64,000 bases of DNA from Mobula hypostoma. Its lineage: Eukaryota. Each line of letters starts with the position of its first letter. The first letter of the stretch is position 1. Below, one piece after another: positions 1 through 64,000 of the stretch. Where the stretch lies: positions 118,608,001 to 118,672,000 of the forward strand of contig NC_086097.1 in NCBI RefSeq assembly GCF_963921235.1, written 5' to 3'. The notes under the pieces are model-generated. The model saw nothing but the letters and a program-made list of their open reading frames with translations. It was not told where the DNA came from and ran no database searches. The position numbers and the translations under genes were made by a program.

Positions 1-172
1 CTGCTGTCATCCTTCTGTTGAAAGGTGTCCAGAAATTGTTATCCTGAAGTGATTCCCAAGGTATTCTCATGATATCTTGAGAACTCAGATCCTCTGCAAG
101 GTGGAGCCCATATTACTTTGGCAAATAGCCTATTGAAGAGTAAATCAGAAGGTGGAGAGGAAGAAGCTGTTC

Positions 173-575
173 CTAAATTACTGAGTACATGTCTTCAGGC
201 TCATGTACCTCTTCTCTGATGATAGTTACAATAGAGCAGGATCTGGGTGATGGAGGTCCTTCATGATTAATTCCACATTTTCTAAAGCATTGCCTTTTGG
301 AGATGTCCCTAACGGTGGGAAGATTAGTGCCCATGATGGAGCTGGCTGAGTTTACAACCCTCTGCTGCTTTTTCTGATCCTGTGCAATGGCCCTCCATAC
401 TGCCAATGATGCAACCAATTTGAATGCTCTCCACCATGCACCTGCAGTCTTTGATGACATAACAAATCTCCTCAAACTCCGAATGAAATATAGCCATTGG
501 TGCACCCTCTTCATAATTACGTCAATATGTTGGGCCCAGGATAGATCTTCAGAGACGTTGATACTCAGAAACATT
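173..575 (-). mobile_element. Rex1/Babar-type LINE, 3' fragment (degenerate RT C-terminus)
   Basis: ORF 173..601 reads DLSWAQHIDVIMKRVHQWLYFIRSLRRF, matching the Rex1-type motif DLTW...KKAQQRLYFLRRL; frameshifted. Confidence 0.75.
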
Positions 576-689
576 ATAGAACACAAGACAACTGTTTCCA
601 TCTCTTTGCTGATAACTAAGAGTATACTGATTGGGAGGAGAATAGATGAATTGGGTTTGTCTGTTTTGTGTACTAGGACATATTTCTAC

Positions 690-865
690 TTTTAAGAAAG
701 CAACATTTTAGAAGCATTCAGACAAGCACATGACTAGATAGGAAGTAGAGAGATACAGGCTATGTACAGGCAAGAGGGATTAGTTAGATTGCTATCATGT
801 TTGGTGCAGACAGGGTGCGGTGAAGGCTTTGTACCTGTGCTGTATCATTTGTTGTTCTGTCTTCT
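690..865 (+). mobile_element. CR1 LINE 3' end fragment
   Basis: Contains caacattttagaagcattcagacaagcacatg...gtacctgtgctgta, similar to the other CR1 3' ends in the window. Confidence 0.6.
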
Positions 866-1259
866 ATGCTGTCCAGTAGATGCCAATATTGTAACTGTAT
901 GGGAGCAACTTGTCTAGAGCTTCCCCTAATTCTGGAGCCCAAACTTTAAACAGTACAGCCAAGAAACCGTTCTGTCTCATAAACTTAAATTGCATGCCAA
1001 CGTTCTCAGGCATTTCTTCATAGTATATTCCTCAATGTTAATCTTCTGTAAAATATTTTATTATTTGCTAATTTATTAGTGGTAATATTACCTTATGCAT
1101 TGAGTGTGAGTTATGTATACTGTGCTGTGCACCTTGCTTTGCAGGAACATTGTTTCATTTAGTGATTTTACCTGGATATGTTTGAATGACAATAAACTTG
1201 AGCTTGATAGTATGTGGAGTGAATTAAAATAATAGAAGGCAAGCTTCTGTGACACTGGG

Positions 1260-2050
1260 ATTTCAGGAAGAAGCTCAGCTTTCGTCTAGTCAGAGGAGCA
1301 CAAGTTCAAGGTTGTCTCTTTGTTGATGTTGGGAATGTTCTTGAACCTTAAATCCTATTAACTCTTTAACTATCCATCACTAATCATGATCAATTGCAGT
1401 GTATTGATCTCATTGGTTGATTGTGAGATGGCTTCACTAGCGATTGAATGATGTTTAGTCAGTCAGTATTGCAGCTTAGTCAGGTTGGAGTATCATTTGT
1501 AGATAGGCTCATATACCACACCACCACCTCTACCAGACTGTCTGTATGCTGCTCTGCATTTCTTACTGAGCCAAAGTTAGGCCACTGACTTGACAGCAAT
1601 CCAAGAGTGAAGAACATCCCAGCAGATGAGTTTGTATATTCTGTATTGAAGACACTTCTGCTTCAGCGGATGCCCATGAATGACCATTTGTAAGCGGCCA
1701 GTAGTGCCATACACCATACCAATTAGCCACTCAACATGATGAAGAGGGTCCTCAAAGGTAAGATGCAAAACATCTTCCGATAGGGCTAAGCTGTGGTTAC
1801 ATTTTCCAATGTTGTCATTGATAAATGCGTCTGCAGCTGGTAGGTTTTTGAGGACGATAGGTAATCCCCCATTTTGTGAATGGTTGTCCATCAAGTCTGA
1901 TGATGGTAGTGAAACCTGTGTAGAAGAGTTTTTGAACTGAAAATGATGTTGCATTGGGGCAGTTCCACTCTCTTGACCTGAGAGGTCTGAGTCCAATGAT
2001 ATGAGTAGTCATCACAAATGGGGTGAGTGAGTGATTGTTCCTTTGACAAC
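1260..2050 (-). mobile_element. Old, very degenerate Penelope-like element
   Basis: Minus-strand peptides HFQFKNSSTQ (cf. PLE RT YFQFNxxFYxQ) and NIPNINKE (cf. GIY-YIG C-terminus); many disruptions. Confidence 0.35.
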
Positions 2051-2639
2051 AGCATCTGCAGATTATTTTGTGTTCACAAATGGGGTCTTCCTTGGTTGCA
2101 GTGGATGACCATGACTACTTTTGGGGCTTGTTATGCTCTTCGGTCTTAATGAAGCATTGCAAAACTTTCTACCCGGCCATTGGATCTCCCTATTGATCTC
2201 ATCTGACCAGTCCACTAGTGCTGCCTTTGCATACTAGGACAGATATGAAACCAGCTGGCTACCCTTAACTACCTTAGCCGAGGTATGGCCACCGTTGCAT
2301 GCAAACAGCTACTTGGACAAAAATTGAGTAATCCCCTGACAGATTATTGGCTAACAAATACCACACTATCCCTATTGCCCTTGTTAGTGTGTGTGGTTCC
2401 ACCCACACCCACAAAATAACAAGATCTGCTTCCCTTTGGTAAAGGTTCCACTTGCAGCCCACTTTATTGGCTGCATTTCAATTTAAAAGCACCAAGTACA
2501 TTCTGACTACTTCCCCCTAAAACTCTATGTCACAGGTTACTCCTTTCCAACTTTGACATTTAAATCACAACCTCTTACCACACCACACCTTGTGACATAT
2601 TCTTACACTTCCACAAGGTCTTTCATATTCTCAGTGAGG

Positions 2640-3045
2640 ATGTTACGAGGTACCCCCGTACACCTGCTCATTAATGTAAATATCTAGTCACCCAATCATG
2701 TGGCAGCAACTCAATGCATAAAAGGATACTGACATGGTCAAGAAGCTCAGTTGTTGTTCAGACCAAATGTTGGATTTTCACACACTACAGCCTCTAAAGT
2801 TTATAGAGAATGGAATGAAAAATAAGGAAAATCCATTGAGCAGCAGGTCCATGGGTCAAAATACCTTGTTAATGAGAGAGATCAGAGGAGAATGGCCATA
2901 CTTGTTTAAGGAGACAAGAAGGTGACAGTAATTCGAATAACCACACGTTACAATGGTGATGAGCAGAAGAACATCTCTGAACACAGAACACATCAAACCT
3001 TGAAATGGATGGGCTACAAAAGGAACTCATTGGCCACTTCATTAC
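2640..3045. mobile_element. Non-autonomous Tc1-type element (CACTCAGTGGCCACTTTATTAGGTAC family)
   Basis: Body (caatcatgtggcagcaactcaatgcataaaag...gaggagaatggcca) is shared with copies at about 31660-32450, 32860-33490 and 49467-49868. Confidence 0.65.
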
Positions 3046-4629
3046 TTCAAGTTCAAGTTTAATTGTCTTTCAACCATGCACATAAATACAGCGTAACAAA
3101 ACAGCATCCCTCTAGCATCAAGATGCAAAGCACAGAACCAACAATTACACATATTATACAGCACATATAGCACACAATATAAGGTACAGGAGTTACTTAA
3201 AAAAGTGCTACTGAGTGTACATTTCAATCCATTTTCCTCAATGAATATGAATTCCCTTGATGAAAACTCCAGGCACTGGGAATCTGTGAGTCTGAAGAAG
3301 GGTTTTTGACTTGAAATATTTACTGTTTCTCTTTCCATGGATGCTGCTTCACCTGATGAAACTTTTCTGCAATTTCTGTTGTTATTTCTTTTCCTCTCCC
3401 GATCCCTTCTTCTCCTAGCACAGCATTCAAGCTGTATAAATTCGGGTTTGTTTAAAATTCCACTCACATTATGCTGTTTCAGGCATCTGTTGTTTTTTTC
3501 ATTCAAGGATAGACTGATATCTAAACTGTGTATGACCCAGGGGATACCACTATAACATAGTCTCAGTGGAAAATATAAATATAGTGTGGCAGAGGAAATA
3601 TCCATCAAAATATTATCACTCAGACCCAATGATGTGCAATAAAAACCTCTGAGACCAATTAAGCTTTTTTACAGGCTGATGATTTGTAGGGCAGGGATTG
3701 TAGTTGTTTCTCAGAACACTAGAGATCTTTATTCTCTTTGTTTCAGAAAGGATCTGTATCAGCATTTAACCAAATGGATAATTTTCAGTTTTAGCAAAAC
3801 TGCTAAAAGGACATTTTCTACATTCCGGCTCTTGCATTGAAAGAACGAGGAACTGTAGCGCTTAGGCAATTAACTATTGCTCTTGTTAACTGGGGTTGCG
3901 AGTTATCTGAAGAGTTGTCAATCACAACAAATAATCTGTTCTATCAATTATCAGGAGGATTAATAATATGACTGCCCTAAATTCAAAGGCATTAAAAATG
4001 TTCAATGCAAGGTTGTTGTAAAATTACTGATCCAAACTCAATAACCACCCATTGTGAAGTGCTACTTGAAACAAGAATATACTTGATGAGGAATCTTTCT
4101 CTCACCTTTGTTCCACAATGTTTGCTTGCTGATAGAGCTTCTCTTTGCTTCCAACCGTTATTAAAAAAAACACTGATGCCAATATAGTTATGACCTTATT
4201 ACTTGTCTATGAATATGGCTCCTTAATTCCGGATGTGTAGTTCCTTACCATATTGATTCAAGAATCATTACACCATCTGCTGCTCTGACTCATTCCTTCC
4301 CAGATTCTTTCAACTGTGAGTCTTCTTACCTTCCTCAAACACTTCCCTCCCTCTAATCTCAAAAGAATCCTGAACTACTGTGAGACCACAGTACACAAAT
4401 GCTTAATGAGCTGATCTGCAATTTATTTCTCATTAGTAGTCTGTGAGCCTGCTTAATGAGATAACATCTCCATTAAAATAGCAGAGAGAGAAAATATAAA
4501 CCGATCAAGTTAAACGTTGATACATTAAAATAACACACTATTCCTTCAGGACCTAAGATCTTAGAAACTGACCTGTATGTTTGCTAGCCAACACCCTTTA
4601 ACTGAAGCAACTTTCCTGTATGTGTTCTT

Positions 4630-5090
4630 AGAATCAGATTCAGAAGTACGTTTATTATCACTGACATATGACATGAAATTAATTGCTTTTCTGCAACAGT
4701 ACATTGCAATACATAAAAATACTATAAGATACAGTACAATTAGAAATAATTAAAAATAGTGCTAATGCATTTGTGGACCATTCATAAATCTGATGGCAGA
4801 AGGGAAGAAGCTGTTCTTAAGAATTTGAGTGCAAGTCTTCAGGCCCATGTACCTCTTCTCTGATGGTAATAATGAGAAGAGAGAATGTCCTGTACGGTGA
4901 GAACACTTACTGTTGGATCTAGCTGAATCTACAACCCACTGCAGCCTCTTCTGATCCTTTTGGATTGGAGTCTCCACACCAGGAGCAAATGCAACCAGTC
5001 AGAATGCCTTCCACAGTACATCTGTAGAAGTTTGCTAAAGATATACCAAATCTGCTCAACTCCTGATGAAATATTCCGTGGTAAGGGGAA
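4630..5090 (-). mobile_element. Rex1/Babar LINE 3' fragment
   Basis: ORFs give LANFYRCTVEGILTGCI and LFSLLPSEKRY...LKNSFFPSAIRFMN. Confidence 0.8.
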
Positions 5091-5427
5091 TAGACATGAG
5101 ATTCAGAGATCACAAACTGATTATGATTATGAAGTTCTCCATTGACAATGGAGTTCTCTATTTCTTTCTTCATGCCAGCTGCCTGAATAAATGAGCTTTT
5201 GAAGTCTAGGATAAACTAGGTGATCTCTCTGGCCACAATGAGCCCAGTCCTCCTATACACCTCTGAAACATAAGCTTCTTATGTCAAACACCTCCAGATC
5301 CAGGTGGACACAGGACATGATTCAAGGATTCTTGAAAGATATGTAATATTCTCACAAGGGAATCCCATTCCATAGAGAAGAAGCAATTGGGACAGCACGG
5401 CAGCATGGTGTTTAGTGCAATAACCTT

Positions 5428-6955
5428 GTTGTTCATCCTTCCTAGTCGAAGATGACCATGGCTTCAAAGTCAAATGGGAGATTGGTGGCTGTGGGTCCGG
5501 AGGTGACTGACGAGGCCAATCCGGGCCCTGAAGGCTCGCCCACATGTGGGACACAAGTGGGTGGGTGCTGTCGTGGCAGTGGATGCTGCTCGGGCCTTGC
5601 GCACAGCACGCTTTCGTTGTGCCTTGATGATGCGCCTGACGTCAGCTGCACGGGCTCCTGTGGTGATCTTGCTGCGCCAAGCTGGACGGTCAAGGGCAAG
5701 CGTCTCCCACGTGTTGATGTCGACACCCAGGCCTTTGAGGGACGCTTTCAGGCAGTCTTTGTAACGTTTCTTCTGCCCCCCGACTGAGCGCTTGCCCTGA
5801 CACAGTTCTCCGTACAGCAGCTGCTTAGGCAATCGGCTGTCTGGCATTCTGACCACACGTCCAGCCCACCTGGTTTGGACTTTCAGCAGGAGGGTGTAGA
5901 CACTGCAGAGCCCAGCTTGTTCCAGGATTTCCATGTTGGGGACTTTGTCCTGCCACCTGATGTGGAGGAGTCTGCGGAGACAGCTCAGGTGAAAGTGGTT
6001 GAGCTGTTTGGCGTGTCTGCTGTAGACAGTCCAGGTCTCGTTGGCGTAAAGGAGGGTGGTAAGGACCACTGCACAGTACGCCTTCAGCTTGGTGGTAAGG
6101 CTGAGTCCTCTCCGCTCCCAGACGTTCTCACGGAGTCTCCCAAAGGCGGCGCTGGCTTTGGCAATCCTGTTGTTGACCTCAGCGTCTATGTTCACTGCGC
6201 GAGAGAGTATGCTGCCCAGGTAGGTGAAGTTGTCGGCTGCCTGGAGGTTCTGGCCCTTCACCGTGATGCGCAGCTCCTGGTATGGCTTTCCTGGGGCAGG
6301 CTGGTACATAACTTCGGTCTTTTTGGTGCTGATAGTGAGACCGAAGTTGTCGCAGGCTTGTGAGAAGCAGTCCATTTCACGCTGCATCTCCTGCTCTGTG
6401 CTGGCGTTGAGTGCGCAGTCATCAGCAAAACACAAGTCTCTGATGACAGTCTCTCGCACCTTTGTAACTGCCTGCAGGCGCCTAAGGTTGAACAACCTGC
6501 TGTCAGTCCTGTACTTGATGTGGATTCCTTCTTCGTAGTTATGGAAGGCATCTGTCAGCATGGCAGAGAATACCATACTGAACAGAGTCGGGGCAAGAAC
6601 GCAGCCTTGTTTGACGCCATTTGTCACTGGGAAGGCCTCCGACTCGTCGCCGTTATCCAGAACTTTCACCATCATACCGTCGTGGAACTGCTGGACGATT
6701 GTGATGAACTTGCTGGGGCAGCCAAACTTCTCCATGATCTTCCACAAGCCTTCTCTGCTGATCGTATCGAAAGCCTTGGTTAGATCGACAAAGGTCACGA
6801 AGAGGTCGCTGTGTTACTCCTGGCATTTTTCCTGGAGTTGGCGTGCAGCAAAAATCATGTTCTCGGTCCCACGTTCAGCACGGAAGCCACATTGGCTTTC
6901 TGGGAGCAGACCTTGCTGGAGATGTTGGAGAAGGCGGTTGAGCAGGACGTGCTGT
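5428..6955 (-). mobile_element. Young 5'-truncated RTE-clade (BovB-like) LINE
   Basis: 13-bp TSD GTGCAATAACCTT at 5415-5427 and 6956-6968; 3' end reads GGATGAACAAC(AA) on the minus strand; GC- and CpG-rich relative to the flanks. Confidence 0.95.
5470..6950 (-). pseudogene. RTE reverse transcriptase with C-terminal zinc finger, 5'-truncated, one in-frame stop
   Basis: 442-aa ORF 5470..6798 with FVDLTKAFD, GVKQGCVLAPTLF, FADD, FTYLGS and CPTCGRAFRARIGLVSHLRTH. The frame continues upstream as LLPESQCGFR...QEKCQE*HSDLF, with a single TAA at 6814-6816. Confidence 0.93.
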
Positions 6956-7284
6956 GTGCAATAACCTTACAGCACTAGCCATCACCAAACATTAGGGTTT
7001 GTTTCCCACCAGGTCCATGAGGAATCGTATATTCTTCCCATAGCTGTGTAAGTTTCCTTTGGGTGTTCTGGATCCGTCCCGCATTCCAAAGATATACCAG
7101 TTAGGGTTTGTAAGTTGTGTGTACGGTATGTTGACAGCAGAAGTGTGCGAACAATTGTGGGCTGCCCAGCACGATATTTGCTGATTTAATTTGACATAAA
7201 AGACACATTTTACTGTGCGTTTCGATGTTTCAATGTACATGTGATAAACAAAGTTATCCTTTATGTTTCATCTTTATTTTAGGA

Positions 7285-7490
7285 ACTGCGAACCCAGAGT
7301 CCATTCATCAAGAACATGCAGAAGCCAAGTAGGAAATATGGAAGGAGCACCCCATTTCCCAAATTACTCACCTGTCTATCCCATCATACATCCTGCGCCA
7401 GCTGCGGCAGTCTGCAGGCCACACGTTAACCTCAGCAGTTACCTCAGACTTGACAGATCTGTATTAGTGGCAAATTATCTTTGATTTGAA
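7285..7490 (+). mobile_element. Old RTE 3' fragment
   Basis: tcctgcgccagctgcggcagtctgcaggccacacgttaacctcagcagttacctcaga resembles the RTE terminal CxxC...H zinc-finger region. Confidence 0.5.
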
Positions 7491-8019
7491 TGATTACCGA
7501 GCAAAACAGCAATGCTTCTACTACTAAGACTTCTTTAGATCAACTGCTTGAAAGGGATAATTGGTAGAATAATTTAAATTTTAACAGACTTGATATTCCA
7601 TAAGGAATTTATCAGTGCTAAACGAGTAAGGATTTCTTTGGTTTGAAATGTCCTTTCCTCATCAAATCTCTACTCACTGCAAGTCAATCCAATTTGATGT
7701 TCTTTGACAAAGATGTGCATTCAATCCGATATTGAATGCCCACCATTGGAACTGAAGGCAATCTAAGGAAGTCAATTTCTTGATTCTTTTTACAATTGCA
7801 GATTGAAGCTTCTCTGAGTAACATACATTTTGGGCATATGTCAAAATTTATTAAGCAAGATGTTATGGAAAATGAAAAGCAGATACCTCACAGCAAGCCA
7901 TTTCAGGGATTGGAACAGGGATTACTTTAGTGATGTAGGCAGAGTAACAATCTTCTAAATACTTTAGAAAGTGTTTCTCTATCAGAGAATCCCTTCTTGC
8001 TTATCTGAATAATGTCTCC

Positions 8020-8269
8020 AGCGCTGTATTCAATATCTCTGTGCCTATACTCGATGGAATTCAGAAGGATGAAGAATGCATCTCCTTGAAACCTACTGAT
8101 ATGGAAAAGCCTGGATAGAGTGGTTGTAGAGAAGATGTTTCCATTAGTAGGAGAGTCTAGGGTCCAAATGCACAGCCTCAGATTAATGGGTTGTCCTTTT
8201 AATTTGAGTTGGGGTGGATTTCTTCACCCAGAGGATTATGAATCCTTGAAATTTGTTGCTAAAGAGAGT
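8020..8269 (+). mobile_element. CR1 3' fragment split by Gypsy-1; continues at about 14240-14415
   Basis: Reads VEKMFPLVGESR..HSLRL; the CR1 3' sequence resumes after the Gypsy as gtgtatttaaatcagagatt...ttaagggttacatggagaaggcagg. Confidence 0.75.
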
Positions 8270-8585
8270 TGTCATAAACACATACCCAACCACGCCAGGT
8301 TCCATGGTTTAGACGCTCTAACTCCTCAGAGTATGGATACAAGCATTGACTCTTTTGAAGGTTTAGGACCATCCCGCTAATTGACAATGTTTTGGCGCCA
8401 AGTACAGAGTATTAAAAGAACACCTGAACGGAGCCTTAGTGCTCAACCATAAGCCCTAGTAGTGATATTGTATAGCATTTGTTTTGTGCTCACTTCTCAA
8501 TCCAGTTTGATATCGTGACTCGATCCTAGTCTCAGATATTCTAGCATCTGGGGCCAAACCATCCTCGTCAAGAACTTTTGTCACA
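8270..8585 (+). repeat. Gypsy-1 5' LTR (3' LTR partial at 14041-14240)
   Basis: Both copies share blocks such as gctctaact...gagtatgga and agcct.agtgctcaa; the 3' copy is cut off. Confidence 0.85.
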
Positions 8586-10384
8586 GTTTGATTGACAGAG
8601 TATGGACCCTATAGGGTATCAGAGTGTTTCATCTGCTGTGACCAGCCACAGCAAAAATATTTCCAGGCAGAGTCCGGAGGTATACAACTTCCAGGGGTAA
8701 CTTTTGCAAGAAGGGAACCAGAGTTGCTCAGAACAACCAGTCGATCCCATTATGGAGCCAGGACTTCTTCCAACCCCGGAGAGATTTGGTAGTGGCCCAG
8801 TCTCTTGCCGTGGCTTTCTCATTCAATGTTTGTTAGTATCTGAATTCCAGCTGTCCTGGTTCCGTTTGGAGCACAGAAATGTGGCCTTCATTATTTCTAT
8901 TCTGACAGGAAGAGCCCTGGCCTGGGCCACCAGGCATTGGGTACAAAGGTCAGAGGTTTGCTCGAATTTGGAGGAATTCATGGCAGCCATGAAGAAAGTA
9001 TTGTATTACCCTGCCAGAGCCAGCTGAGGCTCAGACCACCTGATGAAGATTCAATTGGGCGTTCGGCCAACAGCCAATTTCACTGTCGAGTTTCGGACTT
9101 CGTACCAAGAGTGTGACTGGAACGCGGAGGCCTTGGCTACTTTATACTGCTATGGACTCTGAGGTCAACTGAAGGGTGCCCTCACCTTGGGAGAGCCAGC
9201 AGAGGATTTAGGGGTTCTGATCTTAGAGGTTTTGCCTCAATAATCATTCAGCAGAGTGTAAGTGGGATTACATCAAGAGGTCAAAGAGGGCTAGCCCGAG
9301 CCCGACCTCAGTGCATCATGGTTTCACTCCCCGATTTCAGATCATGACCAGCCCCTCTTCTGCTCAGGACCCTGTCGAGCCCATGCAGATTGGCCACGTA
9401 TGAATTTCCACCAACCAGAGATTCCGCTGTCAGAGTCAATGTTGCTACATTCACAGCGGGGAAGCAGGTAATGTGCAGGCCGAATGTCTGAAGCTGCGGG
9501 TGTTGTGAGAACTATTAAGAAAATCCATTGTCGGGAGGACTGTGACAGTGGCAGCTACTACGCCCAGCCTCACGGATTTTGGTGTCATGCTGAGGGTGGA
9601 GATCTGCTGGGTTGTGAACTAACGAGAGGCGAATGCATTTTTGGACTCTGGCGCAGCTGGAAATTTCCTGGATTTGGGACCGCCCATCGACTCAACATAC
9701 CTCAGCAGGAGTTGAGGCCAGCCCAAGGCCACAACTGTCTTGGACGGCCATCCGCTTGGTTCAGGGCAGATCCGGCAGCAGACATTGGTCTTGCGGATGA
9801 GTATAGAGGATCATGTGGAGGACGTTATTTTTAATATCATTGAGTCTCCTCACATTTCCCCGATCCTTGAGAACCCTTGGCGGTCCCAGGATAAAACTTC
9901 AGTGAACTGGAAGGAAGGGAGGATCATTGCATGGTCCAGTTGCTGCAAGAAAGTATGTTTTTGGCTTGGTGTTCCAACTCCAGATTCTCCCAAGACCAGT
10001 GGCCGTCAAGGGAGCAGACTTCTGTTCAGTGTAATCTGCAGCCTTCAGGAAACCTAGTCCTGCCTTCCAGGACAGGCATGCTGGCTCCAGCCAACAGGCC
10101 TGTGTAAGTCCCGACCCTATCCAGCCAGGGGTGTGTTGGAACTAGATTTCCAGTTCAGGAGCAAACCAAGGAGCTGCCCTAGTAGTCTGAAATTCTAGCT
10201 GCAAAGCCAAAGGGGTCCAGTTGCCAGATTCCGTCTAAAGGGAAGGCTCCAAACTGGAGCCTAGTCCTAGGAACATTTGTCATCTCGCTGCTGTGATTTG
10301 GCCTCTGTTTCCACTAAAGACTCTAATGAACCTATGGAGGGGACTCTGGGCTCTGCTGAATCACCCTCGCTACCTAAGTAGGAA

Positions 10385-10866
10385 ACAATGGCAGCTACCA
10401 GCAACTCCTTTGCTTGCATCCTCAGAAACATCTCGATTTCCATCTTTATTTTTCTATTTCAATCTCTATTTTTCCCTTTCGTGGTTCTTTTGAAGACCTG
10501 ACCTGGAGTTACATGCTGACTACAGTTCTTTGTGGGAATGGGACTTGCTTTTGGGGTTTCACAACTGACCGTTATTCGATATGCCAAGGATGCAGCCTAA
10601 GAGATTAGCACACCTTCGGAGTTCTGAGATCTCGTGGCTCTGGAGATGGGCGGACCAAATGTTGGTGTCCCGGCAGGGAATCAGTGTGTCCTGGGAGATG
10701 GAAGATCCATGGCTGTGTGCCCAGATACCCATGATCTTTGATCTTTGAGCACAGAGCTTGGAGAAAGTGACACAATAGACTTTTAACATCATAAATCAGT
10801 GAGTTGTTTGTTAAGTCTCCCCTCTTGCTGTGAAATGGGGATATCTCTTTCACCCTTATGGGGAGG

Positions 10867-10902
<36 letters not shown>

Positions 10903-11219
10903 CAGAGACACACAGCCTGTGGTCTGTCGAATACTGGGTAAACAAGTAGTCTTTGGAGTCCTAAGTCTGTGTCTTTGCTACACACTTGAGTGCTCATGGT
11001 GGGTGCCGATGACTTTTTTTTGCTGGCGGGGGAAGGAGGATCATTGCTTTGCTGCTGCTTATGCATGGGAAGGGGTAAGCTGGGGAGGACTTTGCGGTTC
11101 TAACTTTAACTGTCATTCATTCTTTGGGGGCACTCTGTTTTCATCGATGGTTGAAAAGCATCTCAGGATGTATATTGTATACATTTTTCTGACATTAAAT
11201 CTACTTTTGAAACCTTTCA
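10385..11219 (+). mobile_element. About 800-bp non-coding retroposon, copy 1, nested in Gypsy-1
   Basis: Collinear with 63188-63997 along its length; internal (GA)n at 10871-10898; 3' end gacattaaat...tttgaaacctttcaa. Confidence 0.85.
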
Positions 11220-13300
11220 AAGTGGCCTCAGGAGTCTTCATTGGAGGATTGGAGGAAGATTGTGGGCTTCTTGCAGCACCCAAGCCAGTAGAAATCCCTT
11301 TCATCTACAATGATTTAGAAGAGGTATTCAGCAAGGGAAAGGCTGTGATTCTTACACGGCACTGACCCAATGACTGTGCAATAGATCTACTATCTGGTAC
11401 ATGTCCTTCATGGGGTTGACTATACACACTCTCAATCCCAGAGAGAAATCCTGTGGAGGAGTATATAAAAGAGGCTCTTGCCCTGGTACTCATTCAGCCT
11501 TCCACCTCTCCAGTTGTTGCGAGCTTCTTTTTGGTGCAGGTAAAGGATGGGAGCCTGCAGGCATATATTAATTATAGGGGTTGAATTTCATAACAGTCAA
11601 GAATCATCATCCTCTTCCACTCATGAAGACTGCCTTCGAAATTCTCGAAGAAGCAAGAGTATTCTCGAAGCTGGACATGGAGAGTGCGCACATTCTGGTT
11701 CACGTAAAGAAGAGTAATGAGTGTAAGATGGTATTCAACACACCGATAGGATACTCAGAGTATTTAATCATGCCTTTTGGCCTTGTGAACGCACTAGCAG
11801 TTTTCCAGGTCTTTACAAACTATGTGCTCCGGGATGCTCTCCATAAGTATGCCTTTGTCTACTTGGATGGCATCCTAATTTTCTCAAAGTCCATGGAGGA
11901 GCACAGTGTTCAGGTCGGAGGTATCCTAAAGAGACTTCTTGATTGTTGACTTTACATCAAGCTGGAGAAGTCCGAATTTCACATAAGCTCCATTTCATTT
12001 TCGGGTTTTATCATTCTAATGGCAATCTCAAGACAGACCTAATAAGACTCAGGCAGGTGGAGAGAGGCCACAACCCTCCAGTGTGAAACAAGTCCAATAA
12101 TTCCTGGGATTTGCCAACTTTCATTGAAAGTTCATCAGAAATTTTTGTTCAGTGGCGGCTCCGTATCCGCACTAACCAAGAGATCCACAGTCCCTTTTGT
12201 TTGGACTACCGAAGAAGAGGCTGTTTTTGCAGAGCTCGAACAGTGGTTCCCAACAGCTCCCATATTAGTTACACCTAACCCAGACCTTCCCTTCGTCATG
12301 GAAGTGGATGCCTTGATGTCAGATTGGGTATAATACTGTCTCAACACACACCTTTGGACAATAAACTGCATCTGTGTGCGCTCTTTTCCAGGCGGCTATC
12401 ACTGGCAGAGGTTAACTATGACATTGGGAATAGAGAGCTGCTCGTGGTCAAGTTCGGTCTCGAGGAATGGTGTCACTAGCTTGAAGGGTCCAAGAATCCT
12501 TTTATCGTACGAACAGACCACCAGAACCATTGGGGAAAGGGAGATTACTCATAAGGCCATCCGGGTCATCTGTGCATTCCTAGGCTCATCCAGTCTCTGG
12601 TTCTTCAGTGGGGACATGCATCAAGATTGACATCTCACCCACGGATTGCCAAGACTCTCATGTTCATTAAGAGAAGATATTCGTGGCATGGAGTGGCGAG
12701 GGAAGTCCGTCAATACATGCAGGAATGTGAGGTGTATGCCTGGAACAAGGAGCCCTACACTCAACCTCAAGGACTCCTTCACCCTCTGTGTATTCCAGGC
12801 AGACCATAGGTGCACATCTTCATGGATTTTATCATGGTCTTCCTCCTCTCAAGGGGAAGACCATTATCATGGTAATTGTGGATTTTTTTTTTGAAGGCCT
12901 GCAAATTTGTCACATTGGATAGACTACTATCTGTGGCACCAGGTCTTCAGGATCCACAGTGTGCCAAGTCACGTTCCGCAATCCCTGTCAGATTTTTGGA
13001 GGGCATTTTGTAAGCTGATAGAGCAACAGTACGTCTTTTTTTCTGGGTTTCACCCACAGTCCAACGGCCAGATGGAGCAGGTGAACCAAGACGTGGAATG
13101 AACTCTCAGGCGCCTTGCCTCTGAAAGACCAGATGAGTGTTGGGTCCATTTCATAAAGGCAGAGGTCACTCACAATACTTTACAGCATTCAGCGAATGGG
13201 ATGCTCCCTTTTGAGTGCCAATTTGGGTATTCTCCGCCACTTTTCCCTGAGCATGAGGCCGAGGTTGGGGTTCCTGCGATCAAGGATCTGGTCCGATGCT

Positions 13301-13510
13301 TTAAAGGGAAATATCTGATATTTGCAATTTTCCAGTCCTCTGGAACCATGCCAGAGTCCAATGATTCTTGAAAGAATATTATTAATGTCTGCACAGTCTC
13401 TACCACTATCTCTTTCAGACCCCTAGTTTGCAGTTCACCTGGTCTGGGTGACTTATGTACCGTTGGCACTTTCATCTGTTTGAGCACCTTTCCCCTTGTA
13501 ATAGTAACTG
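13301..13510 (-). mobile_element. Internal CR1 RT fragment inserted in Gypsy-1 integrase
   Basis: ORF 13170..13487 contains FQESLDSGMVPEDWKIANI, nearly the same as the CR1 peptide at 47187..47552. Confidence 0.8.
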
Positions 13511-14504
13511 CTCAGACGTGGAAATGGACAAGGGCAAGGGATATTTTGTTAGCCTCAACCTGGAAGGCTGAAATAAATGCTAATCACAGGACAAGGCAGG
13601 GCCAGTTTTGTAGGCTGGGTGATATGTGGCTGTAGACTCAAGATTAGCCTCTCCGAGTGGAGTCCAGGAAATTTGTGCCCAAGTTCATTGGACCATTAAA
13701 GATTCTCAGGAAAGTAAACCTGGTGGCTCACACCTTGCAGACACCCAAGGCCCTCAAGATCAATCCCACTTTAAATTCCAAATTAGGTTCCAAATTAAAA
13801 CCTGTGAACACCATCAGTCCCACTGCCACTCAGGCTGGTCAATGGGGAATAGCTCTTCACTTCGAAAAAATTTTTGAATTCGAGAACTGTTCGGGGTGTT
13901 CAGCAGTTCCATGTTAACTGGGAAGGATCTGGACCCAAGGAACGATGCTGGGTTCCTGAAGGGGACATCTTGGATCCAGCCAATTATTGCCTCTCCTAAT
14001 ATGTAGGGCTGCCAGAAGTCAGCTATAAAGGAGGGTATCCTGCTACATCACTCACCCAAACGCAGCAGCATCCAGGGTTTGGATGCTCTAACTTTTTGGA
14101 GTATGGACAGCTGGCACGGCTCCCTTAAAGATTTAAGACTGTCTGCTAATTGGCAATTATGTTTTAGGAGCCAAGGACTGAGTACTTAAAGAACATTTGA
14201 ACAGAGCCTCAGTGCTCAATCGTAAACTCTACTGGTGATAATTGTGTGTATTTAAATCAGAGATTATTATCTTCCTGCTTGCTAAGGGGATTAAGGGTTA
14301 CATGGAGAAGGCAGGAGTATGGGGTTGATGAAAGAATCAACCATTAATAAATGGAAGAGGGGAATGAAGGGGCGAAATGGCCTAAATTCTTCTGTTATAT
14401 ATTATCACTATAAAGTCTGATAATGTCTGCCTTCTTGACTCAATGGATGGAGTTTTCCTGAGAGTGTTCACCATTCCCCTGGTTGTCTTGCTTCTGCAGA
14501 TCAT

Positions 14505-14825
14505 AGTATCATAGTCATAGGGACACGGCGCAGAAACAGGCCTTCAGCCCACCAAGTCCTCACTGACCATCAGCCATCTACTTACACATTAATCATATAT
14601 TTTAGTCAACTACCTCCCAGATTCTACAACTCACTTAAACACCAGGGGCATTTTTTTTTAATAACCCACCATACCACATGACTTTGGGTTGAGGAGGAGG
14701 CAGTAAAACCCAGAAAGAAAACATCACAGGGGGATTGAGTAAACTTAATACAAACACATCTCGAGGTCAGGATTGTACCCAGATCTCTTGTGCTGGGAGG
14801 CATTGGCTCTATTATTGTGCTACTG
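14505..14825 (-). mobile_element. tRNA-derived SINE with CR1-like tail
   Basis: catag repeats followed by gaaacaggccttcagcccacc (CR1-type 3' end, reversed) and a reversed SINE head. Confidence 0.5.
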
Positions 14826-14979
14826 TGCTTCTATATCTGCTTAATGCCTCTCGGACTTCTTGTCTGCTGGACGTCTTTGCTCCCACACTAGATGCAACCT
14901 TTTTAGGCAGAAACGCAGCAAACAGCAAACTACGGCAAACCCTAAGCCCTTGCTGGATGTGTTGGCAGGAAGTCCCAAA

Positions 14980-15210
14980 CTGAGGTGAAGAGGGACTTCT
15001 TTAGCCAGAGGGTGGTGGATCTGTGGAATTTATTACCACAAGATGGCTGTGGAAGCCAAGTAATGTGGGTATATTTAAAGCAGAAGTTGAAAGATTCTTG
15101 ATCAGTAAGAGTGTCAATATTTATGGAAAAGATAATAAGTTAGCCATGATTGAATTCAGGGCTGAATGGCTTAATTCTGGTCTGATGCCTTAAGGTCATA
15201 TAGTCTTATA
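14980..15210 (+). mobile_element. CR1 3' fragment
   Basis: Contains ttctttagccagagggtggtggatctgtggaatt...taattctggtctgatg. Confidence 0.7.
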
Positions 15211-15964
15211 GATGAAGGCAATAGAATTTCATCTGAAGGAACCCACTGCTGTTTTTCACTTGAGTTCTGCTCTTTCAGTGACCCTTGTATCCGTGCTTGG
15301 TAAATATGGTTAGAATGTGGAAAGGTTTAGGAAGCTATGGAAACAAAGTGTATGCATTGTTTGTAGAATCCATTTCTCTGAGCAGTGCTGACCATGGAGA
15401 CTCCCACAGGATAAAGAATTCAAAGGTGTTGCCAGGAAGTATGGCAATGATTTTCTTCATAATTCATGATCCAATATCACTTGGGAAATGGAATCATGCT
15501 TATTAAACTAAAGATTCAATGGGACCCTTTCAGCTTCTCAAGTACAGACAACATTTACATAAATTGCTGGAAAGTTAATAATGCGGGTAAACCCCAGTGA
15601 CCAGAATAATACTTCCCCCTTGCCCAAGTAAAGAACCTCAGTGACCCCATTTGATACCACAATGAACAGCAAACTGTAGAATAGTAGAGAAGTCAAGCAA
15701 TGACCCAGCTGCCAGGAAACTGAGAGTTGTCTTTACCTTCACCTCAACAGAGAGATTGTGTTGAAAGATTGTGGACCACTGATTTCTGAACGGTCCAAGA
15801 GCTCATGAACACTACCTCACTATTCCAGATTTTTTGCACTGCTTATTTGTTCTTTTAATTTAAAGTTCTTTTTTAATGTTGTGCACTGTACTGCTGCCAC
15901 AATTTTCTTTAAAAACCTGTTGATGATGAGGAAGGCAGCTCTGGTTTGTACAGTAGACATCATT

Positions 15965-16325
15965 TGATTATCTTGTGTACAAGATAGGTAATAAGAGGTA
16001 TTGATCGAGTGGATAGCCAGAGGCTTTTGCAGAGTGTGGAAGTGGCTGAATCAAGGGGTATAATTTTATGGAGATGAGTGGAAAGTGTGCAGGAGTGTCA
16101 GAGGTAAGTTCTGTACACAGAGTATAGTGGGTACATAGAACCCCTGGTAGAGGCAGGTGCATTAAGGGCATTTACAATATTCTTAGATAGGCACAAGGAT
16201 GTAAGAAAAATGGATGTCTATGCCGGAAGGAAGAGTTAGATTAATTTTAGAATATGTTAAAAGTTTGGCACAGGATAGTGGGCCAAAGGACCTGTACTGT
16301 GCTGTAATGGTTTTTCTTCTATATT
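15965..16325 (+). mobile_element. CR1 3' fragment
   Basis: Degenerate ORF2 end and 3' UTR ending gggccaaaggacctgtactgtgctgtaatg. Confidence 0.7.
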
Positions 16326-17168
16326 GACATGTGTCAGAGATAAGAAATCAGATTCTGATTCCAATTATGATCATAATTCTGATTATTTATTTTACATAAA
16401 ATGATTTTGGATTGTATGGCATTGAATGGCTGTTGTGTGCAATCCTATTTCGAAGTAATTTTTGAAAGCCCTTAAGAAACTGGAATATTATATTTGTCAG
16501 ACAATTAAATGTATTTTACAAGGACAAAGTTTTTCAATAACTTTTGAAGCTGTGCAGTACCTGCTACTGACAGTTACTTGGTTCATTTTTTTTTTATGAG
16601 TATTTTTGATTATTCCTTGCTGAAGTGAGAAGAGTCCTGTCTATGAAGAAAGAGCAAGGCAACCTGACCCAAGTCTGACTGGTTACAAACACACAAGGTT
16701 GATTTGAATCGACTTTGGCTCTAAAAAGAAAAGTCTTCTGCTGTGCTGTCAGCTGCTGCCTCTTTTAAATGAATATGCCAATGAAATCAGTAGATGTTTC
16801 ACAGTCTTAAAGCAAAGTTCCTATGTTAAATAAAGCATCATCATACTGTTCTGTTTTACCTTCGACTATTTCTAAAGAGTGAAAATCTTTTTGTTCCATT
16901 CCGGCTTCAAGATATGAAAGATGCCTTGCATGACTTCTTTCAAGATGGGATGGCCTTGATCTCTGATCCCTGACATATGACTATAGTGGTCAGTGCAGTA
17001 AAGTAGCATGAACACCAACCACCGTCCACCGAGCAACAATGGAGGAGACCACCTGGGATGATACATTGCTGCTCTGGGAGTGAATTAGATGTATTTAGCC
17101 AGGAGTTGGGCAAGATTGTATGCTGATTGGATGGGAAAGGTAATATGATGTAACGTAGATGACTCAAT

Positions 17169-17319
<151 letters not shown>

Positions 17320-17636
17320 TTGCCTTGTTATTCTGCTGTTGTTGTGTTGAGTATGCACAGTACAATGTCTTCCCCGGTAGATATTTATAACGAGTTGGCT
17401 TTTTAGTGCCTTCCTCACCATTCACCACTCTTTGACTAAAGAAATTCTTCTTCATCTTCATTCTTAAAGGACACCTCTCTATTCTGACACTGTGTCTTCT
17501 TATCTTAGACTCTCCCACCATAGGACACATCTTTTCCACATCCACTCCATCAAGGCCTTTCATAACTCGATAGGTTTCAAAGAGGTCACCCCTCATTCCT
17601 CTGAATTCGATTTCTCTAACTTCCAGTTGTTGAGTT

Positions 17637-18705
17637 GTCAATATTACCAATGAGAATCAATGCTATCATCAACGCTGCCCTCAACACATCTCTTCCATTT
17701 TGTGCACATCTGCCCTCACCCCACCAGGAAGAGGGTTCTCTTATCCTCACCTGTTACCCGCCCCCCCAGCCTCCACATCCAGCACCTAATTCTCTGTAAC
17801 TCCGCCATCTCCAGTAGGATCCCATCACCAAGCACGTCTTTCCTTCCCCCCTACTTTCTGGTTTCTGCAGGGATAGCTCCCCTCGCAATTCTCTTGACAG
17901 TTCGTTCCTCCCCACCAATCTCCCTCTTGGCACTTATCCTTGCAGGCGGAACAAGTGCTACTCCTGCCCCAACACCTCCTCCCTCATTACTACTCTGAGT
18001 CCTAAACTGTCCTTCCAGATGAGGTGGCAATTCACCTGTGAGTCTGTTGGGGTCATATACTGTATCCGGTGCTCCTATTGTGGCCTCCTGTATATCGATG
18101 AGACCGGATGTAGATTGGGAAACTACTTTGCCAAGCACCTATGCTCCGTCCCCCAGAAAAAGTGGGATCTCCTAGGGGCCACCCATTTTTTGTTCCATTT
18201 CCCTTTCCAATTCCAACATGTTAGTCCATGGCTTTCTCTACTGCCTGATGAGAACACACTCAGTTTGGAGGAGCAACACCTCATATTCCGTCTGGTTAGC
18301 CTTCAACCTGATGGCATGATTTCTCAAACTTCCAGTAATGCCCCCCACCGCACCACCTTCACCATTCCCCATTCCCCATTCCCATTTCCCTCTCTCACCA
18401 TATTTCCTTACCAGCCTATCACCTGCCTCTGGTATTCCTCCCCCTTTTCTTTGCTATGGGATTCCCCCTTCTCCAGCCCTGTATCTCTTTTACCAATCAA
18501 CTTCCCAGCTCTTTGCTTCACCTCTTCCCCCACCCTCGGTTTCACCTATGACCTTGTGGTTCTTTCTCCCTCCACAACTTTCTTACTCTGACTCCTCATC
18601 TTTTTTTCCAGTCCTGCTGAAGGGTCTCGGCCTGGAACATCAACTGTACTCTTTTCCATAGATGCTGTCTGGCCTGCTGAGTTCCTACAGCATTTATGTG
18701 TGTTG
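17637..18705 (+). mobile_element. Penelope-like element 3' part (GIY-YIG endonuclease plus pseudo-LTR)
   Basis: FTCESVGVIYCIRCSYCGLLYIDETGCRLG and LEEQHLIFRLVSLQPDG; flanked by direct repeat GTTGTTGAGTT at 17626-17636 and 18706-18716. Confidence 0.88.
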
Positions 18706-19218
18706 GTTGTTGAGTTAAACAAGCTTCCTCATCTGTCATTATGGACCAAATTCTTGCCACAATATCTTTTTATCAATATTGGCAGATTTCTTTTCATATT
18801 TTCACTAATTTCTGTCAGTCTGATTTTTGATGCACTTAATTAGCAACCTTGCACTAAAGTGCTAAGCGACTCCAGCCATTTTTTTTTGTGTCTTCAGATA
18901 TAAACCACCTATCTAACACATGGAAACTGAAGCAGTTGAGGACTTCAGTACATTTCTTACTTTTCCATTCAAATTCAATGGCATTCTGTCAAGTCCCTTT
19001 ATCTCGGAGGAACATTCTTCATCATTTCTGCAGAATATTATCTAATATTCTTTTCTTTTATTTGTGAGAAAAATATGTACCAAATGTATTCAGTTGCCAG
19101 GTACAAATGAGAGTACAGATAGTGTGCTTGGTAAAAGATTAGTGGTCCAAATAGAATCCTCCACTCTTACTGCTTCCACACAGTACCCGATCCTCTTATT
19201 ATTTCTATATGCCATGAT

Positions 19219-22200
19219 TGTCAGCTGTGCACAGGCAGACACCTCCCAGTCGCTACCCAGTTAACAGCAGTCACCTGCCACTCATTCCAACTGATCACCT
19301 GCAGCCTAGTTAAACCCAGCTCTTATCCACTGTATTTGTTCACCCATCAAATCAGCCAGACTCGTCCAGTTTCTCCTAGCTTTCACTTACCTTGTTCCCT
19401 ATAGCATTTAGTATCTGTTCTCTGATGGTATCTGACTCCTCACAGCTTGTTATTTTCACAATCTATTGTTAAAGTTATTATTCACAACTGACTCATCTCG
19501 GCTGCTCTGCTTTTGGGTTAAGCCTACTCTACATTTCCTGATCGAATAGGTGAACCAGTGATTGACCCAGCAGAGTTTGCTCATCTAAAGGAAGTCACCC
19601 CTTGATATGAGCACACAATCCAGAAGCGGCCGGAAACCATTGACAATCTGCTTACTACTCTCAACTAACTCTCCATCTTGTTACAGCAAATCCGTGCCGG
19701 TCAATCTCATCTCTTGGAGCCCCGGATTCCAGTGTCTGAACGCTTCAATAGATCCCCAACCCAATGCCACAACCTTCTGTCCCACTGCGTGTTGAGCTTT
19801 GAGCGCCAGCCATCTCTGTATTCTACATACAAAACTAAGATTGCCTCCATCCTTTCTCTCTTGACTGGGTGAGCTCTAACCTGGGCCACCGCTAATTAGA
19901 ACAATAAGATGACCATTTGCAATATATATTAGGAATTCACCACTGAGGTGCATCTGGTTTTCGACCATCCAGGAAGTGGAAGGGAGGCAGTAGATCAGAT
20001 ATTTCACCTGCATCGAGACTCACGCTAGGTGGCAGATTACACTACGGAATTCAGGAACCTTGTGACAGAGTACAGCTGGAATGCAGAAGCGATGCTGGGC
20101 AATTGTTATCACAACTTCTCAAAGCACTTTGAAAGATGACCTGAGTACCCAGCAGAAGCCCACCGACCTCAAAAGCCTCATCATTCTGGCCCTTTGTATT
20201 GAAAAGCATTTATTGAATTATCATCCAGGACCCCAGTTTCATTCTAGACTGTGGGACCCTCCTCAGCCACACCAATTGGACCCATGCAGTTAGAGAGAGC
20301 TCCTTTGACCAGTAACCCCTCCTCCCCAAGAGCGTGAGCATCAGTGGAGAAACAACTTGTGTGCTTACTGCAGGGCAGCTGATCACTTACACATCAAGTG
20401 CCCACTGCATCGGGAAATAGTACCAGGTGGTGATGAGGGGCCTTCTATCTGGTAAGCTTCCCCCAGCTCCTTGTTCCAGCACCATAGCCCGACTCACTCT
20501 CTCTGTCTTCCTCCACACCCCAATGGCTCTATGCATATTGGTGGCTCTAGTGGATTCCGGCACAGCGGCCAACTTAGTTTGCAGCCTGGACTCCATACCA
20601 AGCCTATCTCTCCCCCTTTCTGCATCATGGCCATGGACGGATGTCGGTTGGGGTCACAGATGTTAGGAGTGCGCACAGCCTGTGCACATGAGCAGCAGAA
20701 AGCACTGCGAGTCAACCAAATTCCTGCTTATCAGCTCACCCAACACTTCTCTCATCTTGGATTACCCCTGACTCTCCACTCACAACCTTCACTTCACTTG
20801 GTAATCAGTTCACTGAAGAGTTGGGGACCCACCTGCCTGCAACTTCAGTTGACTTCAACCTGTAAGTCCATGGAGACAGAGGAAACCTTTGACCTCACCA
20901 AACTCCCAAAGGAATACCACAACTTAGTCATCATCTTCAGTAAGTGGAAAGCCAGCACTCTGCCACATAACAGACCACATGGCTGCACAATCAACCTCCT
21001 CTGGGGCACCACCCTTCCCTGAGGTTGTCTATTCTCCCTCTCCCCTACTGAAACCTAATTCATTAATAACTACAGTTCCAAAGCACTACAGCGCAGCTTC
21101 AGTCAACCATCGCAGTTCCCAGCCAGTGGAGGATTCTTCTTGTCCAAAAGAATGATGGGAGTCTCTAACCCTGCTTTGACTACCATGGACTCAACAAAAT
21201 CACCATTTTGAACTGTTACCCTCTACCTTTGATGGACAACACATTCAAAACACTCTATAGTGCCTTGATCTCCAACTAATTGCATCTACTGAGTGTGTAC
21301 AACCTGATTTGCATCTGCCAGGGGGATGAGAGGAAGATGACATTCATACTCCACATTGGGCACTACAAATACTTGGTGATGTTTTTCAGATTTTCCAAAG
21401 TTCCAGTAAATTTCCAAGCCTTTATTAACAATTTCCTCTGAGACATGCTACACAGGTATGTGCTCGTCTACTTTGATGACATCTCCATCTTCTCTAAGGA
21501 CACTCAAGACCACGTCTGTCATGTCTGATCAGTCCTTCAGCATCTCGTCAAAAACTAGCTGTTCTACAAGTTAGAGAAATGCCAGTTCCACACTCCAGTA
21601 ATTTCCTCTAGGTTACATCTTTTCACCCCAAGGCATAACCATAGACACAGAGAAAGTGTGTGCCATCATTGAATAGCTCTGACTGTGCTCCCTTCAACAG
21701 CCTCAAGTTGGGTTTCTCCAACTGCTACAACCATTTCATCAGGAACTTCAGCCAAATCACTGCTCCACTCACCTCTGTCACCAAATCACCTACGTTACAG
21801 AGGACCTGGTCTGCTGCCATGGACCACACTTTCAAGGAGCTCGAGATGCTTTTCACCAACGCTTCTATTCTCCACCAACCAAACCTCTCTGAACCTTTTA
21901 TGGTAGAGGTGGATGCACGTGAGGTGGGCACTTCTCCCAGTGAGGACCAGACAGTAAGACTCACTTTTGTGCCTTCTTCTCGCTCAAATTCAACTCTACA
22001 CAGTGCTGTTATTGAGCAGGATGCAGGGAGTTACTCGCCATTAAATAGAGACATGAAGTCATTGGCTGTTGGGAAACACCAAGCCCTTCCGGATCTGAGC
22101 TGACCACCAGAACCTCATATCCACACAACAGACCCACCAACCCAACTCTCATCAGGATCTCTGGAACCTCCTCTTCAAGCAATTCAACTTCATCATCTCC

Positions 22201-23446
22201 TATTGACCCAGCTCCAAGAACGCTGAGGCAGATGTCCTGTCACAACAGATCAACCCAGCCAAAACAGGTATCAATGCTCAGTACATCATTCCATCCTCGC
22301 AGGTCCTCACTTCAATCGTCTAGGATCCTGAGGACCAGACCGTGAGCCTCCAACAACCACGTGTACATGCCGGTCGCTGTGCACTCTGAGGTTTTCCAGT
22401 GGATCCACTCCCCACCTCTTTCCGGCCATCCAGGTGCACGACAGACACTGGATTTTCTGCTACACTGGTTTTGGAGGCCCACTATGATCACAGATGTATG
22501 TCAGTTTGTCACTGCCTGAGCTCAATTGCCCAGTCCATTTTTTCCAACCAGTATTCCTCTAGGCTCCTGTGGCTCCTAATGTTCCCCTGACACCTGTGGT
22601 CCCACATTGCCATGGATTTTATCATGGGTTTGCCATCTTGCAGTGGGGCTACGGTGATCACAATGGTGGTGAACCGGTTCATTGCCCTCCCCAAACTTCC
22701 ATCAGCTGCTGAGACAGTGAACCTGGTTCTCCAAAATGTAGTTTTCCCCCATGGTTTCCCTTAGTGCTTTGCGCCAGATCAGGGCCCACAATTCGTCATC
22801 CACTTCTTGCAAGCCTTCTGCTCCCTCATCAACACCTGTGAGTTTGTCCTCTGGCTTTCATCTGCAGACCAATCGTCAATCAGAAAGAGCCAATTAGCAA
22901 GTGGAGAAGTTTCTGCAACACTTTACCACCTCTAACCCTTCCACAGATGTATCTGCTTGGTGCAGACCTGTCCCAAATCCACACACCTCCTCGACCTTTA
23001 AAGTGCTTTTTGGCTACCAATCTCCACTGTTCTCCCTTCTTCCAGGGCCCTGGTTTGTCACTGCCAGAGTGTTTGGAAGAAGGCACAGAGAGCCATTCTG
23101 GCTGCCAACCGTGCTTACTGCTACCAGACCAACTGCCGGTGGCCCCCAACCAGATTTCTCCAGCCTGGCTGTCCACTCCAAATCTGCCCTTGCGCATCGA
23201 CTCCCACAAGCTCTCTCCCTGGTTCATTGGTCTCTTCAACATCAATCCAGTCACTTACCATCTCCAGCTGACGATGTCCCTCAGGATTACAACTACCTTC
23301 CATGTGTTCTGCCTCGAGCCCGTTGACCATGGGCCATGCACCTACACATGCAAGGTTGGTGGAAGGTGCTCCAGTGTACACAGTTTGCCAGTTGATGGAT
23401 TCACGTTGTTGTGGATGGGCTAGGCAGTACCTGGATGACTGGGAAG
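19219..23446 (+). mobile_element. Gypsy-2: degenerate sushi-like chromodomain Gypsy (5' LTR and internal region)
   Basis: LTR from TGTCAG at 19219 to about 19542; gag PRIPVSERFN; GGGAAA slippery-like site near 20412; protease ALVDSGTAAN; RT YFDDI; RNase H FMVEVDA; integrase; start of chromodomain YTVCQLMDSR...QYLDDWE. Confidence 0.92.
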
Positions 23447-23632
23447 TTTACACAGTTCAAGTTTATTTGTCATTCAACCACACATCAAGACCCATAAATA
23501 CAGCCAAATGAAAGAGCATTACTCTGGGGCCAATATACAAAAGAGAGTACTAACAGTCATACATGTAAGGGGTTTCTTCTTTTATGTTACTGCGAAGGCT
23601 AACGAAATGGCTACTTTGATGTTGTGGGGATG

Positions 23633-24310
23633 CTAGGTACATATATGAATGAAAAATGGAGGGCTATGGGGGAGGAAAAGGGTTAGATTGTCCTTGGAGT
23701 AGTTTAAAATGTCAGCACAGCTTCTTGGGACAAAAGGCTTGTACTATAGTGTACTGATCAATGTTCTATGTTCTAAAGGCATCATTGTCAGGAAATGGCG
23801 AGGAGGCTTGCACCCAAAAACAGAACAGCGGACATGATTCAGAGATGAACAATAACCTTAATAATAGACTGTGAAAATAACAAGCCATGTGGGGACACAA
23901 AATGAGAGAGAAGAGATACTAAACAACACAGGCAATAAGGCAACTTAAAGCTAGGAGCAACTGGTTCAGGCTGCCTGGTTTAATGGATATGAGCTGGATT
24001 TAAATAGACAGCAGGTGATAAGTTGGAAATGAGTGGCAGGTGACTCCTGTTAGCTGGGTGGAGACTGGGAGGTGCCTACCTGTGCAGGTCTGACAGGACC
24101 CCCAGACATATGGCTGGCACTGATGGCCCAGGATGATCTGGATTGGTCCAGTTGAGCTCCTCAACAAGCAATGGGTCCAAGATGAAACTGGGTGGCATCC
24201 AAGTCCTCTCCTCAGGCCATACCCTTCCCAGTCATCCAGGTACTGCCTAGCCCATCCACAACAACGTGAATCCATCAAATGGCAAACTGTGTACACTGGA
24301 GCACCTTCCA
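23633..24310 (-). mobile_element. Inverted 3' end of Gypsy-2: chromodomain, PPT, 3' LTR (23786-24095) and original 3' flank with a CR1 fragment
   Basis: Reverse complement matches the 5' LTR; ATCAT at 23781-23785 is the reverse complement of ATGAT at 19214-19218; 24224-24310 is an inverted copy of 23360-23446. Confidence 0.9.
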
Positions 24311-24713
24311 GTGATGTTGTGGGAATGGAACTGGACTCTCTCACGGTGGTGTCTGAAAAGAGGATACTGTCCAAGTTGCATGCCATCTTGGACAATGTCT
24401 CCCATCCACTACATAATGTACTGGTTGGGCACAGGAGTACATTCAGCCAGAGACTCATTCCACCGAGATGCAGCACAGAGCATCATAGGAAGTCATTCCT
24501 GCCTGTGGCCATCAAACTTTACAACTCCTCCCTTGGAGGGTCAGACACCCTGTGCCGATAGGCTGGTCCTGGACTTATTTCATAATTTACTGACATAATT
24601 TACATATTACTAGTTAACTATTTATGGTTCTATTACTATTTATTATTTATGGTGCAACTGTAACGAAAACCAATTTCCCCCGGGATCAATAAAGTATGAC
24701 TATGACTATGACT
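24311..24713 (+). mobile_element. Young 5'-truncated Rex1-like LINE with (TATGAC)n tail
   Basis: Uninterrupted C-terminus ILDNVSHPLH...RLIPPRCSTEHHRKSFLPVAIKLYNSS; AATAAA followed by (TATGAC)3. Confidence 0.85.
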
Positions 24714-24762
24714 ACGTTATAATTAAAATGGCTTTTCAGCAATAATAACTGTGATGTAAGGA

Positions 24763-24799
<37 letters not shown>

Positions 24800-26881
24800 T
24801 TGTTTTGGGTTATATTATTGATAAGAGAGGGAATGAACCAATTGTGATAGATGTTATTCTTTCTTGTCTGTCTGTAAGCTATTGTTTTTCGCGGGGCTTT
24901 GGGGGAGAAGGCGCAATGGGGACAGAGAGAGGAGACACAATGCTGTGACTCTGGGTGGCGGGACCGACCCTGAGCGGGAGTCCGAGGCCCAGGGTTTTCG
25001 GGGCGAGGAGAGGTGACGAAGACAGACGCGTGTGGAGCATCTGGTCGACCACCGTGGTTGGTCCCAGGCGGCAGGTCGAGTTTGGAAGAGATCGAATGGT
25101 GGAAAGAAGACTCCATTATTTGAGCTCCAATTGTTGTGCATGAAGTGGTTGAACTCTGATAAGTTTGGTGCCTTTTACTTTCCTTTTATATTTTATCTCT
25201 ATTAATTACATAGTTCCAGCAAGGTCTATAAAGTGTATATGGTGTATTGTCTGTTATTTGGTGGGGTGGAGTACGTCACACAGCATCCACACAAACTTGA
25301 TTACCCAGTTTGGAGGGGCCGAAAGCTGATCCGCCGGACGAAAGTGAGTTGAGCGAGCCTGAGGCTTACCAGGAGGCTACATAGACAGCACAAGGCATGC
25401 ATAGCACATATAAGAGAGCAGTAAAATACAGTCTCACAAAGAGCATATAGTCCAAGCCCCTGAGCCCATGAATATTGCAGCTGTCCACAGTTGAACATCT
25501 TGTTTTCTGCCGAGCGAATACTGGAAGGTAGAACTGATTCCAGCAGGTGTACGTCACGGCACACCGCCTCTGGCATTCTGGAGGAGTGCACTGACTCCGA
25601 TGCCTCTCTCCTGGGAGCTGCAAGCAGGTGGCATCACTGCCTGAGGCCTAATCCTCACAACAAACATAGCCACGCAGCTTCCTTGCTCTCCACATTCCCG
25701 TTTGCTAATTAACCAGTAAATTGGACTTGCAGCATTCCACATTAACGATGTCAAACTGTGTCTTGCAATCACAAGAAAAGTGATGAAGATGATCATTCCT
25801 GTTAGACTGCACATCTTCTATGTGCGTCCACTCTGACCTCTCGCTGACGTAGGCATGATCAGCACCAAATCAGCTCCTTCCTTTTCCCCACCAACAGGCA
25901 ACTCGCTGATGGGGTAGATCTGCAATATCTTAGCTTTTTAATGTCCAGCAAGGTGCTGCGATAATAAAAAATACTTTCAAAAAAGACAATAACACTTTTG
26001 GTTGACCCCATAAAATCCACTGCTTCTGAGCACACTACCATCTTATCGGAAGATCATTCATGGTTGACCCTGACTAACAGAAGGCCTCACTAACCTAACC
26101 TTCCATTTTTTCATCCAAATCATTTATAAAAATCACAAATCCTGTGGAACACCACTGTTCACTGACCTCCAGGCAGAAAGCACTCTACTACTCTCTGCTT
26201 TCAATTTCTGTTTGAAGTGCAATCAATTACTGATACTCAATACCCAACCAGGATAGAGAATTCCAAAGATTATTCACAGTGAAGCAATTTTTCCTTATCT
26301 AATTATCCATTATCAAGGATCCTATCAATTAGGCCATGCTGTTATCTCATTATTACGATCATGCTGGAGATATAGGAGTCTTAGTTCCCACACCACCAGG
26401 TTTAAGACCACTTAGTACATTGCAAGCATCAGGCTCCTGAACCAGTGTGGATAACTTCACTCAATTCAACACTGAACTGACTCCACAATCTATAGACTCA
26501 ATTTCAGGGATTCTGCAACTCATGTTACCAGTATTATTTATTGACTTTTTTATTATTTACACGATTTGTCTTCTTTTCCAACTTGGTTGGTTGTCAGTCC
26601 TTGCTTATGTATAGTTTTTCATAAATGCCATTGTATTTATTCTTTTTGCAATACCTGGAAGAAAATGAATCTCAAGGTAGTTTATGATGACGTATATATA
26701 TATATATACTTTGATAATAAAATTTAGTTTGAACTTTGAACTTTGAAATCATAAGTGGCCTTATTTTAGGGTTCTGAACACTACCACCTGGGGAAACAGT
26801 CTCCCCACATTTTTAATGCTGATTTTTCGAAGCAGTTTTCTGTCCCAGTGAGATTATTTCTCAATCTTCTAATCTCTAGAG

Positions 26882-26943
26882 CAGGGGTTCCAGACCTGGG
26901 GTCCACAGACTCCTCGCTTAATGGTGTTGCTTGGGAACCCCTG
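26882..26943. mobile_element. 62-bp hAT (Charlie-type) MITE
   Basis: TIRs CAGGGGTTCC / GGAACCCCTG; 8-bp TSD CTCTAGAG (26874-26881) / CTCCAGAG (26944-26951). Confidence 0.85.
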
Positions 26944-27269
26944 CTCCAGAGAATAGATTCCTAACCTATTCATTCTCTTTTCACAAGTGGACCTGACACC
27001 TAAGGGTCAGTCTGATGAATCTGGTGCATACCTTCAGTGATTTGATGATGGAGAAATAAAATGAAGAGATGAGTGATCAAACACAGGAAACACTTTGAAT
27101 ACATCACCCCAGTGCATTTGTTTACTATATTAGCATGTACAATTTGTGTTAGTTACAGCAACCGGCACCTTTACAGATAACCGATTGCATGTGAAAGCAT
27201 TCAGTAAGCCAGCTCGAGAGAAAGCATTAGAATTAATGTTCATAAAGGTTTGACTCTCACAAAATGTCA

Positions 27270-27770
27270 CCATAAAATGCTGGTAGAATGCAGCATGTCA
27301 GGCACTATGGAACAAAGTAAAGAATTGACATTTCAGACCGAAAGTCTTCATCGGGGGAAGATTCCAGAATAGGAAGGTTGTAGGAGGGAGAGGGGTACAA
27401 GCTGGCAGGTGATAAGTGAAGCCAGGTGAGGAGGAAGTTAAGGTGAGTGAAGGAAGAGGAGGAAGTGAGAAGCTGAGGGTGATGGGTGGAGAAAGGAAAA
27501 GGGCTGAAGAATGAAGTGTCTGTTAGGAGAGGAAATTGGACCATGGGGGAAAGGGAAGGAGGAGGGACACCAGATGGAGGTGATAGGTAGGTGAGGAGAA
27601 AAGATGGGGTAAAAGGGGAGCCAGAATGGGGAATGAAAAAGAGAGAAGGGGGATGCGGTAGAAATTACCTGAAGTTAGAGAAATCGATTTTCATGCCATC
27701 ATGTGAGACTACCCAGATGGGATGCGAGGTGTTGCTCCTCCTGCCTGAAAGGGACAGTAGAGGATGTGGC
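27270..27770 (-). mobile_element. Penelope-like 3' fragment
   Basis: Reverse-complement similarity to 18270-18705 (gaagttagagaaatcgat...gttgctcctcc, purine-rich UTR, pseudo-LTR). Confidence 0.75.
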
Positions 27771-27822
27771 CATGGATTGTGCTTTTTTTGTAAGACAGCC
27801 AACCATAGACAATCAATCTATG

Positions 27823-28667
27823 TGTCACCCTCTCACCAGAGCTCGTATACAAAACTCGGATCGTTAGCTAACTCTGCTAACAGCCATGTGACTCAGTGGT
27901 GAGAGGCCACCTTCCATAAATAATATAAGTCTAGGGTCAGTATGATTTGGTGTTCAACCAAACAGGAAAGTTAGGATGTTCCAATTAAGGAATATAGGTA
28001 GTAGCGAATGCTGTGCAAACACTGCTTTCTCGGTAGCCCAGAAATGACGTATGGTACACCAGCATAAAATTATAAAGAAAGCATACTTAGCAAATTTCCA
28101 ACTTTAACAAACAGTTAGAGAAAAAAGGAAAACAAAAGGGCCCGTTAGAGTTACACCAGTCCAATGTGCACATAAAGCTTGGAGCTTATTTCCGGAGTAG
28201 TCGGAGGAACATCGCTTTACTCATGTGCTGGACCCACCATCTGTGTAAAAGCACCAGCCACTTCCCTCGAAGACCATCTCAAATGAACTGACTCACTCAG
28301 GAGTATTGGCCCTTCCTCCTTGGAGCCCTTCATCTGCACAAAGCTCTTCTTGCAACAGGAACTCTCCTTCCAATGGCATTCTGTGGCATCTTCCCTTTCC
28401 CTTGTGCCCCACTCCACAGCACCCGCCAACATTCCCCAGACCCAACCACTGTCCTTCAGAGATCTGATCCTGCCCAGCTCTCCAGAATCTTCCACAGGGC
28501 AGAAAGTTACATAGGCTGACACAACATTCTTAAGTTGGACAGCATGGCTCCCTATCTTTAGCTGAAGTCAAACCAGTCTTACCATCAGGTCACATTGCCT
28601 TTACAGAAAACTGCTAAAATAAAATACCTCACACCATAGCAATAGAAATCTTAACTAGGGCATCACA
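27823..28667. mobile_element. Solo LTR
   Basis: TGTCACCCT...AGGGCATCACA termini; 4-bp TSD TATG at 27819-27822 and 28668-28671. Confidence 0.75.
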
Positions 28668-29739
28668 TATGTATATAAGCTATCTTATGTATTTATATTT
28701 ATTGTGTTTATTTATTAATACAGTATGTTTTTTATCAAATTGACTTTTTAATGTGTGCTGCAGGGGATCTGGAGTAACAAGTATTTCACCCTCCTCCACA
28801 CTAGTGTACTGGAAATGACATTAAACAATCTTAAACAATTGAACTTGAACAATCCTGGAGATACTCAGGCCAAGCAGCAACTGTGGAGAAATCATATTAA
28901 TGCTCCAGGTTGACAACTTTTCATCAAAAGGAAAGGTGAGTAAAAGTTACCATCTGAAACGTTACTATCTTAACTGTTTTTCTCTCCCTACTGTTACTTT
29001 TTTTCTGCTAAGGGTTTTGTTTTCATTTTAGATTTCCAATATATATTGTTTTTGATTTAGGATATAAAATACATTTCCAAGCAACCATATAAAATCAAAA
29101 TGAATTGTCTTCTGCATTAAATAGACATGAAACAAAACATAGTAATACTCATTAGAAAATACAGTGTCCATCTTAGTTGAAGGATGAGTGGTGAGGGACA
29201 TTATGCCCCCCATATATACTGTCAGGTGCAGCTAATACGATCCGCATTGACAGGTATTGTGTCAATGCAGTGTGAGATGTCAAGTATAGTATCACTGTAA
29301 ACTGCGTTAGCAGATATATTTTCACAGTGGTGTGAAATCGCAGGTACATTGTTATTCCAGACTGAACTGGTGAGAAGTGGAGCTACATTGTCTTTTTGAG
29401 TTCAGTCTGACCTGTGAGATGCAGTAGTACTGCAGTCTGAGTCACTTGCTCTATTATTGTTGAAGTATGAAGCCATACATGACAAAACACAATGTGAGAT
29501 AAGTCTGCAGAGGCTTCTAATTCCAAAGTACAAAGTAAATTTTATTAACAAGGCACATATAGGTCACCTTGACATTCATTTTCTTGAAGGCATACTCAAT
29601 AAATCTATAGAAAAATGTCCAGAAGAGAATCAATGAAAGACAGCCCAACCGGAGTGTTCAACTAGGCAACAAACTGTGCAAAAAATAAATAAATAAACAA
29701 ACAAGGAATAAATATTGAGAACATGAGATCATTTCAGTG

Positions 29740-30590
29740 TCAAAGAAGGTGACAGTAACCTGCCGAAATGATTATTGTCTGGTGGCATTAACATCAACTA
29801 TGCTTTGAGGGGCTGGCCATGGAGCACATTAAAGCCTTTCTTCTGGCTATTCTGGACCCTTTCCAGGTCATTTGTTGCTCAAATCAGTCCACTGCCCTCC
29901 AATCTGTCCTGTTTCACCTGGAAAATGGGGCCTCATATGCCAGACTGATGTTGATAGACTTCAGTTCAGTGTTCCATACCATCATATCCCAGAAACTCCC
30001 AGAACAAGAGGGCACAGCAGCATCTCCACTTCTTAGGAAGATTGAGGCAAGCAAGACTCCCACCCCCTATTTAAACTGTGTTTTATAGCGCCACCATTGA
30101 GAGTGTCCTGACAAGTTGCATCTCCATCTGGTATGGGAGTAGTCGAATGCTGGAGCTGAACTCCCTACGAAGGTCTGTGAGAACAGCTGAGAGGATCCTA
30201 GGGATCTCCCTACCATCCATCGAATGTATTTATCAGGAATACTGTGTACGCTGAGCCATTAATATTACTAAGGATCCCTCCCATTTATCCAGCATCCTCT
30301 TTGGCGTCCTATCATCAAGCAGGAGACTACGATGTATAAAAACAAGAACGGTCAGAATGAGAAACAGTTTCTTCCCTCAGGCCATAAGACTTCTGAATTT
30401 CTGGCCGCATCATATTCAAAGTGTCACAGGCTAATCTGTTCCATACCTTACAATATTTAATATTAATGCACTTTAGTTTGTTATTTATGTGTGATTCATT
30501 TGTAGATTTTATCCTTACCTTCATAAGTTATCGTGTCTTATGTGCTGTCCTGGTTCGAAGAAAACCTGTCTCATTTTTATATACACTATA
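29740..30590 (+). mobile_element. Rex1/Babar LINE, internally deleted
   Basis: LENGASYARLMLIDFSSVFHTII, then accattgagagtgtcctgac and aacagtttcttccctcaggcc. Confidence 0.8.
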
Positions 30591-30599
30591 TATACTGAG

Positions 30600-31215
30600 T
30601 CATGGTAGTCCTCTTGTACCTTCACCCTGATGGCAGTAGAGAAGAGAACATGTCCTGGGTGGCAGAGGATGGATGCTGCTTTCAATGGCAGTGTTTCATA
30701 AGGATGCACTCAACGACTGGGATGGCTTTACGTGTGATGGACTGGGCCATATCCAATACTTTTTGTTGTACATTCCATTCAAGGCCAGTGTTTCTGGTAT
30801 TTCTATACCAGGCTGTGATGCAACCAGTCATTATACTCTCCACCACACATTTCTATAGTTGACTGGTGCTGCAGCATCGTCAGCATTGCACTTCAAGGTG
30901 AGTAGTCCCGTGTGCGAATCTGGCCGGATTTCTATCCATGCTAGGTTGAACATCGAGCGAGCAGCTCGGCCTCGTAAAACACAGACAACTGCTAAGGAAA
31001 CAGTAAAGGTTGCTCCCCCGATGCACCCCAAGACCTGGAGAGGAACAACATCTATAGAAGAGTGTCAAAGTTTTAGATGTCATGCTGAATCTCCGTACAC
31101 TCCTAAGGAAGTAGAAGTGCTGCCCTGCTTTCTTCCTAATTGCACTTATGTGCTGTGCCCAGGGCAGGTCCACCAAAATAATAACACCAAGGAATTTAAA
31201 GTTGCTTACCCTCTC
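30600..31215 (-). mobile_element. Rex1/Babar LINE fragment split by a SINE
   Basis: DLPWAQHISAIRKKAGQHFYFLRSVRRFSMTSKTLTLFYRC. Confidence 0.8.
30859..31050 (+). mobile_element. About 190-bp tRNA-derived SINE with GGAACAACA tail
   Basis: B-box-like GTGCGAATC near 30912; TSD TCTATAG at 30852-30858 and 31051-31057. Confidence 0.7.
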
Positions 31216-31659
31216 CTAATAGAAAACAGCTACTAATAGAAAATGCATCAGAAGCTAGAACTCTGAAATAAATTCATAAGATATTAGCAAAGCTCAGCAG
31301 GACAATCTGTGAAAAGAAAATCATGAAGTTAACTTTTCAGATGAGTAAACATCTATCAGTTTTCAAATCCAATCCAGCAGCAGCAGCAGATGAGATAGAG
31401 AACAGTGACAGTTGCATGTATATTCATATCTCTCAGGCAACAACATGCTGGGATTATTCCGTGTCCTAGGAACCTCCCTGAAATTGTTTCTTTACACATG
31501 GAAGAATCAGAACAAATCTTTGTGAGGTGAGAACTATGATGAGTTTTTAGATTGTTTGTGTGAATTATGTAAAAATCCTGTGACACTAAAAAGATTTTCT
31601 GGCCTAATTTCTTGATGTTAACTCCTTGCTACTTGTGTGTCCTTGCAATGCTCAATATA

Positions 31660-32450
31660 CACTCAGTTGTATTATTATGGTGTTTATTATGTACACCTCG
31701 TTCATGCAAGTATTGAATCAGCCAATCATGTGGTACCAACTCAATGCATAAAAGCATACAGACATGGTCAAGAGGTTCAGACCAAACATCAGAATGGAGA
31801 AGTAATGTGACTCAGACTGTGTAATGATTGTTGGTACTAGACAGGGTAGTTTGTGTATCACTGAAACTGCTGATCTCCTGGGATTTTCACACATAACTTA
31901 AATCATCCAAGGAATAGCATTTCTGTGGGCGAGAATGCCTTGTTAATGAGAGAGCACAGAGGAGAATGGCCAGACTGGTTCATGTTGACAGGAAAATGAC
32001 AGTAACCCAAATAACCTCATGTGTTACAACAGTGATTCACGGTTCAAGATTCAAGACTGTTTAATGCTATTTCCTGACCACAAGTGTGAGGTGAATGAAA
32101 TGATTGTCACTCTGGATCTGATGCAGCATTAAAAAACACAAAAGATAAGGGAAGCAATAATAATGTTTAAAAAGCACACAATAAATATTAATATGCAAGA
32201 TCAGTGGGACTGTACTTGCTGAGTTTTGGATGACTGAAGTCCCCCACTAGAAATTTCTCAACACCATCCAAGAATTTGAAGCTAGCACCATTATTGAGAG
32301 CTGGAGTATCACTTAATCCCTGTGCACTGCCATATTATATATTGGTATACAGAAGAGCATCTCTGAAATGCACAAAATGTTGAACCTTGAAGCAGTAGAA
32401 GACCACACCTGGTTCTACGCCTGTACCTAATAAAGTGGCCACTGATTGTA
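31660..32450. mobile_element. Non-autonomous Tc1-type element with nested insert (about 32040-32345)
   Basis: Begins ta|cactcagt and ends gtacctaataaagtggccactgattg|ta. Confidence 0.7.
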
Positions 32451-32859
32451 GGTCCCAGTTTTTCTACATTATAACCCAAAGTACACCTGAGAAGTATTTT
32501 CTTGGCTATAAACTGCCTTGGGCCATTTTAAATTTATGGATTTTCAGCCTTCTGCTTAATGAGTTCTGAGTAATTTCAAGGCTAATGATAGAGGAATGCC
32601 AGGCAAAGTGTTAAGTATTCATACACTCTCCCCTTAGGCAACTCCTTGGGGCTTCCTCTCCATCTGCAGTGGCTGACAAGGACAATATAAGACCCATAGA
32701 CACTGCCACAGGTGTGGAAGGAAGCAGCAGACTGTTGGTTAGATGGTGTGCTCCTTTTGCAGTTTATGCTTGGATTTTGTATACTTCTGCATACAGTATG
32801 TACTCGAGGTTCTTAGTGCCATCATGAACGTATGCTCCGTGGCTACATTATTAGTACTT

Positions 32860-33490
32860 CCTGAACCTAATGCAGTGGCCACTGAGTGCATGTTCATTGC
32901 CATCGGCTTTTATAGCCCGTCCATGTCAAGTTTCCACGTGTTGTGTGTTCAGAGATGCTCATCAGTACATCACTGTTTTAATGTGTGGTTATTTCACTTC
33001 CTGTCGCCTTCATATCAGCTTGAACTAGTCTGGCCATTCTCCTCTGATTGCCCTCATTAACAATTTTGTTTCAGCCTCAGACTGCTCGCTAGATTTTTTT
33101 TTGTTTTTCGCACCACTCTCTGTAAACTTTAGAGTCTATTGTCCATGAAAATCCCAGGAGATCAGCATCTTCTAAGATACTCAAACTGCCCTGTCTGGCA
33201 CCAACAATCATACTACAGTCAAACAACAGGAATTCTGCAGATGCTGGAAATTCAAGCAACACACATAAAAGTTGCTGGTGAACGCAGCAGGCCAGGCAGC
33301 ATCTCTAGGAAGAGGTGCAGTCGACGTTTCAGGCCGAGACCCTTCGTCAGGAATAACTGAAGGAAGCTTCCTTCAAGGAAGGAAGGGTCTCGGCCTGAAA
33401 CGTCGACGGCACCTCTTCCTAGAGATGCTGCCTGGCCTGCTGCGTTCACCAGCAATTTTTATGTGTGATACTACAGTCAAAGTCACTTAG
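32860..33490. mobile_element. Non-autonomous Tc1-type element, opposite orientation, hosting the Penelope fold-back
   Basis: Contains agtggccactgagtg and ctagtctggccattctcctctga, the reverse complement of the family body. Confidence 0.65.
33224..33467. mobile_element. Penelope pseudo-LTR fold-back insertion
   Basis: 86-bp inverted arms (33260-33345 and 33382-33467, 2 mismatches); 14-bp TSD ATACTACAGTCAAA at 33210-33223 and 33468-33481. Confidence 0.9.
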
Positions 33491-33929
33491 ATTGGCGGAC
33501 CATTAATCTGCCCACTCCCATCAACCCTTACCTGGACCATAGCCCTCCATACTCCTACCATCTATGTACCAAACCTAATTTATCTTAAATGGTGAAATTG
33601 ACCCTGCATCCACCACTTGCGCCGGTAGCTTGTTCCACACTCATACCACACATCGAATGAAGAAGTTCCTCCTCAAGTTCACCCTTAACCCATGACCTCT
33701 TGTTCTAGTCTTACCCAACCTCAATGGAAAAAGTCTGCTTGCATTTACCTTGTCTGTACCCCTCATGATTTTGTACACCTTTATTAAATCTCCTCTCAAT
33801 CTTCTATGTTCGAGGGAATACGTTCCTAACCTATTCCACCGTTTCTTATAACTCAGGTCCTTAATTCCTGGCAACATCCTTGTAAATTTTCTCTGCACTC
33901 CTTCAATCTTATTTACAATGTTCCTGTAG

Positions 33930-34667
33930 CCTGACGGAGAATCTCACCTGGTCCCTCAGCACCAGCTCCATAGCAAAGAAAGCCCAACAGCGTCTCTACT
34001 TTCTGCAAAGGCTGAGAAAAATCCATCTCCCACCCCCCATCCTCACCACATTCTACAGAGGTTGTATTGAGAGCATTTGAGCAGCTGCATCACTGCCTGG
34101 TTCGGAAATTGCACCATCTCGGATTGCAAGACCCTGCAGTGGATAGTGAAGCCAGCTGAGAAGATCATTGGGGTCTCTCTTCCCACCATCACAGACATTT
34201 GCACCACACACTGCATCCGCAAAACAAACAGCATTATGAAGGACCCCACGCACCCCTCATACAAACTCTTCTCCCTCCTGCCATCTGGAAAAAGGCACCG
34301 AAGCATTCAAGCTCTCATGACCAGACTATGTAACAGTTTCTTCCCCCAAGCCATCAGACTCCGCAGTACTTAGAGCCTGGACTGACACCAGCCTACTGCC
34401 CTCTACTGTGCCTACTGTCTTGTTTATTATTTATTATTATTTATTGTAGTGCTTGAACTGTTTTGTGCACTATATGCACTCCTGGATAGGTCTGTAGTCT
34501 AGTGTAGTTTTTTGTGTTTTTTCTTACGCAGTTCAGTGTAGTTTTTGTAGTGTTTCATGTAGCACTATGGTCCTGGAAAACATTGTCTCATTTTTACTAT
34601 GTTCTGTACCAGCAGTTATGGTTGAAATGACAACAGAAGTGATTTGACTTGACTTGACTTGACTTTA
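33930..34667 (+). mobile_element. Rex1/Babar LINE, 5'-truncated, (GACTT)n tail
   Basis: KKAQQRLYFLQRL; CITAWFGNC...LFSLLPSGKR...NSFFPQAIRL. Confidence 0.88.
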
Positions 34668-35533
34668 ACAGGTGAACAAAACTGGACCCAATACTCCAAA
34701 TTAGGCTTCACCAATGTTTTTCTTATACAATTTCAACCTAACATCTCGACTCCTGTACTCAGTGCATTGACTTCACTGGACAATAATTATTTTCAGATAT
34801 GTTGCTTCCTCATTTTTTTTTTGTTTCTGATAGACTGCTTGAAGCTGAATATAGATACAATTTCAGACTACTTTTATCTTGTAGAAATTTGGAGAAACAA
34901 AAAATGAACTTTTGTTGAATATAATATATTTAATTACATAATGGTGATGATGTTTTGCAATAGTCTACTGAGTTTGTTGATGATTTTCATCTGTACTCTG
35001 TCTGACGATTCTCATTTAAGTGTCAAACAATAATCAGCCAGCATTGATGGATTCCAGTTGCCCTGATACCATTTCTGCATGACCTGAATGTGCTGGTGAA
35101 ACCTTTCACCGTGCTTGTCATTGACAGTGCTAGGATTTACAGGAGAAAAGTCTAAATGGGAATGCAAAAACTGAATCTTTAGTGACATGTTGTACTTCAT
35201 GGTTTTGTGTGCTTGAAGCACGTTGTCAACAAGCTACATATAGTTTGGTGCTCTGTAGTTGGCAAGAAAATTATCAACAGCATCCTGGAATGCCTTCCAC
35301 ATGATTTACACTCCTCCCACTAGAAGTTTTTTGAATTGCTTGTCATTAATGACCTGTTGATTTGTGGACCAACAAAAATGACTTCCTTAATCTTAAATCA
35401 GTTACTCTGACTTGAATTATAAATTGAAATAAAAAATATAGGCAATTACAAAAAACGGTGCTTGATAGGGAAATTCCATGGTGATTTTCATGATCAGCAG
35501 CCCAAAATCCATAAAGTATACCCAAAAATCTTT

Positions 35534-36364
35534 AAACAACAGGAATTCTGCAGATGCTGGAAATTCAAGCAACATACATCAAAGTTGCTGGTGAACGCAG
35601 CAGGCCAAGCAGCATCTATAGGAAGAGGCGCAGTCGACGTTTCAGGCCGAGACCCTTCGTCAGGACTAACTGAAGGAAGAGTGAGTAAGGGATTTGAAAG
35701 TTGGAGGGGGAGGGGGAGATGCAAAATGATAGGAGAAGACAGGAGGGGGAGGGATAGAGCCGAGAGCTGGACAGGTGATAGGCAAAAGGGGATATGAGAG
35801 GATCATGGGACAGGAGGTCCGGGAAGAAAGACAAGGGGGGGGGTGACCCAGAGGATGGGCAAGAGGTATATTCAGAGGGACAGAGGGAGAAAAAGGAGAG
35901 TGAGAGAAAGAATGTGTGCATAAAAATGAGTAACAGATGGGGTACGAGGGGGAGGTGGGGCCTTAGCGGAAGTTAGAGCAGTCGATGTTCATGCCATCAG
36001 GTTGGAGGCTACCCAGACGGAATATAAGGTGTTGTTCCTCCAACCTGAGTGTGGCTTCATCTTTACAGTAGAGGAGGCCGTGGATAGACATGTCAGAATG
36101 GGAATGGGATGTGGAATTAAAATGTGTGGCCACTGGGAGATCCTGCTTTCTCTGGCGGACAGAGCGTAGATGTTCAGCAAAGCGGTCTCCCAGTCTGCGT
36201 CAGGTCTCGCCAATATATAAAAGGCCGCATCGGGAGCACCGGACGCAGTATATCACCCCAGTCGACTCACAGGTGAAGTGATGCCTCACCTGGAAGGACT
36301 GTTTGGGGCCCTGAATGGTGGTAAGGGAGGAAGTGTAAGGGCATGTGTAGCACTTGTTCCTCTT
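35534..36364 (-). mobile_element. Young 5'-truncated Penelope-like element
   Basis: Minus strand reads GPKQSFQVRHHFTCESTGVIYCVRCSRCGLLYIGET*RRLGDRFAEHLRS; TSD AAAATCTTT at 35525-35533 and 36365-36373. Confidence 0.92.
35632..35667 (-). ncRNA. Minimal type I hammerhead ribozyme motif in the Penelope pseudo-LTR
   Basis: Minus strand AGUC-CUGACGA-AGG(gucucgg)CCU-GAAA-C-GUC-GACU: stem I AGUC/GACU, CUGAnGA and GAAA cores, GUC cleavage triplet, palindromic ACGU in place of stem III. Confidence 0.75.
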
Positions 36365-36690
36365 AAAATCTTTGTTGTCCGGTGTTTATGAAGGCCAATG
36401 AGCCAAAAAAATTCTCACAATCCTTCTTCCCTGTGATTCCATTTTCAAGGAATTACAGATCTGTATTCTCAGATCACTCTGTTCTATTAAATTCCTCAGT
36501 GCCCTATGACTCACTACTTAAGGCCTATCCTGGTTGTTCCTCCCAAAGTGCAACATCTCACACTCATCTGCATTAAATTCCATCTGCCATGTTTTAGTGC
36601 ATTTACCAACTGGTCCAGATCCCACCACAAGATTTGATAGTCTGCTTCGCTATCCATGACACCTCCAATCATGGTGTCATCTGCAAATTT

Positions 36691-39008
36691 ACTTTACTTT
36701 ACTTTACGTTTCTTTATACTTTATTGTCGCCAAACAATTGGTACTAGAACGTACAATCATCACAGCGATATTTGATTCTGCACTTCCCACTCCCTGGATT
36801 ACAAATATTAAATATTAAAATATTAAAAATAGCAAATATTGGTAAATAATAAAAATTTAAACTACAAATCATAAATAGAAAAATAGAAAAATGGAAAGTA
36901 AGGTAGTGCAAAAAAACCAAGAGGTAGATCCGGATATTTGGAGGGTACGGCCCAGATCCGTGTCAGGATCCGTTCAGCAGTCTTATCACAGTTGGAAAGA
37001 AGCTGTTCCCAAATCTGGCTGTACGAGTCTTCAAGCTCCTGAGCCTTCTCCCAGAGGGAAGAGGGACGAAAAGTGTGTTGGCTGGGTGGGTCGTATCCTT
37101 GATTATCCTGGCAGCACCGCTCCGACAGCGTGCGGTGTAAAGTGAGTCGAAGGATGGAAGATTGGTTTGTGTGATGTGCTGCGCCGTGTTCACAATCTTC
37201 TGAAGCTTCTTTCGGTCTTGGAAAGGACAACTTTCATACCAGATTGTGATGCACCTCAGAAGAATGCTTTCTACGGTGCATCTATAAAAATTAGTGAGGG
37301 TTTTAAGGGACAGGCCAACTTTCTTTAGTTTTCTCAGGAAGTAAAGGCGCTGGTGGGCCTTCTTGGCAGTGAACTCTGCTTGGTTGGACCAAGTCAGGTC
37401 ATTTGTGACATTGACCCCAAGGAACTTAAAGCTTTTGACCTGTTCCACTTGCGCACCGCTGATGTAAATTGGGTTGTGCGGTCCGCTACTCCTGAATTCA
37501 ACAACCAATTCCTTCGTCTTGCTGACGTTGAGGGATAGGTTATTGTCTTTGCACCAGGTTCTTAATTTCCTCTCTGTACTCAAACTCATCATTACCCGAG
37601 ATACGGCCTACAATTGTGGTGTCATCAGCAAACCTATATATTGAGTTTAATGGAAACTTGGCTGCACAATCATGGGTGTACAGTGAGTACAGCAGGGGGC
37701 TGAGTACACAGCCTTGTGGGGCACCGTTGCTCAGAGTGATTATAGAGAGGAGAGCTTGTCCCCTATTCTTACAGACTGGGTCCTGTCTGTGAGGAAGTTG
37801 AAGATCCAGCTGCAGATCTGAGTGCTAATGCCTAGGTTCTGGAGCTTAGGAATCAGTTTATTTGGAATGATGGTATTAAAGGCAGAGCTGTAGTCAATGA
37901 AAAGGAGCCTTATGTATGCATCTTTATTCTCCAGGTGTTCTATGGAGAAATGTAGGGCCAGAGAGATGGCATCTGAGGTTGACCTGTTGCTCCGGTAGGC
38001 AGATTGCAAAGCATCGAGGTTGACCGGTAGGCTATGGTTGATGTGTGCCATAACCAATCTCTCAAAGCACTTCATAGCAATCGATGGTAGAACCACAGGT
38101 CGATAGTCATTCAGACATGCCACCTTGCTCCTCTTCGGCACTGGGATTATCGTTGCCTTCTTAAAACACGAGGGGATCTTAGACTGAGGCAAGGAGCAGT
38201 TGGAGATGTCAGCAAACACTCCAACTAGCTCACTTGCACAGGCCCGGAGAACCCATCCTAGGACACCATTTGGGCCCATTGCCTTCCATGGATTTATCTT
38301 CAGGAAGGCCTTTCTAACGTCCTCCTCGGTAATGATGAATCTCGATGCCACCAGGTCTGGTTCATCCGGAGGGAGCGGGACGCTCCTCTTCTGTTCGAAT
38401 CTTGCGTAGAATATGTTAAGTTTGTGAAGCGCCACAGTTCTTGATATCCCCAGCCTTTTCTTTGCACCCAGTGATCTCATTTATACCCTGCCATAGTCTC
38501 CTGGCATCCCTTTGGTTAGCCTGGGCTTCCAACTTGGCTCGATACTGCCTCTTGGCGCCCTTAATGGCTTTCTGGAGTTTCACTGATGTTGGTATACAAT
38601 TTCACTGATGTTGGCATATAGTATGTTCAGAGCACACTCCACCTCTGCCTGGGGGGGTGGTATGTAGACCACTGTCAGTATGACCGAGGTGAATTCCCGT
38701 GGCAGATAGTAGGGACGACACTTCACTGACAGGTATTCCAGGTCCGGGCTGCAGGAGCTTGTCAGTGCCACTGTGTCCAAGCACCACGCAGTGTTGATCA
38801 GTAGGCAGAGACCACCTCCCCTCGTCTTGTCTGAAGATGCCGTGCGGTCCAACCGATGGATCGAAAATCCCTCCGGTCGGATGGCACAGTCGGGGGTGGC
38901 AGGGGAGAGCTAGGTCTCGGGGAAACAGAATACACAGCAGTTCTGCATCTCCCTGCAGTAGGCTAGTCTCCCTTTAAGATCATCCACCTTGTTCTCTATG
39001 GCTTGCAC
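36691..39008 (-). mobile_element. Rex1/Babar LINE (APE endonuclease plus RT) with internal deletions
   Basis: DRTASSDKTRGGGLC (APE); NDYRPVVL, LFIDYSSAFNTI, FKFLGV and KAHQRLYFLRKL (RT); (GTAAA)n tail at 36691-36707. Confidence 0.92.
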
Positions 39009-39879
39009 TGATCCAATTTACGACATTAACTTTCAGATCATTGATATAGATGACAAACAGCAAAGGACCTAGCTCCGATCCCTACAGCCGGCCACTAATC
39101 GCAAGCCTCCAGTCAGAAAAACAACCATCTGCAACTATTCTCTGGCTTTTTTTGTGTAGCTAAATCCAATTTACTCCCTCATCTTGAATGCCAAGTGACT
39201 GAACCTTCTTGACCAACCTCCCGTATGGGAATTTGTCAAAGGCCTTGCTGAAGCCCATGTAGAAAACATCCACTGCCTTGCCTTCATCAACGTTTCTGAT
39301 AACTTCCTTGAAAAACTCTACAAGATTGTTCAGACATGACTTAGTATGTATAAAACCATGTTGATTATCCCTCATCAGTCCCTGCCTATTCAAATACTGG
39401 TCCCTTAGAATACCTTCCAATAACTTTTCCACTCAGGCCCAATGGCCGATAATTTCTTGGTTTATTCTTGGAGATTTTCCTAAACAATGGAACAACATTA
39501 TCTATCCTCCAGTCTGCTGACTCCACATCTGTGGCTAAGAATTTTTTAAATAACTCTGCTAGAGCCTCCCACAGGGTTTGAGGGAACTCCTTGTCAGATC
39601 TTGGGAATTCATCCTCACAAATTTACCTCAAGACAGTAAAAACTTCTTCCTCTATAATCTGTATAGGTCCATGAACTCACTGCTGCATTTCCTCATATCT
39701 GTAGACTCTGTATCCATGTTCTGAGTAAATACAGATGCAAACAATCCATTTATGAACTCCTCCATTTCTTCTGGCCCCATGCATAGGTTACCACTCTTAC
39801 CTTCCAGAGGAAAAATATTGTCCCTTGCTATCCTTTTGCTCTTAATATATCTGTAGAAGCCCTTAGGATATTAGATCCC

Positions 39880-40305
39880 CTCCTGTTCAGATCTAAACCT
39901 TCCCTCTATACAGGTCCCACCTTCCTTGGAAGAGAGCACAATGATTTAAAACTCTGAAGCCCTCTGTCCTGCACCTACTCCTTAGCCATGTGTTAAACTG
40001 TATGATCCTCCTATTTCCGGCCTCACTAGCATTGCCATGGGTAGCAATCTTGAGATCACAACCCTGCAGATCACTCACCCTACCTATGTCATTGGTACAG
40101 ATGTGGAGCACGGCCTCTGGCTGCTCACCATCTCACTTAAGAATACTTCTGACTCAACTTGTGATGTCCTGGATTCTGGCACCCAGAAAGCAACAAACCA
40201 TCTGGGTATCTCATTTCTGTCCACAGAACATCCTTTCTGTTCCACTAACCAATGAATTCCCTATCACTACAGCTTGTCTCTGCTCTCCCACTCCCTTCTG
40301 AGCCA
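39880..40305 (-). mobile_element. CR1 ORF1 (SGNH esterase-like) fragment
   Basis: LHICTNDIGR and FRVLNHCALFQGRWDLYR (cf. HIGTND...FWGRWDLY). Confidence 0.7.
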
Positions 40306-40429
40306 CATACAGTAGGTTAAAAAGTCGGCACAAGATCGTGGGATGAAGACCCCGTACTGTGCTGTAATATTCTAGGTTCTAACACTGCAATTTTTCAAGC
40401 AAGCTTTTAAAGCATTCTTGAATTGTTTC

Positions 40430-40890
40430 CTCTGTCTGCCCACTGATAATCATTTTCTATGATGGAGTTTGGAATTAAAAGTCTAATGCAGGAATCTGGC
40501 ATTGGAATGGGAAAGGTGTGGCCCGTTCACCAGAAGAAACTGGTTGTAACCGAGGCCTCAGTGTTAAGGCTGTTGGCATGGAAAGTATGCTAGTACTGGT
40601 AAACTGTATAGTGGACCTGGACAAAGCAATGGTGGTGGTATTTCTCCTCTGTTCTGAGGTGCCTGCTGTAGGTAGTGCATCATTCAACAGGAGGGCAAGG
40701 ATTGCTGATGTTCAGTAGACCATTTGCTTTGTGCTAGATTTTCATCGTTGAACAATCTGCGCCCCAGGTGGCCAACAGCTGTGCTGTCAATGGTGAATTT
40801 CACCATCAATGGCTGTATTTGTGGATCCAGAGATACAGGGAATTATCTACATTATTCCCAACGGTATCAGTCAGTCTCACATTACAGCTT
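40430..40890 (-). mobile_element. Old RTE fragment
   Basis: Minus-strand IDGEIHH...MVY*TSAILALL aligns with the RTE C-terminal region seen at 5900-6200. Confidence 0.55.
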
Positions 40891-40959
40891 GAAAACACCC
40901 ATGTATTTTTTTCTCTCTGTCATACCGTATATAAAGCCATCTTGGCATTTTTTTTACTG

Positions 40960-43900
40960 TGTTACGTACCCCGTAACTGGGTTGCCAAACCAGCAGAAAT
41001 GGATCACTCAGTTGGAGTCTGGAGTACTAGAACTAAGAAAGTTTTATTAAAGAAACAAGCAACACAGTAATCGAAAGGATAATAAATGCAACAGTTCAGC
41101 GATGATAAACACACATGTGCACAGAATTAAGATAACAGCATCAATCAAGCTCTATCGTTGTCTAGGGGTAAATGACCAAATTTCAAAGTGACTCAAAGTT
41201 CAGTCCAGTTTAGTAGTTCAGTTCGCAGTAATCGTTGCCATGGCGATGGACAATGTTGGGGGAGAGAGAGAGGGAACAGGAACAACTGATCATTCAGACA
41301 ATCCTTCACTCACAGACCAGCGAGATGGCTCACAAGCAACTTTTGGGCGGGTCCTTGGTGATGTCACCTGAGGTCACCGACTGTGACCCCTCCTCCAGAT
41401 GCGGTCGATCCTCTGCAGTGAACCCGGCACCCAGGCAAGGGCGGACACACACCGGGTTCCCGCTGATCGTACCTTTCCACCCTGGCCGTTGTCTGGTACT
41501 TCCCACCGACTCGTGAGAAGCGTACCGCTTCCAGGGTCTTGTTACCTCGGGTGGCGTGTGTGTCCTGCCTTAGCGAACCGGTCCCTTTTTATCCCCCTGC
41601 TGGGGTATCGCCTGTCCATCACTTCAAACAGTTCAAGGTTCAAACGGGGGAGCCGCTCCAGACAGCTCTCTCTCCCCCGTCCCTTCATTACACATCTCCA
41701 GACGCTGCTCCATTGTTCCTTATCTCTCCTTCCCCTGAGGGCAGGTGGCAGACCACTTGCTGATGTCATTGATGCTAACCCAGGCCAGCAAACATCTTAA
41801 TTTTATGTGTATTCTTGTCACACTTCCCCCCTTTAAGGATTTTTACCGGGAGGTAAAAATTACAAACGTGAATACATTACTTGATACATACACAAATATA
41901 CATCTTTAACAGCTACTTGGCTAACACAGCGAGTTTGAAGCTGTCAACACCTTGACAGACAGTCATCACATTTTCTGTTCCTTTTACACGTGTTATTAAT
42001 AATCCCTTAGACCAGGCTCCAACTCAGCAAACTTCATAGTGGCCAAAAACACTGATGAATTGCGACCAATGTAACCTCTCATTTGGTTTTGTCCCGGACC
42101 ACAATAACAAGGGTCGTCCCATTCCGACTCAGTTTTCTCTCGCAAGGGCTTAGTAGGAGGGGGACGGGTATTGACTGCAGAGTTATTGCAAAACTTCCTG
42201 CAGTACCCCACCATCTCCAAGAGCCTTCTGAGGGCCCTCTTGTCTGTCGGGGTTGGGAGGTCAGCGATAGCCTGCACTGTAGCTTGCATCGCTGCCAGCT
42301 GCCCCTGTGTCACCACAATTCCCAGGTAAGTGACCCTCGTGTGGCCGAATTCATTTTTTTCAAGGTTCACTATCAAGCTGGCTTCAGACAGCCGTATTAA
42401 ATTGCCAATACACACCTCTGTGTTCATCAGCCCTTTAGTCACTGAATTACTCATTATATACGAGTGTTCTTTACTAGGCTGCCCTATTGTAACAGACATC
42501 ACCCAACGTCCCAGTTCTTTGCATTTCCTCGGGACAATCAAACACACGGGTGCGAGTCGTTTAATTACTTCTTCTAAAGATTTGCTTTGTTCGAGGATTA
42601 AGGGAGAGACCTTATCAGTAGACCTGGCCAAAACAATAGCCTTCTCCCATCTGACCGATCCCATCCTAATCTTTTCAAAATGGTTTTTTCCTCTTATCAG
42701 GGGGCCCCTAGCTTCATTGATTTCCACGCTAACACTGACTAGGTTTGTTAGCATATCAAAAGCCGGTGACCATCTCAGTTCGCGTCGGTCATGATCAATA
42801 ACATTTTTCCCCCTGGGCAGCCGGTAAATCTCTTTCATGATTCCACCAACTGTTTCCTCCAGCACCGCAAAATGTCCACCGGGGGGTACCTCGTGGGCCA
42901 TGTTAAAAACCTCATCCCCATAACTCTTTTGCACCACCCCCCACTCCTCACCTGCAGATACTGTACTTGATTTCCCTTTTAGCACTTCCTCCTCCGCACA
43001 ATAGCCTACTAGTTCCCTTGTCAAGGCTGTGTCAGAGAGAGCGGTCTCTGCCAAAACCATCAGCCCCTCGTCTCGCTCCTGCATCTGCACAAATTCTTTC
43101 CTGGCTACTACTACGTCCGTCCCAGCTCCCTCACTACACCCCGTCTCATACAAGGTTGGCAGAAACGTTTCAGCTAAATTCACTATCGCGGGCCCGTGGT
43201 TAACCTGTGAGTCCATGGGTGGGGCCTCAATGCTGGCAGGCTGACCTGTCAATCTCACGACTGGGAACACGATTCCTCCGGCGATGTCATTACCGAGCAA
43301 GACTTCCACGCCTTTCATCGGTAATTCGGACCTCACCCCGATCGTGACTAGTCCAGAGACCAGGTTGCTTTGTAAGTGTATCTGGTGCAAAGGGACTGAC
43401 TCTGTCCCTTCCCCAACACCTTTGACCTCTACCTCCCCAGTCTGGGTCTCTGAGCTAAACTCTAATACACTCTTCAGTATTAGTGACTGACACGCTCCCG
43501 TGTCTCTCCAGATCCGCACTGGAACTGGTTTTAACCTCTCCTTCACTGACACCAATCCGGCCGAGATAAACCTCTCGCGCCCTTCCTGGACTTTTTCAGA
43601 CCTGTCCTTCCCTAGCGGTTCGCTTAACAGCTCGATACAGCCATTCAAAATTTCCGCTTTTCCTTTCCCCGTCTCCTTCTTTGGGGCAAAGCACCTGGAC
43701 GCAAAGTGTCCGACTTTCCCACAATTATAACAGACGACCCCAGGAGACTTCCGACCAGACTGCTCTCGGTCTACCTTATCCTTTTCACTAGTCCCCGGCT
43801 TACTTTCTGACTTTTCCGGCGGACTCTCCCCGCCGTCCTGACTACCCTTCTGGTAGCCTTTACTCGGAGCAAACTTCATTTTATGCGTCAACGCATACTC

Positions 43901-44074
43901 ATCCGCTAACTTAGCAGTTGCGGCTAACGTGGCTGCCTCTTTCTCATCGAGGTAGGGTCTCATACCCTCAGGGACACAACCTTTAAAACTGCTCAATCAG
44001 GATCAGCTGCAGCAGTCTGTCATAATCCCCCTCTACCCCCTTCGAGGCGCACCAATGCTCACAATATGTCTGCA
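40960..44074 (-). mobile_element. Gmr1-like Gypsy LTR element, 5'-truncated, with internally deleted pol
   Basis: 3' LTR 40960-41822 with TG...CA termini; PPT AAAGGGGGGAAG adjacent at 41823-41834; 666-aa ORF. Confidence 0.88.
41996..43996 (-). CDS. Gag (CCHC knuckle)-aspartic protease fused to integrase/RT remnants
   Basis: AKLADEYALTHK; CYNCGKVGHFASRC; IWRDTGACQSLI...LLGNDIAG; AHEVPPGGH (IN zinc region); LIVNLEKNEFGHTRVTYLG and ALRRLLEMVGYCRKF (RT). A 1-bp frameshift near 43986 separates it from upstream gag (LLQLILIEQF), so the listed start is not the true start. Confidence 0.8.
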   Translation of the reverse strand: MSSFKGCVPEGMRPYLDEKEAATLAATAKLADEYALTHKMKFAPSKGYQKGSQDGGESPPEKSESKPGTSEKDKVDREQSGRKSPGVVCYNCGKVGHFASRCFAPKKETGKGKAEILNGCIELLSEPLGKDRSEKVQEGRERFISAGLVSVKERLKPVPVRIWRDTGACQSLILKSVLEFSSETQTGEVEVKGVGEGTESVPLHQIHLQSNLVSGLVTIGVRSELPMKGVEVLLGNDIAGGIVFPVVRLTGQPASIEAPPMDSQVNHGPAIVNLAETFLPTLYETGCSEGAGTDVVVARKEFVQMQERDEGLMVLAETALSDTALTRELVGYCAEEEVLKGKSSTVSAGEEWGVVQKSYGDEVFNMAHEVPPGGHFAVLEETVGGIMKEIYRLPRGKNVIDHDRRELRWSPAFDMLTNLVSVSVEINEARGPLIRGKNHFEKIRMGSVRWEKAIVLARSTDKVSPLILEQSKSLEEVIKRLAPVCLIVPRKCKELGRWVMSVTIGQPSKEHSYIMSNSVTKGLMNTEVCIGNLIRLSEASLIVNLEKNEFGHTRVTYLGIVVTQGQLAAMQATVQAIADLPTPTDKRALRRLLEMVGYCRKFCNNSAVNTRPPPTKPLREKTESEWDDPCYCGPGQNQMRGYIGRNSSVFLATMKFAELEPGLRDY

Positions 44075-44900
44075 ATATAGTGCAAAACAATTTAGACACA
44101 GTGTTCATTAGTGAAAGAATGTAAATTTATTGTGATTTCTTTTCTTTGGCACGTAGCCCTTGTAATCCACAATGCTGACGTCTTAGTAGGCAGCACTATG
44201 CTTTATAACTCTATGACTATAACTTTGATTTTAGGATTTAGAAATTTGCTACATTATGATTCTGAGATACACACTACTAATTATTGATATATTTAAGGTT
44301 AAATTGTAACATCTATTTACCTTTATTGACTTGGAAACTTTTAAAAGCTTGTACACATATCTACAATGGTGAATCTTTTAGTACTGTACAATTAATCTGG
44401 AGAGAGTACTGACATTCTATATTAAAACGGTCAAACTTATGGCGAAGGGCAAAAGCAGAAAAATAAAGTTCTTGCCATTCTGTCGTCTTCTTCCACATCA
44501 TTAGGAACAGATTACAAAACCTTCTAAATTTAATAAATAATTTCTCGTTTAGAATCAGTTGTGATGAAGAATAATATTATAAAGCACAACATCTGTAGTT
44601 AGGACATGTTCGGCACAGCTTTGTGGGCTGAAGGGGGCCTATATTATGCTGTAGGTTTTCTATGTTTCTATGTTTTTTAACACCTATAGTTATTGAATTG
44701 ATCATGAAGATGAGGGTATATTTATATATTTAATTGAAATATTCCCTAACTCCATTCAAAGAAGGGAAGGCTAAACATTTGCTAAATATTTGTCTTCAGC
44801 TCATGTCACTAAAATAGATTATCTGCTAATTACTATATTTTGATGTGGAAGATACAAACTGGCTGCAGCATTTCCCATTTTAGAACAGTGACTAAATATA

Positions 44901-46536
44901 CAGTGCCTATAAAAAGTATAGAAACTATACTATATAAAACTATAAAAATTTCCCCTTGGAAATTTTCATCTTTTATTGTTTTACAGCATTGAATCACAGT
45001 GGATTTACTTGACTTCTTTTGACACTGTTCACAGAAAAAGACTCTTTTGTACCAAAGTGAAAACAGGTTTCTACAAAGTGATCTAAATTAATTACAAATA
45101 TGGAACACAAAATACTTAATTATGTAAGTATTCACCCCCTTCAACTCAGTACTTAATAGATGCACCTTTGGCAGGAATTACACCCTTGAGTCTGCATGGA
45201 CAGGTGTCTATCAGCTTTGAACATCTGGACACTGTAGATTTTCCCCATTCTTCTTTATAATACTGCTCAAGTTCTGTCAGATTGCATGGTGATTGTGAGT
45301 GAACAGCCCTTTTCAAGTCCAGTTACAAATTCCCAATTGGATTGAGGTTTGAACTCTGACTTGGCCATCACAGGACATTAACTTTGTTGTTTTTAAGCCA
45401 TTCTTGTGTAGCCTTGGGGTCATTGTCTTGTTGGAAAACAGATCTTCTCCCATGTCGCAGTTCTCTTGCAGACTGCATCAGGTTTTCCTCCAGGATTTCC
45501 TGTATTTTGCTGCATTCATATTACTCTCTACCTTCCAGGGCCTGCTGTAGTGAAGCACCCCACAGCATGAAGAGACACTACATGCTTCATGGAAGGGATG
45601 GTGTGTTTTTGATGATGTGTGGTGTTACGCTCAACATTGTGTCTAATCTGAAGTCTAAGAGCTTAATTTTGGTTTCATCAGACCACAGAACCTTCTTCCA
45701 GCTGACCTCGGAGTCTCCCACATGTCTTCTGGCAAACTGTAGCCAACATTTCCTGTAAGTTTTTTTTCAACAGTGGTTTTCTCATTGCCACTCTCCCATA
45801 AAGCTGTGACTGGTGAAGCACCCGGGAACAGCTGTCATATGCGCGGTCTTTTCCATCGCAGCTACTGAAGCTTGCAACTCCTCCAGAGTTGCCATAGGTT
45901 TCTTGGTGCCCTCCCTCACCAGTCCCCTTCTTTCACAGTCACTCAGTTTTTTGAGGACGGCCTGCTCTAGGCAGATTTACAGCTGTGCCATATTGTTTCC
46001 ATTTCTTGATGATTGACTTCACTGTTCTCCAAGGGATATTCAGTAACTTTGAAATTTTCTTGTATCCACCTCCTGACGTGCTTTTCAATAACTTTTTTGT
46101 GGAGTTGCTTGGAGTGTTCTTTTGTCATCATGGTGTAGTTTTTGCCAGGATATTGATTTACCAGCAGTTGGACCTTCAAGGTATCTGTGGTATTTTTACT
46201 ACAATCATTGAAACATTTTGATGCACACAGGTCTCCAAAAACAGATCCCTATTCAACTAATTATGTGACTTCTAAAATAAATTGGCTGCACCAGTGATGA
46301 TTTGGTGTGTCATATTAAAGGAGGGGAATACTTATGTAATCAATTATTTTGTGTTTTATATCTGTGATTAATTTAGTTCACTTTGTAGAGATCTGTTTTC
46401 ACTTCAACAGAAATGAGTCTTTTTCTGCTGATCAGTGTCAAAAAAGCCATATTAAGTCCATTGTGATTTAATGTTTTAAAACAATAAAACAAGAAGACTA
46501 CCAAGGTGGGTGAATGTTTTTTTTATAGACATTATG
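44901..46536 (-). mobile_element. Tc1-family DNA transposon with long IR/DR-type TIRs and degenerate transposase
   Basis: TA|CAGTGCCTATAAAAAG start; about 200-bp inverted termini with inner repeats gtattcaccccct (about 45128) and aggggaatac (about 46322); transposase start MTKEHSKQLHKKVIEKH; TA at 46537. Confidence 0.88.
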
Positions 46537-47099
46537 TATCAATGGAGATAAACCACTTTGGAAAGTCTTTGAGCTTGCATAAACAAAAGTTGTTTCTTTG
46601 CTCTTTTTATCTTTTTCAGAAGAATAAATAAAAAATGAAGGCTAACTGAAAATATAAATGTGCCAATGTACATCCCTGGGTGATGGCCAAAAACTGTGAT
46701 GCAGTAGCTGTCTGCAAGTATTATCAGCGGTCAATTTATTGCGCTCAGACAATGCTTGCATTCACCTGCACTCAAAGGCTAAGATCCAAGCCCATCATTG
46801 GTTTAGTCACTACAGCATGAACTTCAGCCCATCTTGTCCGTGCCAAACTGTTACTCTGCCTGGTCCCATCGTCCTCTATACCCCTCTCATCTATGTACTT
46901 ATCCAACATGCTCTTAAATGTTGCAATCAGCTCCACATCCATCATTTCCAGTGCACTCTCTGAGAGAAGACGTTGCCACTCAGATTCCCTGAAATATTTC
47001 AGATTTCACCCTTAATAGATAACTTTAGTTCTAGTCTTACCCAGTCTCAGTGGAATAAACAAAGTGTGCTCTATCCATAACCCCCATCATAAAGATTAT

Positions 47100-48975
47100 A
47101 AAGAATCAAAAGGAGGTGAGCGTTGATATTGGGCTGCTGGAAAATGATGTTGCTGAGGTGATAATGGGGGAGCAAAGAAATGGCAGATGAACTTAATAAA
47201 TACTTTTCTCCAGCCTTTTCTTCTCCAGCATACTAGTTGTATGCCAGAGGTCCATGAGTGTCATGGAGCAGGAGTGAGTGCTATTGCTATTACAAAGGAA
47301 AAAGTGCTGGGCAAACTGAAAGGTCTTAACGTGGATAAGTCACCTGAACCAGATGGACTACATCCTAGAGTTCTGAAAGAGGTTGCTGAAGAGATAACGG
47401 ATGCATTGGTCATGATCTTTCAAGAGTCACTTGATTCTGGCATGGTTCCGGAGGACTGGAAAATTACAAATGTCACTTCACTCCTTAAGAAAGGAGGAAA
47501 ACAAAATAGAGGAAATTATAGGCCACCGAGCCTAACCTCAGTGGTTGGGTAAGTGTTGAAATCCATTATCAATGATAAGGTTTCAGGGTACTTGGAGACA
47601 AATGATAAAACAACTCAAAGTCAGCATGGTTTCTGTAAAGGGAAATCTTGTCTGACAAATCTGTTAGAATTCTTCGAGGAAGTAACGAGCAAGGTGGACA
47701 AAAGAGAGGTAGCGGATGTCATTTACTTAGATTTTCAGAAGGCATTTGATAAATTGCCTCACGTGAGGCTTTTTAATAAGATGTAATCTTATGGTGTTAC
47801 AGGAAATATACTGACATGGATAGAGAAATGATCAACAGGCAGGAGGCCATGAGTGGGAATAAAGGGGACCTTTTCTGGTCGGTTCAGTGACTAGTGGTGT
47901 TCCTCAGGGAGCAGTGTTGGGACTACTACTTTTCACATTGTTTGTCAATGATTTAGATAGTGGAATTAATGGCTTTGTGGCAAAGTTTGCAGATGATATG
48001 AAGATAGGTAGAGGGATAGATAATGCTGAGGAAGTAATGCATGGGCAAAGAAGTAGCAGATTGAATACAGTGTTGGGAAATGTATGATAAAGCATTCTGG
48101 CAAAAGGAGCAATATGTGGACTATTATCTAACTAGTGACGAAATTCATACACCAGAGGTGTAAAGGGACATAGGAGTCCTTGTACAAGACTCCCAGAAGG
48201 TTAATTCACAGGCTGAGTCTGTGGTAAAGCAGGCAAATACAATGTTGGCATTTATTTCAAGGGGAATAGAATATAAAAGCAAGGAGATAATGCTGATAAC
48301 AACAGGAATTCTGCAGATGCTGGAAATTCAAGCAACATACATCAAAGTTGCTGGCCTGCTGCGTTCACCAGCAACTTTGAGATAATGCTGATCCTTTATA
48401 AGACACTAGTCAGGCCGCACTTGGAGTATTGTCAACAGTTTTGGGCCCTTATCTCAGAAAGGATATGTTGTCCTTGGAGACAGTCCAAAGGAGGTTCATG
48501 AGGATGATTCTGGGAATGAAGGGGTTAACATATGAGGAACATCTGGCAGCTTTGGGCCTGTAGTCATTGGAACTTAGAAGAACGCGTGGGGATCTCTTTG
48601 AAAGCTACCGAATGTAGAAAGGACTAGATAAGGTGGATGTGGAGAGGATGTTCCCTCTGGTAAGGGTATCCAGAACTAGAAGGCACAGACTCAAAATTGA
48701 GGGGCAACCTTTTAGAACAGAAGTAAGGAGGAATTTTTTTTAGCCAAAGAGTGGTGAATCTGTGGAATGTTCTGTGGAAAATGTTCTGTGATGGAGTCAA
48801 AGTTTGTGGGTATATCTAAAGTGGAAGTTGATAGATTCCTGATTGGTCGGTGCATCAAGGGATATGGTGAGAGGGAAGACATATGGGATTGAATGGGATA
48901 CAAGATTTGCCATGATGAAATGGCGGAGTGGACTCAATGGGGGCTGATTCTGCTCCTATGTCTTATGGTCTTATC
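47100..48975 (+). mobile_element. CR1 LINE ORF2 and 3' UTR, degenerate
   Basis: KSPEPDGLHPRVLKE, GNYRP, SQHGFCKGKSCLTNL, YLDFQKAFDK, SGVPQG, KFADD. Confidence 0.93.
48298..48378. mobile_element. 81-bp Penelope micro-insertion with inverted 5' part
   Basis: Starts aacaacaggaattctgcagatgctggaaattcaagc, as at 33224 and 35534; 14-bp TSD GAGATAATGCTGAT at 48284-48297 and 48379-48392. Confidence 0.88.
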
Positions 48976-49209
48976 ATTTTGTATAATAATTTTATCAAAT
49001 CTCCCTTTCTTCTCCTACACACAAGGGAATAAAGTTCTAACCTATTCAGCCTTTCCCTATAACTCAGGTCCTGAAGCCCCAGCAGCATCGTTGTAAATTT
49101 TCATCGTACTCTTTCAATGTTATTGATAACTGTCCTGTAGGTAGGTCTCTGTACTATATAAGGGAACAGCTTTATGCTCCACATTCTCTAGACTAAGATC
49201 CTCTGCAAC

Positions 49210-50340
49210 TCTAAAGATTCATGACAAACCTTTGGAAAACGTGGATGGTTTTCCAAATCTCAAGTGACATGCCTCAACAAATAGGAGACATTGAGAATGA
49301 GTGCTCTTGAATAATTTTTGGCCAAATAAGGAAAAGGGTGTGCAAAGATGAAGACATTGAATGTGGCTCAAAGTACATTGTCTACAGAACAGCAGTGATA
49401 TCTGCTTTCCTATGTGTTTCTGAACCACAGAGCGTCTGCAGTAGGAACCTCATGACATTAGAAATACACTCAGTGGACACTTTATTAGGTACACCTGTAC
49501 ATCTGAATGGGGAAGAAATGTGCTCTAAGTGCCTTGTGACTGTGAATGACTGTTGGTGCCAGACAGGGTGATTTGTGTATCTCAGCAACAACTGATCTCC
49601 TGAGGCTTTCATGCAGAACAGTCTCTAGAGCTTACAAAGAATGCTGTGAAAACAAAAAAAAATCCAATGAGCAGCAGTTCTGTGGGTGAAAAAATCTTGT
49701 CAGTGAGAGAGGTCAGACTAGTTCAAGCTGAGAAGAATGTGACAATAAGTCAAATAACCACATGTTCGAACAGTGATGTGCAGAAGAGCATTTCTAATAG
49801 CACACCACATCAAGCATTGAGGTGGATGGGCTGAAACAGCCGGAGACCACTTTATTAGGTACCGGATGTATACTGCCATTTTCATCTCCAACAAATATTC
49901 TGAGTTTATTGGACAGATAAACAACATAACAAGTGTCCTCTTCCAGGCCAGCATCCTCACCATTGAGCCCCTGGTGATCATCAGTCAGCTCAGTTGTATC
50001 TCCAACAACAATATCCTAGAAATAGATCCTCTAATCCACCCTCTGCCACATAAAGACAATGCAAGTTGGACATAGAAGAAGATTCAAGGATTTATTCAAA
50101 GCCTCCTTAAAGAAATGCATCATCATCACTGACCCTGAGAAATCCTTGGGTTTTGATGGTTTGAAGTAATGAAGGAACATTCAAGTTGATGTTGCAAACC
50201 TCAAGTCAAAGCATCAAAGACATACAAAATACCTGTGCAAAAGGCAGAAGGATGTATGATCTTGCAAACTATGACGCATCTGTGAGGAAGCCATGTTTCC
50301 CTTGTTGGGATCAACTATTGCCTCAGAATGCAGCATAGCA
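49210..50340 (+). mobile_element. Old RTE fragment split by a Tc1-type element (49467-49868)
   Basis: VYRTAVISAFL before the insert and ITSVLFQASILTIEPL after it; insert begins ta|cactcagtggacactttattaggtacac. Confidence 0.6.
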
Positions 50341-50769
50341 GAGTGCAAACAATACTAAACTAAATCATAAAGAACTATCACAGTGAATTTACGTTAACAT
50401 CATAATCTACATTTTTTTCCAACATTTTGGACTCTTGATGGTTGAACTGAATTTCAGAAACGGGATAAGCAAGCAGCTTCTAAAACATGGAGATACATTT
50501 TCAGGCAAAAAGGTATTTCTCAGTCAAGATTTGGGAAGAAATTGGTTAATGACAGAAATAGACATAAAGCTCAGGTTCATTATGCTGTTGGCAACATAAT
50601 AAATTAATTAAGCCAGTTTGTTTGCATAATTACTGCATGTGAATAGCATTACAAGGAATATACATAAGCTGCAAAAGTGAGCAGAGGTCCCATTATCTCA
50701 TTCTGGTCATACTTCTTAAAGACATCCTGCACCTCCTGCAGATAGTTTAAATTGTAAGCTTCATCACTG

Positions 50770-51135
50770 ACACTGAGGGACAGGATTTATAATTATTTGG
50801 ATAAACTGGGCCTGATTAACAATAGTGAATATGACTTTGAGTATGGTGGGTCATGTCAAATCAAGTTTATGGAGTTTATTGAGAAAGTTACAAGTAAGGT
50901 TGATGAAGAAAATTCATCTTCACAAAGGGGGTGGTGACAGTGTAGGATGAGCTGCTGGTGGAGGTGAAGGATATGGGTTTAACTGTAACATTTAAGAGAA
51001 GCTTGAATAGACACATGGATGAAAATGGTATGGGGGGCTATGCTTCAGCTGCGGGTATGGGATTACTAAGAAAACTGGGTTGGCATTGGCCGGATGGGCT
51101 GAATGACCTGTTTCTATGCTATAGAGCTCTATGAC
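50770..51135 (+). mobile_element. CR1 fragment, internally deleted
   Basis: Degenerate QHGF/SCL region joined to a CR1 3' end (gctgaatgacctgtttctatgct). Confidence 0.6.
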
Positions 51136-51982
51136 CATATTTTTCTCTGAAACATGGCATAAGTTTTGAGTGAGCATGCAAGAATAAAAACCAAGATTGA
51201 GGCCAAGCTCAATAAGGGAAAGAGAAGGTACAAATTCCTGGAGGCCATTCAGGAAGATGCCTGTAGAGATGGTGCTGGGAAATAGCTGTGGTGTTTAATG
51301 TTTAACAGAATTGCGGCTACAGGGATATGGATGGAGTGTGAGAGAAAGGTACTTACATCAAATCTAACATCGATAAATTGACATTATTCCTGTAGTTCAG
51401 ATATTAGATATCCAGCTTACTTTAGATTTTGAAAGAGCTACATAGATCGGTAGTCTTGGAAAAATCAATCACAACATATTATTACTTTCAAACTGGTTAA
51501 TGCAAGAATCCCCTTGATGTTTCTTGCAGGTAATCAAGAGAGTAAAAATGGCAATTGTTAATATTATAGACTGAGATTGAAGAAGGGTATTGTTTGCATC
51601 TCAAGGGAACTATGAATGGCACTCTAAATCTATCCTTCTCTATTGCTCTTCAGGGATTTCAGCCAATATCTTTCCTTTTCAATCTCAGTCTGTAACCTTT
51701 CAGTACAATTTTAATTGATAGCTATTACCTGGAATCTGATTTTCTAGTGAGTCTTTGGTATTATTCTTTCTATGGGGAAATATATCTCAAACAAATCAGT
51801 GGTTCTGATGTACATCAATGATGCATTGCAACCATAAGCATTCCAAAGGGAATCGGAGGTTGGTATTTGCAATGATCCCATGCCTCTTTGATCCATGGAA
51901 GCCCCTTCCTAATTCTCGGAAACTTAAAACATGTTCAATATGTAAAGTTATGTCTCTTTGATGAAGATTCATTCTCTCCATG

Positions 51983-52486
51983 TGTCAAGGCGGATCAACC
52001 CGATGCAAGAGCGCAGATACCACAAACACAATAAAACAAGCAATACTTTCTCAAACTTTACTCTTTATTCATAGCATGCTATGGGGGAAGTTACAGACTG
52101 ATCTCCCAAAGAGCCAGTCCGGACACTACCCTCCCCTGAATCACAATTCTTCACAATTTATAATTTTGATCATTACGTCCACAGGAAATCTTACAATTAC
52201 ATGAGTTAAGACAGGTTTAGAATAGTTTCAATCACATGTTAATATACCATTAGATGTAAAATCATCATTGGTTAGTTATAATTATTTTCTGCCAAAGCTA
52301 GCCTGGATACAACATTAGTTCCTTATATTGACACCTTCCCCTTTCTCTCGAACATTCTATCTCCTACGCTATCCTTCCCATATTTAGTTATACCTTGAGA
52401 TGTCCTTCTGTATGGCCAGATAGAGGACAATGTCTAATACGTCACCTGTTGCTGGGTAGGGTTTCTCTCTGACTTGCCCAACAACA
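51983..52486. mobile_element. Possible solo LTR
   Basis: TGTCAAGG...CAACA termini and a minus-strand AATAAA; no TSD found. Confidence 0.35.
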
Positions 52487-53489
52487 GTAAGCTAAGGTGC
52501 TCATAAGGTGATTGATCATTAGCTAATCATTGTTATTAGTATTTACCTATCCCTCTGCTCTATCACATGGATGCTGCTCAACCTGCTGAACATTTCCAGC
52601 TGAGTCTCTTAGTTTTGATGAACTGTCTCTGCCCGGATTCTAAGGCCAGAAAATACTGTCTTGGAATAGAAGTACATCCCTTTAAAACAAAGACGAAGAA
52701 GAATTTCTTTAACAATGGTGGTGTATCTATGGAATTCACTTCCACAGAGGACAGTGGAGGCCAAGTAATTGGGTATATTAAAAAGCGGAGGCTTGCAGAT
52801 TCTTGATTAGTAAAGGCATCAAATGTTAGGGGAGAAAACAGGAGAATGTAGTTGACAGGGATAATAAATCAGCTATGATGGAATGGCCTAATTCTGCTCC
52901 TATGACTTACGGTCTTTTGGAATGGCAACTGTTTATTCCCCTTAATAGATGCTGCCTGACCTGATGAGCTCTTCAAGCATTTTATATGTGTTAGTCAGGA
53001 TCTCACTTTCCAGTGTTGCCCAATCCTTTTACTCCCACTTCAGCCCTGCAGGATGAACTTCTGCCTGTAAAGTCATTATGAGTTGTAGAAATTGGAAGGA
53101 AACAAAAGAAAAGTTATTGAGATTGGAAACATGTTCTACCAGGTGGATGAGGGTTGTAGTGGAAAGGAGCCTTCCCTTAAGGGATGTAGGTGTTCGTGAC
53201 TGGGTGTGCATGGTAAAGATGAGATGGTTGGAGCCCATTTATTAAGTCTGTTTCATTACCCATTACCAGATTCAAGATAGATTATTCTCTGGCCAGCTCC
53301 TCAATCTCATGCTCTAGGAAACTAAGAAAATATTCCATATGAACTTGTAGCTATAATTTTCAACTTGTTTAGCCCAATGTATATGAAGACAAAATAGCAT
53401 GCTAAATATTGAACAATTCTTTTTATATGCCTCCTGTCTGATAATGTTGCTGTTACTTCAGGGCCTGGGCACCACTGTGAGCAGCGTCC

Positions 53490-54245
53490 CATAGCTGTTC
53501 ATCTACCTCCTGCAAGCACTCTTTGTTTCCCTTATCTCCAGAGCTTTGCCTATAAGCAAGTAGGAGAAGGGTAGCCAAATAACCTAATAGTCTGAAATGT
53601 TAATCTAGGCATGGAATGGTAGGCATTCTTATTCGTAGTATTACAGTTGTTTAGTAGGCTGGAACTCCTGGTGCTGCAGGTTAAATGTTGATGATAATTG
53701 GGCAGAGATTTCTTCAAACAAGCCTGACTGAAGTTCTTGACTGTGGTTTGAAATGCATTAGGGTGGACACTTTCTTGCTTGGTGATGGCAGCATTCAATA
53801 TCTTGAGTGACTGGCTAATGCCAGCTTTTGGCAGTATATAAACTACAGTAAGGAACTCGGAGGAGAACTCCCTTAGTAAGTAGATTGGCCAGCACTTAAT
53901 CATTAGATGTTCCAGATCAGGGGAACAAGAGTGCAACAAGACTGAAACAGCTCCATCCAAGCATCACAGAGAGTTTATTGTGAAACACAGACCCCCACCT
54001 TTTGCCTTCTCCAAATCAGCAGTTTGGTCCATCCTGTTTATAAAGAAGCCCCCGGGTCTGATTGCCTAACCCAGTGTGTTTGGACTCAACCATGTCTCTG
54101 TGAAACATAGAACTCAGCAATTCATTATTTTCCTGATACAGCAATCTTGCCCTTATGTCCTCAACCACCTTCTCCAGTGACTATACATTAGCTAACAAGA
54201 TGCTGGGTAGAGGAACTTCTATTGGTTGGCATTTCAGCCAGACTT
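53490..54245 (-). mobile_element. Rex1-type LINE APE endonuclease fragment
   Basis: CSPDLEHLMIKCWPIYLLREFSS...VVYILP, homologous to 38580..38852. Confidence 0.8.
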
Positions 54246-55374
54246 GGAACCCTCCCCTTCTTGTTCTCCTCCAGGTATAGAGATGTAACTTAAAGGAACT
54301 GTAAAGCTATGCTTGAGTTAAGTCTGCCGTGTTCTTCAGAAGATCATGAAATCACTGGTTCATTGAGATGGTTCAAAAGTATGTTGCTTAGAAGGAAATT
54401 AACTTTGCCTTACGCAGGAGATTTCGTGCATGCTTTTGCATTCTACTTCTCTTTCTTTCATTTTTGTCCCTGCTTTTTGCTTCCTTTGATTTGTTGTAAT
54501 CATTTAGCTCTCCTGGCTTTGATTGCAGGTTAGCCCACAAGCAGTGTAATATTCTACAGAAAAGGCCAATGTTCTGCTCAGGTGACTATAATGATTTATT
54601 AAATTCAAAATACAAATAGCAAATACAGCCTAAATCCATGCCTTCCAAGGAACAATTGATGGTAAGTGCTCTAACTATGATTAGCCAATAGGAAAATTAT
54701 TTATGCAATGTCTAGTTCATGATTTCAATCATCTCATTCTAGAAGCCACCAGGTTCAAGAACATCAACATGCCTTCACGAACCAACTGGCACATTCCAGT
54801 AACTACCTCAGTATAGAAAACTATGAGAACTTTGCACTACAATGGGCTTTGATTTTTATTCAAATTGTGTTCTTTCTTGTCAAAATAGTGCATATTTTAT
54901 GTGTAATTAACGTTTTTCTTGTGACTGCTGCTTATCTGATGTTATGTGCATGTGATGCAGCTGCAAGTAAGCTTTTCATTGCACCTGTGCATGCTTGCAC
55001 AGTACTTTTGGATATGATAAGAAACTTGACTTTAAACTTGGCTTTGATCCGGCACACTGTTGTCTATGGTCTGGGAAACCATCTTGATGTCTGAAATGAT
55101 GTGAGTTATGAACCTTGGTGACTACAATCTACATGCCTGTGATGCTGCTGACAGCAGGTGAATGGCAGAAACCAAAGAATTGTTGGATTCTCCAATGGTG
55201 TTCAAAGTTCTTGCTGTTGTTGCATATGTACAGTTTATATATCTGTAGTAAATTGAAATAACTTAGTTGCTTTTCAATGGAAAAGCCAGTGAATGCCCAG
55301 CAGACCTTTCTATTGAGAAGCAACAAAGATATTGCAACTTACTATGGACTCAGAAGTCACTTTATTAGGTAACT

Positions 55375-55710
55375 ATTCTGATCAGAGCTCGAAGTTTTCG
55401 GATGACTCAGAGTCGGACTGTGGTCGGGTATGACAGGGAGAGTTTTTCTTCCTTCTCTCATCTGCGTGAGATGTGGGACATTTGAGAGATTTTGAACTTT
55501 TACTGTGCTCATGGACTTCTTCATCAAGTTATGGTATTGTTGCACTGTTGTAACTATATGTTATAATTATGTGGTTTTGTTAGTTTTTTTCAGTCTTGGT
55601 CTGTCCTGTGTTTTGTGCTATCACACCGGAGGAAATATTGTATCATTTCTTTATGCATGCATTACTAAATGACAATAAATGAGGACTGCGTATCTTCATA
55701 ATCTAAAATC
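55375..55710 (+). mobile_element. Retroposon 3' fragment with (AATCT)-type tail inside a minimal Tc1-type core
   Basis: TSD TAACT at 55370-55374 and 55711-55715; flanked by cactttattagg...gtacctaataaag. Confidence 0.6.
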
Positions 55711-56653
55711 TAACTCATGTACCTAATAAAGACCATAAGACACAAGAGCAGGATTCCACCATTTGGCACATCAAATCTGCTCCACTATTTCATCATGGCT
55801 GATCTATTTTCCCTCTCAACCCCGTTCTCCTACCATCTCCTTGTAACACACAAATAATTTATAAATAAACAGATAGGTAGATAAATGGATAAATAAATGC
55901 TATCGAGATCATGAATTGTAAACTTCTTGAACGTGAGTTCCTAGGTTGTGGAATTTACCATTCAATGATAGGCAATTTGATTATTCTCATCATTACACTG
56001 TTACACAAGACTTTCTTGAACTTGAATTATTGATTTCTACCAATCCATGTTAAAATGGAATCAGCTCCAGAAGATCTCAGATCCATGTGAAGAAACCTGG
56101 CAAGTTTAGAAAGCGCAAACTCTTTCTCCCATGGATATGGATCACATAAGCATCACAATTATCTATTGCAAAGTTGAGCCTTTCAGCAAGGTAGCAGCAT
56201 ACCCTTCTGCTGGAAGAGCAGAAGCAGAAAGAGAAAATGATAGAAAACCTCAGCAGGTCACCCAATATATGTCGAAAGAGAAAGAGTGGAATATAGAAGA
56301 ATCAGGATAGCTTGGAGTGCATCTCATGCATTGGTTTCAAAGGTACACTTAGTGTCAGAGAAATGTATACAATACACATCCTGAAATATTTTTTCTTCGC
56401 AACCTCCCACAAAAATGGAGGAGTGCCCCCAAAGAATGAGTAACAGTTAAATGTTAGAACCCCCAAGACCCCCTCTAGCTAACCCCTCCTATGCATGAAC
56501 TGTAGCAAAACAATGATCTCCCTTTCCCCACCAGCAAAAAAAAACATCGGCACCCACCAATGAGTACTCAAGCGTGCAGCAAAGCATCAACAAAGACACA
56601 GACTTACAGTACCCTAAAGACTACTCATTCACCTGATATTCGACATACCGCAG

Positions 56654-57693
56654 TGCCAGGATGCTGGAGCAGGGATCTAATCGCAGACCCAGTACTGTGC
56701 ACGCAGTGATATTAATTGAGTAACAAATCCCAAGGTGCAAACAAAGTCAGCATCAAAGTTTAGGCAGAGATCAAAACATCCAGAGAAATCCAAAAACTAG
56801 AATCGGGAAGCAGGCAGAGTCAATATTCAGACAGACAGAGGTCAAATACGAATGCTGCAAAGGCTCAGGAAAACTCACTGGCACAATCTGGCAACAAACA
56901 GGTGAAAACACAGGACTAAAATACACTGAGCAATAAACAGAGAGGCAGATGGTAGGTGGAGCATAAGGATATAAATAAGGTTGAAAGAGTGCAGAGAAGG
57001 TTTACAAGGATGTTGCCGGGACTTGAGAAACTCAGTTACAGAGAAAGGTTGAATAGGTTAGGACTTTATTCCCTGGAGCGTAGAAGAATGAGGGGAGATT
57101 TGATAGAGGTATATAAAATTATGATGGGTATAGGTAGAGTGAATGCAAGCAGGCTTTTTCCACTGAGGCAGGGGGAGAAAAAAACCAGAGGACATGGGTT
57201 AAGGGTGAGGGGGGGGGAAGTTTAAAGGGAACATTAGGGGGGGCTTCTTCACACAGAGAGTGGTGGGAGTATGGAATGAGCTGCCAGACGAGGTGGTAAA
57301 TGTGGTTTCTTTTTTAATATTTAAGAATAAATTGGACAGATACATGGATGGGAGGTGTATGGAGGGATATGGTCCGTGTGCAGGTCAGTGGGACTAGGCA
57401 GAAAATGGTTCGGCACAGCCAAGAAGGGCCAAAAGGCCTGTTTCTGTGCTGTAGTTTCTATGGTTCTATGGTTTCTATGGAGCACAATGAGAGAAGTGGC
57501 AGCAATACAGGTAATAATGAGAAACAGGTGTGAGGCGGAGTACTCAGTAATACAGGGGCTGGAGTAGAGCAGGAGGGGGGACAGGAGCACATGGGGCATG
57601 AAAACAAACAAGAGCGCATGGCAATGCAAACCACAGACTGTCGGCTTGGGGGAAAACACACAGAACGACTAAGTTCAACTGAAGGTACAGACA
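56654..57693. mobile_element. Solo LTR containing a CR1 insertion
   Basis: TG...CA termini; flanks CCGCAG (56648-56653) / CCACAG (57694-57699). Confidence 0.65.
56964..57477 (+). mobile_element. Young 5'-truncated CR1 with (TTCTATGG)n tail
   Basis: ERVQRRFTRMLPGL...RRMRGDLIEVYKIM; TSD TGGAGCA at 56957-56963 and 57478-57484. Confidence 0.92.
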
Positions 57694-58159
57694 CCACAGG
57701 CTCTCTCTCTCTAATAAGGGAGAAAGAATTGTCTCCATTTCACAACGAGAGGGGAGACATAACAAACAGCTCACTGATGTATGATGTTAAAAGTCTGTTG
57801 CATCGATTTTTCTGCGTTCTGTACCTAAATAACTCGGGTCTCTGGGCACACAGCCAGCAGCCAACTTGCTACTTTCGATCTTCTGTCTCCCACGACACAC
57901 CAGATTCCTGTGGCATCAATATTGGCGAAACAACATGCTCTTCCAATAATGGTCCGTGTTAAAGCCCAAGTATAACATTTACTCAAAAACTATATGAATG
58001 ATGATTAAACTTAACAGCATGAAAGCAAAAGTTTAGCTAGTTACTGGAGGAATCACATAGATAAGTGAAGATTCTGACTACTCACTGTCTCAATCAAAGG
58101 AAATCAGCTCAAGTTATTCACCTTTTCTTCTTTGTGAACTGTAACTGACAATACTTAAA

Positions 58160-58770
58160 GATAAAGATTAGTTTTATTTGTCATATGTACATTGAAATAT
58201 GCTATTTGTGTCAAATCAAATCAGCGAGGATTGCGCTGGGCAGCCCACAAGTTTTGCCATGACTCTGGTGGCAGTGTATCATGCCCACTACTTTGGAATG
58301 TGGGGAGTCATGGTAGCTAGTTGTTAATGCAACGCTTTATAGTACAGGTGATCCGGGTTCAATTCCCGCTGCTTCTTATAAGGAATTTGTACATTCTCCC
58401 CGTGAATATGTGGGTTTCCTCTGGGTGCTCTGGTTTCCTCCCAGAGTCCAATGATGTAACAGTTGGCAGGTTACTTGGTTATTGCAAATTGTCCCATGAT
58501 TAGACCAGGATTAAATCAAAGAATTGTTGGGCGGTGCAGCACGAAGGACCAGAAGGGCCTATTCCACGCTGTATTTAAAGATAACAATTAGCTTTATTTG
58601 TCGCATGTGCACTGACACATGGAGTGAAATGCATTGTTTGCTTCAAATCAAATCATTGAAGATTGTACTGAGCAGTCCACAAGTTTCGCCACTCTTCCAA
58701 CACCAGCATAACATGTCCACGGTTTACAAAACCATAGCCATATGTCTCAGGAAAGTGGGAGGAACACATA
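58160..58770. mobile_element. tRNA-SINE (58305-58580, +) between two reversed SINE 3' fragments
   Basis: A/B-box-like tggtagctagttgttaatgc...gggttcaattccc; tgggtttcctctgggtgctctggtttcctccc core. Confidence 0.6.
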
Positions 58771-61289
58771 TGATGAACAAGAGAACAGAAAAAAAACCCA
58801 CACTGATTAATTATTTAATTATTCTGTGGTCATTATAATAGTGACCTTAAGACAAATTTTAATCAGGCAGATTCCCATGAATATATCATTCCTCATAGCC
58901 CGATGTAGGAAAACAGAAAAAAGTGACGGGATATGTATTATCCCTGTGTTTATGTAAATATTTGATGCACTAAGAGGAAACATGCGGTGTTTACCATTAA
59001 CACCTGGCACGATTCTTAATTACATTCCTCATTTCCTCTAGAAAATGTATGCACTTTTAATTGCCAAAATTCTTGGCCAGTGATAGCTTTTAATATATTC
59101 TTATTTGATTATTGTTTGTTACTCCAGCAGAGCAATGAATTCACTACTGAACTGCTGCTGATGAGGTCCCTAGAGTTGAGCTATAGAGCAGCCATATGGT
59201 TGTTATGCTTCTGAAGACCTCAGACAATGTAAAAGATTGATAACAGTGTTAACTTATTGTTTGCTGCCCAGAGCAAAGCCTCATCCTTTATAGTGATGCA
59301 CAGTATATGATGATAAATTATGAATCTATTACCTGGTAGATTAGTTAACTTGAATCATTAACCTATCAGCTGAAGAAGGAACTAAATCAGCTGCATGGGA
59401 AAGCAAAGCTTCTCCAAGTCATTTGTGGTACTTACCATATTCTGTTTGTTATGCAAATACTATGAACTCCAAAGTTCATCCATTTATTCAAATAGAGCAA
59501 AAGTTGAAGAAACATATTTGCAAATCCAGGAGTAAATAGAAACTTGACATGCAAAAGTGCGCAGATCATAACATATTGGACTTAGCTGTAGAATTTAGTT
59601 TAAAGAAAATCAATTCTAATATCCTGAAGACAATGTATGTTCTGAGAGTTAAAATAATATAAGTACAACATAGAACATTATACTTCTCACAACTTAGAAG
59701 GAGAATCTTTGACCTATCAAGCGTAAACCAGCCTTCAAGCACCCTTATCAGCCCCTCTCCCCACTTAGTTACAAATAACCTATTGTATGTCACACATTCG
59801 TCACCCTTTCTTTCTTCTCTTGTTGCCTGCCAGCACATAATGGGGAACTTAAAGAAGTTTTTTAACCTCCCAGTACACCTTTTACTTGTAGGAGGATCCC
59901 GGAGCATTTGGTCAGAGGGAGAATGTTTCATTGGACATCAAAAACTCCTTTACGCTATACCGTCACTAATCTCATTTTAATTCTTCCTACTCCCCAAAGG
60001 TTCTACACCTACTTTGGTATCAGGGGTGAAACGTATGGGTTTGATTACGAGAATGTGACAAGTGTGCATGTGGCTGATTGATCGCGAGTTGAATCAGTTG
60101 GGTGTCCTGAGCGCAGGAGGCTCTTTCTTTCTGCGCGGTCTTTCTAGTGTGCATGTTTTACAGTTTCAAGGGGCCTGGTTCATCACTCCAACACTGGATG
60201 TTGCCCTGCATGTACCATGGCTGACAGGACTCAGTAAAAACATTTAATCCAACTACTCCATTGTTACTCTTGCTCCAAGCATATGTAACAAGGGGCAATT
60301 TACAAATGATCATTTGATCCACCAACCACATATCTTTGGAGTGTGGGAAGAAATTGAGCATGTGGAAGAAACCCATATAAATCATAGGGAATTGCCAATG
60401 ACAAACTCCAGACAGAGGCCAAAATTGAACCCAGCTTGCTCGAACTGTGAGGTAGAGTCTCAACTCAATGAACCACTTTACTGCTCTATTTCCCTACATC
60501 TGAGAATGCAGAGAATAATTTTCTGAGAACAGAAGTCATGCTCAAATCAGGAAGTATGTTAAGTACCATAAAGTGCTGTAGTTTATTATTAAAAGGACAA
60601 TTTACAATTGGGCTAGGTAGTGAATGAGCTGGTCACAATGACACACAGATTCATTTGCTATTGTAAAGATGTAGAGATGATGTTCCTGTGCTGTGTTAAC
60701 TCTATTCAAATCCTTGCAACGCTGAATTTTTATCTTAGTATGCTTGAGGAGGGCAGATGTTATTTGGCATAGAAAGTAAATGTTGTATAGGAACAAAATT
60801 AAGCCATTTAATCAGCATAATTTCACCAATCTGACAATTACTCCTCAGTATGGCGAAGAGACTGGTTTGTGTGGCAGTACTGTAGCCTTGTTTCATTTCC
60901 AAATAACTACTGCTCTGCAAATCGGATTCTGTGAATGTGGCGCAGGCTCCAACCAGGTACTCCATGACACTGAATAATGGGCCCATAACTGTGTTTTATT
61001 TACGTAAAGTTATTTCTTCTACCCCGAAATATTGATCATTGTTTCTTCTTGCTTCTTTTATCATTTCTCACATCTTCCGCAGAGAGAACATTTGGAATGT
61101 GAATATGATCACAATCAAAAGTGGGGGTTTTTATTGGTGGCATAGAGGTGCAGCTGGTGGAGCTGTTGCATCACACCTCAGCTAACTGAGTTTCATCCTG
61201 ACCTCAGGAGCTATCTCTGTGAAGTCTGTATGTTCTGCTAGTGACTGCATGTTTCCCCACGGGCTTCCATTTTCAGCCCGAATTTAGAA

Positions 61290-62555
61290 TTCAGAATTTA
61301 TTTAAATCTTACATCCATCCCACAGCATGAGGGAGTAAAAATCTTTGTGTTATGACTCCGTGGCAATGTATGGACATTTAAAAGTCTAACGGCTTGTAGA
61401 AAGAAACTGTCCTGTAGCCTGTTGGTCTTGGTTTTAATGCTGTGGTACCGTTTGCCAGATGGAAACAGCTGAAATAGTTTATGGTTGGGGTAACTGGTGT
61501 CCCGGATGATCTTCCAGGCCTTTTTCTGCACCTTCTGCTGTTAATGTCCTCAATGGAGGGAAGTTCACATTCACAGATGCGCTGTGCTGTCCGCACCTTT
61601 CTCTGCAGTGCCCAGCAATCAAGGTTGGGCAGTTCCCATACCGAGCAGTGATAGATCCAGTCAGTATGCTCTCAATTGTACCCCTGTAGAAGGCCCTGGA
61701 GGATTTAGGGGCCCATGCCAAACTTCTTCAGTAACCTGAGGTGGAAAAGATGCTGTTGTGCTTTTTTCACCACAAATCCGGTGTGTACAGGTCAGGTAAC
61801 ATCATCGATGATGTGTACACTGAGGAACTTGAAACTACTCACCCTCTCAACTGCAAACCCATTGATGTTGATAGGGGCAAGTCTGTCTCCGTTCCTCCTG
61901 TAATCCACGATCAGCTCTTTTGGCTTTTAGACATGGAGGGAGAGATTGTTATCCAGGCACTACTGTTTCAGGGTGTCAAACTCTTCTCTGTAGGCTGTCT
62001 CATCGCCACTAAAAGTAAGGCAGATAAAAGTCATGGCACTCCGAATTTGTTCAGCAGATTGGAGCTGTGTGTGGCACCACTGTTGTAGGTGTAAACGGAG
62101 TAGAGGAGGGGACTCAGGGCACAACCCTGAGAGGCACCTGTGCTGAGGATCAGAGGAAGAGGTGAGGGAGTCCATCTTTGCCATCTGACGACGATCCTTG
62201 TCCAGCTGCACAAGGTAGGGTGCAGGCCGAGGTCTCTGAGCTTCCCGTCAGGTCTGGAGGGAATTCTGGTGTTGAATGCTGAACTGTAGGCTAGGAACTG
62301 TGTTCTAATGTATGCAACCCTCTTCTCCAGCTGAATGAGGATGGTGTGTAGTGCTGTTGCTATGGCGTCTCAGTAGACTAGTTCCGTCGGTAGATGAATT
62401 GTAGGGGGTCCAGGGTGGGTGGTAACGTACTGCAGACCTATTCTTTAACCGGTCTCTCAAAGCATTTGCTTATTATTGAGGTGCTTGCGATAGGGCGCCA
62501 ATCTTTCAGGTATGCTACCTTGGTTTTCTTAGATACAGGGACAATGATGGACATT
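61290..62555 (-). mobile_element. Rex1/Babar LINE RT fragment
   Basis: STGASQGCALSPLLYSVYT, FYRGTIESILTGSIT, LFQLFPSGKRY...DSFFLQAVRL. Confidence 0.88.
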
Positions 62556-63187
62556 CCAAAGGTGTGAAGGTTGGCAGGTGAATTGGCAACTGTAAAATGC
62601 TCCTCATTCATAGATTGTGGTAGAATCTGGAGGGATGGAGTTTATGCAAAATTAGGGAGGATTGGTTACAGAGAAAATTGAAGGATCTTGGCCCAAAATG
62701 TCGACTGTTTATTCCCTTCCATAGATGCTGCCTGATCTGGTGAGTTCATCCAGCATTGTGAGTGCGTTGCTCTGGATTTTCAGCATCTGCAGAATCTCTT
62801 ATGTTTGTGTTTGTGGGAAGTTGAAATTCCTTTGTGAGGAAACATAAACTTGATGGGCTAATATGGCTTCTCATTCTGTTGCAATGAATTTGAGAGAAAA
62901 TATTCCAAAGGATGTACATGCATACACAGAGGCACTTAAGCTCCAACTATGGAAGATGAATTGAATTCAAACAGAGTGTAAACCCAGCCTTATCCTATTC
63001 CTGCTGCACCGACTCAGTTAAGACCAGAGATGTGATGTGAGCACTCCAGAATGCAATGGCCAAATTCTAGGTGCAGAGAGCAGGGGAATGGTTCAAATTA
63101 TACATAAAAATGCACCTTGCTGTTGTGACATCGGGAGAGATGCTGAGAAAGGGGGAGAAACAGAAAGAAAAATATAAAAATATCTGA

Positions 63188-63997
63188 GTCTAATGGCGCC
63201 TAACGGCAATTCCTTTACTTGCATCTTCGGAAACAGCTCTATTTCCATCTTTATTATCTCTATTTTTCCCTTTCAGGGTTCTTTTGAAGATCCTCACCTG
63301 GAGTTACACACTGACTGCGGTTCTTTGTGGGAATGGGAACCGCTCTTGGGGTTTCACAAACGGCCGTTGTTCAGCACACTGAGGGTTCGGCCTAAGAGCT
63401 CTGCTTGCCTTCGGAGGACTGGGATCTTGTGGTTCTAGAGACAGGGAGGTCAGAGGTCAGTGCCTCTGCAGGAGATCAGTGTGTCGTTAGAGATGGAAGA
63501 TCTCTGGCTGTGTGCCCAGAGACCTGAGATCTTTGGGCACAGAGCTTGGAAAAAGTGATGCAATGGATTTTTAACATCGTAAGCCAGCAAGTTGTTTGTT
63601 ATATCTCCCCTCTTGCTGTGAAACGGAGACATCTCTCTCTCCCTTATTAGAGAGAGAGAGAGAGAGAGAGCTTGTGGTATGTTGAATGTCAGGTGAACGA
63701 GTAGTACTTTGGAGTATTGCAAGTCTGTGTCTTTGCTGTTACCTTGCTCACGCTTGAGTGCTTGGTGGTGGGTGCCGATGTTTTTTTTTGCTGGTGGGGG
63801 TCGGGGGGATTGTTACTTGCTGCCGCTTTTGCGTAGGAGGGAGGGGAGCTGGGGGGACTTTGGGGTTCTACCATTTAACTGTCATTCATTCTTTGGGGCA
63901 CTCCTCTGTTTTCGTGGCTGGTTGTGAAGAAAAAGCATTTCAGGATGTATATTGTGTACATTTCTCTGACATTAAATGTACCTTTGAAACCTTTGAA
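63188..63997 (+). mobile_element. About 800-bp non-coding retroposon, copy 3
   Basis: Starts tctaatggcgcc; (GA)n at 63649-63670; ends attaaatgtacctttgaaacctttgaa. Confidence 0.85.
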
Positions 63998-64000
63998 CAA

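Follow-up and report, generated by a model that had tools for sequence, protein, structure and literature searches.

A non-autonomous Gmr1-type element of Mobula whose decayed pol is probably held open for a benefit in cis

The 64-kb window studied here, meaning the whole stretch of Mobula hypostoma DNA that was analysed, contains a 5'-truncated copy of what appears to be a non-autonomous, Gag-keeping LTR retrotransposon of the Gmr1 type. In this copy, the capsid end, NC and protease run in one frame into a long remnant of a dead pol. It was shown statistically, from sequence comparisons, that this tail has probably been selected to stay open, while its residues are barely under selection. We put at about 60% the probability that selection holds the frame open for a benefit in cis, either the stability of the element's RNA or the packaging of that RNA, and not for a function of the pseudo-Pol protein.

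The copy in the window

The copy lies on the minus strand and comprises the following features.

40960..44074, minus strand: the whole copy, a 5'-truncated, non-autonomous Gmr1-type element, delimited by family cover and a search of the window
43987..44074, minus strand: gag codons upstream of the frame break (SCAN/capsid C-terminal domain); frame 1 matches profile positions 252-283
41996..43996, minus strand: open frame with capsid end, NC, protease and compressed pol remnant, from the frame call and the profile
43691..43735, minus strand: intact CCHC zinc knuckle (Pfam zf-CCHC, aa 88-102, E 8.7e-6)
43247..43582, minus strand: aspartic protease with DTG at 43504-43496, from sequence and profile, as well conserved as in autonomous elements
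42782..43108, minus strand: pre-integrase region together with the zinc-finger half of IN that carries HH, from the profile, with the junction of the large deletion in IN at its end
42452..42781, minus strand: IN C-terminal end and RT N-terminal remnant, placed by a weak profile match (0.4 bits), ending at the RT-deletion junction
42398..42418, minus strand: dead RT motif C, EVCIGNL, from the profile, followed by a deletion of 18 aa that is confined to the young family
42101..42391, minus strand: end of the RT palm and thumb remnant, from the profile (93 bits), the best-preserved part of the tail
41967..42100, minus strand: RNase H remnant, from weak matches, with the stop at 41998-41996
41823..41834, minus strand: polypurine tract (PPT) abutting the LTR, from sequence
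40960..41822, minus strand: 3' LTR of 863 bp with TG...CA ends and one AATAAA at 41048; in other copies the LTR end joins many unlike flanks

The open frame extends from stop to stop over 43996..41996 on the minus strand. With 666 codons, it is the longest of the 16 frames of at least 150 aa in the window. The frame, the intact CCHC, the DTG protease, the PPT and the well-formed LTR of the original prediction were all found by Pfam, sequence and profile. In the 666-aa frame, zf-CCHC was the sole Pfam family to pass the cut-off, and the Pfam profiles rve, RVT_1 and RNase H gave no matches there, in agreement with the claim that the catalytic cores are dead. The remnants were placed using a profile built from 30 full-length relatives, which recovered the capsid C-terminal part, NC, PR, IN, RT and RH in this order in a single frame, much as had been proposed. 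A match of aa 533-612 to the Ty3 RT (E 8e-5) was also obtained. The predicted structure of the frame had a mean pLDDT of 27 and the protease fold was not recovered either, while the best ESM Atlas hit (0.81) led to RT-like clusters and was taken as a lead only.

Two of the remnants require correction. The IN zinc region had been described as present, and its HH half is, but the CxxC half is lost as well. The supposed RNase H-like end HVKGTENV reads RVKGTENV and is found at 41990-41967, in a different frame from the 666-codon frame. There are three weak motifs of the RNase H end, each in a frame of its own, and only the last reaches E 0.003, which indicates that the frame was probably not kept quite to the ancestral RNase H end.

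At its 5' side, the copy is without the 5' LTR, the PBS and approximately the first 290 gag codons, and no second LTR was found in the 64-kb window. In four public runs, the read cover by the family ends at about 44074 on this side. Near 43985, a frameshift of 1 nt separates the upstream gag codons from the 666-codon frame, and at this break the window sequence deviates from much of the family read depth. The predicted 5' truncation and 1-nt gag frameshift were thereby both recovered.

Several other elements were observed in the window. Inverted repeats of about 190 nt at 44893-46506 presumably flank an apparent decayed DNA transposon of the Tc1 type. A short repeat whose inverted arms of 91 nt are 96% complementary is present in three related copies at 33255-33472, 35534-35679 and 48298-48380. 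Labelled by eye only are a LINE-like RT frame of 447 aa at 5470-6813 (minus strand), a broken LINE-like element at 36963-38909 (minus strand) and pieces resembling another gypsy element at 20456-23423 (plus strand).

The Mobula family and the loss of its pol

A search with the tail returned nine proteins, all named from M. hypostoma or M. birostris, and the clusters of those nine matches added 10 more. The full-length family proteins carry a SCAN capsid domain (PF02023 in P0001, E 3e-11); the domain is cut in the window copy and gives no match there. Eight of 18 close proteins have the same last residue as the window copy, and the remaining 10 end earlier. The deletion junctions are common to all long young-family proteins, so the proposed non-autonomous family with shared junctions and an open frame is borne out, and the idea that the deletions are unique to this locus could be rejected. 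Parts of the stretch are present in twenty public runs from four organisms, and both the tail and the protease are deeply covered in the four runs examined. In three of these runs, the loose flanks attached to the LTR end number 131, 123 and 14, and their agreement is low. Taken together, the shared junctions and the many flanks at the LTR end mean that the deletions are family-wide and the insertions many. A hand estimate, in which a summed depth of 200,000 is divided by a junction depth of 10.6 and 31-fold overcounting is allowed for, suggests at least some hundreds of copies, the contig depth itself being no copy number. The stretch is also present in runs guessed to be RNA, although presence there does not equal transcription. 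The upstream flank at 44268-44500 had no cover in any of four runs, which proves nothing.

The pol of this family was lost stepwise, by in-frame deletion, from an IN-bearing Mobula lineage, as two relatives show. The M. birostris protein P0006, about 52-57% identical in the tail, represents an older lineage. At its first junction, profile positions 731-1018 are lost (about 290 aa, including CxxC, the IN core and most of the C-terminal domain), and at its second, positions 1141-1266 (about 126 aa, including the RT fingers and motifs A and B'). Motif C of P0006 reads YIGD, where the window has EVCIGNL. Both junctions recur in the young family, where another 18 aa following motif C have gone. The other relative, P0032, retains a complete zinc finger and the first part of the IN core, and in a capsid-protease tree P0032 and P0033 are the nearest kin of the Mobula family (96/96 and 99/98).

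Gmr1-like Ty3/gypsy elements have the order SCAN-PR-IN-RT-RH according to bioRxiv 10.1101/2025.03.03.638093, and Pfam likewise places IN after PR and before RT-RH in the relatives P0036 and P0020. The Mobula family agrees with them in the SCAN and CCHC of its full-length members, the single frame, the PR-IN-RT-RH order, the PPT and the TG...CA LTR. It differs in length, about 970-1000 aa (939-1004 aa in the full-length proteins) against about 1550 aa, and in that the core of IN, motifs A/B'/C of RT and the greater part of RNase H are either missing or inactive. By Pfam and profile, the Mobula element has no intact IN DDE, RT YxDD or RNase H. The family thus lacks all catalytic cores of IN, RT and RNase H, while Gag and protease are kept; since many insertions were nevertheless made, RT and IN must come in trans from a helper. 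No autonomous helper was found, the IN-bearing relatives P0032 and P0033 being only partial, and the protein searches found no full-length Mobula Gag-Pol, such frames possibly being unannotated.

One explanation is that the host retains the protein, as a domesticated Gag-PR-tail or a restriction factor. Some annotated models do fuse element sequence to host gene names. However, the many dispersed insertions with LTRs, the many broken copies (including that of the window) and the lack of any sign of a single orthologous locus make this explanation very improbable.

Two further observations concern the family proteins. In the N-terminal part of P0001-P0019, the Gag coiled-coil varies between copies by in-frame repeat expansion. 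P0001, P0016, P0213, P0219, P0221 and P0230 are element proteins annotated under host gene names, which suggests that gene models splice into or mis-join copies.

A stingray sister family with a different tail

In the Hemitrygon protein P0038, the protease is followed by a different long tail. Searching with this tail gave 41 proteins, 40 of which are named from Hypanus or Hemitrygon, and one end motif is shared by 16 of the 41. No RT remnant was found in the stingray tail. Instead, it begins with a short pre-IN stretch and then resembles a decayed second capsid end-NC-protease (26% over 231 columns, E 1e-6). Origin by duplication is also indicated by profile matches, and within-protein matches were obtained in two of the three proteins tried. 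This filler of about 330 aa is without CCHC and without DTG.

In the capsid-protease tree, the stingray proteins group on a branch by themselves (100/99), separate from the Mobula family and the IN-bearing relatives of that family. The separate branch and the unrelated filler together indicate that in two lineages Gag-PR is probably followed by several hundred codons that are kept open but differ in origin. A single loss of pol common to both families is disfavoured, as the Mobula family groups with the IN-bearing P0032 (96/96), though this relies on the capsid-protease tree only, and recombination is possible. Among the stingray copies, the filler is 76% alike and the protease 73%; this equal likeness may reflect private decay dominating the comparison, or real constraint.

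Some features of individual members were also noted. In the sister family (P0038 and P0202-P0241), the last residues all have purine-rich codons, and the stingray frame may therefore end in the PPT. The Hemitrygon protein P0229 combines the stingray filler with an IN zinc-finger piece and a Gag nearer the Mobula side of the tree; it is possibly an intermediate or a recombinant.

Selection on the tail and its likely cause

The selection statistics are derived from proteins and read variants, and annotated proteins are biased towards long frames. The window protease is 40-53% identical to three autonomous outgroups, and that of P0032 36-49%. For the pre-IN block, the identities to the same outgroups are 33-36% in the window and 50-55% in P0032. 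The branch since the P0006 split amounts to 0.45 changes per site for the window and 0.34 for P0003 (133 columns), and the changes at aa 270-516 relative to P0006 have a mean BLOSUM score of -0.4 to -1.1, against about -0.5 in a neutral simulation. Compared with six full copies, the window is 2.0% different in Gag-PR and 6.6% in the tail.

The openness of the tail was assessed by simulation and by the kinds of change seen. At 25-35% divergence, the simulated chance of a stop-free tail is 0.7-0.3% from substitutions alone, before in-frame indels are counted, which agrees with the original prediction that neutral decay would hardly leave the tail open. Among the 40 of 334 variants listed, 25 fall in the tail and none of these is a stop. 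Six indels common to at least two copies are in frame. Among the 12 of 37 indels listed, eight of the nine in the LTR and 3' UTR have a length not divisible by three, those of the LTR being mostly 1-2 nt, whereas both tail indels are 6 nt.

These results bear on the possibility that there is no selection on the tail at all. A few lucky open master copies would have been amplified, template switching with helper or sister RNA would have refreshed parts of them, and annotation bias would have done the rest. Such an account would fit the early end in 10 of the 18 proteins, the frame-slipped RNase H end and the tail indel markers, which are mosaic among copies and point to recombination. It would also fit the pooled tests, which were not significant: over all copies, the shared changes per site were 0.085 in Gag-PR versus 0.114 in the tail (p 0.28). 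Frameshifted ends are common to the pairs P0004/P0005 and P0007/P0008. The sites concerned are single-base runs in the window and the copies differ in indel markers; recurrent slips, recombination or true inheritance may each be the reason, and these could be replicated lineages. However, the low simulated chance, the different indel lengths in LTR and tail and the parallel result in another lineage, whose filler is unrelated, all speak against an absence of selection, which we consider improbable.

The original prediction had placed the selection on the pseudo-Pol protein itself. In that case, a part of the tail, most likely the RT palm/thumb, would work within the Gag-PR precursor by binding RNA or helper Pol, and would recruit the helper's enzymes or restrain the helper. 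The thumb piece is indeed 68-73% identical to P0006, compared with about 55% upstream, but the significance is borderline (p 0.04-0.07). Its changes relative to P0006 are milder (BLOSUM -0.04 to -0.30), and it is 51% identical to autonomous elements, which are 61% identical among themselves. Among the variants listed, 10 of the 25 in the tail are synonymous, against an expected 27% or so (p 0.11), which is compatible with mild protein constraint. A precedent might be seen in the fusion protein of the mouse IAP 1Δ1 element, which is said to act in cis (PMC6466679). However, an 18-aa piece beside the thumb is deleted, and the remainder of the tail changes near-neutrally and far faster than the protease. 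The early ends of 10 of the 18 relatives, the apparent frame slip at the extreme end and the unrelated filler of the stingray sister family, without any RT remnant, also argue against the tail protein as the target of selection. We regard a working tail protein as unlikely, though less so than an absence of selection. The Gag-PR part, on the other hand, is plausible as a supplier of capsid, as had been suggested, and of protease.

The preferred reading, a benefit in cis, would operate as follows. The unspliced RNA of the element would be message and genome at once. Full translation would yield Gag-PR that packages its own RNA, and reading through would keep the stop near the 3' LTR, whereby the RNA would escape the degradation that a premature stop provokes. 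The tail would be mere filler, removed by the protease. Copies that stop early would multiply less, and either decay escape or packaging could be the benefit. There are precedents: early stops destabilise or lower unspliced RSV RNA through Upf1 (PMC2925335), and the in-frame gag-pol fusion of IAP 1Δ1 is presented as acting in cis (PMC6466679). Against this reading, some 950 nt still separate the stop of the window copy from the AATAAA.

IAP 1Δ1 is also one of several known systems that parallel the Mobula family: it is likewise a non-autonomous deletion derivative, in which an in-frame gag-pol fusion helps in cis. In PMC6466679, it is betaretrovirus-like, has a single deletion and its pol remnant is not described as decayed; the Mobula family has several deletions and heavy near-neutral substitution, with the protease kept. 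The wheat elements RLG_Quinta and Sabrina are non-autonomous gypsy elements that keep Gag and are thought to supply capsid, and in Quinta, Gag is fused to a domain of unknown function (PMC11302176). These are plant elements with an identified helper, and the extra domain is given there without a known source and with no test that separates selection on the frame from selection on the protein, whereas the Mobula tail is a pol remnant. Bovine ERVK[2-1-LTR] D-type elements and mouse ETn/MusD are described in PMC10924933 as abundant defective parasites of an autonomous element; unlike the Mobula family, the D-type elements are without any intact frames according to the same text. Neither the Mobula family nor selection on the frame alone in elements of this kind was found described in the literature searched, which lay outside subscription journals and Repbase/Dfam. 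Non-autonomous gypsy elements keeping Gag are also known as TR-GAG.

A wider proposal, to which we would give somewhat less than even odds, is that 'open filler' LTR parasites recur, with at least two origins in rays. The codons after Gag-PR would stay free of stops whatever they encode, the passage of the ribosome to near the 3' LTR being what is selected. If true, open-filler elements would constitute a natural test of whether the decay of early-stop RNA or translation-coupled packaging shapes the frames of retroelements. Since natural copies both with and lacking early stops are numerous, they would provide material for models of RNA decay and cis-packaging, and the case is relevant to the competition in which defective retroelements prevail over their helpers. 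It also warns against taking an extended open frame in a repeat for a functional protein, dozens of such frames being annotated as ray genes. Here, translation itself, and not the protein made, is probably what was selected in the long frame of a vertebrate repeat.
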